A stretch of 64,000 nt of DNA, from the sequence record KP869100; one strand, written 5' to 3'. This document shows, piece after piece, positions 1 through 64,000 of this stretch. The DNA is from Escherichia typing phage 1. Below the pieces are notes generated by a model. It was not told the DNA's origin. It did not search any database and saw only the letters and a program-made list of their open reading frames with translations. Position 1 is the stretch's first letter; every line of letters begins with the position of its first letter. A program made the translations under genes and the position numbers.

Positions 1-12
1 ACTAAAGATGAG

Positions 13-420
13 ATGTACACAGAAATTTGTGATAAGTTGAACTGCTCAAGACATGCTGCTAAGGTTCTTGTACATTGTTTTATTTGGGAATGCTCAGAAG
101 CCTATATGAAACACGTAGCTTTTGAGAGTTCTCATTTACTCGGTGATGTAAAAATAGGTGTAGCACTAAAAGAGCCTGAGATGAAAACAGTACCTAAGGT
201 CGGTAATGTGTATAAACTAAAAAATTTTATTACAGGCGAGATTGTTGCAGAAGGTGAAGTGCAACAGGTTTATCATGATGGTAAATATCTGTTTAAGATA
301 TTCGAGTATGATAGTCGTTACAGACACTTATGTGGTATTACATTTTTAGTTTCAGAGGATGACCTCATCAAGAACAATAGTAATAAATTCGCAGTACCAG
401 AATATCAAGTTTTACGATAA
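13..420 (+). CDS. hypothetical protein
   Basis: 135-aa ORF from the track; no recognisable motif; overlaps next ORF by 62 nt in another frame. Confidence 0.4.
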   Translation: MYTEICDKLNCSRHAAKVLVHCFIWECSEAYMKHVAFESSHLLGDVKIGVALKEPEMKTVPKVGNVYKLKNFITGEIVAEGEVQQVYHDGKYLFKIFEYDSRYRHLCGITFLVSEDDLIKNNSNKFAVPEYQVLR

Positions 421-982
421 TGGTGTGATAGATATGGAAAAAGATAACTTAAAAGATGTTGAAGGTAACTATCTAGTCCTTGACTGGAAGGATGTTCGGG
501 AAGCACTCTCCGAAGAAAATCTTGACTGGTTCGAACAAATTATCTTTGCAGTACGGCATAACCGAGAAGTTGAAAATGGTAAAGAGCCACTTGAAGGAAT
601 CTTTGTAGATAGGTCTTATCCATTCTATGAAGACACTTTGCAGAAAGTTAAGATGTACTTTAGACAGAAGAACCGTAAAGTGGTCACTATGGTATCTCTT
701 GGTGGACAGAATATGTCTGTGATGGAAGATATTAATCCTAAGAGACCGAGTAAAGGTATCTGTATAAAAATCACAGGACATGAAGAGTATATCTCAGTGG
801 ATGACTTTAGTGCATTCTGTAATGGCTCTTGTGTCTTTAATGGTTTTCACTATGATATCCGAGTGTACCCAATCAAGGGAGATGATATCATGATGCAGGT
901 ATTCGATAATAACAACGGCTTTACTCATTTTTATCAGACAACCAAGTCATCACTAAAAACAGTTCTGGAAACACTGATTTAA
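359..982 (+). CDS. hypothetical protein (alternative start at 434 would remove the overlap)
   Basis: 207-aa ORF; followed by a hairpin + T-run terminator; no recognisable domain. Confidence 0.45.
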   Translation: MTSSRTIVINSQYQNIKFYDNGVIDMEKDNLKDVEGNYLVLDWKDVREALSEENLDWFEQIIFAVRHNREVENGKEPLEGIFVDRSYPFYEDTLQKVKMYFRQKNRKVVTMVSLGGQNMSVMEDINPKRPSKGICIKITGHEEYISVDDFSAFCNGSCVFNGFHYDIRVYPIKGDDIMMQVFDNNNGFTHFYQTTKSSLKTVLETLI

Positions 983-992
983 AATATCTTAA

Positions 993-1019
993 GAGCCTCC
1001 TTAATTGGGGGCTTTTTTT
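993..1019 (+). terminator. intrinsic terminator
   Basis: GAGCCTCC-TTAATT-GGGGGCT hairpin followed by TTTTTTT, just after stop at 980-982. Confidence 0.6.
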
Positions 1020-1021
1020 AA

Positions 1022-2560
1022 TTTTTATAAAAATTTTATCGGTTGTTCCAACCTCTGGGTCACCATCATATGTGAATAAAATATCTATCCTTCTTAACAA
1101 CCTTCTTAATCTTACTCTCTATATATAGTTATATAGTACTATATAGTGTCTTAGTAACTATCTAGTGGTCTTAATAGCCCCTCTGTATAACCCTTCTAAA
1201 TAGCCCTCTAAACACTCTTCTAACAAGCCTTCTTAACAACCTATACAATCACCTTAACCATCTCTCTATACGCTCTTAGAAGCCTCTATACACCCCTTAA
1301 TCTCTATGTCAGCTATGATACTCTCTATAGGTGTTCACTAGGCACTACTAAGCCTCTATATAGACTGTTTTAACAAACTTAACAGGAATATCTTTACAGA
1401 CCTTATCTCACAAGGTCTAACACGGTACTAACAAGGTATCTTATAAGCCTGTTTCTACCTGTATTTTTAAAAGACTGTATAAGTAATTATTCAGAATTTT
1501 AAAATTTTTATAAAATAAGACTGTCAAGTCATTTTTTAGGGTCTTTGAAGGAACTCAAAAATATCTGTAGAAGATGTATATCTGCTTGGTAGCCCTTAAC
1601 AGCTCCCTTACAAGTACTTTGCAAAATTTTAAAATATCCTTAACAACATCTTAACAACTCTCTCAAGCTCTTAACATCTCTTCAAAGGTCTTAACAGTTT
1701 CTTAACAGAACTAACAAGAACTTAACAGTTTTCTAACAAGCTTTGGTAGGGCTTTACAGAATCTTAACAGATAACTAACAAGAGCTAACAAGTTAATTTT
1801 AAAGAGTTATTTTGTTAAGATAATTAACAAGTTCCTAACAAGTGTTTAATCTTTTTAACAAGCTATTAACATGGTCACTATCTCTTTTCTTATCGTTCCC
1901 TTTCTCTCTTAGTGATTCTCTAAACATACCTTTTAAAAGCTCTCTATAGCTCCTTGTAAGCTCTTTTAAGCCTCTTCCTAGTATCTACCCCTCAACTGTA
2001 TGGATAGCTCTTTATAGGGCTTTACAGGAGCTTTTAAGGCTATGTCAAAGGTTCTTACAAGGCTTTTACGTGGTCTTAACAGAGATTTAACAAGGGGCTA
2101 ACAAGTTGCTAACAAGTGCCTTAAAAGCATAACTATGTAGGGATTGTTAAGAAATTGTTAAGGGGGCTAGCATTTACGTAACTTTTAAGCTACTTCAAAG
2201 TAACTTTATAGCCCCTATAACATACTTTTAAGACACTAACAAGCCCTTTTTAGTAGTTCACAAGATAGCTAACGAGATGATAAAGCTCACACCCTTATAA
2301 GATTCTTTTAAGGCTCTAGAAAGCTCTATAAAGGGCTTTTTAGAGTGGGTTAATATGATTGCTTAAGTTAGGTTGATAAGGCTGTTATAGGGCTTTATAG
2401 AGCGTTTAAATGGTTGCCCTTCCCTTTCGGGTTATGGGCTTATATTTAAGTTGATTTGATAAGGGGTTATAGAGTAAGCTATAGAGTTATTGCTTTTAAG
2501 GTACGGGATAGATTCTAGGAAGGAAAGGAAAGGGATTGTATAGAGTCTCTTTATAGACGT
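1022..2560. repeat. non-coding repeat-dense region (oriented yTAACAr and CTATAG-type short repeats)
   Basis: No credible ORF; more than 25 same-orientation copies of CTTAACA/CTAACAAG-type cores, 15 of them within 1640-1880, plus many CTCTATAG/TTATAGGG copies; bounded by terminators. Confidence 0.7.
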
Positions 2561-2613
2561 AAAAAAGCCCCTATGAGAAGGAGCTTTTCAGGTATCTGGG
2601 GCTATTTAGCCCC
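2561..2613 (-). terminator. terminator region ending the long minus-strand transcription block
   Basis: AAAAAAGCCCC..GGAGCTTTT and GGGGCTATTTAGCCCC hairpins flanked by A/T runs, just downstream of the stop at 2624. Confidence 0.45.
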
Positions 2614-2623
2614 GCTGCGTCGA

Positions 2624-2872
2624 TTAGTTGTAACCTTGTTTGCTGTAGTACAGAGAGACAATCAAGTCACCCCAATAATGGTAGTGAGATTCCTCGTTTA
2701 TGGCTTCTTTTACGGCATCTTTCCAGAAGTCATCAGTAGGGTTATAATCTGGTATCACCTGCTGAATCAGCATTTTGATAAGGTCAAAGGTGTTATCTGT
2801 TCCACCGATATCGAATTTTGCATCAAGTTGGTGGCAGCCATAAGCATTAACAGTTACGCGGATAGTTGACAT
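2624..2872 (-). CDS. hypothetical small protein
   Basis: 82-aa ORF; start directly downstream of a type-A cassette SD. Confidence 0.5.
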   Translation of the reverse strand: MSTIRVTVNAYGCHQLDAKFDIGGTDNTFDLIKMLIQQVIPDYNPTDDFWKDAVKEAINEESHYHYWGDLIVSLYYSKQGYN

Positions 2873-2966
2873 AATTTAGAATCTCCAGTTTAGGACTTTA
2901 TTTAGTGGGGAAGGTCATTCCCTCCCCGTTGTTTAGTAATTTACTGCATATTGGCGTAGGTTGCAA
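2873..2966 (-). promoter_or_regulatory. type-A cassette A1 (promoter TTGCAA-N17-TAAATT + G/C hairpin + SD)
   Basis: -35 at 2961-2966 and -10 at 2938-2943 (minus strand), then CAACGGGGAGGGAATGACCTTCCCC leader and GGAGAT SD before the ATG at 2872. Confidence 0.55.
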
Positions 2967-3204
2967 GCCTTTTTTCGTTGTATTTTGTCAGAATTTCACA
3001 AGATAGAACATCGTACATTGTAACCGCTTTGCTTTTGTCGAGGTCAAAAAAGCCAAATGCTTTACCATCTTTGAATCCGACAACTTCGTAAGATTCTTTA
3101 ATGATTTCACCATTGAACAAATCACTTTCGATACGGTGAAACAACGCTACGTCTTCTTTGTCAGTTGCAATCTGCAATAGTGTGGTTAATTCTACGTGTT
3201 CCAT
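2941..3204 (-). CDS. hypothetical small protein
   Basis: Track ORF 2941..3309 trimmed to the ATG at 3202-3204 because the upstream part is occupied by cassette A2. Confidence 0.45.
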   Translation of the reverse strand: MEHVELTTLLQIATDKEDVALFHRIESDLFNGEIIKESYEVVGFKDGKAFGFFDLDKSKAVTMYDVLSCEILTKYNEKRLATYANMQ

Positions 3205-3297
3205 TTTTGAATCTCCTAGTTTAAGGACTTTACTTAGTGGGAAGGTTAATCCCTCCCCGTTGATTGACAATTTACAGACTTTTGATTGTCTCGTCAA
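3205..3297 (-). promoter_or_regulatory. type-A cassette A2 (TTGACG-N17-TAAATT + hairpin + SD)
   Basis: -35 at 3292-3297, -10 at 3269-3274 (minus strand), conserved leader and TAGGAGATTC SD. Confidence 0.55.
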
Positions 3298-3802
3298 TAT
3301 CTTTTTCAATATCTTTTAAAGTTTTTTCTAAGTTCTTGATATTGAAGGATAAGCCTTCACCGAGAGTCTTAGAATAACCGCTAGGACGTAAATCATAAAG
3401 GCCAATTTGTTCTACATTGGAGAGGTTGACCATTTCACCGCTTACATCATAAGCTATTGATACGGTGTTTTCAGGGGCTTTATAGAACTTGTTAAGATTC
3501 TTGATAGAACGTTCATAAGCCATTTTATAACCATTTAAAAGGTCTTTAACGTGGTTGCGAACGTTTTTACACTCATCTAAGTAAATACCTAAGAATAGCG
3601 GTAACAGTTCTGCTACAGCTTGCATAAAGTGAGATACTACAACAGTAGAAACATTACGACGATGTATATAATAAGCCCCGTTTTCTGATTTAGTGATAGT
3701 TGCAAAGTGTACACCGTTGCAACGAAATTCGAAGGTATCTTTAACGGGTTTAGTCATAACGTTAGATGAGCGAATGTAGTTGATAGCTTGAAACTTGTTC
3801 AT
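3272..3802 (-). CDS. hypothetical protein
   Basis: 176-aa ORF preceded by cassette A3; no recognised domain. Confidence 0.55.
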   Translation of the reverse strand: MNKFQAINYIRSSNVMTKPVKDTFEFRCNGVHFATITKSENGAYYIHRRNVSTVVVSHFMQAVAELLPLFLGIYLDECKNVRNHVKDLLNGYKMAYERSIKNLNKFYKAPENTVSIAYDVSGEMVNLSNVEQIGLYDLRPSGYSKTLGEGLSFNIKNLEKTLKDIEKDIDETIKSL

Positions 3803-3895
3803 TTTGAATCTCCTAGTTTAAGGACTTTACTTAGTGGGGAAGGTCATTCCCTCCCCGTTGTTTAGTACTATACTTGTTTTGATTTGCCTTTGCAA
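3803..3895 (-). promoter_or_regulatory. type-A cassette A3 (TTGCAA-N17-TATAGT + hairpin + SD)
   Basis: -35 at 3890-3895, -10 at 3867-3872 (minus strand), conserved GGGGAAGGTCATTCCCTCCCC hairpin and SD. Confidence 0.55.
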
Positions 3896-4023
3896 GCAAT
3901 TTTTTAAGTTTATCTATAAAGAATCTATTAAGTGAATCCCTTTTAGATAACCCCCTCGAACAAAGTTACCAATGTCAATGGGTATTGTCAACACTTTTTT
4001 AAAAGTTTTTTGTAAGTTATTGA

Positions 4024-4365
4024 TTAACTTATGAAGATTTTTTCAGGCTTTACATAGCTGATACGCTGACTTTTTAGCAGGTCATCCCAGATTAAAGCGG
4101 CAATATGTGCATAACCGGATTCACGTAAAAGCTTCATTGTTTTACTTCTCGTTTCAAAACGGCTTGCGTAGTATTCACTGTTCAAGGTCGTTTTATTCCC
4201 TTCGTTATCTGTATGGATGATTTGCATCACTTGAAAGGGGCTTACACCCTCGCCTTTGTTCCACTGTTCAAAGTATTTTAGGCACTGCATAGGTGACATC
4301 TTATCACTTACTTGAGTTGACCAAGATGAGCCAGCTTTATCGGTAATTACGGTTACATAAGCCAT
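4024..4365 (-). CDS. hypothetical protein
   Basis: 113-aa ORF; preceded by type-B cassette B1. Confidence 0.55.
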   Translation of the reverse strand: MAYVTVITDKAGSSWSTQVSDKMSPMQCLKYFEQWNKGEGVSPFQVMQIIHTDNEGNKTTLNSEYYASRFETRSKTMKLLRESGYAHIAALIWDDLLKSQRISYVKPEKIFIS

Positions 4366-4450
4366 TTTAGAATCTCCAGTTTAGGATTGAGTGGTAAAGC
4401 TCTTTATCTGGGGCTTACTATACAGACTAATAAGCCCCATGTAAAGTACT
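4366..4450 (-). promoter_or_regulatory. type-B cassette B1 (AAAGTACTTT palindrome + GGGGCTTA/TAAGCCCC hairpin + conserved leader + SD)
   Basis: Perfect 8-bp inverted repeat GGGGCTTA..TAAGCCCC at 4410-4438; leader AGATAAAGAGCTTTACCACTCAATCCTAAACTGGAGATTC precedes the ATG. Confidence 0.55.
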
Positions 4451-4699
4451 TTAAGCGTCTTTATATTCTATCTCTGTGCACTCACCTTTTACTAGCTCAA
4501 AGGTCCAAATAATTCGTTTATACTCAATCACTACTACAGTAACAAGGTCAGTCCTCTTCTCATTGGTTTTAAAGTCTATTGTGTGGGTATACTCATAACT
4601 AGTCTTATCCTTAATTTCCCCGTAGCGTCTACACTCTTTATAGACTTCATCCATTAAGCCATTGCTAACCATGTTTTTTAGTTGAGTTTTAGTATACAT
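4451..4699 (-). CDS. hypothetical small protein
   Basis: 82-aa ORF; preceded by cassette A4. Confidence 0.5.
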   Translation of the reverse strand: MYTKTQLKNMVSNGLMDEVYKECRRYGEIKDKTSYEYTHTIDFKTNEKRTDLVTVVVIEYKRIIWTFELVKGECTEIEYKDA

Positions 4700-4795
4700 T
4701 TTTTGGAATCTCCTAGTTTAAGGACTTTACTTAGTGGGGAAGGTCATTCCCTCCCCGTTGATTGATAATTTACAGACTTTTATCAGGCTTGTCTA
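4700..4795 (-). promoter_or_regulatory. type-A cassette A4 (TAGACA-N17-TAAATT + hairpin + SD)
   Basis: -35 at 4790-4795, -10 at 4767-4772 (minus strand), conserved hairpin and SD. Confidence 0.55.
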
Positions 4796-5026
4796 GTCTT
4801 TTTCAATGATAATTTCATATTGACCATCGACACTGTCGAAATAGATTCCTTCGTCATCTTCTGTCTTAAAGTAACATTGTATATCATCACTGGCGGGGTA
4901 GTCTTGTCTTGCTATCTGGCAAACTTGAATAGCATTTTCTTTACTTCCTGTAAACTCTTCAAGCCCTTTAAAGTCACATGAATGGCCGTTACAAATGGAA
5001 AGGATGAGATAAATGGTTGTAAGCAT
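4793..5026 (-). CDS. small protein with hydrophobic N-terminus (possibly secreted)
   Basis: 77-aa ORF; N-terminus MLTTIYLILSICNG is signal-peptide-like. Confidence 0.45.
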   Translation of the reverse strand: MLTTIYLILSICNGHSCDFKGLEEFTGSKENAIQVCQIARQDYPASDDIQCYFKTEDDEGIYFDSVDGQYEIIIEKD

Positions 5027-5036
5027 GATTTAAGCC

Positions 5037-5058
5037 CTCTAAAAGCCCCTGTAAGGGG
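5037..5058 (-). terminator. putative intrinsic terminator
   Basis: CCCCT-GTA-AGGGG hairpin followed on the minus strand by CTTTT, immediately after the stop at 5093. Confidence 0.4.
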
Positions 5059-5092
5059 TTAATCAGTGTTTATAAGGTGAATGTATAGGTTT

Positions 5093-5635
5093 TTAGAAAA
5101 AGACCTTTAAATCACTCTCTACAATGTTTTCTGTCAGTGTATCCATGATGTCACAAAAAACCTGAATACTGTCGGATTGTTGGATACTTTTAGCAAGTAG
5201 CTCCAATGTTTCATCAAGATAATTTAAATTTGGGTTATCCAGTGAAGGGAGACAAAAAGGTGAATACATAGCGTTGAACTCTGTTGTATAGACCTTTTTA
5301 ATCCAATTTACATCAAAGTACTCTGTAAAGCTTGCTATATTTGACATGTTATCACAAGAATAATCATCATTTAGCTCATCCTCTGGAATGTCAAGTTCTA
5401 AGATAACAATATTTTGAGTTTTCATCTGAAAAGCTGCCGTGATAGTGGCATTTCCTAGAGCTTGCTGGATACCTTCCGATGCTATCTCTTCCTCATCATC
5501 ACCATAGAGTTTATTTTCTGGGTACACGTAAAAATTGCCGTCCATATCCGAACAATTCCATACACCTGATGGTTTATCACCGTTATTAATCAGGTTAATA
5601 AAGTTTTCTTGAGTAGTACCGTGAAAGCATTTCAT
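5093..5635 (-). CDS. highly acidic protein (DNA-mimic-like composition)
   Basis: 180-aa ORF, very rich in D/E with few K/R (runs such as GDDEEEIASEG, DIPEDELNDD); preceded by cassette B2. Confidence 0.55.
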   Translation of the reverse strand: MKCFHGTTQENFINLINNGDKPSGVWNCSDMDGNFYVYPENKLYGDDEEEIASEGIQQALGNATITAAFQMKTQNIVILELDIPEDELNDDYSCDNMSNIASFTEYFDVNWIKKVYTTEFNAMYSPFCLPSLDNPNLNYLDETLELLAKSIQQSDSIQVFCDIMDTLTENIVESDLKVFF

Positions 5636-5742
5636 TTTGAATCTCCTAGTTTAAGGATTTAGTGGTAAAGCTCTTTATCTGGGGCTTACTTTATCGAACT
5701 ATAAGCCCCTTGTAAAGTACTTTATCAGTTAATTTTTGACAA
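5636..5742 (-). promoter_or_regulatory. type-B cassette B2 (TTGTCA-N17-TACTTT + hairpin + SD)
   Basis: -35 at 5737-5742, -10 at 5714-5719 (minus strand); GGGGCTTA..TAAGCCCC hairpin; conserved leader and SD. Confidence 0.55.
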
Positions 5743-5926
5743 CTTTTAAAACTGCAAGATAACCTAAGCAATAAGAATCACCGAAGAGAGTTCTACCCAT
5801 GAAAGAATCATCTTTGATATCCTTTGCAGTGACTGTTTTTTCTACGCCGTGGGAAAGAACTACATCACCAACTTTAATGTCTTTGATGTGCGTGGTTTCA
5901 ATGGTTAAACCGTTGATAATAGCCAT
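5729..5926 (-). CDS. hypothetical small protein
   Basis: 65-aa ORF; preceded by cassette A5. Confidence 0.45.
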   Translation of the reverse strand: MAIINGLTIETTHIKDIKVGDVVLSHGVEKTVTAKDIKDDSFMGRTLFGDSYCLGYLAVLKVVKN

Positions 5927-6020
5927 TTTGAATCTCCTAGTTTAAGGACTTTACTTAGTGGGGAAGGTCATTCCCTCCCCGTTGATGTGTAATTTAATCT
6001 ATCTAAAAATCAGTGTCAAT
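5927..6020 (-). promoter_or_regulatory. type-A cassette A5 (TTGACA-N17-TAAATT + hairpin + SD)
   Basis: -35 at 6015-6020, -10 at 5992-5997 (minus strand); promoter part identical to cassette A6. Confidence 0.6.
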
Positions 6021-6027
6021 AAAATTT

Positions 6028-6432
6028 TTAGAGTTCTGCATAAATTGCGTCGCAGATGTCACGAAAGTCATGATTTGCCAAATTACGTTGTAACCAAGTG
6101 GCAAAGAAATCAGCGATTGCAAAATTAGCATCATACTCAACAGATAGCCACACTTTCACGGCAAATCTAAACATTTTCAAGTCTAACTCTTTATTCATTA
6201 CCTTAGATTTGCCTAACATGTCGACCATTTCATATTGTGCACCGTCTAGCGTGATACCTGCTGCAACGTCAGCCAATGAGTTTTTTACGTTTTCAACGTC
6301 TAAGATAACGCTTTGAATCTTTCCGATAATGTTGTGCAATGTTTCATCCGGTGCTGATGATGTAATAACATTGATTCGATTAACGGTTAAACGTGCTTTT
6401 AAGATTGACAACTCACGATTATTAATAGCCAT
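6028..6432 (-). CDS. hypothetical protein
   Basis: 134-aa ORF; preceded by cassette B3. Confidence 0.55.
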   Translation of the reverse strand: MAINNRELSILKARLTVNRINVITSSAPDETLHNIIGKIQSVILDVENVKNSLADVAAGITLDGAQYEMVDMLGKSKVMNKELDLKMFRFAVKVWLSVEYDANFAIADFFATWLQRNLANHDFRDICDAIYAEL

Positions 6433-6517
6433 TTTAGAATCTCCAATTTAGGATTGAGTGGTAAAGCTCTTTATCTGGGGCTTACTGTACAGACTAATAA
6501 GCCCCCTGTAAAGTACT
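6433..6517 (-). promoter_or_regulatory. type-B cassette B3
   Basis: GGGGCTTA..TAAGCCCC hairpin, AAAGTACTTT palindrome, conserved leader and SD. Confidence 0.5.
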
Positions 6518-6790
6518 TTATACTAAATGCAGTTTTTTACCTTTTACTATGATGTAACTTGATGTGCTATTGCTACATACATCCTGATAAATTCTGCGCA
6601 AACGTCCTTCATAGTATACTTTCCAGCTAGTTGGAATCTTTTTGCCGTATCCGGTAGCAGTTTTTTGGAGTCCTGCGACTTGCCAATCTAAGATATGTTG
6701 CTCAGCCTGTAAATCCTCAAAGTGCATCACACCGTCTACATAGTGACGTAGAGTGACATTTAAAGTGCGACCGTTGTTAGTAGTATACAT
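6518..6790 (-). CDS. hypothetical small protein
   Basis: 90-aa ORF; preceded by cassette A6. Confidence 0.5.
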   Translation of the reverse strand: MYTTNNGRTLNVTLRHYVDGVMHFEDLQAEQHILDWQVAGLQKTATGYGKKIPTSWKVYYEGRLRRIYQDVCSNSTSSYIIVKGKKLHLV

Positions 6791-6883
6791 TTTAGAATCT
6801 CCTAGTTTAAGGACTTTATTTAGTGGGGTGTTTATTGCCTCCCCGTTGATGTGTAATTTAATCTATCTAAAAATCAGTGTCAA
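6791..6883 (-). promoter_or_regulatory. type-A cassette A6 (TTGACA-N17-TAAATT + variant hairpin + SD)
   Basis: -35 at 6878-6883, -10 at 6855-6860 (minus strand); hairpin interior differs from other A copies but the GGGG/CCCC stem is kept. Confidence 0.55.
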
Positions 6884-7212
6884 CAGTTTTGTTTTCGTTT
6901 GCTCAACTCTTGAACAATTACAGTATGATAGTCTTTTAAGTCACTAATATTTAAAGCATTTATCAGAGAATTATAATCATCGACTAATTGAAAATCATCT
7001 TTGAAAATGTCGCTGATTTGATAAGTTCTCGCCCTGAATCTGAAGCTCATTTCTAACCGCTTTAATTGTTCATCGCTCAACCGCTCTAGAAAGCTCATTA
7101 CAAGGCTATTGCTAACCTGTTGTGTGATTGCCTTATTTGCTAGATTATAGGCTTTATATGCCTTATAGAGCGCGAAAATGGCAATGATTGCAGTGATACC
7201 AGTCATTAACAT
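6880..7212 (-). CDS. small membrane-anchored protein
   Basis: 110-aa ORF; N-terminal hydrophobic segment GITAIIAIFALY. Confidence 0.45.
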   Translation of the reverse strand: MLMTGITAIIAIFALYKAYKAYNLANKAITQQVSNSLVMSFLERLSDEQLKRLEMSFRFRARTYQISDIFKDDFQLVDDYNSLINALNISDLKDYHTVIVQELSKRKQNC

Positions 7213-7502
7213 GGTGCTTCCTCTTTACGTGATACTTTGCCATTTACAGTTATCTCATAAGAATCTAGTAAATCGCTTTTAGATTTGACAGGACTTTTAA
7301 GAGTATCATCATAGATATTAACTTGCAATACAGGTTTTTTATACTCCCTGCAACTATTCCATAAGCAAATCACTACACGACGACCTTTTATTTTGCCGTG
7401 TAACCATTCCATAACATCATGGCTATTTCTTGATGTTTCAATGAAATCAATTTTGTTGAGTAATTTGCTTAGATTTTCACGAACTTTATTTGATAATTTC
7501 AT
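7206..7502 (-). CDS. hypothetical small protein
   Basis: 98-aa ORF; preceded by cassette B4; 7-nt overlap with the downstream gene. Confidence 0.5.
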   Translation of the reverse strand: MKLSNKVRENLSKLLNKIDFIETSRNSHDVMEWLHGKIKGRRVVICLWNSCREYKKPVLQVNIYDDTLKSPVKSKSDLLDSYEITVNGKVSRKEEAPC

Positions 7503-7590
7503 TTTTGAATCTCCAGTTTAGGATTGAGTGGTAAAGCTCTTTATCTGGGGCTTAAGATACCAACTTTTAAGCCCCTTGTAAAGTACTTTA
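7503..7590 (-). promoter_or_regulatory. type-B cassette B4
   Basis: 9-bp inverted repeat GGGGCTTAA..TTAAGCCCC; palindrome and conserved leader/SD. Confidence 0.5.
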
Positions 7591-7881
7591 TCAGTTAATT
7601 TTCAGCTTTGCATAACCTCTCATTGTACGAATTGGAGATGTTAAGGCTACGCGTCTAATATATGCCTTTTTCGTGTATACATTTGTCTTTCCGATAGTGT
7701 TTACACATGTAAAAAGATTTATTGGTGAATTTTTTAACTTCAACTGTTTATCAGCCTTCACACCCCATCTTACAGCAGATTGTTTTCCGTTGTCAACCAC
7801 TTTCCCGCCTAACTTTTTCGCCATGATGCGAGCGTCATCACGAGTTTTTACAGGAATTACAACGTTTTTGATAGTAGCCAT
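7591..7881 (-). CDS. hypothetical small basic protein
   Basis: 96-aa ORF, Lys/Arg-rich; preceded by cassette B5. Confidence 0.5.
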   Translation of the reverse strand: MATIKNVVIPVKTRDDARIMAKKLGGKVVDNGKQSAVRWGVKADKQLKLKNSPINLFTCVNTIGKTNVYTKKAYIRRVALTSPIRTMRGYAKLKIN

Positions 7882-7969
7882 TTTTGAATCTCCAATTTAG
7901 GATTTAGTGGTAAAGCTCTTTATCTGGGGCTTACTTTATCGAACTATAAGCCCCTTGTAAAGTACTTTA
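7882..7969 (-). promoter_or_regulatory. type-B cassette B5
   Basis: Near-identical to B2 (same hairpin GGGGCTTACTTTATCGAACTATAAGCCCC). Confidence 0.5.
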
Positions 7970-8350
7970 TCAGTTAATTTTGAAGATTGTTACATAACCA
8001 TCACTACCGATTATTTGAGACACTCCAGCTTTTTCTACTTGATAGCCCATATTTTCAAGATGATAAACAGCATCATCGTAACCATATGCGCCACCCTGAT
8101 AACGTCTCTTATCGCATCTTATCAGGTTTTTACCACGTCCAGCAAGTGCATGTAAAATGGCTTTTTCACTTGAAAGAGTACCATCTAGCATTGTCGCCGT
8201 GTAATGGTTAATTTTATTCCCATTGATATCATACTTAAAATTAAACGAGTGAACAACAATAACGTTACCTTTAAAATTCTCATCAAGTGACTTCTCCAGT
8301 GCGTTGCGAAAGTTGTCTTTGTTGATGAATTTAGGTGCACGATATGCCAT
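7970..8350 (-). CDS. hypothetical protein
   Basis: 126-aa ORF; preceded by cassette B6; no recognised domain. Confidence 0.5.
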   Translation of the reverse strand: MAYRAPKFINKDNFRNALEKSLDENFKGNVIVVHSFNFKYDINGNKINHYTATMLDGTLSSEKAILHALAGRGKNLIRCDKRRYQGGAYGYDDAVYHLENMGYQVEKAGVSQIIGSDGYVTIFKIN

Positions 8351-8441
8351 TTTTGAATCTCCTAGTTTAAGGGTTGATTTGGTAAAGCTCTTTATCTGGG
8401 GCTTAAGATATCAGCTTTTAAGCCCCTTGTAAAGTACTTTA
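8351..8441 (-). promoter_or_regulatory. type-B cassette B6
   Basis: GGGGCTTAA..TTAAGCCCC hairpin; palindrome; conserved leader/SD. Confidence 0.5.
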
Positions 8442-8648
8442 TTAGGCATCGTAGTAATAAACTGCTGTCTGTCTTATGTACTTTCTTGTATTTCTTGTAA
8501 GGTAGCAATTAGAGTTTATAGCTGTTTCTACATAGTTGCAATAGTCAGCCTCTGATATTCTAGACCATGCGCCACATACTTGCATGTAAAAACGTTTTAC
8601 CTTTGTGTTAACGTTAGTTGTAACCATCAATTCACGACTATAAAGCAT
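8442..8648 (-). CDS. hypothetical small protein
   Basis: 68-aa ORF downstream of the promoter at 8698-8726. Confidence 0.4.
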   Translation of the reverse strand: MLYSRELMVTTNVNTKVKRFYMQVCGAWSRISEADYCNYVETAINSNCYLTRNTRKYIRQTAVYYYDA

Positions 8649-8697
8649 TTTCGATTCTCCAGTTTAGGAAGTGGGCTTGCTTGCCCGTCTGATGCAA

Positions 8698-8726
8698 ATA
8701 GTACGTAAACTTGTTTGGCGTGTCAA
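8698..8726 (-). promoter_or_regulatory. sigma70-like promoter TTGACA-N17-TACTAT
   Basis: -35 (rc TGTCAA) at 8721-8726, -10 (rc ATAGTA) at 8698-8703, 17-nt spacer; followed by a short hairpin and GGAGAA SD. Confidence 0.5.
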
Positions 8727-8894
8727 CGGTTTTTATTAAATATTTTTTGTAAGGTTGGGAAATGAACGGGCGCGCACGACTACCACAAAACAGAACACAA
8801 ATCAAGAATTATTTTTCAACCCGCTACAAATTTTTCTCTTGACTTTTGGGGAGAGGTGGAGTAAGAGGGGGAGAGGGGTTGGTCTGGCTCTCTA

Positions 8895-9090
8895 TAAAAA
8901 CCTACCTGCACGATTCTAAAATGATTTTTCTTGCCCGACCTGAGCGGGGTCTGCACGTTTTGAAAATGAAAAAGCTCTTTGGAGATTACCTGCACAGTTT
9001 GAAAATGAATTTTCTCTTTGGAGTTCAAAATTCTCTCTACAGATTTCTCTACAGAACTCTACCTGCACAATCCTGAAATGAAAAAGCCCT
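8895..9090. repeat. four direct repeats (CCTGCAC-N-TGAAAATGA) in a GC-richer non-coding island
   Basis: acctgcacgattctaaaatga, tctgcacgttttgaaaatga, acctgcacagtttgaaaatga, acctgcacaatcctgaaatga; surrounding G-rich tract ggggagaggtggagtaagagggggagagggg. Confidence 0.6.
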
Positions 9091-9154
9091 CCTTACCTGA
9101 AAAATTTACCAGATAAAGAAGGCTTAGTCTATTGTGAATATTATACAGAGTTTC

Positions 9155-9940
9155 TTAGTTCTTTGCGTCTAAGAAGGTAACTTCTGGTGAAGAGAAGACC
9201 GTCTCGATATCCTCATCAGTTCTTGCATAAATATATGTATCTGCATCACTGCCAAATGTTACGGCTATCCTGTGATTGCTCTTCGACAGGTGGGTAACTA
9301 GAGCGTTACTTAGAGACATCTTCTCAACCGGAGGGTTACTTTGATGTATCTTACCTTTTCTTCGTCTGAAGAGGGTAACTGTATCATCTTTGAACGTTAC
9401 TACACCTGCAAAGTATTCTGGTTCACAGTAGTTATTCCAACCTGAGCGTAACTTGTGGTACATCTCTCCTTCGTAGACATACAGATAAACATCTACACTC
9501 TTCATCACCTGATTAATGATAACTGTGACGGCTTGAGGGTCAAGTCCACCGATACCTGCACCAATCATAGGTAAACCAACCTTCTTCAACTGATTAACTT
9601 CACAGTATCTGTTAAGCTGTTTCAAAGATGACTCTAAAGCACTGTATCGGGCATCTTTACCAGTCTTAAGCTGAGTGTAAAGGTTAGCTATACGACCTTG
9701 TTTTAAACGTGCTACAGAGAAATTACCCAGTAAATTTTCACAGGGTTTGTGTCCTATACCACCTGCATACAGATAAACTTCTGTATCGGTCTCATATGCT
9801 TTTGGGTAAAGTTTAGAAATCTTGTCAGCGATACCTGCACCCATTAAATTCATACAGTTGCAACCGTGACCGATGATGTCAAACTTACCTTTATCAAATG
9901 CGGCAAAGATATCACCATTAATTATTTTTACAATACCCAT
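9155..9940 (-). CDS. macro-domain protein (ADP-ribose binding/processing) with about 90-aa C-terminal extension
   Basis: 261 aa; GDIFAAF..FDIIGHGCNCMNLMGAGIA and GLPMIGAGIGGL resemble the two macro-domain signature blocks. Confidence 0.55.
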   Translation of the reverse strand: MGIVKIINGDIFAAFDKGKFDIIGHGCNCMNLMGAGIADKISKLYPKAYETDTEVYLYAGGIGHKPCENLLGNFSVARLKQGRIANLYTQLKTGKDARYSALESSLKQLNRYCEVNQLKKVGLPMIGAGIGGLDPQAVTVIINQVMKSVDVYLYVYEGEMYHKLRSGWNNYCEPEYFAGVVTFKDDTVTLFRRRKGKIHQSNPPVEKMSLSNALVTHLSKSNHRIAVTFGSDADTYIYARTDEDIETVFSSPEVTFLDAKN

Positions 9941-10141
9941 TTAACATCTCTCCCAAGATTCTTTGTCTTCTGAAGGTTTTACACGTTGTCCTTCGTGGTC
10001 TACCCAGATGCACCCACAACCTTCACAGATTACTGGCATTGCATAACCAGCTTTAAAGTCATCTTCAGTGATAAGACCTTTTAAGTCACCTGTATCACGT
10101 CCGAACATTTCGATAGAACAGTCTTTGCAGAAGTCAGCCAT
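9941..10141 (-). CDS. small Cys-rich protein (putative zinc-binding)
   Basis: Track ORF trimmed to the ATG at 10139-10141; CKDC ... CEGCGC motifs; translationally coupled to the macro gene. Confidence 0.4.
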   Translation of the reverse strand: MADFCKDCSIEMFGRDTGDLKGLITEDDFKAGYAMPVICEGCGCIWVDHEGQRVKPSEDKESWERC

Positions 10142-10361
10142 TGATAATTGCCTCTTGAATGATGATACCTTTACCACAACGGCTTTTAAAATCTTCCAAC
10201 GGTTGGGAGATGAAGCCACGCAAGCAATCACTAAACACTAAGTTTTTCCTGTAGGCTATCACATCGTTTGCTGTAAACGGGATGACTTCATTTCTTCCAA
10301 TGAATACTGCTGACCGGATGAGTTTCCGTGTCTTTTTATCTCTGGCTAGAATTACTCTCAT
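10134..10361 (-). CDS. hypothetical small protein
   Basis: 75-aa ORF; overlaps neighbours by a few nt. Confidence 0.4.
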   Translation of the reverse strand: MRVILARDKKTRKLIRSAVFIGRNEVIPFTANDVIAYRKNLVFSDCLRGFISQPLEDFKSRCGKGIIIQEAIING

Positions 10362-10701
10362 AGTTTACCTTCTCAGTTAGCTCATATAAATCAACATGCT
10401 CAATACTATCAATGTTGATATCAATCTTTTTGAAGCGTTCTATCACTTCGTTGTCAGTCATCCATATCAGACACCAATGATTCTGAATGGATTCTTCAAG
10501 AAGGTCAACACAATCTTTAAAAGTTTTTGTATCACTTCTCGTTCCAACTACTGCGATTGTTCCATATAGCCACCCACCATTGCCATAAGATACTTGCGCT
10601 ACGCCAACTTCTTTACCTTTCTCGTAGTAAACGGCTACAAAGTCTCTTCCATTAATCTGCATTTGTAAGTTCCTCTGTTGGTAATTCACCATTTTCAGCA
10701 A
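10336..10701 (-). CDS. hypothetical protein
   Basis: 121-aa ORF; start uncertain (internal Met at 10662 possible). Confidence 0.45.
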   Translation of the reverse strand: MLKMVNYQQRNLQMQINGRDFVAVYYEKGKEVGVAQVSYGNGGWLYGTIAVVGTRSDTKTFKDCVDLLEESIQNHWCLIWMTDNEVIERFKKIDINIDSIEHVDLYELTEKVNYESNSSQR

Positions 10702-10966
10702 AGTATTGAAGGTACGGCAACAACTCTTTTACCTGTTCTTGATTGAGCTTCATTCTTTGATTACCTATAAAATCTTTACCAACTAATGCTGGGATATCAA
10801 GTGTTTTCCAGCCATTATCTAGGTACTGAACAGAGACCTCTTTAGCACCTAACCAGATACATGGTTCGTATGATGAACTCTCTTGTAAAGTACAAATTTC
10901 CCCTTTAGCATCTTTAAATTCTGCATAAGAAAATCCACGATTTGTTGGCTGGAATTGCATAATCAT
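10652..10966 (-). CDS. hypothetical protein
   Basis: 104-aa ORF. Confidence 0.45.
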   Translation of the reverse strand: MIMQFQPTNRGFSYAEFKDAKGEICTLQESSSYEPCIWLGAKEVSVQYLDNGWKTLDIPALVGKDFIGNQRMKLNQEQVKELLPYLQYFAENGELPTEELTNAD

Positions 10967-11235
10967 TTCCTCGTTTTAAGAACTGCTAAGATTTCTTTAG
11001 AGTCTGGTAGGAACCATGTGTAGTGATTCTCTTTGATTTCTGGATGAGTGTCAACCTTTATTTTGCACTCTTTACCAACATGCTTAAGCTGTGCTGTGAT
11101 ACCTTGCATAAAGATGTGACACATTACATTATCCATAATCGTAGGTAAGAAATCAATCCTCATGTAAGTATCTTTCGGTCTCGGTAGAAGTAAGTAACCT
11201 TCTGTGTAGAAAGTTTCATCATTACTTTGTGTCAT
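10963..11235 (-). CDS. hypothetical protein
   Basis: 90-aa ORF; ATGA-type overlap with the upstream gene. Confidence 0.45.
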   Translation of the reverse strand: MTQSNDETFYTEGYLLLPRPKDTYMRIDFLPTIMDNVMCHIFMQGITAQLKHVGKECKIKVDTHPEIKENHYTWFLPDSKEILAVLKTRK

Positions 11236-11501
11236 TACTGCTTATTCCCTAATAAAATCATATCAATCAAGTTGTTAGCTTTCATAGTACACTGATAGTA
11301 CCCGTCACGATAAAACTCAAGGGCTTCTGATAAGTCTGCACCAGTGTTACCTTTGACAGCATATCTTACATCTTCCTGAGTGTACTTATCACTTTCACTT
11401 ACTTGGGAGTTTTTGAATGTATTGCTCACTTTGTTCGTTGAACACCCTGACATAGTTATCAGTAACACAAACATTATAAAACTCTGGCTTAGTCTTTTCA
11501 T
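11235..11501 (-). CDS. lipoprotein (outer-membrane spanin candidate)
   Basis: 88 aa; signal MKRLSQSFIMFVLLITMSGC with a lipobox-like Cys; overlaps the 3' end of the upstream membrane protein in another frame, as in Rz/Rz1. Confidence 0.4.
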   Translation of the reverse strand: MKRLSQSFIMFVLLITMSGCSTNKVSNTFKNSQVSESDKYTQEDVRYAVKGNTGADLSEALEFYRDGYYQCTMKANNLIDMILLGNKQ

Positions 11502-11742
11502 ATGTCAGTACCTCTTTTGTGTGCTTATTCTTAGCAAGCACGTCTTTCAAATCATTTTTGTAATTGGTGCTCAGTGTAGCTAATCCTTCCTGATAAGCAT
11601 CTTTAGCAACACTTATTAGCTTCTGGTTGTTTAGCTCAGTTTCAGCAACTTGGTAGTCTCTGTAAGAGTATCCTCCCCAGACACCTGCCCCAACTAAGAA
11701 AACAATTATGAAAGTAGCTTGACAGAACTCTTTAAATGTCAT
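11395..11742 (-). CDS. N-terminally membrane-anchored protein (inner-membrane spanin candidate)
   Basis: 115 aa; TM segment FIIVFLVGAGVWGGY then a helical periplasmic part; overlapping lipoprotein gene. Confidence 0.4.
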   Translation of the reverse strand: MTFKEFCQATFIIVFLVGAGVWGGYSYRDYQVAETELNNQKLISVAKDAYQEGLATLSTNYKNDLKDVLAKNKHTKEVLTYEKTKPEFYNVCVTDNYVRVFNEQSEQYIQKLPSK

Positions 11743-11756
11743 TTAACAATCTCCTG

Positions 11757-11782
11757 AAATGAAAAAGGCTCCCGAAGGAGCC
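11757..11782 (-). terminator. intrinsic terminator (GGCTCC-CGAA-GGAGCC)
   Basis: Perfect 6-bp stem with CGAA loop at 11767-11782, T-run on the minus strand. Confidence 0.6.
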
Positions 11783-11794
11783 TGTATCTTAACC

Positions 11795-12274
11795 TTAACC
11801 GAGGACTTTAGCAAGGATATTTGCAGCCATCGAAGAAGCTTTTGCAGCAGCAACTACGCCAGCTTTGACAGTGCTATCCTTAATAGCAGATACCGTTGCA
11901 GCATCAGTAAAGAGATAAGTGATTGTTTTGGAACCACTTGTAAAGGAAAGCATAAGAGTAGTTTCCAGATTGAAAGAGCGATACGGAGCACCTTCTTTAA
12001 CGATACCTTCAGCACCTAACTCTGAAGCCTTACCCATATCATAGATAGTCATCAGGTTTTCTTTGTGTGCAGTCGTTGAACCAACACCTTTTACGTGCTT
12101 CTTAACGTTCAACAATGCACGATATTCACGAATGCTACCATCAGCTTTTACATTAACAGCACGGAAAATTTTACCTTCAAAGTTACCTTGAATCATTTTA
12201 CGAACTACTTCAGATTTGTTTGCCGTATCGTCCAGTGCTACCGTAATAATATTGTTCATAAGTTCTTCTCTCAA
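11795..12274 (-). CDS. hypothetical protein
   Basis: 159-aa ORF; Ala-rich C-terminus. Confidence 0.5.
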   Translation of the reverse strand: MREELMNNIITVALDDTANKSEVVRKMIQGNFEGKIFRAVNVKADGSIREYRALLNVKKHVKGVGSTTAHKENLMTIYDMGKASELGAEGIVKEGAPYRSFNLETTLMLSFTSGSKTITYLFTDAATVSAIKDSTVKAGVVAAAKASSMAANILAKVLG

Positions 12275-12966
12275 TGTTTAACTAACATAGTTTTAATGTG
12301 TGGAAGGATTCTGTTTACCTTCTGAACATTATTCTCTGTATCTTCTATAAAGCATACTATATTAAAGTAAGGAAGAATGCAAGACTGAATCATCCTCACT
12401 TTCAAACTTTCTGCACTTATAGAGTTAGTTCCAAAACCACGCATAAAAAGCAAGTAATCATGCTCTATATTGTGCCTTAAAAACATCTCAGTAGGTATTC
12501 TCTGAGATTCACCTCTTGCTGTCAAGAGTCCAACTGCTGCATGATTTGCAATTGCATCAATAATGTTGAAAACATATGTTGGCTTTGCTCTTACAGAATC
12601 AAGAAGATTAGTGTACTGTGAGAATGAACCATCAGTCAATTCCGTTGAGCAATCTTCGTGATTAAAATTTGTAAGAACACCATCAATATCTGCTAAGATG
12701 AGGTTACCTTTTTCTACAAGGTCTTTATTGACTATGACTAAACTATCGCGCCTTACACCTATAGTTTGTCCAGTCTCTTTGTCCACAACGTTCACAATTG
12801 GTTCTGATGTGTGGAACTCTTCCAGTGAACATACAACTTCTCTTGCAGTGTCTTCAAAATCCCTACACTGTTCTGGAGTCCATACACAGGAATCAAGACC
12901 TAACTCATGAGGATGTAAGTCATAAGCGTGGCACAGGACTTCATCAGACTTTTTTAATTTTTTCAT
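12271..12966 (-). CDS. HAD-superfamily phosphatase-like protein
   Basis: 231 aa; LILADIDGVLTNF matches HAD motif I (DxDGVL). Confidence 0.45.
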   Translation of the reverse strand: MKKLKKSDEVLCHAYDLHPHELGLDSCVWTPEQCRDFEDTAREVVCSLEEFHTSEPIVNVVDKETGQTIGVRRDSLVIVNKDLVEKGNLILADIDGVLTNFNHEDCSTELTDGSFSQYTNLLDSVRAKPTYVFNIIDAIANHAAVGLLTARGESQRIPTEMFLRHNIEHDYLLFMRGFGTNSISAESLKVRMIQSCILPYFNIVCFIEDTENNVQKVNRILPHIKTMLVKH

Positions 12967-13492
12967 GGTTTACCTTAGAAATGTTTGTTGCAAATTCACA
13001 TTGAGCAATAACTTTCATGTTGTTATAGACATCTTGAGAATATTTCTTAGCTTTAGGGATTCTGTACGAATACCCAGCATTATATGATGCTAAAACTTTT
13101 TGTAAAGTCTTCTTTGACTTTGGGTGACCATGCACCTTCGTCCAAAACTCAAGCTCTTTATGTGTTTCTTTTGCGGCATAGTCAAAATCTTTTAAGAGTT
13201 TCTTTTTAGCAACATTAGGACTAATTTTGTTACGCTTTACAACAGTCTTCAAGTGATTCTGGAAGATACCATAGTCATGGGTCTTTTTATTTTCTACCTT
13301 CAGACCTAACTCTGACTCTTGTAAGGCTATAGCTGCTAGAGTGATACCCCAACCTTTACCCATGTTATTCTCACCATACTGGTAAGCTTTTAACATGTTC
13401 ACTTTTTGGCTAATTGATAGTTCTGGGCAGTCAACTGCATAAGATAAGTGTGCTGTAAACATTAAGCACAAACCTAGAATCAATTTCTTCAT
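12944..13492 (-). CDS. secreted lytic transglycosylase (SLT domain; candidate endolysin)
   Basis: 182 aa; N-terminal signal peptide; SLT motifs ALQESELG, GIFQ and AYNAGYSY. Confidence 0.65.
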   Translation of the reverse strand: MKKLILGLCLMFTAHLSYAVDCPELSISQKVNMLKAYQYGENNMGKGWGITLAAIALQESELGLKVENKKTHDYGIFQNHLKTVVKRNKISPNVAKKKLLKDFDYAAKETHKELEFWTKVHGHPKSKKTLQKVLASYNAGYSYRIPKAKKYSQDVYNNMKVIAQCEFATNISKVNHEKIKKV

Positions 13493-13592
13493 TGGTTCTC
13501 CTGTTTAGTTTATCGTGACATCAATTATACAGCACTCTGCACAAAATACAAATAAAAAAGGCCGCCGAAGCAGCCTTTTAAGAAATTACTTA

Positions 13593-14702
13593 TTAGATTT
13601 CACGTTTACGTTGAGAGATGAGTTCACCAGCAGTGCCAACGATGACATGCAAAGCTTCAGTCTTACCGTCCCATGCTTCCAGCACTTTACGTTGATTATC
13701 AACGATTGCTGCAACTTCATAACGAGAGGAACGCATCTTCATATCATTGTAATCAGTTGGAACAGATACAACATCTCGTGGATGTACGCGAACCTTCAGG
13801 ATTGTATCACCTGAGAAGCAACGAACATAATCCCAAGCACCAACATGAAGACCTTGAGAGCAAGTTACGTTACGGTTATTATCAACCATCCAACGTGGCA
13901 TTTCTACAATGTTACCCAAATCATTAGGCACTTTGTAGGTGTGAGAGTCAACCAGCTTGCCTTCACGAGTAGAGACTTTCTTCCAACCAATGATGTAGCC
14001 TTCTTCATCAATTTCAACATCAAGGTGAGATACAAATCCCCAAAGTTGTTCTACAGAATCTTTAGATGGGTTTTCCATCAGTTTTTCGAAGAACATTACA
14101 AGTCGTTCAAAACCTTTATCGCCAGTTTTCATCATGTGAAGAATACGGTCAACCAGAGTAGAACGCATCTCAACAGCACCGTAGAATAGCTTGTCGCCTT
14201 TGATTGTGATAGCACCCTGAGTGAAGTTTTCGATAGACTTACGAATGTTCATCAGTTCAAATGCTTTCTTGAACTGACCTTTCACAACATGAACTACAAT
14301 CTCTTGATAGTTCGGATGAGTAGACTCAACAATTTCAGATTCTGAACCATAAGTCATAATTACAGAATCACCAGTAATCATGTACTCAATCTTGTCATCT
14401 TTCTGCATAGCTTCGTGCAGTTTATTTACTGGAGCTTTCTGTACAGTGTCTTTAACGACCTTTTCAACTGGTTTGCCAGCTTTCTTTTTAAAAGTCTTAG
14501 CAAATTGTTTCAAAGTCTTCGTAGCTGGTGTAGAAGTTGCCTTCTTCTTGCCTTTTAAGGTTGCTTCATGACGCTCTACAGCACGACCAACTGAACGGGT
14601 TGAAGTATTGAACTTCTGTGCAATAGCTGTTTTAGTCAGCTTACCTTCTTTAACCAGTTTGTAAATTTCTGCGTCAATCTGTGCTTTAGTTTTAGTAGTC
14701 AT
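13593..14702 (-). CDS. putative rIIB-like protein with N-terminal HTH
   Basis: 369 aa; immediately downstream of the rIIA-like gene as in T4; HTH-like LTKTAIAQKFNTSTRSVGRAVERH; assigned by synteny only. Confidence 0.4.
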   Translation of the reverse strand: MTTKTKAQIDAEIYKLVKEGKLTKTAIAQKFNTSTRSVGRAVERHEATLKGKKKATSTPATKTLKQFAKTFKKKAGKPVEKVVKDTVQKAPVNKLHEAMQKDDKIEYMITGDSVIMTYGSESEIVESTHPNYQEIVVHVVKGQFKKAFELMNIRKSIENFTQGAITIKGDKLFYGAVEMRSTLVDRILHMMKTGDKGFERLVMFFEKLMENPSKDSVEQLWGFVSHLDVEIDEEGYIIGWKKVSTREGKLVDSHTYKVPNDLGNIVEMPRWMVDNNRNVTCSQGLHVGAWDYVRCFSGDTILKVRVHPRDVVSVPTDYNDMKMRSSRYEVAAIVDNQRKVLEAWDGKTEALHVIVGTAGELISQRKREI

Positions 14703-14781
14703 CTTATTACTCTCTCTTGTTAGTTAATCAATCAATTTGTGAGGCTATTCTAAGGGGCTTCAAAGCCCCTTGTCAAACACT

Positions 14782-17148
14782 TTAATCGTAAATTGTTGTA
14801 CCTTCTGGAACACATTTCACATTAAAGCCTAAAAACTTACTCACTTCGATAGGTGATACTTTATTCCAATCTAAGTGTGAAAGCAAGAAGTTTTCTTGTT
14901 TTCTTTTTGAAAGATAGTTTGTCAGCTTGATAACCATGCGGTCACCTGCTTTTTTAATCTTTTTGTACAGTTTTGTGTCATTATCAAGGCATGACTTCAA
15001 ATCCTGAAGAACACTGATAGTGTAAGTGTATGCAAACGGTGCAGCCACATACTGAATCTTACCGAACATTGCCTCAACAGCATCTTCATTCCCTTCTAAG
15101 AAGATTGTCTTAATAGTATCCCTTGAATAACAATACCCGCGAGAAATCTTCCTGTTATTGAACGTAAAGTTTCTGGCAATAATCCAACTGCTTGTAAGGT
15201 CGAGGACACCATCCATGTAGATGCGTGTCATATACCTGTTATGGTTAATCCAATGAACATCAGTTAAGCTGTCGTTCAAGAGCTTCTCATCTACTTCAAT
15301 CCAGTCTTCTGGTATCTTTTTCCAATTTGCTTTTCGGAAAACATAGACTGTCTTGCCTGTAACATTAGCAACTGACTTAGCTACATCCTCTGGAGATGAG
15401 CAAAAACATCTACCATCAACTGTGTCACCTACTGCCTTAATATAAAGCTGAGGCTCTTCAATTGTGTCTAAGTCTTCTGACACCTCTTTGTATGAAGCTT
15501 TAGTTTCTGCTGGAACAGCTTTCCAGAGTTTTACAACACCCCTTACAGCTTCTTTACGCTGATAGTGGTGTTCCTTATCAGACATCTTCACAATCTTTAA
15601 CAAGCTTTTATCAAGTTTGTGTAGATTGATTAAATCATCTAACTCTTTTTCAGTCGAGAATACAAAGACAATACCATTGTATCTGTGAAACAGATTTGAC
15701 TCACTGGCGTAGTCTCGACATGCACCACGCAAAATTTGATTGCGTCCTACAGTCTTCTCAGTACCGTTTTTATTGCGACGGTCATTAATCACGAACAAAA
15801 ACTGTTCAATTTGGCTTTTACGCATTGCACCAAAGATATTGAACATGCTTGCCTCTTGAGTGTAGGAAAGTGCTGTTGCACGAATCTTACTCTCTAAAGA
15901 GTTGAACTTGACATAAGCAACTGGGTCATAAAGATAATCTACTTTAGGGATATTGTTCCCGTTCCTATCAACCTTAATATTGCCTTTACCGTCACGTTCA
16001 TAAATGACTGAGCCGTCTTCTGCGTAGATAATTCCACGACGAATGTTTAACAATTCTTCTTCCAGAGAATCAAGCTTAATGCCTCCCCACTCTAGCTTTG
16101 GACACACAGCATTAAACATCTCTCGTGAGTTCAAACGTAGCTCTGCATAAGCCTGTGCAGCATCCATGAGTGTAGGTTGGCTATTAACTTTCTTGATAAC
16201 ATCCTTTGTAATTGCTTCAGTTATCTTTTTGGTAGCCTCGATGATAACATTTTTTGTCGTATCATTCATCTGCAATGCTTCACGAGAAGCTGCTATAGCA
16301 ACTGAACCAATAGGCATGTAGATGTTTACAAGGTCTACGCTCCTACGGAAAAACTCTGGCAAGACTTTGAAGAAATCATCACCAAGTAATGCTTCCATGT
16401 TCACTGGATAGGCAATATTACCCATCACCACATTAAACTCTGTCCTGTTACCACTAGAACGCCAGCTTTGCTTATGAATCATGGCATCATAAACACCTTC
16501 TTCACGGGCAATGACGTTCATATCTGCTAATACATCGTCGTACTCAATATTACTTTCTGGTTTTACAGTGAAGTATGAGTACACATTTCCAGCTTCTTCA
16601 AAGAACTTTGAGATACGGTGGTCAGCAACTGCCACACGTACAGCTAAACCATTAGGTTCTTTTGTTGGGTTAGTGGTCAGCTTAGTTACTTGAGGGATAC
16701 CATTCTCAAGATAAACAGAGTACTTATTAACAACACCATCAACATAGCTAGATACTGTGAATGACTGAGCAATTGCAAATGGGGATTTTGAGCCGATACC
16801 CATTGCACCAATGTAGTCATTAGAGTCATTCTTCGTAGAAGCCCCGTAGTTTAGGTACAAACTCATAACTTTATCATGAGTCAATCCAGTTCCAAAATCA
16901 CGAACTTCAAAGTAAGGCTCAAAACGAGTAGGTAAATGCACATGGAACGGAATGTTCTCTTTTCCAGCTTCTTTCTGAGCATCTACTGCGTTACATGACA
17001 GTTCACGAATCACTGCCCTTTCTTTAAAGGTATATACACCAGAACTCAAAAGGCTGAACATCTCAGGTGTCATTGTAATCTGTGCTTGAGACGTCTCTAA
17101 AGAAGTTGAACTCTTAATCACTTCTGCGTGGTCATTTACCATGCGCAT
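14782..17148 (-). CDS. rIIA: rIIA-like protein (GHKL ATPase fold)
   Basis: 788 aa; GHKL motifs IRELSCNAVDA, DFGTGLT, GAMGIGSKS. Confidence 0.65.
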   Translation of the reverse strand: MRMVNDHAEVIKSSTSLETSQAQITMTPEMFSLLSSGVYTFKERAVIRELSCNAVDAQKEAGKENIPFHVHLPTRFEPYFEVRDFGTGLTHDKVMSLYLNYGASTKNDSNDYIGAMGIGSKSPFAIAQSFTVSSYVDGVVNKYSVYLENGIPQVTKLTTNPTKEPNGLAVRVAVADHRISKFFEEAGNVYSYFTVKPESNIEYDDVLADMNVIAREEGVYDAMIHKQSWRSSGNRTEFNVVMGNIAYPVNMEALLGDDFFKVLPEFFRRSVDLVNIYMPIGSVAIAASREALQMNDTTKNVIIEATKKITEAITKDVIKKVNSQPTLMDAAQAYAELRLNSREMFNAVCPKLEWGGIKLDSLEEELLNIRRGIIYAEDGSVIYERDGKGNIKVDRNGNNIPKVDYLYDPVAYVKFNSLESKIRATALSYTQEASMFNIFGAMRKSQIEQFLFVINDRRNKNGTEKTVGRNQILRGACRDYASESNLFHRYNGIVFVFSTEKELDDLINLHKLDKSLLKIVKMSDKEHHYQRKEAVRGVVKLWKAVPAETKASYKEVSEDLDTIEEPQLYIKAVGDTVDGRCFCSSPEDVAKSVANVTGKTVYVFRKANWKKIPEDWIEVDEKLLNDSLTDVHWINHNRYMTRIYMDGVLDLTSSWIIARNFTFNNRKISRGYCYSRDTIKTIFLEGNEDAVEAMFGKIQYVAAPFAYTYTISVLQDLKSCLDNDTKLYKKIKKAGDRMVIKLTNYLSKRKQENFLLSHLDWNKVSPIEVSKFLGFNVKCVPEGTTIYD

Positions 17149-17176
17149 AATACTTTCCTCTTAGTTTACTGTTAAA

Positions 17177-17353
17177 TTACTTATTAAACATTTTACCAGA
17201 ACCACCACACATAGGGCAACAACCTGCTCTTGTATACCCTTCTCCGTTACAGTAGTCACACTTCTTGTGTTCTGCAAAGTACTTACAAAGAAGATAAACA
17301 AGGACTGCTACACTACCAAGTGACAGTAAAATTTCTACCCAATATGCTTGCAT
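17177..17353 (-). CDS. unlisted 58-aa membrane-anchored zinc-ribbon peptide
   Basis: Hand-translated MQAYWVEILLSLGSVAVLVYLLCKYFAEHKKCDYCNGEGYTRAGCCPMCGGSGKMFNK; TM segment + CxxC..CxxC; below the track length cutoff. Confidence 0.35.
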   Translation of the reverse strand: MQAYWVEILLSLGSVAVLVYLLCKYFAEHKKCDYCNGEGYTRAGCCPMCGGSGKMFNK

Positions 17354-17682
17354 GACTCACCCCTCATGTTTTTGTAAAGGATAAAGCTTCTGTCATGGAC
17401 GATACTTGTAGATACTGCAAAGTTACTTTCAAGCATCTGTTTGTTTGGATTGTAGAAGCTTTTTTTAAACTCGTCAAGTGCAAATTGGTGATGGTCTGGA
17501 AGACCTTTTACACAAACTTTTATTGTGATTGCTGCTGCAATCTTGCCAGTCAGTTCTTCTTTAGCTGCTACTAAAATTTTGTTAAGGAACTTTTTACCAT
17601 CTTCAGGTTTCTTAATGTTCTCCCAACGTTCTTCTAAGATAATGTTGATGTTCATCTCTTTGATTTTCATAGTTTTCACCAA
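17335..17682 (-). CDS. hypothetical protein
   Basis: 115-aa ORF. Confidence 0.45.
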   Translation of the reverse strand: MVKTMKIKEMNINIILEERWENIKKPEDGKKFLNKILVAAKEELTGKIAAAITIKVCVKGLPDHHQFALDEFKKSFYNPNKQMLESNFAVSTSIVHDRSFILYKNMRGESCKHIG

Positions 17683-18020
17683 GTCCAGTTAATGAGTATG
17701 CCATCGAAACCTTTTGCTAAAGGTACACCCTCATGTTCATAAAATTCAGGATTAACTTCGAATCCACGATTTTCAATATACTCTATCATGTATTTCATTA
17801 CAAAGCTAATCTCTTCGTAGTCATCTGGGTCTCTGCCAAAGAACTGTTCTATGACAAACATACCTTCTTTTGTAGCAAATTGGCAGTGGTGATTGTAGAT
17901 ACCTTCACAAAACTTTTCAAACTTTTCTTTACCGAGAACTTTAAGGATGTCTGTATAGGCAACTTGTAAGTATTTCGGTTGTACAGGTTTATTGTTAAAC
18001 CATATGGAAAGGTTGTCCAT
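17676..18020 (-). CDS. hypothetical protein
   Basis: 114-aa ORF; preceded by terminator and SD. Confidence 0.45.
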   Translation of the reverse strand: MDNLSIWFNNKPVQPKYLQVAYTDILKVLGKEKFEKFCEGIYNHHCQFATKEGMFVIEQFFGRDPDDYEEISFVMKYMIEYIENRGFEVNPEFYEHEGVPLAKGFDGILINWTW

Positions 18021-18032
18021 AGCATTCTCCAG

Positions 18033-18058
18033 AAATTAAAAAGGCTCCCGTAGGAGCC
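18033..18058 (-). terminator. intrinsic terminator (GGCTCC-CGTA-GGAGCC)
   Basis: Perfect 6-bp stem at 18043-18058 followed on the minus strand by TTTTTAATTT. Confidence 0.6.
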
Positions 18059-18073
18059 TCTTATCATATACTT

Positions 18074-19855
18074 TTAAAGCTGCTTGTCAATATTATTTCG
18101 AATATCACCAAGAGTTGTGTAACCGTACTGCTCAGAGTCGCTAAAGACTAAACGTAAAGCACAAGCTGGATGTTCAAGTGCATCTGCAAAGCTCTGGAAT
18201 CCATAGCCATCTACAGCTTTCAAATTCTCACCATCCCACATAGGTGCTACACCACCAAAGGCAGATTTCTTAACACCACTATCTGTTTTAGGGTCTTTTG
18301 CAAGCATAATCTCTTTGCCACCAATGCTTGCAAGAGTTGCTTTGACAGCAAATGCAAAGGTGTCACGAGTCATGTACTGGTAAGTGTAAGAGCCTACACC
18401 AAACACCACGTTAGAGCTTGCAAACCCCATTTCATACAGACGCTTCAGGATTTCGTTTGCACGTTCCAACGTGATAGAGTCGCCATAGATAAGTCCAATG
18501 TGCTCATCCAGTACCTTAAAACCTTTAGAGTTGATAGTTCCTCCAAAGATGTTATACAAGGTCTTAATAGCTCCATCAATCTCTGCTACAGGGCGTGTTA
18601 CAACGTTTGCAGAACCAACCATATAAGCGTTCTTCAACATCACTGTATCAGCAACTTCAAAGTCTTCTCTGTCAACAACCATTTCGTAGCCTTCTGACAG
18701 TAGCCATCCAGCAATACCATAGTTGATGTTTTCAAGCTTCATGTTAAGAACAGCATTCAACATTGTGTCACTGACTTCCAGCTTGCTTAGGTGCTCGTAA
18801 TAAGCCTTCTTAGCACATTCTAAGTGGATTGCTTTATAACCTGTGACAATATGTACAGGGTCTCCAGAGTCAGGGCGAATTACCAGTTTGCCATCACGTT
18901 CCATAATTTCTTTACGAAGTGCTGGTAAGATTTCTGACACAGTTCTCCAGAAGTTATAAGTATCTGAAACAATACTTGCAATACCTGTTGGGTAAGTTTC
19001 TGTTAAGAAACGACGGAAGGTTTGTAACTCACCTTTAAAGCGTCTTTCTTCTTCAATCAACTCATTACCACCTTCCCAAGCAATGTTTGCACACATTACA
19101 GAGTGCTCAGTGGCTGGTACAGAGCTACCAATATCAGAGATTGGGTAGGACTGTCCATAGATTCGTTTAGCCGTGTATACAGCAGGGAAGCTATCAGTCC
19201 CTTTAAAGCTGGTTAAGTGACCTACAGCGTTAAATGCGTCATCAGTAAAGCCGGACATACCACGCATAGCAAAATCATGGCACTGATAAGGTAAATGTAA
19301 GTCATTGTCACAAGTAAGGTCAGCCCACTTCTTACAGATGCGTTTGTAATGCAATGCAATAGTTGCAATGGTGCAAGCCTTCCAAATTTCAGCAGAGAAA
19401 GCATCTTCCAGATAACCTGCTACCCAATGAAAACCTGAAACAGTGTTCTGAAAGACAATCATCGGGACACGCATTGGAACAACTGTGCCTTCTTCTACAG
19501 CGTATACTTCAACTGGTAGATAACCTAAGTCGTGAAGTGCTTCCCAATGCTCTCGACCGATAGCATCTTTACCCAGAACACCATTCATGACTTCTAAGAT
19601 TTCATCAATGGCTTCTTTTTTATCACGTTCAAAGAAAGTGGCATTCCAGTGGTCTATCAAGTAATCTTTAACAAAACGTTGAATACCAAAAGCCACTACA
19701 CCGTCAATTGCTAAAGGGCTGTTAAACCATTTATCACTACGTGGTGTCAGGTTGAACATCAAGTATTCTGTTGCACTAGGATACTGGTAAACATGACCAG
19801 ATTTGTAAGCATCTGCATTTAAACCTGCTGGTACTGCATAAAGTGATTTAGTCAT
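18074..19855 (-). CDS. nicotinamide phosphoribosyltransferase-like enzyme (NAMPT/NadV family; possibly Namat)
   Basis: 593 aa; N-terminus AVPAGLNADAYKSGHVYQYP typical of the NAMPT family; adjacent to a Prs-like gene. Confidence 0.75.
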   Translation of the reverse strand: MTKSLYAVPAGLNADAYKSGHVYQYPSATEYLMFNLTPRSDKWFNSPLAIDGVVAFGIQRFVKDYLIDHWNATFFERDKKEAIDEILEVMNGVLGKDAIGREHWEALHDLGYLPVEVYAVEEGTVVPMRVPMIVFQNTVSGFHWVAGYLEDAFSAEIWKACTIATIALHYKRICKKWADLTCDNDLHLPYQCHDFAMRGMSGFTDDAFNAVGHLTSFKGTDSFPAVYTAKRIYGQSYPISDIGSSVPATEHSVMCANIAWEGGNELIEEERRFKGELQTFRRFLTETYPTGIASIVSDTYNFWRTVSEILPALRKEIMERDGKLVIRPDSGDPVHIVTGYKAIHLECAKKAYYEHLSKLEVSDTMLNAVLNMKLENINYGIAGWLLSEGYEMVVDREDFEVADTVMLKNAYMVGSANVVTRPVAEIDGAIKTLYNIFGGTINSKGFKVLDEHIGLIYGDSITLERANEILKRLYEMGFASSNVVFGVGSYTYQYMTRDTFAFAVKATLASIGGKEIMLAKDPKTDSGVKKSAFGGVAPMWDGENLKAVDGYGFQSFADALEHPACALRLVFSDSEQYGYTTLGDIRNNIDKQL

Positions 19856-19867
19856 CTTTTAATCTCT

Positions 19868-19891
19868 CTCAAAATGGGGCTTTTAAGCCCC
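19868..19891 (-). terminator. hairpin between the Prs-like and NAMPT-like genes (possible attenuating terminator)
   Basis: GGGGCT-TTTA-AGCCCC at 19876-19891 with a short T-run on the minus strand. Confidence 0.35.
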
Positions 19892-19900
19892 TATAAAGTT

Positions 19901-20797
19901 TCAATCAAGGTTTGCTACAGTAACTTGACCATAATGTGTTAAGCCACGGTCTTTAGCTTCCCCTAAAGAGTTTGTAGTGTAGATATGGTCAATACCATTG
20001 TCAAGAAGGTTTTCAACATCTTTAGAGAAGATACCATGTGTTACATAGAGTTCCACACGTTTTGTACCTGCTTCACGGAGATGCTTAGCTGCTTCTATGA
20101 AGGTTCGACCACCATCACAGATATCATCCAGAATCATGACGGTTTTATCTGTCAAATCAACATCATCAAGGATTCGCATACCAGTAATTTCACCAGTCTT
20201 AAGGTTACGCACCTTAGACATTGTGATATATGGTTTATCCACCTCTTTAGCGGTCTCTGCAACCTTCTTAGCAGCACCTGCATCTGGGGCTACTAAGTAA
20301 TCAACCAGTGGGTCATTTGCATAGTGGACTGCAATCTCCTTTTGAGGAATACTCTGGAAGCAGTTAAACAGGTTATCTGGTACATAGCTGTGAGGGTCAA
20401 CTGCACAGACTGCGCCAAATCCCATTGCATTAATCTGTTTAGCAAAAACCTTTAAAGCTGCTGCGTCACCTTTAAACATGTGACGGTCATATCGTGCATT
20501 TGGTAAGTAGTAAAAGATGACAGTCTTTAAAGCATAATCATGAGGAATTAAATCATCAATTGCTTCTTTAGCAAGTGCCACAGCAAACAATGTGTCCTTG
20601 TCATAACCTTTTACAATCATAATCACATTGTTGATGGATGATGCTGCATAAGCAGTAAAATCAACAAACTCTGGCGAAAAGTGTCCACCAATCTCACCAG
20701 AAGGGAATTGGACGATGTTAAACTCTTCTTCATGAGTCCCTTTAGTTGGTGAATGAACTGTAACACGGATAGATGTTTTCATAGTTTTCTCTCTCAA
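19901..20797 (-). CDS. ribose-phosphate pyrophosphokinase-like enzyme (Prs family; possibly Adps)
   Basis: 298 aa; VMILDDICDGGRTF matches the Prs ribose-phosphate binding loop; N-terminal half diverges from canonical Prs. Confidence 0.75.
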   Translation of the reverse strand: MREKTMKTSIRVTVHSPTKGTHEEEFNIVQFPSGEIGGHFSPEFVDFTAYAASSINNVIMIVKGYDKDTLFAVALAKEAIDDLIPHDYALKTVIFYYLPNARYDRHMFKGDAAALKVFAKQINAMGFGAVCAVDPHSYVPDNLFNCFQSIPQKEIAVHYANDPLVDYLVAPDAGAAKKVAETAKEVDKPYITMSKVRNLKTGEITGMRILDDVDLTDKTVMILDDICDGGRTFIEAAKHLREAGTKRVELYVTHGIFSKDVENLLDNGIDHIYTTNSLGEAKDRGLTHYGQVTVANLD

Positions 20798-21072
20798 TCA
20801 AAAGTTACGTTTGTTACTGCCATTGCAGATTTGCATTTTGCAGGGTCTACAACGTGATAAAGTACACTACAGTTACCTGTGCTGTCTGGTACAGGTTTAA
20901 CCCATTGTTGCTTGACAGTTGGTTCGCCTAAGTCTTTGTAAGAACCATCTGTAAAGTTGTTTACCATCTCAAGTGCAATTGGCTCTGGAACATGACCACG
21001 TATCATGTACATTTCACAACCATTACCTCCTTCACTGACTAATGGTAAAATCTCCCACTTTTCTTTAGTCAT
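20794..21072 (-). CDS. hypothetical protein
   Basis: 92-aa ORF coupled to neighbours. Confidence 0.45.
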   Translation of the reverse strand: MTKEKWEILPLVSEGGNGCEMYMIRGHVPEPIALEMVNNFTDGSYKDLGEPTVKQQWVKPVPDSTGNCSVLYHVVDPAKCKSAMAVTNVTFD

Positions 21073-21580
21073 TATAAGTTGCCCTATAAACTGTCTCGAA
21101 CTTCAACAGGAGAGATATTGCCAAATCTGTATAGTTGTTGTCAAGCACATCTGGCATATTATTTTTGATATATTTCTCTTGCTCTTCATAGGTCATCTTA
21201 GGGATACTTAGGAGGCTATCTCCTTGCTTCTGGTTATCAGCTTTAGTTTGGATAAACCAGTTTGCACAGTGATGTTCACCACCTTTTGTAACAGGTTTGT
21301 GATGACCTAATGTAAATATTTGCTTACCCGTATACCTGCAAAGATTGTTCAGTGTTGCAATGGTGTTCTTCACAACACACCATTCATACAGGTTATCTAT
21401 TGTGTAGTGTGGGTAATAACGGACAAGTGCTCTTTCACGTAAGTTACCACGATTCCAAAGAACCATGTGATTAGAATTTGAAGGGTCATATTTGTGGGAG
21501 TCTATAAACTCTTGACGCTCATCAAAGCTGAGTCTTAGAACTGACATTGCAACCGAACGTTTCAGGTTTGACAGATACAT
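21065..21580 (-). mobile_element. HNH endonuclease (homing-endonuclease-like)
   Basis: 171 aa; LGHHKPVTKGGEHHCANWFIQTKADNQKQG resembles the HNH motif. Confidence 0.55.
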
Positions 21581-21631
21581 TTTACCTCCAAAATAAAAAG
21601 GGAACCTTTACAGTCCCCTTATAGTATCTGT

Positions 21632-21952
21632 TTACTGAGCTACTTTCAAGATTCTTGTGAATGGAATTTCACTTTCTTCCATTAACTCTTTAGTTTCTTT
21701 GGTAACTTTCACAAAGTTATCTAGGCAGATAATCTTCTTATCTTTCTTACTATAGGTTAATTTAACCTTTTCAATATCTTTCTCAGAGCTTTTCTCTTCA
21801 TTGAAGAGTTTTACAGCCTCTTTGAATGGGAGATATGAGCCATCATTATCACTAATGAATCCTGTACCACAATAGTAGGAGTTATGTTCTCTAGCCATAA
21901 ACTGGCACAGTAAGAAAATCTGTAATTTACGAGTGTTATAAACTTTGCTCAT
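21632..21952 (-). CDS. hypothetical protein
   Basis: 106-aa ORF. Confidence 0.45.
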   Translation of the reverse strand: MSKVYNTRKLQIFLLCQFMAREHNSYYCGTGFISDNDGSYLPFKEAVKLFNEEKSSEKDIEKVKLTYSKKDKKIICLDNFVKVTKETKELMEESEIPFTRILKVAQ

Positions 21953-21954
21953 GA

Positions 21955-22218
21955 TTATTTAGCCTTCTTATTACGTTTACGGTTACGGTTACGAGCTTTC
22001 TTAGCTGCGCGTTTAATTGCTGCTGCACCAGTCGGACGATGGGCTTGCTTCTTACCACCTTTGCCACGGCCTACATAGATGCTTTTCATAATCTCATTAG
22101 CCAGTTTCTCATCCATCTTGAAGTTCTGCATAAGATGAGTCACATCAACACCAGTGAGCATACCTAATGAAGCTAGTGCTGCTTTCACTTTTGATTTAAA
22201 ACTATTCCAGAGTCCCAT
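21955..22218 (-). CDS. small protein with highly basic C-terminus
   Basis: 87 aa; C-terminal KRAAKKARNRNRKRNKKAK. Confidence 0.45.
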   Translation of the reverse strand: MGLWNSFKSKVKAALASLGMLTGVDVTHLMQNFKMDEKLANEIMKSIYVGRGKGGKKQAHRPTGAAAIKRAAKKARNRNRKRNKKAK

Positions 22219-22342
22219 TTCATATCTCTCTCAATCTTTTCACAAAATGTTTTAAGTTCTTCTTCAGTGATACCAACGGTTAAGTTTGTTCTGTAGAACA
22301 TTGTAAAGTGGCTTTTACCGATAACCTACTTTATAACGAGAT

Positions 22343-22828
22343 TTACTCTGCTCTCCACTGACAATCACCTTGCCATCCGTACTCTTTTCTCCAGAGGTTT
22401 TGGTTATCTGAACCACGATACGGTTTAACTGTTGGTTTAGATGAATCATACTTACCATCAATCACCACGTCAACATATTTCATCACATCAAGGTGAATTT
22501 TTTCATGTAACTGAAAACCTGTCCAGAGCCAGATAGATTTTTCTGGGTAAACGGTTTTAATACGTTTGCATATGTTGGTAACCTCTTGAATATTTCTATC
22601 ATCTAGAGGTTCTCCACCAAGTATTGACAGCCCACTGATGGCATTATCATCCATTAACTTAATGATGCCATAAAGGTTTGCATAAGTGAACTCTTTACCA
22701 GCATTAAACTTCCAAGATTCCTTATTAAAGCAACCTTCACAGTGATGCTTACAACCAGCTACGAAGAGGCTTACACGAACCCCTTCACCATTAGCTGTGT
22801 CAAATGGTCGAATCTCCATGTAATTCAT
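22343..22828 (-). CDS. nrdG: anaerobic ribonucleotide reductase activating protein (radical SAM)
   Basis: 161 aa; CKHHCEGC is a CxxxCxxC radical-SAM cluster motif; near nrdD. Confidence 0.8.
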   Translation of the reverse strand: MNYMEIRPFDTANGEGVRVSLFVAGCKHHCEGCFNKESWKFNAGKEFTYANLYGIIKLMDDNAISGLSILGGEPLDDRNIQEVTNICKRIKTVYPEKSIWLWTGFQLHEKIHLDVMKYVDVVIDGKYDSSKPTVKPYRGSDNQNLWRKEYGWQGDCQWRAE

Positions 22829-22837
22829 CTAGTTACC

Positions 22838-23137
22838 TCACCAATACATATAAGTGTTCTTAGCGGCTTTCTTTGGAGACTTGCTATCAATATCAAAATC
22901 TTCATCTAAGAAGGATGTCTTAGAAAGCTGCCTTATTTGTGTTCTTGTAAGACGTTTAGTGGCCTTCTTAATCTCTCTACAAGGCTGGCTTGTGAAGTCG
23001 TAAGAGCCACCTTTTCTGGACATCATATCAGAATGGAAGTAGACATCTGAAGCATTTTCTCTGTTACGTACCTCATTTCTCCACTCATAGAGTCCATGAA
23101 CGTTCTTTAAACCTTTTCTTCGAATTGTTTTACTCAT
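22838..23137 (-). CDS. hypothetical protein
   Basis: 99-aa ORF. Confidence 0.45.
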   Translation of the reverse strand: MSKTIRRKGLKNVHGLYEWRNEVRNRENASDVYFHSDMMSRKGGSYDFTSQPCREIKKATKRLTRTQIRQLSKTSFLDEDFDIDSKSPKKAAKNTYMYW

Positions 23138-23529
23138 TCAAACACCACCTGACAAGGAACCTGTTTAGTAATAAATTCTTCGCAGTGTTCTTTAATGAAG
23201 TTTTGTAATGGCACACAATCTTGTGCACAAGTCATTAGTATAATGTACTCTGGATTCATAATGTTTTCAAGAGTGTAGAAGACAACATCGTTAGATAATT
23301 CATGACCGTCTTCTTCAGACCAAGTTCCAGAGACTACAGCTAATTTGTCAAGCAATTCATTAGGTAACGCTACGCCATCTTCTACGGAATCACTTAGAAC
23401 GTTGTCGCTGATGTACAATGTGAAGGTCGTATGGAATGTTGAATATCTTACGTGATTCTTTTCGCAAGAGCCACACTCTGAGGCATAATCTTTAATCCAC
23501 TCTAACTGTTTTTTGTTCAACTTAATCAT
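23134..23529 (-). CDS. hypothetical protein
   Basis: 131-aa ORF; ATGA overlap. Confidence 0.45.
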   Translation of the reverse strand: MIKLNKKQLEWIKDYASECGSCEKNHVRYSTFHTTFTLYISDNVLSDSVEDGVALPNELLDKLAVVSGTWSEEDGHELSNDVVFYTLENIMNPEYIILMTCAQDCVPLQNFIKEHCEEFITKQVPCQVVFE

Positions 23530-23726
23530 AATTTCACCTTAGTTGGCAATGCACTGAATGCTATGACTAACCCTAAAAATGGTTTGAAGCATGACCATAA
23601 ATCCATCTGACCCTGATATGCGAAACTCCATTGTGGGTCTGAAAAACCCCATACCATAACACTAACCCCAAAGAAGAAGATTAGAATGTGGAGAATGTAT
23701 ATCAACGCTTTTGATATTTTAAACAT
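23526..23726 (-). CDS. small membrane protein
   Basis: 66 aa; hydrophobic segments ILHILIFFFGVSVMVWGF and FLGLVIAFSAL. Confidence 0.4.
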   Translation of the reverse strand: MFKISKALIYILHILIFFFGVSVMVWGFSDPQWSFAYQGQMDLWSCFKPFLGLVIAFSALPTKVKL

Positions 23727-23880
23727 TTTAACTTGCCTCTTAATTCACAATAAGAGAGTCCTAAAAAGAACCCTAGTAAGACAGAACCTATGAACAACCC
23801 AATAATACTCTCTGCCATATCTAACATCCAATAAAAAAGGTGATGTAAGCCTATCAAGACTCACACCACCATGTCAAGTT

Positions 23881-26025
23881 TTACATAGAAACTCTGTCAC
23901 GAATCTCAGCGATTTTTGCATCGTTCATTCGGGATTCACCTTTAATCTTAGTCCATCCAAGATACCCACACACCCTGTTAATCACAGAGATATCATGTGA
24001 GTGACAAACTTCACATTCTTCAACATCAGCCTTTGGCCTGTTACCACAATGTTCACAGATTGCTAAGTCAAAGTTAAGTCCCTGATAGAAACCTTTCAAC
24101 ATCCCTCTTGTAATACAGCTCTTAAGTGCTGATAAGTTTTCTGGGTTAGCTACTCTTACATACTGGATTCTACCGCCTCTACAGATATGGAAGAATGGCT
24201 CTTCTAAGTCCTGCTTCTCAAATGGTGAGATGTCTGCTGCAACATTCATATGGAAACTGTTTGTAAAGTATTCCTTATCGGAAACACCTTTGATAACCCC
24301 AAACATATCTCTGAACTGTTTTAGCTGAGTCCCACATAGTGATTCTGCTGGAGTACCATAGACGGCATATAAGAAGCCATCTTCATTTTTAAACTCTTCG
24401 GTTTTCATGTTAATGTATGCCAGAACATCATATGCAAAACTATAGCTTCCAACTTCATGAAGTCGTTTACCTTCAGCAAGAACAGACAACTCATCAAGCG
24501 CAGTAACACCAAAAGAAGCTGTGAAGGACTTCACAATATCCCAACCAACCTTGTCAGTAGGTTTCTTAGTTCCTTTGTACAGACCACCTTGTGTGAACGC
24601 AAGAGGGTTAGAACTTGCTGGCATATTAGCAATCATTTCGTAGCGTTTCTTGTGGAAGTTGCGAATCATCTCTAGGTACTTATCAAGCTCTTTCCAGAAA
24701 TCTAAACCATTCTCTTTAGAGTACTGGTAAATCATTGGCAAGTTCAAAGATACAGCACCAATGTTAGCACGACCAACGTAAAACTCTTCCCCATCCTCAT
24801 TAAAATATGGAGATAAGAAGGCTCTGCAACCCATCGGTGAAATTACCTTACCAGAACGCTCAAAAGCCTCTGCTACAGCACCATGACCAGACACACTTAA
24901 GAAATCTGGGTACATTGCTTTAGAGCAACACTCAATAGCTTTACTGTACAGGTGACCTTGACAGATATTCTCATCATGTCTCTTCTGGTCATAAATATAA
25001 ACCAGTTTAGGGAATACAACAGGTTTTTTACTCTTGCCTTGTCCATTCATACGAACATCTAGGAGAGTACTTGCAATCATGTATTGTAGTCGATTATCCT
25101 CATTAGACATATCTGAGTCAAGTAAACCAAATGTTAAAGTTGTGAATGCAAAATCACCACGGCTACAAGGTACGGTATTTAGTTTCATCTCAAGTGACTG
25201 AAAACCTTGAGTCAGTTCAATTTGTAACTGCTCCATTACATAATTGTGGTAATGCTCTTTAGGAATACCATAAGATGATGCTTTCTCAGCATGATAGCGT
25301 AGAGACTTCTTAGCATACGGTACAAGTACCTTATCAATCTCTGCTAAAGTAAAACCACCAAATTGCTGTGCAGTTGCTGAAAGTACTACGTCACCAATAA
25401 CCTGCAACGCTGACAGTACAGATTTAGGTTCACAGTACTCAATGCCGGACATTTCAAAGCCACCTTTTAGTACTTTACCAATGTCAAACAGGCAACAGTT
25501 AATACCACCAAAAATCAGGTCTCTCAAATCGTGGATATAGATAAAGCCTTTCTCAATGGCTTCAAGTTCCTCTGGTGTTAGATGATACTGTTTAAAGATT
25601 TCTTTAGTCAGGTAACCACGGATAATTGAACCTTTCGTAGAAATTAAACTGCTGTCAAAGTTAGCATTTTCACGGTCACCTAAGAAGAGTGTATCTTTAG
25701 TCTTCTGGTAGAGTTCGTCCCAATTTTGAGCAACCTCTTTACGGTAATTTCTGTATGTTGAGTAAGACTCATAAATCTCGTGATTGACCTCTGCCAAAGC
25801 ACCTTCAACAATACTGTGAATATCATTTACCGAGATAAGCAAATTATTCTGCTTAGTGGACTTTACCAAAATCCTCATAAATGCTGACTCAAGAGCTTGG
25901 GTAACATCTGGTGGAAGTTCTTTATATCCAACCCTGTTAGCTGACTTAGCTACTGCTGCTAAAACTTTTTTGATATCGGGTTCTTCAAGTGAGCCGTTCT
26001 TTTTAATAATCTGTACTTTGTTCAT
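23881..26025 (-). CDS. nrdD: anaerobic ribonucleoside-triphosphate reductase
   Basis: 714 aa; C-terminal glycyl-radical motif RVCGYLG and Cys cluster CEHCG...CEVCH. Confidence 0.9.
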   Translation of the reverse strand: MNKVQIIKKNGSLEEPDIKKVLAAVAKSANRVGYKELPPDVTQALESAFMRILVKSTKQNNLLISVNDIHSIVEGALAEVNHEIYESYSTYRNYRKEVAQNWDELYQKTKDTLFLGDRENANFDSSLISTKGSIIRGYLTKEIFKQYHLTPEELEAIEKGFIYIHDLRDLIFGGINCCLFDIGKVLKGGFEMSGIEYCEPKSVLSALQVIGDVVLSATAQQFGGFTLAEIDKVLVPYAKKSLRYHAEKASSYGIPKEHYHNYVMEQLQIELTQGFQSLEMKLNTVPCSRGDFAFTTLTFGLLDSDMSNEDNRLQYMIASTLLDVRMNGQGKSKKPVVFPKLVYIYDQKRHDENICQGHLYSKAIECCSKAMYPDFLSVSGHGAVAEAFERSGKVISPMGCRAFLSPYFNEDGEEFYVGRANIGAVSLNLPMIYQYSKENGLDFWKELDKYLEMIRNFHKKRYEMIANMPASSNPLAFTQGGLYKGTKKPTDKVGWDIVKSFTASFGVTALDELSVLAEGKRLHEVGSYSFAYDVLAYINMKTEEFKNEDGFLYAVYGTPAESLCGTQLKQFRDMFGVIKGVSDKEYFTNSFHMNVAADISPFEKQDLEEPFFHICRGGRIQYVRVANPENLSALKSCITRGMLKGFYQGLNFDLAICEHCGNRPKADVEECEVCHSHDISVINRVCGYLGWTKIKGESRMNDAKIAEIRDRVSM

Positions 26026-26040
26026 TATTGCCCCTTTACA

Positions 26041-26065
26041 TGCTAAAAAGGTCTCCGAAGAGACC
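26041..26065 (-). terminator. intrinsic terminator (GGTCTC-CGAA-GAGACC)
   Basis: Perfect 6-bp stem at 26050-26065 followed on the minus strand by TTTTTAGC. Confidence 0.55.
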
Positions 26066-26073
26066 CTTTCATT

Positions 26074-26280
26074 TTAAATCTTTTTAGAAAACTTAGAAAC
26101 GAGTTTTCTAAGTTTTTCAGTGATGCCTAACTGTATCTCTAATATTTCAAAGATAACCCATAGTAACATGGCCCCAAACAATGAACCTTGTTCAAAATCA
26201 GTAAATAGGTTAACAATCAGCATACCAATCACAATAGCTGGTGCATCAACAACCAAACCTTCCCAAATGCGTTTAAGCAT
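26074..26280 (-). CDS. small membrane protein
   Basis: 68 aa; hydrophobic core VVDAPAIVIGMLIVNLF. Confidence 0.4.
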   Translation of the reverse strand: MLKRIWEGLVVDAPAIVIGMLIVNLFTDFEQGSLFGAMLLWVIFEILEIQLGITEKLRKLVSKFSKKI

Positions 26281-26515
26281 TATTCACCTCTGCCATAAAA
26301 TTCTGTAGCGTCCCAACAGGCTTTAGGTTTTGTCCATCAGTTTTCATGATGAATGGCATCTGACGAACTGGCATCTGTGCAATATCCATCAGGTCTGACA
26401 GTTCATAATCCTGCCCTAACATTCTCACAACATGGTCAATACCACGAGTTTTTGCAAAATTCTTTGCAGTCTCACACTGAGGGCATCCAGTTTTGGAGTA
26501 AATCACATAAGTCAT
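26273..26515 (-). CDS. glutaredoxin/NrdH-like redoxin
   Basis: 80 aa; CPQC active-site motif near the N-terminus; adjacent to RNR genes. Confidence 0.7.
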   Translation of the reverse strand: MTYVIYSKTGCPQCETAKNFAKTRGIDHVVRMLGQDYELSDLMDIAQMPVRQMPFIMKTDGQNLKPVGTLQNFMAEVNNA

Positions 26516-27588
26516 TAAGGAACCTCTAAAAATCCACTATTCAAATCATCTACAACAGTATTCAACAGGTACGCACCGTTCTGTTGCTCCTGATTAGCAT
26601 TCTGCTCTTTATCAATTTCCATCTTCTTAATCATATACTTCAAAGGTGGTTCTTTAGGAGCTACAAAATCTCTGGGAATACCAAACATATCATACAGTGG
26701 GGCAGCATTATAGTAAACCCACTCATGAAGAAGTTTTGTATTTAACCCAACTACAGCACGTCCTTCAGAGAAGATATAATACGACCATTTCTCTTCACTT
26801 TCAACTACTTCATCTAAGATTACTTTAATCTCTGGAAGAATTTGTTGAAAAGCTTTCTGCCACTCATCATCTCTTAAAGTTTCTTTTAAAACTTCAATAT
26901 CAATTTTAGTGTGAAGGATTTCGTCAAGCATAATTTTCTGGACAGCTTGAGCAATACCCTGAAATTTATCTTGAGCATCAAGTGCAAAAGTACATGCAAA
27001 GGATGCCATAAAAGATATACCTTCAAGTGCAGTCACTGCAAACAGCCCTTTCAGAATCACTTTATGGAAGTGTAAAGGGTCTTTGTCAAGAAGTGAATCA
27101 CGGACATAACTCAGGCGATAGTTTATACCTTCATCCAGTAATTCTTCAAGAACACGATTCACAGTTTTTAATCGGTCTTGTACAGCAACATTCTGGTTAA
27201 TCTCATCTAAGATTGTTTCAGGGTTTTTAATACATTGCCTTACAATCTCTGAGTAAGTAAGAGCATGTAGGTTTTCAATCTCAGACTGCTTCATAATTGC
27301 AGTTGCATAGATGTCATCAGAGATGAATGGTGCAAAGGCGAATGCCAAGCTCTTAGCAACTTGGGTATCTGCTTCCCACTGCCACTTAAGAATCTCAAGC
27401 ATTACACCTGACATTGATGCTGGCACACTCTCAAAATCAAGACGTGATTGTTCAAAAGGAAACTCATCTTCTGACCAGTCTTGCGCTTTTTGTTGTTTAT
27501 ATAGCTCAAAGATTTTTGGGTAGTGCTTATTAAGTGAGTCAAATGTCTTTCTCTCACCACCTAAAAAGATTGGGTGTTGGTTAATCAT
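26515..27588 (-). CDS. nrdB: ribonucleotide reductase small subunit
   Basis: Start trimmed to the ATG at 27586-27588 (ATGA overlap with the upstream gene); R2-like ferritin-type helices; adjacent to nrdA. Confidence 0.8.
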   Translation of the reverse strand: MINQHPIFLGGERKTFDSLNKHYPKIFELYKQQKAQDWSEDEFPFEQSRLDFESVPASMSGVMLEILKWQWEADTQVAKSLAFAFAPFISDDIYATAIMKQSEIENLHALTYSEIVRQCIKNPETILDEINQNVAVQDRLKTVNRVLEELLDEGINYRLSYVRDSLLDKDPLHFHKVILKGLFAVTALEGISFMASFACTFALDAQDKFQGIAQAVQKIMLDEILHTKIDIEVLKETLRDDEWQKAFQQILPEIKVILDEVVESEEKWSYYIFSEGRAVVGLNTKLLHEWVYYNAAPLYDMFGIPRDFVAPKEPPLKYMIKKMEIDKEQNANQEQQNGAYLLNTVVDDLNSGFLEVP

Positions 27589-27926
27589 AGTGTGATTTCT
27601 CCTTTCTTTATCATTTCTAAGGCTTGTTTTCGGTCTAGAACTTCCCAATTTTCTTCATTGAACATTTCATATGGTCTTGCATAGATTTTACCATCTGCTG
27701 TAGAGATGTATGACACACCATCAACCCATGAGTCATCATTTTGTTTTATCATCATATCTGTGCTACTTACATAGTACAACGTTTTCCGAGGTTTGTAGAG
27801 CAGATAAATTGGCCACTCATGATTTGCTATTAAGTCCTTCATACTCTCTCCAAAGTTATTTTTAGAGGGTCTTTTACGACCCTCATAGTTGTTAAAACTA
27901 AACACCGCAGCCCTCGCAATAAGCAT
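27585..27926 (-). CDS. hypothetical protein
   Basis: 113-aa ORF inserted between nrdA and nrdB. Confidence 0.45.
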   Translation of the reverse strand: MLIARAAVFSFNNYEGRKRPSKNNFGESMKDLIANHEWPIYLLYKPRKTLYYVSSTDMMIKQNDDSWVDGVSYISTADGKIYARPYEMFNEENWEVLDRKQALEMIKKGEITL

Positions 27927-30132
27927 CTTGCAGTGCAGATTTACCTACACCAATGCGACTGTTAAGGTAGTACATGGTTTTCATACCTACCGAGTTGGCA
28001 TAAATCATGTACTTCAGAGCTTGAGCCAATGATACCTTCTTAGACTTTGCATAGTCAACATAGAAGTCTGAAGAGATAGCTTGACCAGTGAACTTTTGAA
28101 CAATTGCATAACAATCAATCATATCAAAGGTGTCAATATCCCAAGCAATTTCATAGACATACTTCAACTCTTCATAATCTGGAACAATAAACAGTACGTT
28201 ACCAGTTGCAGACTTTTTAGTTAAAATAAAGTCACGAATTGGGTACAAGCCATTTGTCGTATTAGTTGCTAGTGAAGAACTCTCATTAGGCATGTAAGCT
28301 TCTAATACAGAGTTTCGGATTCCACCATTCTCTTTGATACGTTGTGCTAAGTCATCCCAATCATATCGTAGTTTCGCATCATGCTTTTCATCAATCTTCT
28401 TGTTAGCTGTCTTTGGAGGAACCCACCCTTCAGGATACTTAGTGAACTTCATATACTCAGGTACACCACGTTCTTTAGCAAGTCTCAAAGAAGCTTCGTG
28501 TAAGTAGTAAGAGTGCATTTCAGCAAGCTCATGAAGCTTCGTCTTACCTGCTCTTGAAGAATAGTTCACGTAGTTCTTCGCAAGGTAATGAGCCACATTT
28601 GTAAGGCCAATCCCAACAGAACGACGCTTCTGAACATGGTTACGCATCGACGGATACGGATAATCCATAAGGTCAATAACGGAGTCAACCATTGCAAGAG
28701 CATAATAAGCAACGTCAGCGTATTCATCTTCTGAAATTCTCCCTGCAACCAAACTAGCTAGGAAGCAAAGAGCTACCTCACCATCCTCTTTCACAGCATC
28801 GTCTCTGTAAAGGTCTGTCTCTTTCTCAAAACCATACACTGGCAATACAATTTCCATACAAAGATTTGACATCTTCAATGGTTCTTTAAATGGTGTATGT
28901 GTGTTTGCATTGTTAGTGAAGAATGGATACACACGACCTGTAGCATAACGCTGTTGAATAAACAGCTTAGCAATTTCACGAGCCTTGACTCGTCTGTGTT
29001 TAACACCTGAATGTACTGCATGACCAACTGCCATAGCAAACTCATCAGCAGATGCTGTGTAGAACATGTCATAGAGTTTTGGTGCATCTTTGTAAGAGAA
29101 TAGCAACCAATCTGTATCATACTGAACACACTGCCAGAAATAATCGTTTGTACCGAATGAGTAGTCCATCTCATTAATACGTTTAGAAGGAACCGTTGTA
29201 GGGTGCTTCAAACGCAGTAAATCTTCAATCTGCGGGTCTAGAGCAGTGTAGAAGTTATTAGCTGAACCACCACGACTCTTCTGTTTGTTTGCCTCTACAG
29301 ATGAACGTACAAGCTTGTAATAAGGTAGCTTACCCATGTGCTCAATCGTATTTTGACGGATACCATCACCAATAGTGCGAGTCTCCATCAGCATACCAAT
29401 ACCAGCTTGCTTTGTAGTCATATCATAAGCAACCTTTGCAGCAATACCAAGTGATTCAGCAGTATCATTTGCCTTAATCAAACAGCATGACGCATAGCCT
29501 GATTTAGTTGCTCTTAAACCGTTTAAATAAGGCGTAGGAGCGTTAATCTTCAGGTCAGATAGGTAAGTGTACAGCTTGATAACATCTTGTAGTCTACGGT
29601 GCTTTGGTTGCTTCTCAAAGGCTTTCATAGCCATGCCCATAAACATAAATTGTGGTGACTCAAAAAGTCTTCCAGTTTTAATATCACGGATACCATACTT
29701 GTCTCTGAACTGTTTCAATACTGCATAGCCGTAAGAGATATCTTTTGAGTGTACGATGTAACCTTGCAGATATTCAAGCTCTTCCTGTGAATAATCCATC
29801 TTCTCCCAAAGTCCTGCTCTCTCCATATTTTTAACGAAGGTAATCAGCGTAGGAACCTTAGTAAAGCCTCCAAAGGCTTCTTTGTAGATAATACCCAGAA
29901 GTAGCCGTCCAGCCATATCTGAGTACTCTTGAGTTTGTTTATCAACACAAACATCAATCATGGCTTGGTGCATCTCTTTTGTGGTGCAACCTTCATAGAC
30001 ACGTTTCATAGCTTCCATAGTGACTTCTGACCAGATAATTCCACGCTTGTCTGCCCATGATGCCCACTTATTCAGTCTTTCTGGGTCAAAGCTTACTACT
30101 GTGCCGTTTGATTTTTTAATTGTCTTAATCAT
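27898..30132 (-). CDS. nrdA: ribonucleotide reductase large subunit
   Basis: 744 aa; N-terminal ATP-cone-like segment; C-terminal CEGCGV tail; adjacent nrdB. Confidence 0.9.
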   Translation of the reverse strand: MIKTIKKSNGTVVSFDPERLNKWASWADKRGIIWSEVTMEAMKRVYEGCTTKEMHQAMIDVCVDKQTQEYSDMAGRLLLGIIYKEAFGGFTKVPTLITFVKNMERAGLWEKMDYSQEELEYLQGYIVHSKDISYGYAVLKQFRDKYGIRDIKTGRLFESPQFMFMGMAMKAFEKQPKHRRLQDVIKLYTYLSDLKINAPTPYLNGLRATKSGYASCCLIKANDTAESLGIAAKVAYDMTTKQAGIGMLMETRTIGDGIRQNTIEHMGKLPYYKLVRSSVEANKQKSRGGSANNFYTALDPQIEDLLRLKHPTTVPSKRINEMDYSFGTNDYFWQCVQYDTDWLLFSYKDAPKLYDMFYTASADEFAMAVGHAVHSGVKHRRVKAREIAKLFIQQRYATGRVYPFFTNNANTHTPFKEPLKMSNLCMEIVLPVYGFEKETDLYRDDAVKEDGEVALCFLASLVAGRISEDEYADVAYYALAMVDSVIDLMDYPYPSMRNHVQKRRSVGIGLTNVAHYLAKNYVNYSSRAGKTKLHELAEMHSYYLHEASLRLAKERGVPEYMKFTKYPEGWVPPKTANKKIDEKHDAKLRYDWDDLAQRIKENGGIRNSVLEAYMPNESSSLATNTTNGLYPIRDFILTKKSATGNVLFIVPDYEELKYVYEIAWDIDTFDMIDCYAIVQKFTGQAISSDFYVDYAKSKKVSLAQALKYMIYANSVGMKTMYYLNSRIGVGKSALQDAYCEGCGV

Positions 30133-30146
30133 TTTTAAATCCTACA

Positions 30147-30172
30147 GATGAAAAGAGCCTCCGAAGAGGCTC
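30147..30172 (-). terminator. intrinsic terminator (GAGCCTC-CGAA-GAGGCTC)
   Basis: Perfect 7-bp stem at 30155-30172 followed on the minus strand by TTTTCATCT. Confidence 0.55.
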
Positions 30173-30178
30173 CCTAGT

Positions 30179-30514
30179 TTAAATCTTGAAAATTTGCTCA
30201 TTCTGCCACATATCGTAAAACTTATCACTTACCTTTGTGACTGAAGAGGTGTGCATACAATTCAGGAACCATGATGGTGTACTATCATCCATAATTGTTT
30301 CAAGTTTTTGTGTGACATTCACATCCATGTCTGCAACAACGTAATTGCCTCGCATTTTGCAAACAATTCTTCCAAACAAGATTGCGCTTCTGCCTCTTCG
30401 GTCGTCACAGTACATAACTGTGTCACCGTGCTTAACATCTTGTCCGATACTATCAACACCTAATTTAGCACCTGAGATAATGTCATCATAAGATAGCTTT
30501 TTTGCTTTAGACAC
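30179..30514 (-). CDS. hypothetical protein
   Basis: 111-aa ORF. Confidence 0.45.
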   Translation of the reverse strand: MSKAKKLSYDDIISGAKLGVDSIGQDVKHGDTVMYCDDRRGRSAILFGRIVCKMRGNYVVADMDVNVTQKLETIMDDSTPSWFLNCMHTSSVTKVSDKFYDMWQNEQIFKI

Positions 30515-30839
30515 GGTATTTCTCCAAGTTTCTTTTTAGATATAACCAACCATAGTCAGTTCTTTCTACACCCATGAATAGTGGAGCCATTACAACTTTA
30601 CCAAAAGTATTCCTGTGTTGGCAGATTTCAAAAGAATATTCTTTCTCAATATCAATCCCGTATTTGTACAGGACTGCTTTTAAAACTTGTTCATTGTCCA
30701 GAAGTGTATCTGGAGTCTCACCATATTTTTCTAGTAACGGGTCATTCATAAACACCGTCATAGAAATATTGTAGTTTGAGAAGTGGCTCTTCTGAGCCAC
30801 ACCTTCTTTATTAATGTTCTGTGAATCCATTATAACCAA
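30507..30839 (-). CDS. hypothetical protein
   Basis: 110-aa ORF. Confidence 0.45.
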   Translation of the reverse strand: MVIMDSQNINKEGVAQKSHFSNYNISMTVFMNDPLLEKYGETPDTLLDNEQVLKAVLYKYGIDIEKEYSFEICQHRNTFGKVVMAPLFMGVERTDYGWLYLKRNLEKYRV

Positions 30840-31566
30840 CCCCTTTTAACCAGCACTTCAGGTTATTAGCATCATAATTCAGTTTCGGGTATGAGGTTAC
30901 ATGGAACTGCTCACCATCATAGTAGACAATATCTGCAATCCATAGTCCGTTCTCTTTACAGAAATCTTTATCTGCTTTAGAGGTAATTGGATTAACTTCT
31001 ACAAAACCATCTACACCCAAATCCTTTAAGCTACCTACAATACCTTTGCAGATAACGCATGTCTCAGATACTACCACAAAAAGTTCTTGGCTTTCAAGTT
31101 CTACAATGTATTCACCAAGCTGTACTTTTGGGAGATTCGATTGCTTCATAATCTTCCCATCGGCTACACGAACAATTGCGTACCACTCTTTACCATCAAC
31201 TACTGACATTCTGACAATACAATCTTGACCAGTACGCTTCTCAATATCTGCAAGACGTTTTAAAGCTTCTTCATAATCGTCTGTGTATTTCAGGTCATTA
31301 TTATGGCAAACAGCTTTCATAGCACCGTTATGGTCATGTTGTGACAGGTAAATCAAACCGTCAAGAACATATTGCAAATCTGCCTGAGCATCCAGTGTCT
31401 CAATGGGGTCTTTCTCTTCAATCGCTTTTACAAGCTCTTTTGCTTCTTCAAGCATACACAGAGATTGAGATTTCAAAGACTCCCAATACTCATTACTGTA
31501 TGGTTGTTTTTGAGTTTTTCCGCAACGAAGATTCCAGTTTTTTACTGATTCTCTTGAGTTAAACAT
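30811..31566 (-). CDS. hypothetical protein
   Basis: 251-aa ORF; weak MazG-like helical N-terminus, not confirmed. Confidence 0.4.
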   Translation of the reverse strand: MFNSRESVKNWNLRCGKTQKQPYSNEYWESLKSQSLCMLEEAKELVKAIEEKDPIETLDAQADLQYVLDGLIYLSQHDHNGAMKAVCHNNDLKYTDDYEEALKRLADIEKRTGQDCIVRMSVVDGKEWYAIVRVADGKIMKQSNLPKVQLGEYIVELESQELFVVVSETCVICKGIVGSLKDLGVDGFVEVNPITSKADKDFCKENGLWIADIVYYDGEQFHVTSYPKLNYDANNLKCWLKGVGYNGFTEH

Positions 31567-31805
31567 TTGGACTCCTTAAAATATCTGTTAACCTTTAGCT
31601 CTCGTGTTTCAATATATTCCAGATGTTCACGTAGCTCTTGGCGTTTAAGCATTAGGTGCTGCATTTGAGATTCAACAGCTTCAACTTCTTTAATTATCGA
31701 CTCTCTAGCATTTGCAAGAATGCGCTCAAGTTCTTCAATCTTACTGTCAACTTTTGCTACATGACTCACAGCTTTGCTTTTATTAAACATTTTATTCTCT
31801 CTCAA
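31542..31805 (-). CDS. small coiled-coil protein
   Basis: 87 aa; heptad-like charged repeats. Confidence 0.4.
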   Translation of the reverse strand: MRENKMFNKSKAVSHVAKVDSKIEELERILANARESIIKEVEAVESQMQHLMLKRQELREHLEYIETRELKVNRYFKESKCLTQENQ

Positions 31806-31811
31806 TAGTTA

Positions 31812-32309
31812 TCAAGCACAGTTTGCTTTCATTACCTTATGGATTCTTTTTTCAGCATCTTCATAAGTTTCTTTAGTAATAAACTTAATTGCTGCAATAT
31901 TGGCATTGTAGAAGAGTCTGAGCTTAGAGTCAATCCTTTTTGTCATTACATCGAATTTATGTTGAAGATTTGCTTCACCATAGACTAGGCCACCTTTTGT
32001 GTAGTAGGTCTGAATAATGTAAAAGTCAAAAAATTCTTTTCCAAAGCTCTCAATATCTTTTTTAATATACTCAGAAGAAGTTTCATAAGTCATCCAATCA
32101 CTCTCCTTAGTGACTACCTTCTTCCGAGTCTTGCCAGCAACTTTTCTTTTAGTCACACTATTAAGCTGTTTCTTTCCGATATAATATTGTCCGGTTTTCT
32201 TACAGTGTACTAAATAGACAAAACCAAAATGTTTAGTGGGGTCAACTTCCCCACATAAAGACACCCAATGACCATAGGTGGGGCAATTGCCAAATCCTTT
32301 AATCTTCAT
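31812..32309 (-). CDS. GIY-YIG nuclease
   Basis: 165 aa; GFVYLVHCKKTGQYYIGKK matches the GIY-YIG signature. Confidence 0.55.
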   Translation of the reverse strand: MKIKGFGNCPTYGHWVSLCGEVDPTKHFGFVYLVHCKKTGQYYIGKKQLNSVTKRKVAGKTRKKVVTKESDWMTYETSSEYIKKDIESFGKEFFDFYIIQTYYTKGGLVYGEANLQHKFDVMTKRIDSKLRLFYNANIAAIKFITKETYEDAEKRIHKVMKANCA

Positions 32310-33339
32310 TCATACACGGCTCCCAATTATATTTCTTAAAAGAGAAATTATCTTTTGGATTTCTTTCTTGATAAGCTATCCAGAAATGCTGTTCCATTAG
32401 CTCTAACGGTGTCTTTGTAACTGTCTGTCCATCCCATGATACATAGGTGTAAGAGTCTTTTTTAGCATAGAGTTCATAGATAGCATCAAGACACTCTTTG
32501 TAGGTCTCTTTACCATCTAAAGCATTCATCACAGCCACTTTACCAGCACCTTTAAGTCCGAAGTAGTTGTCTGCATTATCTCCAGCAACAGCCTGATAGC
32601 ACAAGAATTTAAAACCTACACCAACTGTTTTTGCAGCTTTTGGTTTTGATTTGATAGGACAATCCCAGATATCACCAACATTATTATCAGCAATAAAGAT
32701 TAGTGGTGATTTTTCATAAGTCATATCAATACAATAAGTTCCTTCAGCTTGTCGAAGGTCTTTGTCAATACTCATAAGAGCAGCCTTCTTACCCATCTTT
32801 TCAGCTTTAGCAATTACGATTGAATCGGCTTCGAAGCCCCCCTTTAAGAGCTTGAACTCTGGTCTGGATAAAAGGTATTCACGACAAGCGACTAAGTGTG
32901 TTGGTGTGACAGCATCTTTACGATTACCTTGATATTGGTGCTCAAGACCTTTAATGTCTTTATGTTTATGCACACCCTTCTCTGTTAAATAACCTACCCA
33001 AGTTCTTTCTTTACCAACAATCTTAAGCCATTCCTGAAGCACCTGTTGAGTAGCCATGATAGCTTCTTTTTCACTCTTAGCTTCTTTCCAAGTTTGTCTT
33101 TCCCATTCATCTTCCTCAAATGTCAGGCCAAGCTCTTCCACAAGGATTCTCTGGTCTGCTAACCATCTTGCAGCATCTTTCGCATTATCAAATGGTTCAG
33201 ACTCTTCTGCTGTGAGTTTATTAACGTATTTATACTTTGCTTTCTCAACTACACAAGCACCTTTATAGGCAATACTGTCAGAGTCAATAAAGACATGTGT
33301 AACTGAATCGGGAAGCTTTGTTAATGTGTACTTCTCCAT
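32299..33339 (-). CDS. 5'-3' exonuclease / flap endonuclease (RNase H-like)
   Basis: 346 aa; N-terminal VFIDSDSIAYKGA and later SIDKDLRQ resemble FEN-family acidic motifs. Confidence 0.65.
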   Translation of the reverse strand: MEKYTLTKLPDSVTHVFIDSDSIAYKGACVVEKAKYKYVNKLTAEESEPFDNAKDAARWLADQRILVEELGLTFEEDEWERQTWKEAKSEKEAIMATQQVLQEWLKIVGKERTWVGYLTEKGVHKHKDIKGLEHQYQGNRKDAVTPTHLVACREYLLSRPEFKLLKGGFEADSIVIAKAEKMGKKAALMSIDKDLRQAEGTYCIDMTYEKSPLIFIADNNVGDIWDCPIKSKPKAAKTVGVGFKFLCYQAVAGDNADNYFGLKGAGKVAVMNALDGKETYKECLDAIYELYAKKDSYTYVSWDGQTVTKTPLELMEQHFWIAYQERNPKDNFSFKKYNWEPCMNED

Positions 33340-33351
33340 TATGGCTCTCCA

Positions 33352-33381
33352 TATGAAAAAGCCCCATACTAAGTACAGGGC
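33352..33381 (-). terminator. putative intrinsic terminator
   Basis: GCCC..GGGC hairpin followed on the minus strand by TTTTTCAT. Confidence 0.4.
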
Positions 33382-33401
33382 TTTAAAGTAACTTTTAGAG
33401 A

Positions 33402-34259
33402 TTAGTCTTCTGTATCGAAGTCTTCATCTTCTTCGTCATCTGGGTCTGGCAAATCTTCGTCATCGCCATCATCAGAATCATTCGAAGATTTATGGTCTGT
33501 TGCGTCTTCTTCAGTGATTTCACCGTTATCTTCGACACCATCAAGACCAAGCATAGCCAGTTCGTCTTCATCCAGTTCAGGTTCACCGTTAGCACCGTTA
33601 CCACCAGTGTAAGGTACAAGAGTATCAATGATAAACTGTTCCTGAATAGGTTTTGTCAGAACATTGTTCTCAAAAGTGTAGAAGTGAGTAGAAAGAATCA
33701 CGCTACCAAAAGAACCGTTACCAACTGCAATATCTGGATGAATTACATCATAGTTCTTATCATCTTCATGTTTGTCAGATGCTTGAGCTTTGATTTTCTT
33801 CATCGGCTGCTTAACAGCTACACGCTTACCATTTACTTCTTCAATCAGCATTACAGGGAATGACTGTTTAGCTGTCCATACAGCACCATCTTTATAAGCT
33901 GCTGCACGACTTACTTTCAAGATGTAGTAAGTGTCTGCTTCAAATGGTGGTTTGCAACCAAACTTCTCTTCGAAGTCATCTGCATCAACTGCTTCAGTAG
34001 TAACTTTATCCCAACCTTCTGGGTTTTTCTTAGACTTAGTAAACTCTTTAAACAGCTTGTTACCATCTTCTGCCAGAATTGAAACGCTGTAGTTACAGTC
34101 TTTGCCTGGGAATTTCTTATCAATAGACTTACCTTTTCCCGGACGTGGTGAAGTATTCAGGTAATAAAACCATACATCTTTCAGCAGGTAACGCAGAGTT
34201 TGACGTTCAGTACCGTTGTACTTCTCTACCGGAGCTTTCATTTTAACAACTTTAGACAT
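33402..34259 (-). CDS. putative single-stranded DNA-binding protein (acidic C-terminal tail)
   Basis: 285 aa; extremely acidic tail DDEDLPDPDDEEDEDFDTED as in phage SSBs; sits in the replication module. Confidence 0.5.
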   Translation of the reverse strand: MSKVVKMKAPVEKYNGTERQTLRYLLKDVWFYYLNTSPRPGKGKSIDKKFPGKDCNYSVSILAEDGNKLFKEFTKSKKNPEGWDKVTTEAVDADDFEEKFGCKPPFEADTYYILKVSRAAAYKDGAVWTAKQSFPVMLIEEVNGKRVAVKQPMKKIKAQASDKHEDDKNYDVIHPDIAVGNGSFGSVILSTHFYTFENNVLTKPIQEQFIIDTLVPYTGGNGANGEPELDEDELAMLGLDGVEDNGEITEEDATDHKSSNDSDDGDDEDLPDPDDEEDEDFDTED

Positions 34260-34295
34260 TATTTAAACCTCTATCTCAATTTATGAAGAGTACCA

Positions 34296-34324
34296 ATTCT
34301 AGTTTGTTGATACTCTATTGTCAA
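34296..34324 (-). promoter_or_regulatory. sigma70-like promoter TTGACA-N17-TAGAAT
   Basis: -35 (rc) at 34319-34324, -10 (rc) at 34296-34301, 17-nt spacer; upstream of the SSB candidate. Confidence 0.5.
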
Positions 34325-34331
34325 ACACTAA

Positions 34332-34481
34332 TTACTGGAAGTTGTGCTTATCTTTAGAAGCTGCTTTACGTGCAGTTTTTCCAGTTCTTACACGTTTTTC
34401 TTCATAGTATTTTGCTGGTTTTCCAGCAGTGGCTTTTAAGGAATCCCCAAAAACTTTTTCAAATGCTTTAGAGTGTTTCAT
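34332..34481 (-). CDS. unlisted 49-aa basic peptide
   Basis: Hand-translated MKHSKAFEKVFGDSLKATAGKPAKYYEEKRVRTGKTARKAASKDKHNFQ; GGAGAA SD; ATGA overlap with the upstream ORF. Confidence 0.3.
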   Translation of the reverse strand: MKHSKAFEKVFGDSLKATAGKPAKYYEEKRVRTGKTARKAASKDKHNFQ

Positions 34482-34759
34482 GATATTCTCCGATATACTT
34501 GATATTCAAACACATTTTCTTTCATTATAAACAGCCAACCAATATTATGCTGAGGTATAGTAATAGTGACTGTGATAATACTGTGATGGAACTTTTCTTC
34601 TACCTCAACACCTCCATCACATTTCATGTAGAGCATTCTATAGAACCTATCAACCTTTGTCAAACACTCTTCCTGAAATTTATTTAAACTTTTTTCTTCA
34701 AAGAAGGGTGTGAACCCCTCTCTTTTATAACTATCACTCAGTTTCGAATGGGCAGTCAT
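34478..34759 (-). CDS. hypothetical protein (start trimmed; overlaps helicase 3' end)
   Basis: GAGG SD 6 nt before the ATG at 34757-34759; coupled to the downstream small ORF; could be spurious. Confidence 0.3.
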   Translation of the reverse strand: MTAHSKLSDSYKREGFTPFFEEKSLNKFQEECLTKVDRFYRMLYMKCDGGVEVEEKFHHSIITVTITIPQHNIGWLFIMKENVFEYQVYRRIS

Positions 34760-36725
34760 CTGCATCCTCACTTAATACAGGTGGAATCGTTGAGCTTTGA
34801 CGCTGCTCTTCAGTATAGACTTCACCAGTCTCACGGTCAAACACTTCATCCTCATAATGTGGCAAAGAGTCATCGTAATGGTCTTCAGCTTCACCAATAC
34901 CAAACTGTTGGCGAATATTTTCTGCTGCACCATCAATGTCAACTCCGCAACCAGATGCTTTGATGAGGCGTCCTGTATCTGGATTGTACCAAGTATGACC
35001 AGCAATACCCGTTGACTTACCATGACGACGACATTTAGTTAGCTTGATTTTTGTCAAGTTTTTCTTAACAGGGTCTGGGTCAACCTTGTTACGCATTAAC
35101 AGAATGTTGTTCATAGAAATCTGGAAATACGCACCAGAGCCTTTAATATCCTCTTCAGAGATATCCCCACCTTCAGAGTTAGCCTTCTGACCACCTGCAC
35201 TCTTACGAACGTGACAGACGTTCACTTGTGCATACTGGTAGCGTTTGCAACGACGCAATAGCTCAGATAAAACTTCCTCTTCATCCGTATCTGAACGTGA
35301 CAGAGCCAACGTAATAGGGTCAAGAATAATAATCTTGCAGTCTAAACTGTTAACCAGATAATCAACAAATTCCAGCAAGTTATCTTGGTCAATTGCCCCT
35401 TGATGGTCAACGATGTGGATACGACGACCTTTAGACAGTTCTGCGTGTGCCTCCTTCAATTCATCCCAATCACGTTCGTCATAAGGAATCTCAGAAATCT
35501 GCTTGCTCAGGTGGATTGCACAGAGCATCTCCATCAACTCTTCATAGGTATCTTCAACCGGAATTACACCAATATTGTAATCAGTATCTTTCCAAGCTGA
35601 ATAAATCATCTCACGAGTGTAAGCTGACTTACCTACTGAAGATGGTGCTGCAATAGTTGTAATCTCACCCAAACCATAACCACCGTAAGTCAGTCTGTTC
35701 AAATCCCCGAAAGATTCTGGGAAAGGAATCAATGGAATCTGACCACGATTCTTCATTGCCTCAAAACCATCTGCAAAGTTCTTGATACCAGCAGGACAGT
35801 AACGAGGTGCGTTGTAGATACGCTGCTTAAATCCTTCCAGAACTGTGTCTTTCTCTTTATAGAACTTTGTCCACCATTCGTTAAGGTCTTTTACACCCTC
35901 TGGATACTGGAATAAACGAACCTTCTCAATAGGTAAGATACCAGCAGCCTCTTTGGTAGCTTTAGCACCTGCTTCATCGTTATCAAAGCACAAGTAAATT
36001 TCATCAAATGATGTGATGTACTGATAGTTATCTTTGATAGACTTGATGTTTGCACCTGACGGAACAGATACATGACAGTAATTCTTACGACGAGACTTGT
36101 CTTTAATCGCAAGAGAGGTCATATAGATTGCTGTCGCACATTCCATCTCACCTTCCCAGATGAATAGACGGTTACCACCTTCTGGAGCAATCCATGAACC
36201 GAACATTGCCAGTTCACCTTTAATGTCTCCAACACCACCAGAAAAGTCTTTTAGCTTACCACGTAGGTGCTCTTTTGGATGGTCTTCTGGGTAACGGTGA
36301 CGAACACGGTAGCCAACATGTTCTAGCTTACCATCTTCATTACGTTTGTAAGTTGGATAGAAGTGCGCATCAATTTCACCGTCACTGTCAATGTCAACCT
36401 TGATACCTAAGCGTTCAAGGACTTTTGCAGGAATCTTCCTATCTTTCAAGTCCATTGCTTCTAGGTTTTCTTTTACATCGTCTAAATCCATTCCACGGAA
36501 AGTACGGTTTTTATTGTCTGAACCAGTAGAATAAGTGCTCACGATTTGTCCTTTATCAAAATCCCACTCTGGGAAACCTTTGTTACAACTAAAGCAAGTC
36601 ATTGAATAAGAATCATCGTCATGATGATAGATTGAACCAGCATCTGATGAACCACAACGTGGACATGCGCAATGACCAACAAACTGACCAGCCTCTTTCA
36701 ATTTACGACCTTTAGACATTAGCAC
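34734..36725 (-). CDS. bifunctional primase-helicase (zinc-ribbon/TOPRIM primase + DnaB-like helicase)
   Basis: 663 aa; N-terminal CPRCGSSD..CFSCNKG; TOPRIM-like LCFDNDEAG; Walker A APSSVGKSAYT. Confidence 0.85.
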   Translation of the reverse strand: MLMSKGRKLKEAGQFVGHCACPRCGSSDAGSIYHHDDDSYSMTCFSCNKGFPEWDFDKGQIVSTYSTGSDNKNRTFRGMDLDDVKENLEAMDLKDRKIPAKVLERLGIKVDIDSDGEIDAHFYPTYKRNEDGKLEHVGYRVRHRYPEDHPKEHLRGKLKDFSGGVGDIKGELAMFGSWIAPEGGNRLFIWEGEMECATAIYMTSLAIKDKSRRKNYCHVSVPSGANIKSIKDNYQYITSFDEIYLCFDNDEAGAKATKEAAGILPIEKVRLFQYPEGVKDLNEWWTKFYKEKDTVLEGFKQRIYNAPRYCPAGIKNFADGFEAMKNRGQIPLIPFPESFGDLNRLTYGGYGLGEITTIAAPSSVGKSAYTREMIYSAWKDTDYNIGVIPVEDTYEELMEMLCAIHLSKQISEIPYDERDWDELKEAHAELSKGRRIHIVDHQGAIDQDNLLEFVDYLVNSLDCKIIILDPITLALSRSDTDEEEVLSELLRRCKRYQYAQVNVCHVRKSAGGQKANSEGGDISEEDIKGSGAYFQISMNNILLMRNKVDPDPVKKNLTKIKLTKCRRHGKSTGIAGHTWYNPDTGRLIKASGCGVDIDGAAENIRQQFGIGEAEDHYDDSLPHYEDEVFDRETGEVYTEEQRQSSTIPPVLSEDADDCPFETE

Positions 36726-36912
36726 CTCTTCGTTGTAGTTCTGCCTTCAATCCATTTTCAATCTTGTCCAGTTCATGAATTTCATCTGCAATCTCTTTCC
36801 TTCGTGATTCAACTCTCTTAAGACGTTCAATCATTACCTCATTGGAAAGAGATGAGAGTTCCACTAAACGGTGGTCAATAACTTTAAAATTGTCTTTTAC
36901 TCTCATCTTCAT
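36712..36912 (-). CDS. hypothetical small protein
   Basis: 66 aa; coiled-coil-like. Confidence 0.4.
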   Translation of the reverse strand: MKMRVKDNFKVIDHRLVELSSLSNEVMIERLKRVESRRKEIADEIHELDKIENGLKAELQRRGANV

Positions 36913-36920
36913 TATCTCTT

Positions 36921-37664
36921 TTAAACTTTAATGATGGCTCTTAGCTTGTTCTCAAGGTCTGCAAGAGTACCATTATTATGAATAATGTCACGCTCATATT
37001 TTGTAGAAATCCCATTTTCTGAAACATGTGATGAAACCTTGTCCACATTGTCTCTTTTTACTTCAATAGTTTGGTGTGCAAATCTACTCAGCCATTCAGC
37101 TTCAGAGTCAAATCTTAAATCACTGATTAAGACAAAACCATATTGATTTCTAAGTGAGCACATTTCATGGAATCTAACCATTCTTTTTTCAAGGTCTTTA
37201 GACCAGAACTTGTCGCCCATTACTTTACGGACAACTTCAGTACCCCAAATCTGTTGAATTTGTCTTGATGAGAATTTATACTTTTTACTAAATCCCAGAC
37301 GTGTTAATAGGGTAGGTTTAGCAACCTTCTTAAGCTCCATGATTAATCGTCCGGTTAACTCTGACATAAGCTTGAAGTCCATATGGTAACGTTCATCTCT
37401 GAAGGTGAACTCCATAGCTTCCGTAACTTTAAACATCAGTTCAGGATATGATAAGTCAAATACTTGTGGAGTCTCTTTAGTTTCACCATACAGGTCATTC
37501 CAAGTCAGGTCAAATATCTTTGATGCAGACAGTTTAAGGTTGTCTGCAAAGGCCATTACAGCAACATTGTAGCCGTACTCATCCTCTAAGATGTTCTTCA
37601 CAATAGAACATGAGGTGTCTTTTCCAGAACGTGCCTTTCCAGTAAATGCGATAATATTACTCAT
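36921..37664 (-). CDS. deoxynucleoside monophosphate kinase
   Basis: 247 aa; N-terminal IIAFTGKARSGKDT P-loop resembling T4 gp1. Confidence 0.65.
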   Translation of the reverse strand: MSNIIAFTGKARSGKDTSCSIVKNILEDEYGYNVAVMAFADNLKLSASKIFDLTWNDLYGETKETPQVFDLSYPELMFKVTEAMEFTFRDERYHMDFKLMSELTGRLIMELKKVAKPTLLTRLGFSKKYKFSSRQIQQIWGTEVVRKVMGDKFWSKDLEKRMVRFHEMCSLRNQYGFVLISDLRFDSEAEWLSRFAHQTIEVKRDNVDKVSSHVSENGISTKYERDIIHNNGTLADLENKLRAIIKV

Positions 37665-37725
37665 TTTATCTCCCTTAATTACTAAAAAGCCCCCAACTAA
37701 GGAGGCTTGTAAGATTTATAAAGAC

Positions 37726-38526
37726 TTAGTGCAGTTGCTCAGCAGACTCTTTTTCAGCCATAGCTGAGATTTGCTTCACAAAATCATCACCGAAGTTAAT
37801 GCGTAGTTTCTCTTCAATGATTGAAGCACCGATGTTCACCAAAACATCATTGATTGCTTGCATACTAACGCCACCAGTCATCTCTTCAATGAACTCAATA
37901 CTTACACCCATCATCTGTGAAAGTTGGATTAGTGCAACGATATTCATCATCGTAGAGATAGCTGGAATCATCAGTGCAACTTTCACCTGAAGAGGTTCTA
38001 TATCAGCTACAGAGTCATCTTCAACAGCTTCTTCCAAAGACTCTTTAGTTTGCTGGATAATTTCTTTGATTCGTGGGCTTAACTCTTCTACGCCCCAATC
38101 AAGTTTTTCATATCGTGAAAGTTTCTCTTCCATGCGCTTCTCAAGAACTGCCATAACAGCACTTGTTGATGAGATTAGTGTGTCAATAAGGAAATCAGTA
38201 TCCTTAGTCAGCAATAGTTCCTTTTCTTCATCTGACATCCTGATATAGTCATTCTTTTGCATTTCATAAAAAATGAACTCTGCAAGCGCATCAACACCGA
38301 CTGCAATAGATGCAAGGGCAAGTGTAGTATCTGACAACATCATATTAACCTGCTCTGCAAAAGCACCGTTATCAGTTTTATCTTCAGGCAAGTTATAGCT
38401 TTTTGGCATAAACTGTTCTGTATAGTTATTTCCACGAAGAATCATAGCCATGCTTTCTACATCATTGATTAAAAATGCTTCATCAATACCTTTTTCTTTA
38501 AGCATTTGGTCTACAGTAGTATTCAT
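37726..38526 (-). CDS. hypothetical acidic protein
   Basis: 266-aa ORF. Confidence 0.5.
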   Translation of the reverse strand: MNTTVDQMLKEKGIDEAFLINDVESMAMILRGNNYTEQFMPKSYNLPEDKTDNGAFAEQVNMMLSDTTLALASIAVGVDALAEFIFYEMQKNDYIRMSDEEKELLLTKDTDFLIDTLISSTSAVMAVLEKRMEEKLSRYEKLDWGVEELSPRIKEIIQQTKESLEEAVEDDSVADIEPLQVKVALMIPAISTMMNIVALIQLSQMMGVSIEFIEEMTGGVSMQAINDVLVNIGASIIEEKLRINFGDDFVKQISAMAEKESAEQLH

Positions 38527-38527
38527 A

Positions 38528-38950
38528 TTATTTCTCTCTCAGTTGGTTAAGTTTCTTTCTAGAGCATTTTAAGTTTTCAGATGAAGAAAAGTCAAGTGTC
38601 TTTTCAGAACGTGGATAGTAATGCCTGTCCCAAGAAGTTTCAACATCGTTAATCAGTGATGCTAGATTACACAGGTCTGTACCACTTTGCAACCTCTTTT
38701 TAAGAGAATCTAGTAAAGCAACTGTATCTTTAGCTTTACGTCTAGCTATAGCAACGTCTTTCATATGCTCGAACACAGAGCATTTTAAGTCATCTTCATA
38801 GTCTTCTGATAACTCTATTTCATGTTGTATATCAACCATTCTCCTGTGATGGTGAGCATATTCCCGTTGAGCAGCAATGTCAAGTTCTTCCAACTTCTGC
38901 AAAGCTCTAACAAAGTCAGCTATGTCTGGGTGAACAAACATTTTCTGCAT
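38528..38950 (-). CDS. hypothetical protein
   Basis: 140 aa; first gene of the minus block after the divergent region. Confidence 0.5.
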   Translation of the reverse strand: MQKMFVHPDIADFVRALQKLEELDIAAQREYAHHHRRMVDIQHEIELSEDYEDDLKCSVFEHMKDVAIARRKAKDTVALLDSLKKRLQSGTDLCNLASLINDVETSWDRHYYPRSEKTLDFSSSENLKCSRKKLNQLREK

Positions 38951-39207
38951 GTAAGCCTCTTTTAAGTAACTATTAAGTTTTAATCTTTTATCTTAACGTA
39001 TTCTATACGTTATACTTTAAAGCTTTTTAAAAGCTATTAAATAATCTTTTAAGAGTTTTAAAGTATCTGTATAGTTAAACTGTTAAGTAACCTTTTAAGT
39101 AAAAACCCACTTCGCAAAGATTAACACCTTGTCAAGTACATTGTCAACTTGCTTTTTATAATTTTTTGCAGTAATGTATGAGGTTAATGATTTTAGAGGG
39201 AGTAAAA
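38951..39207. promoter_or_regulatory. AT-rich divergent intergenic region
   Basis: 257-bp AT-rich spacer between divergent blocks; TTGTCA and TATAAT-like hexamers present but spacing non-canonical. Confidence 0.4.
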
Positions 39208-41907
39208 ATGGAAAACGTAGATTTTAAAAACTTACATTTAGTTGGTGATACAGAAACTGATGGTTTACTCCTTGAGTTCACTAAAGTTCACGTAATGGCT
39301 TTCGCAGACTACAAATCTGACGACGAAGAACCACCAGTATGGGTCTTTACTGATGAGCCTATTCTCGGTCACAAGTACACTAAGTACATCAAGGGTGGAT
39401 TACGTGAAGGTATTGAGTTTGCGTTGAAGGCAAAACGACTTTGTATCCATAATGGTCTCGGTTATGACTGGTGGGTTTTCAATCACATTGCACCGGATTT
39501 ATGGAACTTTGATAATCCAAAGTGTAAGCCATGGAGTAATTTCTTTCAGGATTCTCTTATCCAGTCTCGTGTTCAGTGGATGGATAGACCAACTCCAAAG
39601 GGTTATAAAGGCGCTCATGGCTTGGCTGCATGGGGTGCTCGTGTTGGTGTTCGTAAACCAGAGATTGAACATTGGGGTGTGTGGAATGCAGAAATCTTCA
39701 CTCGTGTTGTAGAAGATATCCGTATTAACGCCAAAACTAAACGGGCACTTGATAACGAGTATCTCAAGCTTAAGAAGTGTGGTATAGACACTTATGAAAC
39801 TTACATGCGAGCTAAAGAGACATCTTTCTGGATGAGCCAACAAGCTATCAATGGTTGGAAAGCTGATAAGGAGCTTATGGAGTTCCATGTAAAGGAGCTT
39901 GACAAATTGACTAATGAACTTGCTTCAGAGGTTGAACCACATCTACCTCCAACTATTAAGACCAAAGGTAAAGTCACTGGAGAAGAGTTTGCAAAAGCTT
40001 GGAATGAGTATGTTGAAACATTCGGTCATGCAGATGGACTGAAGAGAATTACCAAGTACCCTAAAACAAAGTATCGTCAGCAGGTACGTAACGGTGAGAT
40101 GCAGACATACGAAATCAAGCCATTTGGTAAGCCAACTACAAAGATTTTTAACATTGAAAAGAGAAATTGCTATACACCAACCAACTCTGTAACTGGTGAA
40201 GAGTACAAGGAAGGCTTTGTAGCAATGAAGGATGCTCGTGCAATTTGCAACGAGTTGAATGCAAAGATTGGTAAGAAATGCAAAGACTGGAAGCCAGTAA
40301 AAACTGTTAAAACTGTGAAGTACTATAACAGCCATGTTGTTAACCACTTTGAACTGGAGTCAAGTCGCTACACAGGATTGATTGATGCACCATATACACC
40401 AATTGAGTTTGAAGTTTCTCGTATGACTCAGGTAGCAGTTGTTAAAGACTACTTGAAATCAGTTGGTTGGATTCCAGATGACTGGAATTACAAGAAAGAC
40501 TCAGATGGTCGCCCTGTCAAAGTTTGTCGTTTCAAAGACAATAAAAAGATGATTACAAAGCATCCTAAGTGGCAGGAAATGGTTGAGCGGTGTGGTTTGA
40601 GTTATGTTGAACATGAAGGTGTACAGTACATCGAGCATAACTGGTCTGTGAAGAAATACACAGATTTGCTTGAGCCTTGCTTAATCCGTACTTCACCAAA
40701 ACTTACTGAATCATCTTATGATACGATTGAAGGTGAGCTTGGACAGAAGATTGCGAAGTACTATACTTTGATGCACCGACGCAGAACTATTGAGAACTCA
40801 AAGGATGACGAGAAAGGTTGGCTGAACCAGATTCGTCCAGATGGTCGCCTTAGTGCTGGTGCAATGGTATTTGGTACTTCAACTGGACGTATGACACAAT
40901 ATGGTATTGTAAACGTACCGTCTGGTGCTGCTGTCTATGGGGAGCCAATGAGGGCAGTGTGGATTTGTGAAGAAGGTACTAATGTTGTCTCTGTAGACAT
41001 GAACTCAGCCCAGCTAGTTCTCCTTTGTAACTTTATGGGTGACAAAGACTTCACCAAAGCGGTAACGCAAGGTAAAGAAGAGATTGAGTTTATTCGTCAA
41101 GAAGATGGACGCTATTACTGCAAACATTTTGATGAGTACCTCAACCCAGAGATTGATAAGTACCTTCGCTATGACTCTGAGAATGACCTTTACGTTGTCT
41201 ATTCAGGGACTGATGCACACACACTGAACAGTATTTACTTTAGCTTGAATGATGAGCAGGATATCTTGACTTGTCGAGCTACTCAGGATGAGAATCTTCT
41301 TCATGAGATTAGCAAGGGTCGTAAGAAAGCTAAGAATGGTATCTATGCACTGCTGTTCGGTGCAGGTGATGAGAAGTTTGCTAAGACAATTAAAGCTGCA
41401 ACTACTCAGGAAGGTGCACTGACTAAACAGACTTACTTTATCCGTTTGCCTAAAATTAAGAAGCTGCTAGATGACTTGGAAGCTGACTACAAAGCGACTA
41501 AAAAGGCACTTGAAGAGGTGTTTGGTAAGACTGCTGCAATCTCTAAAGGGGGTTTTGTAAAGGTTGCTGGAGCTTGGTTGTGGTGTAAATCTCCACACAA
41601 ACTGTTGAACTATCTTTTGATGGGTTCAGAGGCCCAGATTCAAAATGAGGCAATTAACCTTGCTTGTCGTCGTATGATTGACGAAGGTTTGATGAAGTTG
41701 AATGGGCGTCAACCAGCTATTGGTGCTCGTTTACTCTGCGCATATCACGATGAAACAAGTTGGGAATGTCCAGAAAGTATGACGGCAGAAGTGAAAGCAG
41801 TTACTGACTGGTATTATGGACAAGCTTCTAAGAACTTAGGTCTTAAGAAAGAAACACTTGTAACAGGTACTGGTAAGGTTGGTAAAAGCTGGCTTGAAGT
41901 ACACTAA
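39208..41907 (+). CDS. DNA polymerase, family A, with 3'-5' exonuclease domain
   Basis: Start moved to the ATG at 39208 behind a GAGGGAG SD; exo motif LVGDTETDG; Pol A-like motifs VDMNSAQLVLL, KNGIYALLFGAG, LLCAYHDE. Confidence 0.9.
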   Translation: MENVDFKNLHLVGDTETDGLLLEFTKVHVMAFADYKSDDEEPPVWVFTDEPILGHKYTKYIKGGLREGIEFALKAKRLCIHNGLGYDWWVFNHIAPDLWNFDNPKCKPWSNFFQDSLIQSRVQWMDRPTPKGYKGAHGLAAWGARVGVRKPEIEHWGVWNAEIFTRVVEDIRINAKTKRALDNEYLKLKKCGIDTYETYMRAKETSFWMSQQAINGWKADKELMEFHVKELDKLTNELASEVEPHLPPTIKTKGKVTGEEFAKAWNEYVETFGHADGLKRITKYPKTKYRQQVRNGEMQTYEIKPFGKPTTKIFNIEKRNCYTPTNSVTGEEYKEGFVAMKDARAICNELNAKIGKKCKDWKPVKTVKTVKYYNSHVVNHFELESSRYTGLIDAPYTPIEFEVSRMTQVAVVKDYLKSVGWIPDDWNYKKDSDGRPVKVCRFKDNKKMITKHPKWQEMVERCGLSYVEHEGVQYIEHNWSVKKYTDLLEPCLIRTSPKLTESSYDTIEGELGQKIAKYYTLMHRRRTIENSKDDEKGWLNQIRPDGRLSAGAMVFGTSTGRMTQYGIVNVPSGAAVYGEPMRAVWICEEGTNVVSVDMNSAQLVLLCNFMGDKDFTKAVTQGKEEIEFIRQEDGRYYCKHFDEYLNPEIDKYLRYDSENDLYVVYSGTDAHTLNSIYFSLNDEQDILTCRATQDENLLHEISKGRKKAKNGIYALLFGAGDEKFAKTIKAATTQEGALTKQTYFIRLPKIKKLLDDLEADYKATKKALEEVFGKTAAISKGGFVKVAGAWLWCKSPHKLLNYLLMGSEAQIQNEAINLACRRMIDEGLMKLNGRQPAIGARLLCAYHDETSWECPESMTAEVKAVTDWYYGQASKNLGLKKETLVTGTGKVGKSWLEVH

Positions 41908-41968
41908 TTAGTATTGACAAGGTGCTCATGGAAGAGTACCTTATACTGTATCTTGTATAGGAGGTCTC

Positions 41969-42187
41969 ATGACACTTTCAGACGTTATTCAGCAACTTCA
42001 CGACAACTGCTATACTCCAGAGTTGATTCAGGAGATGCTTATTGTGGTGATGCCTAGTAAGTTCGTAAAAGGTTTTAATAGTGAATCTTTAAGGTCTGCA
42101 CATATCCTTATTGTTGACGGTAAGATTGCAAGAGACCGTACAGGTGTTCTTAAGGGTGAACGCATTGATATCTTGGAATTGTTATGA
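41969..42187 (+). CDS. hypothetical small protein
   Basis: 72 aa; AGGAGG SD upstream. Confidence 0.45.
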   Translation: MTLSDVIQQLHDNCYTPELIQEMLIVVMPSKFVKGFNSESLRSAHILIVDGKIARDRTGVLKGERIDILELL

Positions 42188-42344
42188 ATAGGTTATATAG
42201 TCTCTGGGGAAGGATGGGTAAAGACTCTGATTGGAACCTACTAAAAACAAACGTAAAAAGTAATGAGATAGCGTACTACAAAATTCATTACTACAAAACT
42301 TTCAGAGAGCTTGAGTATCGTGAACAACAGACAGGAGAAGTATT

Positions 42345-42581
42345 ATGTGGAAATCAGTAATTGTGCTTGGTGTTATTTTTCTAGCTGGCTGCAATCCTTC
42401 TTATGAAGATAAAAATGCTTCTTATAGCCTCCCACCAGAGATGCAAGATTGCAAAGTCTATAAGTTGCATGGTGATGCCATAAGTAGAGACATTGTTGTT
42501 GTCAGATGTCCAAACTCTCAAACGACAACATCTTATAGTTATGGAAAAAATGGTCAATCACACACTACGGTTATTGAGTGA
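42345..42581 (+). CDS. small lipoprotein
   Basis: 78 aa; signal with lipobox VIFLAGC. Confidence 0.45.
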   Translation: MWKSVIVLGVIFLAGCNPSYEDKNASYSLPPEMQDCKVYKLHGDAISRDIVVVRCPNSQTTTSYSYGKNGQSHTTVIE

Positions 42582-42591
42582 GGTTTTCACG

Positions 42592-42798
42592 ATGGAAGTC
42601 CTAGTAAACTATATCTATTGTTATGATGTTGTTCACTCCACTACAACCGTAGCTCAACGTAACCCAATCGTCCCACGAGAAGGTGAATTGGTTCGCATTG
42701 AGGGTTGGACTTACACTGTGGAAAGTATCATTCATAAGTTTGATGTTGCTGGTGATGTTCAAGTTATCGACGTAGAGATTGGTGGTAAGAGAAAATGA
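42592..42798 (+). CDS. hypothetical small protein
   Basis: Track ORF trimmed to the ATG at 42592. Confidence 0.4.
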   Translation: MEVLVNYIYCYDVVHSTTTVAQRNPIVPREGELVRIEGWTYTVESIIHKFDVAGDVQVIDVEIGGKRK

Positions 42799-42953
42799 AA
42801 CCTAAGCAAACAATGACAGATGCAACCTTCACAGTGCGCAGTTTCGAAAGGTTGCACATCAAAGATGCAAAAGATACACCAAAATGCGTTGTGCATTTCA
42901 TTAAAAGGCGTAGTAACATGTCATATATGAAATCTGACAAAGGCAAGAGATAA
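42795..42953 (+). CDS. unlisted 52-aa ORF
   Basis: ATGA overlap with the previous gene; hand-translated MKPKQTMTDATFTVRSFERLHIKDAKDTPKCVVHFIKRRSNMSYMKSDKGKR. Confidence 0.3.
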   Translation: MKPKQTMTDATFTVRSFERLHIKDAKDTPKCVVHFIKRRSNMSYMKSDKGKR

Positions 42954-43145
42954 ATGAACAAAGAAGATAAGCATAAAAATGCTGTACGAACTCCTGATGG
43001 AAAGGTTCAATCCTTCATCCTGACAGTTGGTGGAAAGCCGTTTCGTTGCCACTGCGGAGCGAACTGTTTTCATAAACCAGATAAAAACGACTTAGAGCTT
43101 TACGCATGTAATGCTTGCAATACTTGGTATCACTCAGAGGAATAA
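42954..43145 (+). CDS. small zinc-binding protein
   Basis: 63 aa; CHC-x3-C ... C-x2-C arrangement. Confidence 0.45.
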   Translation: MNKEDKHKNAVRTPDGKVQSFILTVGGKPFRCHCGANCFHKPDKNDLELYACNACNTWYHSEE

Positions 43146-43146
43146 A

Positions 43147-44247
43147 ATGACAATACTGTACAAACAAAATAAAGATGGCTCTTTTAACATCTGGTCATGT
43201 GTTGCTGTAGGTGACAAAGTTATTACAACCTACGGTAAAGAAAATGGCAAGATGATGTTTGAAGAGTATACAGCAGAACCTAAAAACATCGGTAAAAAGA
43301 ATGAGCGTAACGCTGAACAGCAAGCTCTCTTTGAAGTTGCTGCAAAGTATAAAAAGCAAGTTGACCGTAAAGGTTATGCTTACACAAAAGAGTCTGCACA
43401 GAATACTGAGAAGGTAGGTGTACAGCTTGCTCATGATGCTGCAAAGGTTAGTCATGCAAAGTATCTGAAGTTCCCTGCTGATGCTCAACCTAAACTTGAT
43501 GGTGTCCGTTGTAGGATTTCAAGAGATGCTGATTCAGTTAGCTTCACGGCTTACTCTCGTGAGAATACTGTTTACAACGTCCCAGCAGAACTAATCCCAG
43601 ATTTGCTTTTGTTGCTTAAATTGCATCCACAAGTCGAAGACTTTGATGGTGAGATTTATGCTCATGGTTGGGACTTAGAAGATATTGTATCTATGATTAA
43701 GAATGCTGACAACCCAGACCGTCACCTTCTTAAATTCTACTGGTATGATATCTGTGACAATTCAAAAACTTGGCCTGAGCGTCGTGAAGTTATTGATAAC
43801 TCACCAATTATTGAGCTTGGTGATACCTGTAGAGTTGTTCCTGTACAGACTATCCGTGTAAATTCTTGGGAAGAGTTTGATGAAGCTCATGATAAGTGGG
43901 TTGAAGCTAAGTTTGAAGGTGCAATGTACCGTTCAATCTCTGAAGACTCCTTCTATGAGTGTTGTCACCGTTCATACTTCTTGATTAAGCATAAGAAGAT
44001 GCACACTGAAGAGTTTAAAGTGACTGGTGTAAAGACCGATAAACGTGGTCATGGCAAGTTCGTTGTAGAGACTCTTCCTAACGTCTTTGTAGATGTCTCA
44101 TGGAAGACTACTCATGAGAAGAAACAGTATCTTGCTGAGCATCCTGAAGAGTTTATCGGGAAGCCTTTAACGGTTCAGTTCCAGAAGATGACTCGTAAGG
44201 GGTCTTTACAGTTCCCTGTTGGTCTCGTTATTAGGGATTATGAATAG
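43147..44247 (+). CDS. ATP-dependent DNA ligase
   Basis: Start trimmed to the ATG at 43147; adenylation motif I KLDGVRCRI. Confidence 0.8.
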   Translation: MTILYKQNKDGSFNIWSCVAVGDKVITTYGKENGKMMFEEYTAEPKNIGKKNERNAEQQALFEVAAKYKKQVDRKGYAYTKESAQNTEKVGVQLAHDAAKVSHAKYLKFPADAQPKLDGVRCRISRDADSVSFTAYSRENTVYNVPAELIPDLLLLLKLHPQVEDFDGEIYAHGWDLEDIVSMIKNADNPDRHLLKFYWYDICDNSKTWPERREVIDNSPIIELGDTCRVVPVQTIRVNSWEEFDEAHDKWVEAKFEGAMYRSISEDSFYECCHRSYFLIKHKKMHTEEFKVTGVKTDKRGHGKFVVETLPNVFVDVSWKTTHEKKQYLAEHPEEFIGKPLTVQFQKMTRKGSLQFPVGLVIRDYE

Positions 44248-44431
44248 TGAAAAGAGAGATTATCAAGTTTGTAAACCCGGGGAGTTGTTGTCCGGTTCAT
44301 GATAAGTACCCTAGCAACACTTACAAGAATAGGCGCTCTATCAAGAAGAGGTCACTCTTTATTAAGAAAGAGCATAGGCATGTTAGGCGGGTCGTTAAGC
44401 AAAATCTTCATAAAACTTTATTAGAAAGTTG

Positions 44432-44459
44432 TTGACATAGAAAATTTGGTGAGTATACT
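44432..44459 (+). promoter_or_regulatory. sigma70-like promoter TTGACA-N16-TATACT
   Basis: TTGACA at 44432-44437, TATACT at 44454-44459. Confidence 0.5.
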
Positions 44460-44490
44460 GAGCAGCATAAACCAACGGGTACTCACCAGC

Positions 44491-44794
44491 ATCACTTAAG
44501 AGTCTTCTAAGAGGGTTTTTAAGTGATGTGTAGCTTGGTCAGGTATGGTGCGGTGGTGTAAGGTGGTGTCAGGTGTAGTATGGTGCGGTGATGTGAGGTA
44601 TGGGTAGTTAGTCTCAGCTACATTAAAATGAGACTTACCTTTTTAAAAGGTCTTTAAACAGGGTCTTTTAATAAGGTGGGGTGGGGTGGTGTATGGTCTG
44701 GTAAGGTGGGGTGTGGCGCGGTATGGGTGGATGGTAGTAGCCACATTAAAAATCTACCAAGTTTCTAAAGAGTCTTCTGTTGAGGGTTCTTTAC
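44491..44794 (+). repeat. GT-rich repeat units 1 and 2 with conserved large-loop hairpins
   Basis: Units share ACTTAAGAGTCTTCTAAGAGGGTTTTTAAG, a GGTG-rich tract and a terminal hairpin (AGTCTC..GAGACT at 44610-44635; GGTAG..CTACC at 44733-44758). Confidence 0.6.
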
Positions 44795-44816
44795 AAACAA
44801 CTTAACAATCAACTAA

Positions 44817-45422
<606 letters not shown>

Positions 45423-45424
45423 TT

Positions 45425-45865
45425 ATGAATACAAAAGCATTAGCAGCAAAGTTCAGTTACGGTGACACTGTATCACATTCTGAGATGGACACCTTCTTAG
45501 GTATTGTGAAGCCAACTTATCAAGGTGACATTGTTAAGTACGAAGATGAAATGAAGGCTTATGCACTTACACGACTAAACCGACTTGAGAAGTTTATTGA
45601 GAAGCTTCTTAAAGAAGAGAAGATTTATCTTGTTGCTTCAATGGGTGTTGGTTATCGTGTGGTTGAGCCTAAGCATCAAGCGACTATTGCAAAACGTAAA
45701 ATGTCTGGTAAGATTGGTCGTGCTTTAAAGCAAGCCACTCAAGCAATTGAGAATGTGAACACTATGGCACTGAGTCATCAAGAACGTTCACGGCTGATTG
45801 AACAGCAAAACCACTTAGCTGCTATGAAAGCTAACATTAACAAGCAACGTAGAAAACCTTTCTAA
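45425..45865 (+). CDS. hypothetical protein
   Basis: 146 aa; followed by a terminator. Confidence 0.5.
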   Translation: MNTKALAAKFSYGDTVSHSEMDTFLGIVKPTYQGDIVKYEDEMKAYALTRLNRLEKFIEKLLKEEKIYLVASMGVGYRVVEPKHQATIAKRKMSGKIGRALKQATQAIENVNTMALSHQERSRLIEQQNHLAAMKANINKQRRKPF

Positions 45866-45876
45866 GTTGACTATGT

Positions 45877-45899
45877 AGCCTCTTCGGAGGCTCCTTTTT
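45877..45899 (+). terminator. intrinsic terminator (AGCCTC-TTCG-GAGGCT)
   Basis: Perfect 6-bp stem, TTCG loop, then CCTTTTT. Confidence 0.6.
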
Positions 45900-46160
45900 A
45901 AAAGGTCTTTAAGAGGGTCTTTTAATAAGGCTCGGCAATGTTCGGCATGGTCTGGTATAGTCCGGTGCTGTTCGGCGTGGTAAGGTGAGGTATGGGTAGT
46001 TAATCGGAGCTACATAAAAATTCGATTACATCACTTAAGAGTCTTTGAAAAGGGTTTTTAAGTGAGGTTTGGCTCAGTATGGTTATGTGTGGTGATGTGT
46101 GGTTCTGTAAGGTCATGTTTGGTATGGAAGGATGGCAGTAGCCTTATAAAAAATCTGCCA
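45897..46160 (+). repeat. GT-rich repeat units 3 and 4 with conserved large-loop hairpins
   Basis: Homologous to units 1-2; hairpins TAATCG..CGATTA (about 46000-46027) and GGCAG..CTGCC (46132-46157). Confidence 0.6.
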
Positions 46161-46178
46161 AATAAGCTATAAAATCTG

Positions 46179-46213
46179 TTGACAAGTCAGGTGTTATAGC
46201 TTATTTTTATACT
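46179..46213 (+). promoter_or_regulatory. putative promoter (TTGACA-N17-TATTTT, or TATACT further downstream)
   Basis: TTGACA at 46179-46184; -10 candidates at 46202-46207 and 46208-46213. Confidence 0.4.
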
Positions 46214-46251
46214 CAACGTAATACAAAATTTAATATAACTTTGAGGTCATT

Positions 46252-46635
46252 ATGAAAAAGATTTTATTAGCTGCTGCAATGATTATGGCAATGAATTTAC
46301 CAGTCAATGCAACAGAACTGCCAAATGTGAACTTATCAGGTGTCCCAGAGGATACTTGTCAGATTGTAAAAGGTGTTGCTCTAGCTAATGGTGAGCTACT
46401 AAAACCAATTTCTGAAGAGTCTTTGACAGAGATGACTGATAAGGTGACTGACTATCAATATCGCGTTCTTGCAGAGTATTTCCTGCAATCTGCAAATATT
46501 AAAGAGAAGCACCATGATGATATTGATGTACAGGCGATGCTCAACCACCGTATCCAGTTTAAAGAAGATTTGATGCAAAAAGCTATGTATGGTGTTGAGT
46601 ATTTCTTAGAAAACAGAAGCTGCACAGGTATTTGA
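46252..46635 (+). CDS. secreted/periplasmic protein
   Basis: 127 aa; signal peptide MKKILLAAAMIMAMNLPVNA. Confidence 0.5.
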   Translation: MKKILLAAAMIMAMNLPVNATELPNVNLSGVPEDTCQIVKGVALANGELLKPISEESLTEMTDKVTDYQYRVLAEYFLQSANIKEKHHDDIDVQAMLNHRIQFKEDLMQKAMYGVEYFLENRSCTGI

Positions 46636-46636
46636 T

Positions 46637-46849
46637 ATGGCTCTTAAAAAGTTACATCCCAGAAGCGGTTATGGTAAGATAATTGACGATACAGACGGCT
46701 TTACAGTCTTTACAGTCATCTGTCAAGATGATTCACAGATTGAAAAGGCTCTTGATGATTATCTTAATGATGAACGTGAAAAGGTCAGAGCTACAAACAT
46801 AGACTCATTAATTGATACTTCACGTAAACGGAAGAAGAAAGATGAATGA
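46637..46849 (+). CDS. hypothetical small protein
   Basis: 70-aa ORF. Confidence 0.45.
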   Translation: MALKKLHPRSGYGKIIDDTDGFTVFTVICQDDSQIEKALDDYLNDEREKVRATNIDSLIDTSRKRKKKDE

Positions 46850-47141
46850 GGTTTTTGACCCTTATGCTCCACAAGATGATTGGGAGGCTGATAGAGAGGC
46901 TGAAATGGAGAGTTATATTTGTCCAATGGATGTAGACGAAATGAGAGACTTCGTTGCACATCGTTTTAAGAGAGAGATTAAATCCAGAGGTCTTTCTCAA
47001 GAACAAGTCGCTAAAATTTGTGGTATCTCTCAAGCTCGTGTATCCAACATAATCCACCTCACTGGGAATGTCTCTCTTGAGTATATGTTGGAAGTGTGTG
47101 AAAAATTTGGTGTTAATTTCAATTTAAGGTTGGCAGATTAA
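46842..47141 (+). CDS. HTH DNA-binding protein (XRE-like)
   Basis: Start trimmed to 46842; LSQEQVAKICGISQARVSNI is helix-turn-helix-like. Confidence 0.5.
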   Translation: MNEVFDPYAPQDDWEADREAEMESYICPMDVDEMRDFVAHRFKREIKSRGLSQEQVAKICGISQARVSNIIHLTGNVSLEYMLEVCEKFGVNFNLRLAD

Positions 47142-47142
47142 T

Positions 47143-47502
47143 ATGAAACGTGAAAACATTATCCACTCTGAAAACTTCGCATTAGGCTTTTATGGTGCAC
47201 CTACTCACCTTGAAAAGTACTACGGTGTAAAAATTCTTTCCAATCTCATTATGGCTTACAAAGATGGTAAGATTAAGCACACTGAGAAGAAACGTGTCAT
47301 GGGCTACATGGCTGTAGGTTCAGCAATCTCGAACATTAAGCTGGAAACCACTAGCAGTCAGATTGTAAAAGACCACTTCATCAAAGAGCTTTACCATAAT
47401 CTTGACGGTGTAGATGTTCAGGCTGTTTGGTTGGATGTTGATGGTCACAACTACACGAGTTTTGTTTTCAAAAACGATGACATTAAGTGCTTGTTCCCAT
47501 AA
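47143..47502 (+). CDS. hypothetical protein
   Basis: 119-aa ORF. Confidence 0.5.
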   Translation: MKRENIIHSENFALGFYGAPTHLEKYYGVKILSNLIMAYKDGKIKHTEKKRVMGYMAVGSAISNIKLETTSSQIVKDHFIKELYHNLDGVDVQAVWLDVDGHNYTSFVFKNDDIKCLFP

Positions 47503-47515
47503 TAGGTGATTAACT

Positions 47516-48031
47516 ATGATTGATGTCTACTTACAAGATGCTCATGCAGATTTCCTTAAAGAAATGCTTAAAAAGTTTATGGCTTCACAGTATGAGAATG
47601 AAGCATCTTTTAAAATAGTTACATGTGGCGATGAAGCTGGTTTTGTTGAGATTGAACATGAAGGTACTGGAAAGATTGTTTGTAAACTACCTGACAGTAT
47701 GTTCTCTAGTGCATTCTTAACAAAGACTAGCATAAATGTTAAGCTTGTCCCTCAGATTGAAACATACTCTGGTACAGATTACCCTAAAGGTTTCAAGTCA
47801 CTGATGAAGTACTTCTTAGATGACTTTGTGAGTAATCTTCTGAGGGAGGTAAAAGAAAGTCGTACAGTGTTAACTGTAGAGAACATGGGAGGAACTATAA
47901 AGGTTACTTCTGACTGTTTTGTGATGAGCCTCTTCGACTTCGTTCCTAAGAACTTTGATGGTATTCTGGATGAAGAAGATGACTGTGTAGACTTTATATT
48001 GGTTCTTGAACCAGTTTTTGAGGTTAAATAG
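47516..48031 (+). CDS. hypothetical protein
   Basis: 171-aa ORF. Confidence 0.5.
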   Translation: MIDVYLQDAHADFLKEMLKKFMASQYENEASFKIVTCGDEAGFVEIEHEGTGKIVCKLPDSMFSSAFLTKTSINVKLVPQIETYSGTDYPKGFKSLMKYFLDDFVSNLLREVKESRTVLTVENMGGTIKVTSDCFVMSLFDFVPKNFDGILDEEDDCVDFILVLEPVFEVK

Positions 48032-48292
48032 ATGAAAATTGAACACTGCTATGAGTCTGATGGAACACCTATCCGATGTCCACATTGTGGGTGTACAGAC
48101 TTGCAAGGCGAGGTAAGTGAAATAGTCAACGGTCATATCGCTGAAGAGAGTACAAGGTGTACAGAGTGTAATGAAATCATTGCTTTCTGGGCTTATGGTT
48201 CATACCAACCTACACCACACTTAATATACCATAGCAATAAAGCTGTGAAGAATGTTATCAACTGGTTCATTAAGAAAGGATTTACAAAATGA
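48032..48292 (+). CDS. small zinc-ribbon protein
   Basis: 86 aa; CPHCGC ... CTEC. Confidence 0.5.
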   Translation: MKIEHCYESDGTPIRCPHCGCTDLQGEVSEIVNGHIAEESTRCTECNEIIAFWAYGSYQPTPHLIYHSNKAVKNVINWFIKKGFTK

Positions 48293-48834
48293 TTAAATTA
48301 ATCTTTGCAAGTGGTGAACATGGGGAGTTCGGTACTCCAACTGGTATGCCGTGGCCTCGACATAAACAGGATATGCAAGAGTTTAAGAGACTCACTAAAG
48401 GCAACTTGGTAGTCATGGGTAATGAAACTTTTAAGACTCTGGGTAGTAAACCATTACCAGAACGTACAAACCTCGTCTTAACGAACTCTGTTCCATATTT
48501 GGGTATAGACTTTGACAAAGATGATGTAATGTATGCTAAGGCTAGTAAAGAATCCTTTGGAGCATTTTTGAAGTATCTTGATAGCTCTATTGATGAAGAT
48601 GTCTTTGTAATTGGTGGTGCAGGTGTTCTTGTCGATGCTTTGCCGTATGCTGGTGTAGTTTTCCATACAGTTTTCCATAAAGTTACTGAAGAGGCCACTG
48701 TGTATTTACCTTTTGAAAACTTCTTCGATAAACTGTATGATAGCCGTGTGTTTGCAAAGGTGCAGTCAAGACCCTCAGATGATGGTAAAGCAACCTTTGA
48801 GATTTATGTTCCACAAGTAAAAGGACACTTTTGA
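48289..48834 (+). CDS. folA: dihydrofolate reductase
   Basis: 181 aa; MIKLIFA..GMPW..VVMGNETF..PLPERTNLVLT matches the DHFR pattern. Confidence 0.8.
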   Translation: MIKLIFASGEHGEFGTPTGMPWPRHKQDMQEFKRLTKGNLVVMGNETFKTLGSKPLPERTNLVLTNSVPYLGIDFDKDDVMYAKASKESFGAFLKYLDSSIDEDVFVIGGAGVLVDALPYAGVVFHTVFHKVTEEATVYLPFENFFDKLYDSRVFAKVQSRPSDDGKATFEIYVPQVKGHF

Positions 48835-48835
48835 T

Positions 48836-49735
48836 ATGTCACAAGCAGATTCAAGTTATAAAAATATCCTGAACCATGTTTTATCAGTCGGTGAACTGCG
48901 TACTACACGAACTGGAGATGTTATCTCTGCATTTGCTCCACCTAAGTTTCGTTTTGATATGCGAACTGGTTTCCCGCTTTTAACATCTAAACAGGTGTTT
49001 ACACGGCAAGTTATTGGGGAAGCTCTATGGTTCCTGAACGGTGAGAATAAACTTGGTGAACTCCGTTATCGCACTTGGGGTGAAAATGATGGGGAACGCT
49101 GGACTATCTGGTCAGATGATTTTAAACGCTGGTTAAGTTCTAATTATTCTTCTGAACAAGATTGGTTAGAAGATGCAGGTGGGAGAATCTATGGGGTTCA
49201 GTGGAGAAACTTTGAAGGTCATAATGGTTGTGTTGTAGACCAGCTAGAGGCCTTAGTAACGAAGATGAAGGGTGATATCACAGACCGTTACATGCTTGTT
49301 AATGCTTGGAATGCAGCAGATATTGCAGCAAACTCAATGGCTTTAGCACCTTGTCATGTTCTGTTTCAGATTTATATCACTAATGAGGGTGAAGTTGACT
49401 TACAGTGGTATCAACGTTCAGTAGACACCTTTTTAGGACTTCCGTTTAATATTGCGTCTTATGGTTTCATCTTAGAAGTTCTTTGTAAGATGACTGGATA
49501 CACTCCACGGTACTTGATAGGTGTCTTTGGAGATACTCAGATTTATCAGAACCATATGAAACAGGTTTATGAACTGATGAACAATGAAGAGTTCCATGCA
49601 CCTACTTTTGAGATTGGTGTACAGCTTAACACCCTGAGTGACCTGAAACATCTTACTGCAAGTGATTTTATTGGTGGTATTAACAACTACCAACATGCAG
49701 GGAAGATTGAAGCACCTCTGTCAGTAGGTAAGTAA
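48836..49735 (+). CDS. thyA: thymidylate synthase
   Basis: 299 aa; catalytic block ALAPCHVLFQIY...LQWYQRSVDTFLGLPFNIASY. Confidence 0.9.
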   Translation: MSQADSSYKNILNHVLSVGELRTTRTGDVISAFAPPKFRFDMRTGFPLLTSKQVFTRQVIGEALWFLNGENKLGELRYRTWGENDGERWTIWSDDFKRWLSSNYSSEQDWLEDAGGRIYGVQWRNFEGHNGCVVDQLEALVTKMKGDITDRYMLVNAWNAADIAANSMALAPCHVLFQIYITNEGEVDLQWYQRSVDTFLGLPFNIASYGFILEVLCKMTGYTPRYLIGVFGDTQIYQNHMKQVYELMNNEEFHAPTFEIGVQLNTLSDLKHLTASDFIGGINNYQHAGKIEAPLSVGK

Positions 49736-49740
49736 AAACA

Positions 49741-49775
49741 AAAAAGGCTCCTTTTTACGGGAGCCTTAAATTTTA
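49741..49775. terminator. bidirectional intrinsic terminator between convergent blocks
   Basis: GGCTCC..GGGAGCC hairpin flanked by AAAAA and TTAAATTTTATTTTT. Confidence 0.55.
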
Positions 49776-50144
49776 TTTTTCAGTATTCTTTGTGTTCTTT
49801 TCAGTAATAGCTTGCAAGGCTGATACTGATTGAGCCAGATTGTTCACACTGTCAGAGAATTTATCAAGGGTTTTGGTAAGTTTTGCGTTTTCACCCTTAA
49901 CATTCTCTAACTGAACTTTCTGGTTCTCCATCCCTAGCTGAATCAATCTCATGTCAGACTGTAAATCACGAATAGCTGAATAGTTACTTTTGGAATAATT
50001 ATCTAGCTGCTGTAACTTTGTTGTGACAGACACTTCCTGCTTACCACTTGAGACTTGCATAGTGGTATACATCCCAATAACACTAAAAATACCAACTACA
50101 ATTGCACCAATATTATTTTTAAAAGCTTCCTCTAGCCACTTCAT
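49773..50144 (-). CDS. membrane-anchored coiled-coil protein (holin/antiholin- or spanin-like candidate)
   Basis: 123 aa; TM IGAIVVGIFSVIGMY then helical region. Confidence 0.45.
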   Translation of the reverse strand: MKWLEEAFKNNIGAIVVGIFSVIGMYTTMQVSSGKQEVSVTTKLQQLDNYSKSNYSAIRDLQSDMRLIQLGMENQKVQLENVKGENAKLTKTLDKFSDSVNNLAQSVSALQAITEKNTKNTEK

Positions 50145-50339
50145 TTATTTCTCCCCCTTAAAAGCTTTTTCTAAGTTATCTACGAACTCATCATCAATAG
50201 GTGTATCTGTTTTACTCGCAAGGTATCTTGCAAGCTTAAAGAACACTTTCTCAATCATGTATTCACTTAGAAGGGATAAAATGAGTTTCCAGAAGAAGCT
50301 ACCTAGATTTTTTAGAAGAATTGCTAGGATTGTAGGCAT
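50145..50339 (-). CDS. small membrane protein (holin candidate)
   Basis: 64 aa; hydrophobic ILAILLKNLGSFFWKLILSLL then charged tail. Confidence 0.4.
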   Translation of the reverse strand: MPTILAILLKNLGSFFWKLILSLLSEYMIEKVFFKLARYLASKTDTPIDDEFVDNLEKAFKGEK

Positions 50340-50418
50340 TTAATCACCTCATCAGCCAAGATGGTGAGAATACCCATAAAGAATATTAACACCATCTTAA
50401 CAATCAGTCAACAAGGGA

Positions 50419-52965
50419 TTAAGCAGTTCTTACCCAAGCCATTAACTTATAGAACTGGTTAGTAACACTAAATGCTGAACCAGAACCAGTACCACCTGTG
50501 TTACCGCTAACTGTGTGGCTGTGAGCACCAATACCAACAGTGTGGCTGTGGTTACCTGTTGTATTCGTTACACCAGACCAGTTTCTTGATGCGTTGAAGT
50601 TGACAGGGATACCATTAGTAAAGTTGTTACCAGTATACCCTTTAGAACCTGCCTGACTACCGAGGTAGAATGCACCACTTGCTGTGTAGAAGCTACTAGC
50701 GTCACTTCTGAAGTAACCAAATGAACCAGTAATCTCCATAGTACCTCTGTTGTGGTTGTGGTTACCAGTTGTGCTAGAAGTCTTAGTACCATAGTCAAAT
50801 GATGAAGTAGTAGCAGAGAATCTGTGCGTGTGTGAAGGTAAGTTACCAACAGACAACGTTACAGAGTCTGAACCACCAGTTGTAGCAACATCTGAACCGT
50901 TTGCTGCTGCAATTCTAATAGTTCTACCAACACCATTATTCAGGTACGTCCAAGTTAACCCAGGAAGTGCTGTGTTTGGGTTGACATTACTGTTAAACCA
51001 CGTCACAATACCTACTGGATAGATTTTATTCAGGTCTGTAGAGTCACTAATTGCTTCTGCAATCTTCTGGTCAGTCTCTGCTTTAGTGTATGCACCAATA
51101 TCTGAAGGGGTTGGTTTTTGCAAACTTGTGTAGTATTTTGCAATTGTACCCTTCACAATACCTTGTGGAGCATCATCAAATGTCTGTGGGACTTCAAACA
51201 ACTGTACACTTGCATTACTAGAAGACTGAACCCTTGTCGTTGTGCTGTTTTGATACGTACCAGCAAGATAGTAAATATCATAGGTGTCTCCAGAAGTATT
51301 CACATAACCAATATCCCTGACAATGGTGTTCTCTGATGTTCTCCAAGCAACAACATTTAAGCCCTTTGGATTGTTATTTGAAGTTCGCAGAACAATTTCA
51401 CATTTACCTGCTTGGTTTGGTGTATTAATATTAAAACCTGACCCACCAAATACCTCAATAACAGCAGTGGATGCTGATTGTGGCATCACAACAGTGGCAA
51501 TTTTAGCCCACTTATCAGTGTTTCCCACATTGAAGCTAGTGCTTCTGATTCTTAGGTATCTACTATCACTAGCACTTTGCGTAAAGTATCTAGCATCTAA
51601 GTTAGAGAAATCTGAAGGTTGAACTTGTCCAGCAATAGTCAATGTTTTGTTAATGTATGATGTTGTATTCCCGAGAACCAATTGGGTTCCAGAATAACTG
51701 TTATTTAGGGTAACATCATTCGTGTCAGCACCACCAACACCAATCCACCATCTTGATACATTAGTAGTGTCCACACCACGAATATATAATGGTCTATTCT
51801 GAGTAGAGTTTTTAACAATCAGACCTTCATTATCCGTAACAACTGTCTGTACACCATTAAAAGTATTCCTTGCATTAGTTCTTGCAATCGTACTTAATGT
51901 TGCTACCGGAATATATCTAGAGTCAATGTTAGCCCAATCTGAAGGTTGGACTTGTCCAGTGATTTGCACAGTTTTATTGATACCAATAGTAGTACCTAGT
52001 GAAACCTGTGAACCTGTAAGGTAGTTATAAATGTTTAGACGTGTCTCGTCAGAATCTGTACCAACATACCATTTATTTGTTCCATCAGACTTCTTACCGA
52101 GAATGTAAAGTGCTGTATTTGCATCAGTATTCTGCAAAGTAATGGCATTAGCATTCTTCTTAGCAACAAGGTTAGTGAAAGTGTTAGCACCTGTAAAAGT
52201 ATTATTGCCAGCTAACTGTGCAAATCTCTGATTAGCTGCCGTCTGAGTAAAGTATCTAGCATCTAAGTTAGAGAAATCAGAAGGCTGAACTTGACCAGTG
52301 ATTGCTAAAGACTTATTAACAGAGATATTACTTGCAACAGTCAAGACTGAGTTGTATTTGCTATTGTACAGCTTTACTTCGTCAGAGCCATTACTACCAA
52401 TACCAACCCACCATCTAGCCGAACCATCTAGGTTTACACCTTCAATATATTGTGCATTATTTGCATTTTGGTTTCTAAGGCGAAGTAAGTTAGCATCACC
52501 TTGAATGTTCTGAGTCCCAGAGAATGTGTTTGTGATAGCAAGTCTTGCATATCTTGCGTCATTCTCTTCATTAGTTCTCATACCAAGCTCATTAGGACTT
52601 GGCTTATTCAGAGTATGATAAACAGTTGCTGACCTTGAAGCATCTGCAATAGTTAGTTTAAGACCACTTGCGTTAAGTTTAAAAGTCTTTAAAACATCCC
52701 CAATAGTAATCTCAGAAGAACCTGTAGGGTCAAATACTGCCTTACCACCGTAAAGTAACTTGACAATACCTAAATCCCCCGTCATAGTGCTTCCAGCAAT
52801 CTGAACAAACCTTTCTAGTTTGAAGGAAGCTAAGAAGTCTTGATAGGTCATTCTACGGTCTTCGTCACCCAACATTTCAGGTCTTTTCTTAACTCTGATG
52901 TGCAATAGGTCTTCTGAACGAATTGTGTCGATTGAGTTTAACTGACTCAATTTGTAATCTGCCAT
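50419..52965 (-). CDS. tail fibre protein (long, His-rich C-terminal tip)
   Basis: Start trimmed to the ATG at 52965 behind an AGAGGA SD; Gly/Ser/Thr/Asn-rich repeats; C-terminal HTH/HNH/HSH triplets; C-terminus homologous to the upstream fibre. Confidence 0.75.
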   Translation of the reverse strand: MADYKLSQLNSIDTIRSEDLLHIRVKKRPEMLGDEDRRMTYQDFLASFKLERFVQIAGSTMTGDLGIVKLLYGGKAVFDPTGSSEITIGDVLKTFKLNASGLKLTIADASRSATVYHTLNKPSPNELGMRTNEENDARYARLAITNTFSGTQNIQGDANLLRLRNQNANNAQYIEGVNLDGSARWWVGIGSNGSDEVKLYNSKYNSVLTVASNISVNKSLAITGQVQPSDFSNLDARYFTQTAANQRFAQLAGNNTFTGANTFTNLVAKKNANAITLQNTDANTALYILGKKSDGTNKWYVGTDSDETRLNIYNYLTGSQVSLGTTIGINKTVQITGQVQPSDWANIDSRYIPVATLSTIARTNARNTFNGVQTVVTDNEGLIVKNSTQNRPLYIRGVDTTNVSRWWIGVGGADTNDVTLNNSYSGTQLVLGNTTSYINKTLTIAGQVQPSDFSNLDARYFTQSASDSRYLRIRSTSFNVGNTDKWAKIATVVMPQSASTAVIEVFGGSGFNINTPNQAGKCEIVLRTSNNNPKGLNVVAWRTSENTIVRDIGYVNTSGDTYDIYYLAGTYQNSTTTRVQSSSNASVQLFEVPQTFDDAPQGIVKGTIAKYYTSLQKPTPSDIGAYTKAETDQKIAEAISDSTDLNKIYPVGIVTWFNSNVNPNTALPGLTWTYLNNGVGRTIRIAAANGSDVATTGGSDSVTLSVGNLPSHTHRFSATTSSFDYGTKTSSTTGNHNHNRGTMEITGSFGYFRSDASSFYTASGAFYLGSQAGSKGYTGNNFTNGIPVNFNASRNWSGVTNTTGNHSHTVGIGAHSHTVSGNTGGTGSGSAFSVTNQFYKLMAWVRTA

Positions 52966-53011
52966 TATGAATTTTCCTCTTAAAAGGGGCTTTATAGCCC
53001 CTGTAAAGAAA

Positions 53012-54187
53012 TTAAGCTGTTCTCTGCCACACATACACTACAAAAGATGGCTGCTCAACACTGAAAGCTTGACCACCACCAACAGAACCAGATGTCCCTG
53101 AGTGTGTATGCTCAGAGCTAGAAACAGTAACAGTGCCTGTATGACTGTGCGAACCAATATTAACAGTGTGGCTGTGAGCACCAATTGCGACAGTATGGCT
53201 ATGAGCACCAGATGATGCAGTTGTACCTGAGAAGCTATGGGTGTGAGCACCAGCTAAATCAGTATACATAGCATTACCAACACCAGCATCAGCAGATGCA
53301 GTAATAGCGTTTGTGCCACCCCTATCATTACCCCTCATAGGGACTCTATGGTTGTGGTTACCAGCATTACTTGTTGTGCCACTAAACGTGTGAGTGTGAG
53401 CACCAGCACTATTAGTCGTTTTTGTACCGTAATCAAAAGTTGATGTACTTTTTGAACCATAATCAAAACTAGAGATAGATACACTTGCAGAGTGTGTATG
53501 ACCACCACCTGTTAGATAGATAGAGTGAGTATGTGCTGGTAAATTATTATTTGTTAATGCTACAGTCTGAGAACCAAACGTTGAACCAACAGGTCTAGAA
53601 TCTGTATCATAACCAACTAGTGCTCTACCTTTAGAAACTAACTCCCAAGTACCTCCACAAAGCAAGTAAGTGGATGGGTTAGCAGAGTTAACAGATAGAT
53701 GAATAGTCCCTACTGGATATGACGCTTGGATAGCTTTGTATAAATTATTAACTGCTTTCGCGGTAGCATACTTATCAGCATCTTCATTGTACAGATTAGA
53801 TGTTGTCCAGTTCTGAACATTACTTAAACCAACCTGTGCTTTCGTTGTATTGTGTGGGTTACTTTTGTCGTCAATATGTTGCTGAATTAAGTTATTCACT
53901 TCCTCTGACGACATAATTTGTAGATTTGCTCTTGCCTCAGCAACACTTACAATATCTGACAAGTTATTAGCTGCAACTAATTGAAGAGAGTTAATAACAT
54001 TATCAAGACCTACTTGTGATTTAGTTACACCATGAGGGTTATTCCTCAAAGATGCGTGAGGTGCTAACAACTGCTCAAGCGTACATCTTTTATCCTCAAC
54101 ACCTTGCTTAAGGTGGAAGATATCACTCAAATCAACTGGTAAGGCCGCTTGTGGCAAGGCACTAATTTGAATTTCACCTACTGCCAT
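53012..54187 (-). CDS. tail fibre protein (short paralogue)
   Basis: 391 aa; His-rich C-terminal repeats (AHTHSFSGTT, GAHSHTVAIGAHSHTV) and a C-terminus matching the other fibre. Confidence 0.7.
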   Translation of the reverse strand: MAVGEIQISALPQAALPVDLSDIFHLKQGVEDKRCTLEQLLAPHASLRNNPHGVTKSQVGLDNVINSLQLVAANNLSDIVSVAEARANLQIMSSEEVNNLIQQHIDDKSNPHNTTKAQVGLSNVQNWTTSNLYNEDADKYATAKAVNNLYKAIQASYPVGTIHLSVNSANPSTYLLCGGTWELVSKGRALVGYDTDSRPVGSTFGSQTVALTNNNLPAHTHSIYLTGGGHTHSASVSISSFDYGSKSTSTFDYGTKTTNSAGAHTHTFSGTTSNAGNHNHRVPMRGNDRGGTNAITASADAGVGNAMYTDLAGAHTHSFSGTTASSGAHSHTVAIGAHSHTVNIGSHSHTGTVTVSSSEHTHSGTSGSVGGGQAFSVEQPSFVVYVWQRTA

Positions 54188-54189
54188 TA

Positions 54190-54492
54190 TTAAGCTCCTA
54201 CATATTCATATGTGTAAAGGTTTCTTGTACTTGTTGATGCAGTCCCTGTCTCAGACTTAATGAGATTCCAGCCATTAGCCACTAAATCTGGTTGCTCAGT
54301 TGCATATGAACGAACTTCACCAACAGTGCCATTTACTTTATTCAGCAGGTAGTTGATAATATAGTTGAACCACTGTCTACCCATAGGCTCACCCTTTAAA
54401 AGACCTGTCTCTTGAACTTCCGGTGGTGGTAAAACTTTTAACTGATTACCATCAGTATCTACTTCGTTTGTAGACCAATTTAGAACTGCCAT
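54190..54492 (-). CDS. tail fibre/baseplate-associated small protein
   Basis: 100 aa; coupled to neighbours in the fibre-baseplate module. Confidence 0.4.
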
Positions 54493-55346
54493 TAAGAATT
54501 TCCTTCTTGTTGTGATTTATCTTTTCTGCCTTTGACAATTTGTGCAACCTCAGCCATGATTCCATATGCACCACCTGCAATAGCTTCTTTACCAGCAATG
54601 AAATAGCCACTATTATTAGACCTATCTACAGTCATATAATCATCGCTCTGTGGGTTTGCTGTTCTGTCAACCTTAAAGTAACCATCAATAACACCAGCAT
54701 CTGCAAGACTCCCTACTAGGTTGGACTCCAGAGAGCCACCAGTGTTATTTGTTACCAGACCCCTGTTAGCATCAGTTACAAACCAGTTCTCTTTATCATC
54801 AACAATAGCAAGTGATGAATCAGCAACCTCTACAGGTGTCCAAGCAGTCCCATTTAAAGTAACATCTCTTAAGATAACAGCGGAACCAGTGGTTGTTGCA
54901 GAAATCTTTGACAGTGTATATGCAGCATCAAGAACGCTTTTTCTAGTATTAATACGGATAACGATACCACCAGTCTTAGGAGTAATATGCTCAAAAATCT
55001 GAGAGAAAGTTGCACCATACAATGTCATAATTGCTTTTTGCAAGAATGTTGGAGTAGTATCAGAACGTCTTAGGAAGATTTGGATATAAAGCATAGCTCT
55101 GTATGTTTCATCATCAGCACCTAAAGGTCTAGGAACTTTAATCAGTGAGCCAATATTATCAAGTTGTTGACCTACTGACGTCCTGATATTTCTCTCTGTG
55201 TGCATCTGCCAGCAAACATCCTCTAGTGTTTGTAGCTCATCAGTGATTGCTTTCAAGATACTTGTATAGATAAATTTATCTTTAAACTGTGTTACAGTCC
55301 TTTCATCAAGTGTTTTATAATAAACACTATCAATCTTTTCAAACAT
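54492..55346 (-). CDS. baseplate/tail structural protein
   Basis: 284 aa; position between baseplate and fibre genes. Confidence 0.45.
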
Positions 55347-55348
55347 TA

Positions 55349-56817
55349 TTACTCCTTAGTGATGGTATACTGGCTACTTTCCCAAACAGTATATTGGTCA
55401 CCGTCAACAGTAATTCTTGCTGTAGTATATTGTCCGTCACTAGGTGGAACTGATTGGCTGTTTGATAATGCTACTTTCACCTCATTAATCTCAATACCTT
55501 TGATTACGTCATAGATGTACCCATAAATTCTGTTAGGGATAACATCATTACCAACCTTAAGAGTTCTTCCGTAGGCGTTAATACCTTGCACAATACTATC
55601 TCTGATATCTTCTTCAGGGATTGTCAAACTTTCTTCGTCATATAATGAGTAAGACACCTTAACAAATGCGTATTTTGGTGTTGGTCTGCTAAAATAGATA
55701 TTATGTGCCAGACCACCTAAATCATAGGCTGTACCAAAAATTGAGCCATAAGCCCTGATACCAGCAGGTTTTGTATCCCAGATTGCTTGAGCAACATTAT
55801 CATTTTGACCACCAACTACAACAATCTTAAAAGATTTTGGTGGAAGACCTTCTGAGTTTGTCTCTTCAGTATCATTTTCAACACCTGAAGCATCTGAGAC
55901 ACCTTGAACTCTTTTAACAGCAGCTACAATTGCATCCAAAGTCCCTACACCAGTAACTGCTAAGGATTCTAAATATCTCTGTCTAAGTTCTGTGTCAGTT
56001 TCTTCGTTTCTACCAGTCGTTAAGTCATACCTGTTATAGATGCTGTCAAGACCATCAACAGTTGTCTCAATCTCAATAAGAGTTCCAGCTAAAGCAGGAA
56101 TAGCACCAACCTCTTCAGCTACTACATCTGAGATAGTTGTAATCTTTGTAAAGGTCAGAAACGTTGTCGCAGTGACAACCATAGGATTTGTTCTTGCAAT
56201 GATATCACCCTCATCTTTATAGACTCTTAATGCGGCTCCATCATTGATAACTTCTGCTTTTGCTACAATACCACCATTAATAGCCTCTGCTAATTTAGTT
56301 AGGAGTGTGGTAATTGTGTCTGATGAGGTTGGTTTATATGAGAAAATAACGTTATCAATAATAATAACATAATCTGCATCAGTTCGTAAAGAGTTAACTT
56401 CAAGAACAGCTTCAACACAATATGATGGGGTAAGGGTAATATTGTTAACTGGATAAAAGATATTTCCAGCAGTACTTCTCAATCTTGTTGTTGAAGAGAT
56501 GGTAGCACCAGTTGTTCCAGTGAACTCAACCTGACCCCTTGTTGCCTGAGCAACATATCTGTATACAGCATTCAAAGCTGTAATATCATCAAGGTTAAAT
56601 CCTTCAGCCTTGTCAATTGTCCCGCCGTCATAGATTTCTGATAGAATCTCGTGTGTATCTGCTAAAGACCTTGCAATTGAAGCTAGGAAGAGACCTAATT
56701 GGCTATCTTCAGAGACGTCAAGGTTTGGTGAAATATCTCTAAGAAGTCTTGATTTGATATTATCAAAAATTTCCTGATATCTTAGAGTTTGTAATCCTGT
56801 TGTAGTTAATCCTGCCA

Positions 56818-56818
<1 letters not shown>
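55349..56818 (-). CDS. baseplate protein (J-like, by position)
   Basis: 489 aa; largest baseplate-module protein; no motif confirmed. Confidence 0.45.
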
Positions 56819-62202
<5,384 letters not shown>

Positions 62203-62203
<1 letters not shown>

Positions 62204-62442
62204 TACATTTTTCCTGCTCTTCTAAGTTCGTTGTAAGCAATTTCCTCTTTATACGACCTCTGAATCTCAAGAAATTGTCTCAATGATAATAAATCAGAGA
62301 ATGTCATAGCAAAGAGTTGGTCAAGTGTTTCTTTACACCCTTCCATACCATAAATAGCAAGCACAAATTTCATCTCGTCTGCTTCTTCATAGGTTGCCTC
62401 TACAGCAGCATCAGTTAGTGGTGTCTGTAGAGTGTTACCCAT
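62203..62442 (-). CDS. tail assembly chaperone (distal part)
   Basis: 79 aa; abuts the upstream 132-aa ORF in the usual G/GT position. Confidence 0.4.
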
Positions 62443-62444
62443 GT

Positions 62445-62843
62445 TTACTGAGAAGTTAGGCTTTTGAAAATGCTTGCTTCGAAAAAACTTCCGAAGTTTG
62501 CCTCCAGCGCAAATGCTAAGTAATCAATAAACTCACCGTAGTTTGCTTGGAAGTACGTATCAATATTAAGTGGGAAGTCATCGACAGTTGCCCCTTGAAA
62601 TAGTAATGTAGCCATTTCTTCAAGGTTAATTTCTTCAATTCTGTCAAAACAAGCTTCAACAAGTTCTTTAAATGGAACCATTGGAGCTTCTTTCTTGTCT
62701 TTATCAGTCAGACTTGACAGCATCTGTGCAAAGGTTGGAACAACAATTTTACCCAACTTCATAGACATCTTAATACCATCTCTCGCCCCAAGCAGAACGA
62801 TATTTACTTTCTTACCATTAATTACTCTAGATTCTGTTTTCAT
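62445..62843 (-). CDS. tail assembly chaperone
   Basis: 132 aa; between tube and tape measure genes. Confidence 0.45.
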   Translation of the reverse strand: MKTESRVINGKKVNIVLLGARDGIKMSMKLGKIVVPTFAQMLSSLTDKDKKEAPMVPFKELVEACFDRIEEINLEEMATLLFQGATVDDFPLNIDTYFQANYGEFIDYLAFALEANFGSFFEASIFKSLTSQ

Positions 62844-62916
62844 TGTGATTCCTTAATACTTTTAAAAGAAACAAAAAAGGGGAAGACCTTTTAAAGTCTC
62901 CCCCTTATAGGATTTA

Positions 62917-63363
62917 TTAAACACTTGACGCTGGAATTGTAGAAGTGTAGTCTAGCTTCTCACAACCAAAAATCCAAGTTTTAGAGTTCTGGTCACGACC
63001 AAGTTCAATCTGTGGTAATTCCTGCAACCAAGCATTAATACCAGTTGCCAGAACAGAGCCTGATGGGTCGTAGATTACGAAGTTAGAAGAGATATCTTCT
63101 TCAAGTTCCATATTGTCTTGTTTAGCTTGAATTGCAGAAAGCATCTGGTTAGAGAGAGAAGTCTGCATTAGCTCAATCTCAATAGTACCTGTCTTGTCTG
63201 CATTTCTTGTCAGAGCAACTTGACCACCTGCACCTACAACTGGTGTCACAAGTGGTGATGTTCTCTGTAGACGTAAGAATGAGTCTGGGGCAAAGCCTTC
63301 AATGGCAATACCATTCCAGCTACACACAACGTCTTTAGGGGAATATTGCTGATACATAGCCAT
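62917..63363 (-). CDS. tail tube protein
   Basis: 148 aa; between sheath and chaperones. Confidence 0.5.
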   Translation of the reverse strand: MAMYQQYSPKDVVCSWNGIAIEGFAPDSFLRLQRTSPLVTPVVGAGGQVALTRNADKTGTIEIELMQTSLSNQMLSAIQAKQDNMELEEDISSNFVIYDPSGSVLATGINAWLQELPQIELGRDQNSKTWIFGCEKLDYTSTIPASSV

Positions 63364-63378
63364 TCCAATTTACCTCTA

Positions 63379-64000
63379 TTATTCGTAAGCCACTGTACCT
63401 TTCAAGTCAACATCCAAGATAGCCCCTGCTAAGATACCTGAGAAGGTAACGTCTTTCAGGATACGAGCTTTCTTGTCTGCCAAAGCAACTTGAGAGGCTT
63501 TAGGAACATTAACTGTGTAAGATGACAGGAAGTTTCTGTTGACTGCTCTTTGCAGAGAGGTTTCAATGACTTGACGAATACGGGTAATACCAGTATCATC
63601 ATAAGTAATCTTACCACCCTTCTGGTTAATTAGCAAGTCTCTCAGAGAAGTTTTCAGGTCTGATTCTAACCAGTCAACACCACGGACGATATCAATCCAT
63701 TCCCCACCAGAAGTAATCCCTCTACGAACCACTGGAACACCACCATCAAGGTCAATAAAGTTACAGTGACGTGCATCTAAAGCTGACTTCTGAATACTTG
63801 TCAGAGGTCTCTGATTAGATGGCTGTAGAGAAGCAGCTACGCCAGTTAACTGTGCGTTACCCCAAGCAATTGAACCTGCATCATACGGAGCGCCATAAGC
63901 AATGTATGCCATTTCTGGATAGTCTTCTGCTGCTGTGTGATGCCACAAGCAAACGGTACGAGTGTACTGACTCTTAGCAAGCTGTGCTGGAACATCATTT
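63379..64000 (-). CDS. tail sheath protein (C-terminal part; 5' end beyond the window)
   Basis: Open minus-strand frame running to the window edge, upstream of the tube gene. Confidence 0.5.
   Translation of the reverse strand, partial: NDVPAQLAKSQYTRTVCLWHHTAAEDYPEMAYIAYGAPYDAGSIAWGNAQLTGVAASLQPSNQRPLTSIQKSALDARHCNFIDLDGGVPVVRRGITSGGEWIDIVRGVDWLESDLKTSLRDLLINQKGGKITYDDTGITRIRQVIETSLQRAVNRNFLSSYTVNVPKASQVALADKKARILKDVTFSGILAGAILDVDLKGTVAYE

Follow-up and report, generated by a model that had tools for sequence, protein, structure and literature searches.

Two tail fibers of Escherichia phage wV8 share a predicted T4 gp37-type tip carried on different shafts

The 64-kb window analyzed here (the whole stretch of DNA, 64,000 nucleotides) is that of Escherichia phage wV8, a member of Felixounavirus, and is 99.9% identical to NC_012749. 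It contains two neighboring tail fiber genes, named STF (short tail fiber) and LTF (long tail fiber), both of which are on the minus strand (Table 1). They come last in the order wedge 2, wedge 1, 100-aa LTF platform protein, STF, and LTF (ORFs of 489, 284, 100, 391, and 848 aa), which is identical to that of gp23-gp27 in Bas63 (MZ501086), a phage of the same genus. STF matches the tail fiber family PHROG 2097 (E = 1e-138) and is 75% identical to both of its orthologues, Bas63 gp26 and Felix O1 gp76. LTF matches the tail fiber family PHROG 4277 (1363 bits), and its orthologues are Bas63 gp27 and Felix O1 gp77, the latter a virion protein as assessed by mass spectrometry (PMC3185647). The mechanically called LTF ORF starts at 53034 and overlaps the STF gene. 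The annotated start, the ATG at 52965 (MADYKL...), has a Shine-Dalgarno sequence (AAGAGGA) upstream, and the N terminus that it defines is also kept in Felix O1 and Bas63. We therefore place the LTF start at 52965, which gives a protein of 848 aa instead of 871. The hairpin between the two genes has a stem that is conserved in Felix O1 and Bas63; it was missed by a simple terminator scan because its T tail consists of only four T.

Table 1. Coordinates in the window of the two fiber genes of wV8 and of their features
Feature	Position	Strand	Residues (aa)	Basis
STF, short tail fiber gene, wV8 gene 82	53012..54187	-	391	ORF; NC_012749 annotation (tail fiber protein)
STF shaft, two NPHxxTKxQVGLxNVxN motifs	53810..54040	-	50-66 and 110-126	motif search
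STF gp37-type tip: collar, needle, head, back to collar	53015..53770	-	140-391	
STF ascending needle strand, 4 HxH (219, 230, 264, 278)	53348..53533	-		alignment
STF head region, His-free, variable, presumed receptor-binding	53246..53347	-	281-314	alignment with T4 head segment
STF descending needle strand, 5 HxH (315, 329, 338, 347, 360)	53102..53245	-		alignment
STF C-terminal segment GGGQAFSVEQPSFVVYVWQRTA	53015..53077	-		aligned with T4 gp37 ending IAFNYIVRLA
Hairpin GGGGCTATAAAGCCCC, then TTTT, between STF and LTF genes	52982..53001	-		NC_012749 annotation: Rho-independent terminator
LTF, long tail fiber gene, wV8 gene 83	50419..52965	-	848	NC_012749 annotation
LTF three tandem ~100-aa shaft repeats	51586..52551	-	139-460	Pfam PF20744 gp37_trimer, 3 stretches, E = 2.1e-75
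LTF module, swapped shaft domain	51139..51504	-	488-609	no alignment to Felix O1 or Bas63 LTFs
LTF gp37-type tip: collar, short 4-HxH needle, large head cassette, back to collar	50422..51120	-	616-848	2XGF match, Pfam Gp10_C, alignments
LTF head cassette (NRGTMEITGSFGYF...NASRNWSGVTNTTG), His-free	50551..50751	-	739-805	alignments

Across wV8, Felix O1, and Bas63, the N termini of the fibers are 92-96% identical (96% to both relatives for the N-terminal 75 aa of LTF), and the tips ~60-75%. When the N-terminal domains of STF and LTF were compared with each other by profile comparison, the probability was 8%; a likeness between them has been reported at the structure level only, in Bas63 (PMC12609058). 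As the preliminary description of this locus had noted, LTF carries internal repeats ending in GQVQPSDxxNxDxRY. This motif occurs exactly three times (aa 224, 337, and 446), in each case closing one of the repeat units, which are 42-45% identical to one another by direct alignment. Although LTF self-BLAST returned no repeats at E ≤ 1e-3, both Pfam and direct alignment did detect them. In addition, a junction motif, P(S/T)(D/P)…D.(R/K)(Y/I), is found five times (aa 122, 228, 341, 450, and 618). Together, the three PF20744 stretches and five junction motifs suggest that the LTF shaft follows the Felixounavirus layout of five repeat domains separated by helix-turns; the Bas63 LTF likewise has a shaft of repeated beta-helix domains with helix-turn motifs between them. 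One part of the shaft differs, since BLASTP alignments with the Felix O1 and Bas63 LTFs break at residue 487 and resume at 610. PHROG tail fiber families match aa 477-628, and neither the LTF shaft nor the aa 470-625 module gave anything meaningful when compared with PDB sequences.

The preliminary description had also proposed that the two fibers end in a common His-rich C-terminal module with HxH triplets and near-identical last residues. This observation was confirmed, and all the strings that it quoted are present. Nine HxH motifs are found in STF (residues 219, 230, 264, 278, 315, 329, 338, 347, and 360) and four in LTF (712, 736, 806, and 815 in the 848-aa numbering). Whole-protein shuffles contained on average 1.4 (STF) and 0.10 (LTF) such motifs, and in none of 20,000 was the observed count of either protein reached. 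The C termini of the two proteins proved homologous: as assessed by BLASTP, LTF 645-871 (871-aa ORF numbering) aligns with STF 136-391 over ~270 positions, with 30% identity (E = 2e-17). The endings are QAFSVEQPSFVVYVWQRTA and SAFSVTNQFYKLMAWVRTA, of which AFSV…W.RTA is common to both. STF and LTF carry the only two copies of this tip in the window. The HxH columns are kept across 58 homologues of STF and 68 of the LTF tip, including ones with as little as ~36-45% identity. In STF, the His columns 315-349 are kept in 56-58 of the 58 homologues, and W387 and R389 are invariant among them.

Both C-terminal regions match the structure of the T4 gp37 tip (2XGF), with E = 1.8e-26 for STF (aa 145-362) and E = 2.5e-7 for LTF. 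In T4, the metal in this tip is iron, and each HxH level consists of six histidines from three chains that coordinate one ion. All seven HxH of the T4 tip are aligned with STF motifs: residues 219, 264, and 278 correspond to T4 H883, H915, and H929, and residues 315, 329, 338, and 347 correspond to H966, H980, H989, and H998. The motifs are grouped in two clusters, on the outgoing and returning strands, as in T4, and the likeness extends to HxH spacing (14, 9, and 9), to the FDYGTK and GIGAHxHTV blocks, and to a C-terminal AF..VR.A. The two extra STF motifs are distributed one per needle strand, residue 230 lying inside an insertion that pairs with the insertion holding residue 360. The LTF motifs match four of the seven (equivalents of T4 883, 915, 980, and 989); the equivalent of T4 998 is missing, and the ascending strand is shortened by about as many residues. 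Such paired changes in strand length are what a hairpin-like needle keeping its register would show.

Before the needle there is a collar domain, with a Pfam Gp10_C match and a weak fold match to T4 gp10, gp11, and gp37. The C-terminal domain of T4 gp10 (PF21939, PDB 2FKK), gp11, and gp12 are collar-related, but gp10, a wedge protein of the baseplate, lacks a long HxH needle. AlphaFold2 monomer models are of low confidence (mean pLDDT 60.8 for the LTF tip and 67.9 for full STF), with only the collar well predicted.

Two details of the preliminary description were corrected by the comparison with T4. The last residues, which had been placed at the tip, correspond in the alignment to the end of T4 gp37 (AFNYIVRLA), whose chain returns to the collar. 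The C-terminal strand is modeled with high pLDDT (~88 at STF 385-389). Furthermore, the His-rich part corresponds not to the receptor-binding tip but to the needle, i.e. the stem, and the presumed receptor-contacting head is formed by the stretch poor in His that separates the ascending from the descending HxH cluster. This stretch is 34 aa long in STF, where it varies among homologues, and 67 aa long in LTF; in both fibers, its pLDDT in the models is <50. The sequence of the LTF head cassette is unrelated to the T4 head and without a solved homologue. Taken together, the homology and the 2XGF matches support the view that two fibers with different shafts have in common a T4-like tip whose HxH motifs are of the metal-binding type. 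This finding of the preliminary description is correct but already published for Felixounavirus. Indeed, the Felix O1 genome paper (Whichard et al. 2010) reported that the C termini of the prototype orthologues gp76 and gp77 are similar to T4 gp37 (PMC3185647), and a cryo-EM study of Bas63 (Escherichia phage JohannRWettstein; Sci Adv 2025) described collar-needle-head tips in both gp26 and gp27 (PMC12609058).

The three phages nevertheless differ in their tips. We counted seven (STF) and six (LTF) HxH in Bas63, the same as the published numbers (PMC12609058), versus nine and four in wV8. Whereas the STF of wV8 is 75% identical to that of Bas63, LTF is 61-70% identical in the aligned parts, has a larger, His-free head, and carries a different module at aa 488-609. 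Similarly, the Felix O1 LTF has a small head and six HxH, whereas in wV8 there is a cassette and four HxH. Alignments show that, relative to the Felix O1-type LTF, this cassette replaces the small head together with the two HxH nearest to it, the collar and C terminus remaining 95-100% identical to those of Felix O1. The cassette is present in 59 phage records. It shares 84-95% identity, measured per 20-column block, with gp37 of the T-even Mosigvirus vB_EcoM-ZQ3, and ~78% with E. coli prophage tail fibers (cluster P0070). In these proteins, the bounds of the cassette are the same (FDYGTK...GNHNH and GNHxHTVGIGAHxH), but the collar and C terminus are T4-type (…NIAFNYIVRLA), and identity to wV8 outside the cassette is only 14-40%.

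We propose that STF and LTF are very probably two lateral fibers of a Felix O1-like myophage, each ending in a T4 gp37-type tip. The model joins what was computed in wV8 (homology, motif alignment and conservation, matched indels, and mosaicism) to trimers, metal occupancy, attachment sites, and receptor class taken from T4 and Bas63. Each fiber would be a homotrimer, as reported for the Bas63 orthologues (PMC12609058), docked on the baseplate by its conserved N-terminal domain. The docking site in Bas63 is wedge protein 2 for STF and, for LTF, the 100-aa platform protein, whose gene lies immediately upstream (PMC12609058). The shafts would be fiber-specific, with helix-turn motifs in STF and, in LTF, five domains of which three are the PF20744 repeats. 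In the tip, the chain is predicted to leave the collar, run out along the needle, form a small distal head, and come back along the needle to end at the collar, with HxH motifs on both outgoing and returning strands. By analogy with T4 and Bas63, the needle would thus be a metal-stapled six-stranded rod holding the head toward the cell surface, with nine (STF) or four (LTF) HxH levels compared with seven in T4. For Felixounavirus, the surface target would be LPS, and specificity is expected to lie in the head, which is poor in His. On either side of the head, conserved GxHxH and FDYGTK blocks may double as joints for the exchange of head cassettes between phages.

The setting of the module also differs from T4, where it ends a 1026-aa distal half-fiber joined through gp36, gp35, and gp34. 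In wV8, it ends complete fibers of 391 and 848 aa that, by analogy with Bas63, would sit on the baseplate itself. A tblastn search of the 64-kb window with the T4 chaperone gp38 gave no homologue (best E = 0.95), so that assembly may differ from T4. The two genes downstream match only PHROGs of unknown function, with no Tfa-type Pfam family.

How the two fibers came to share a tip can be read in two ways. The preliminary description spoke of one tip duplicated onto two shafts. Sharing on different shafts is borne out by the alignments, but duplication is uncertain, because at ~30% identity between the tips, and with the STF tip nearer to T4 gp37 (40% identity) than to its own LTF, either a duplication long ago or the separate acquisition of modules would account for the data. 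In the latter case, STF and LTF would have acquired gp37-type tips independently by horizontal transfer, and would be paralogues only as members of one widespread tip family. We regard this as plausible, at somewhat less than an even chance. The family does occur widely, in T-even phages, lambda stf, and many enterobacterial prophages, and transfer of the LTF head cassette among Felixounavirus, T-even phages, and prophages is demonstrable. On the other hand, the pair is kept throughout the genus, and both tips have features absent from T4, such as the ending G-SG-AFSV...W.RTA, which is longer than T4 AFNYIVRLA, and LP(A/S)HTH at the first HxH. These common features suggest, for the collar and C terminus, a common ancestor nearer than T4.

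It is less likely, and in our view improbable, that STF is the functional equivalent of T4 gp12, deployed from beneath the baseplate to bind LPS irreversibly once the long fibers are attached, instead of a second lateral receptor-binding fiber. T4 gp12 also contains a collar-related domain, and this has an HxH metal site. The name STF and its location on the wedge protein in Bas63 (PMC12609058) would fit such a role. However, in Bas63, STF has a length of 430 Å and, like LTF, is folded upward against the sheath, not under the baseplate (PMC12609058), and, according to the BASEL paper, a short-fiber role in this genus was never explored. Moreover, a PDB search with STF gave no sequence match to gp12, the best match being the long-fiber tip of gp37. 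Homology of STF to gp12 in sequence or fold, for which the gp12 receptor-binding domain (1OCY) served as reference, was rejected. Finally, it is hardly credible that the His/Gly/Ser/Thr-rich segments are low-complexity, disordered linkers lacking a defined metal-binding fold: despite their biased composition and the low monomer pLDDT of needle parts and head, which an intertwined trimer is expected to give anyway, this reading is effectively refuted by strong homology to the crystallized, iron-containing needle 2XGF, by conservation of each His pair by position in distant homologues, by a regular 9- or 14-residue spacing identical to that in T4, and by cryo-EM density for the needle in Bas63 (PMC12609058).

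The shared gp37-type tip in itself has little significance beyond confirming existing annotation. However, the fibers determine the host range of this phage, which serves in O157:H7 typing and biocontrol, and it is therefore worth telling the residues of the scaffold (collar, HxH needle, and C-terminal strand) from those of the exchangeable head, which helps host-range engineering or prediction. The mapped bounds of the cassette show where swaps between Felix O1-type, T-even, and prophage fibers can be made. Recombination at conserved motifs is an idea reportedly put forward by Tétart, Desplats and Krisch (1998). We tentatively suggest, at only just short of an even chance, that the wV8-type LTF has its own variant of the gp37 tip, in which a ~67-residue His-free cassette has taken the place of the small head and of two HxH levels, i.e. 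the outer third of the metal-stapled needle, and that this cassette moves between Felixounavirus LTFs, T-even gp37, and E. coli prophage fibers by recombination at FDYGTK/GxHxH. If this is true, the cassette would be the determinant adapting such phages to O157/STEC and Shigella hosts.

Escherichia phage wV8 (genus Felixounavirus; NC_012749) matches the segment 50419-54187 at 99.9% identity; its gene 82 and gene 83, which span the segment, encode a short tail fibre (STF, 391 aa) and a long tail fibre (LTF, 848 aa). NC_012749 labels both as tail fiber proteins and likens them to the Felix O1 'putative tail fiber protein GP37'. On the same strand, STF and LTF are preceded by genes for the hub and spike of the baseplate, then for a pair of wedge proteins, of which one has a Baseplate_J domain, and last for a 100-aa protein; gp20-gp27 of the relative Bas63 have this order too. 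By synteny, the 100-aa protein is the counterpart of Bas63 gp25, described in the cryo-EM study as the LTF platform and as a homologue of T4 gp9 (PMC12609058).

Both ORFs, and all ORF strings quoted in the preliminary description, were found in the window. The longest LTF ORF begins at an ATG (53034) inside the 3' end of STF; the stretch 52966-53034 on the minus strand encodes 23 spurious residues. The true start is ATG 52965 (MADYKL…), which is preceded by an AAGAGGA ribosome-binding (Shine-Dalgarno) site and yields an N terminus also found in Felix O1 and Bas63. The stem of the hairpin upstream of this site, a terminator by wV8 annotation, is kept in both these phages, and it might reduce expression of LTF relative to STF. 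LTF occupancy is partial on Bas63 virions (PMC12609058), and a tie between the two is speculative.

The His-rich C termini, near-identical last residues and internal LTF repeats noticed previously were all confirmed. Of the 24 His in STF, 18 belong to its nine HxH motifs, and LTF contains four such motifs. Shuffled whole proteins contained on average 1.4 (STF) and 0.10 (LTF) HxH, and none of 20,000 shuffles matched the observed counts. When aligned, the C-terminal regions of the two fibres share 30% identity over about 270 positions (E=2e-17), both ending with AFSV…W.RTA; no third copy of the tip is present in the window. In LTF, GQVQPSDxxNxDxRY occurs three times, each time ending a unit of roughly 100 aa. 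These units display 42-45% pairwise identity and are matched three times by Pfam PF20744 (E=2e-75).

Both fibres match the sequence of the T4 gp37 receptor-binding tip (crystal structure 2XGF), STF over aa 145-362 (E=1.8e-26) and LTF with E=2.5e-7, and both contain a collar domain of the gp10/gp12 type (PF21939). T4 HxH 883, 915, 929, 966, 980, 989 and 998 align with STF 219, 264, 278, 315, 329, 338 and 347, respectively; the outgoing and the returning strand each have an insertion that holds one of the two extra STF motifs (230 and 360). LTF retains counterparts of T4 883, 915, 980 and 989; it has none for 998, on the returning strand, and its outgoing strand is shortened by a similar number of residues. 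Such paired length changes are to be expected of a hairpin-like needle keeping its register. In T4, Fe ions are coordinated by the HxH motifs along a needle of six strands, with a small head that contacts the receptor at the point where the chain turns back (PMC12609058). Judged by this layout, the His-rich sequence would be the stem and not the tip proper, so that the proposed T4-type HxH tip stands as to homology and motif alignment and is corrected as to anatomy. Contact with the receptor should then fall to the His-poor stretch that separates the HxH clusters (STF aa 281-314, LTF aa 739-805). The last residues shared by STF and LTF align with T4 …AFNYIVRLA, the segment returning to the collar.

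In homologue sets extending down to about 36-45% identity, 56-58 of 58 STF sequences have His at the motifs of aa 219, 278, 329, 338 and 347, all 58 have it in both columns of motif 315, and three of the four LTF motifs are invariant in 68 LTF-tip homologues. STF homologues have 7-11 HxH per protein (most commonly 9) and LTF-tip homologues 4-7. Conservation of His columns at this depth excludes the scenario in which these segments are disordered, unconserved linkers. The interpretation as a gp37-like tip is thus correct, with the above correction, and was already published for Felixounavirus. The 2010 genome paper noted a C-terminal resemblance of Felix O1 gp76 and gp77 to T4 gp37 (PMC3185647). 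The 2025 cryo-EM study of Bas63 described STF gp26 (430 Å) and LTF gp27 (630 Å) with structurally similar baseplate-binding N-terminal domains, a gp37-like tip (collar, HxH needle and head) at both C termini, and five beta-helix repeat domains in the LTF shaft (PMC12609058). Our recount of Bas63 HxH, HHxH included, gave 7 (STF) and 6 (LTF), equal to the published numbers.

That the two fibres share a tip is supported by their 30% C-terminal identity and the 2XGF matches; as to its origin by duplication, the evidence points both ways. An ancient duplication would account for the longer AFSV…W.RTA ending and for LP(A/S)HTH at the first HxH, which both tips possess and T4 lacks, although STF-LTF tip identity is just about 30%. 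Separate, modular acquisition is suggested by the STF tip, whose identity to T4 gp37 (40%) exceeds that to the LTF of the same phage; the same two common features stand against it. Compared as profiles, the N-terminal domains of the two fibres matched with a probability of 8%.

Elsewhere in the tail genes, the spike protein has a third HxH site, unrelated to the fibre tips. Its position matches that in the puncturing-apex protein of Bas63, which likely coordinates iron ions (PMC12609058). Of the two small genes 3' of LTF, one encodes a hydrophobic protein of 64 aa, the other a protein of 123 aa that is hydrophobic near its N terminus and has weak, sub-threshold matches to Pfam coiled-coil families. 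The products bear no resemblance to gp38 or Tfa, which are fibre chaperones; lysis and fibre assembly are possible roles. The terminator beyond them sits between the minus-strand late structural operon and the converging plus-strand td/frd genes.

Features in and around the tail fibre genes (window coordinates)
Feature	Position	Strand	Remarks
Bidirectional hairpin terminator, strong	49744-49767	both	AAGGCTCC…GGAGCCTT, T-runs on both sides
Two small genes 3' of LTF	49773-50339	-	PHROG matches only, all of unknown function
LTF head cassette, 67 aa	50551-50751	-	aa 739-805, His-free, NRGTMEITGSFGYF…NASRNWSGVTNTTG
Second swapped shaft module of LTF	51139-51504	-	aa 488-609; several PHROG tail-fibre families match
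Hairpin GGGGCT-ATAA-AGCCCC, then TTTT	52982-53001	-	Between STF stop and LTF ribosome-binding site
100-aa protein	54190-54492	-	No Pfam family; sole match a PHROG of unknown function
Baseplate spike protein, 207 aa	57237-57860	-	C terminus …NEHTHHYYW (H188, H190)

LPS is the reported receptor of the genus, Bas63 requiring an intact LPS core (BASEL paper), and receptor screens gave Felixounavirus no receptor assignment because of this LPS use.

By sequence comparison, the wV8 LTF is a mosaic: the collar, the C terminus and the proximal part of the needle share 95-100% identity with the LTF of Felix O1, whereas the head and two head-proximal HxH of Felix O1-type LTF are replaced by the 67-aa cassette. 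The second swapped module, in the shaft, fails to align with the LTF of Felix O1 or Bas63 and has no match among solved structures. The same head cassette occurs in gp37 of the T-even Mosigvirus ZQ3 (84-95% identical) and in tail fibres of prophages from E. coli and Citrobacter (about 78%), in each case in the context of a T4-type collar. It was found in 59 phage records, mostly Felixounaviruses from O157/STEC E. coli or Shigella hosts. Its breakpoints fall on conserved TSSFDYGTK…GNHNH and GNHxHTVGIGAHxH blocks. That conserved motifs serve as recombination joints is an older idea from work on T-even phages, with which these positions agree. At the sequence level, the shared cassette is evidence for cross-family exchange of a presumed receptor-binding cassette.
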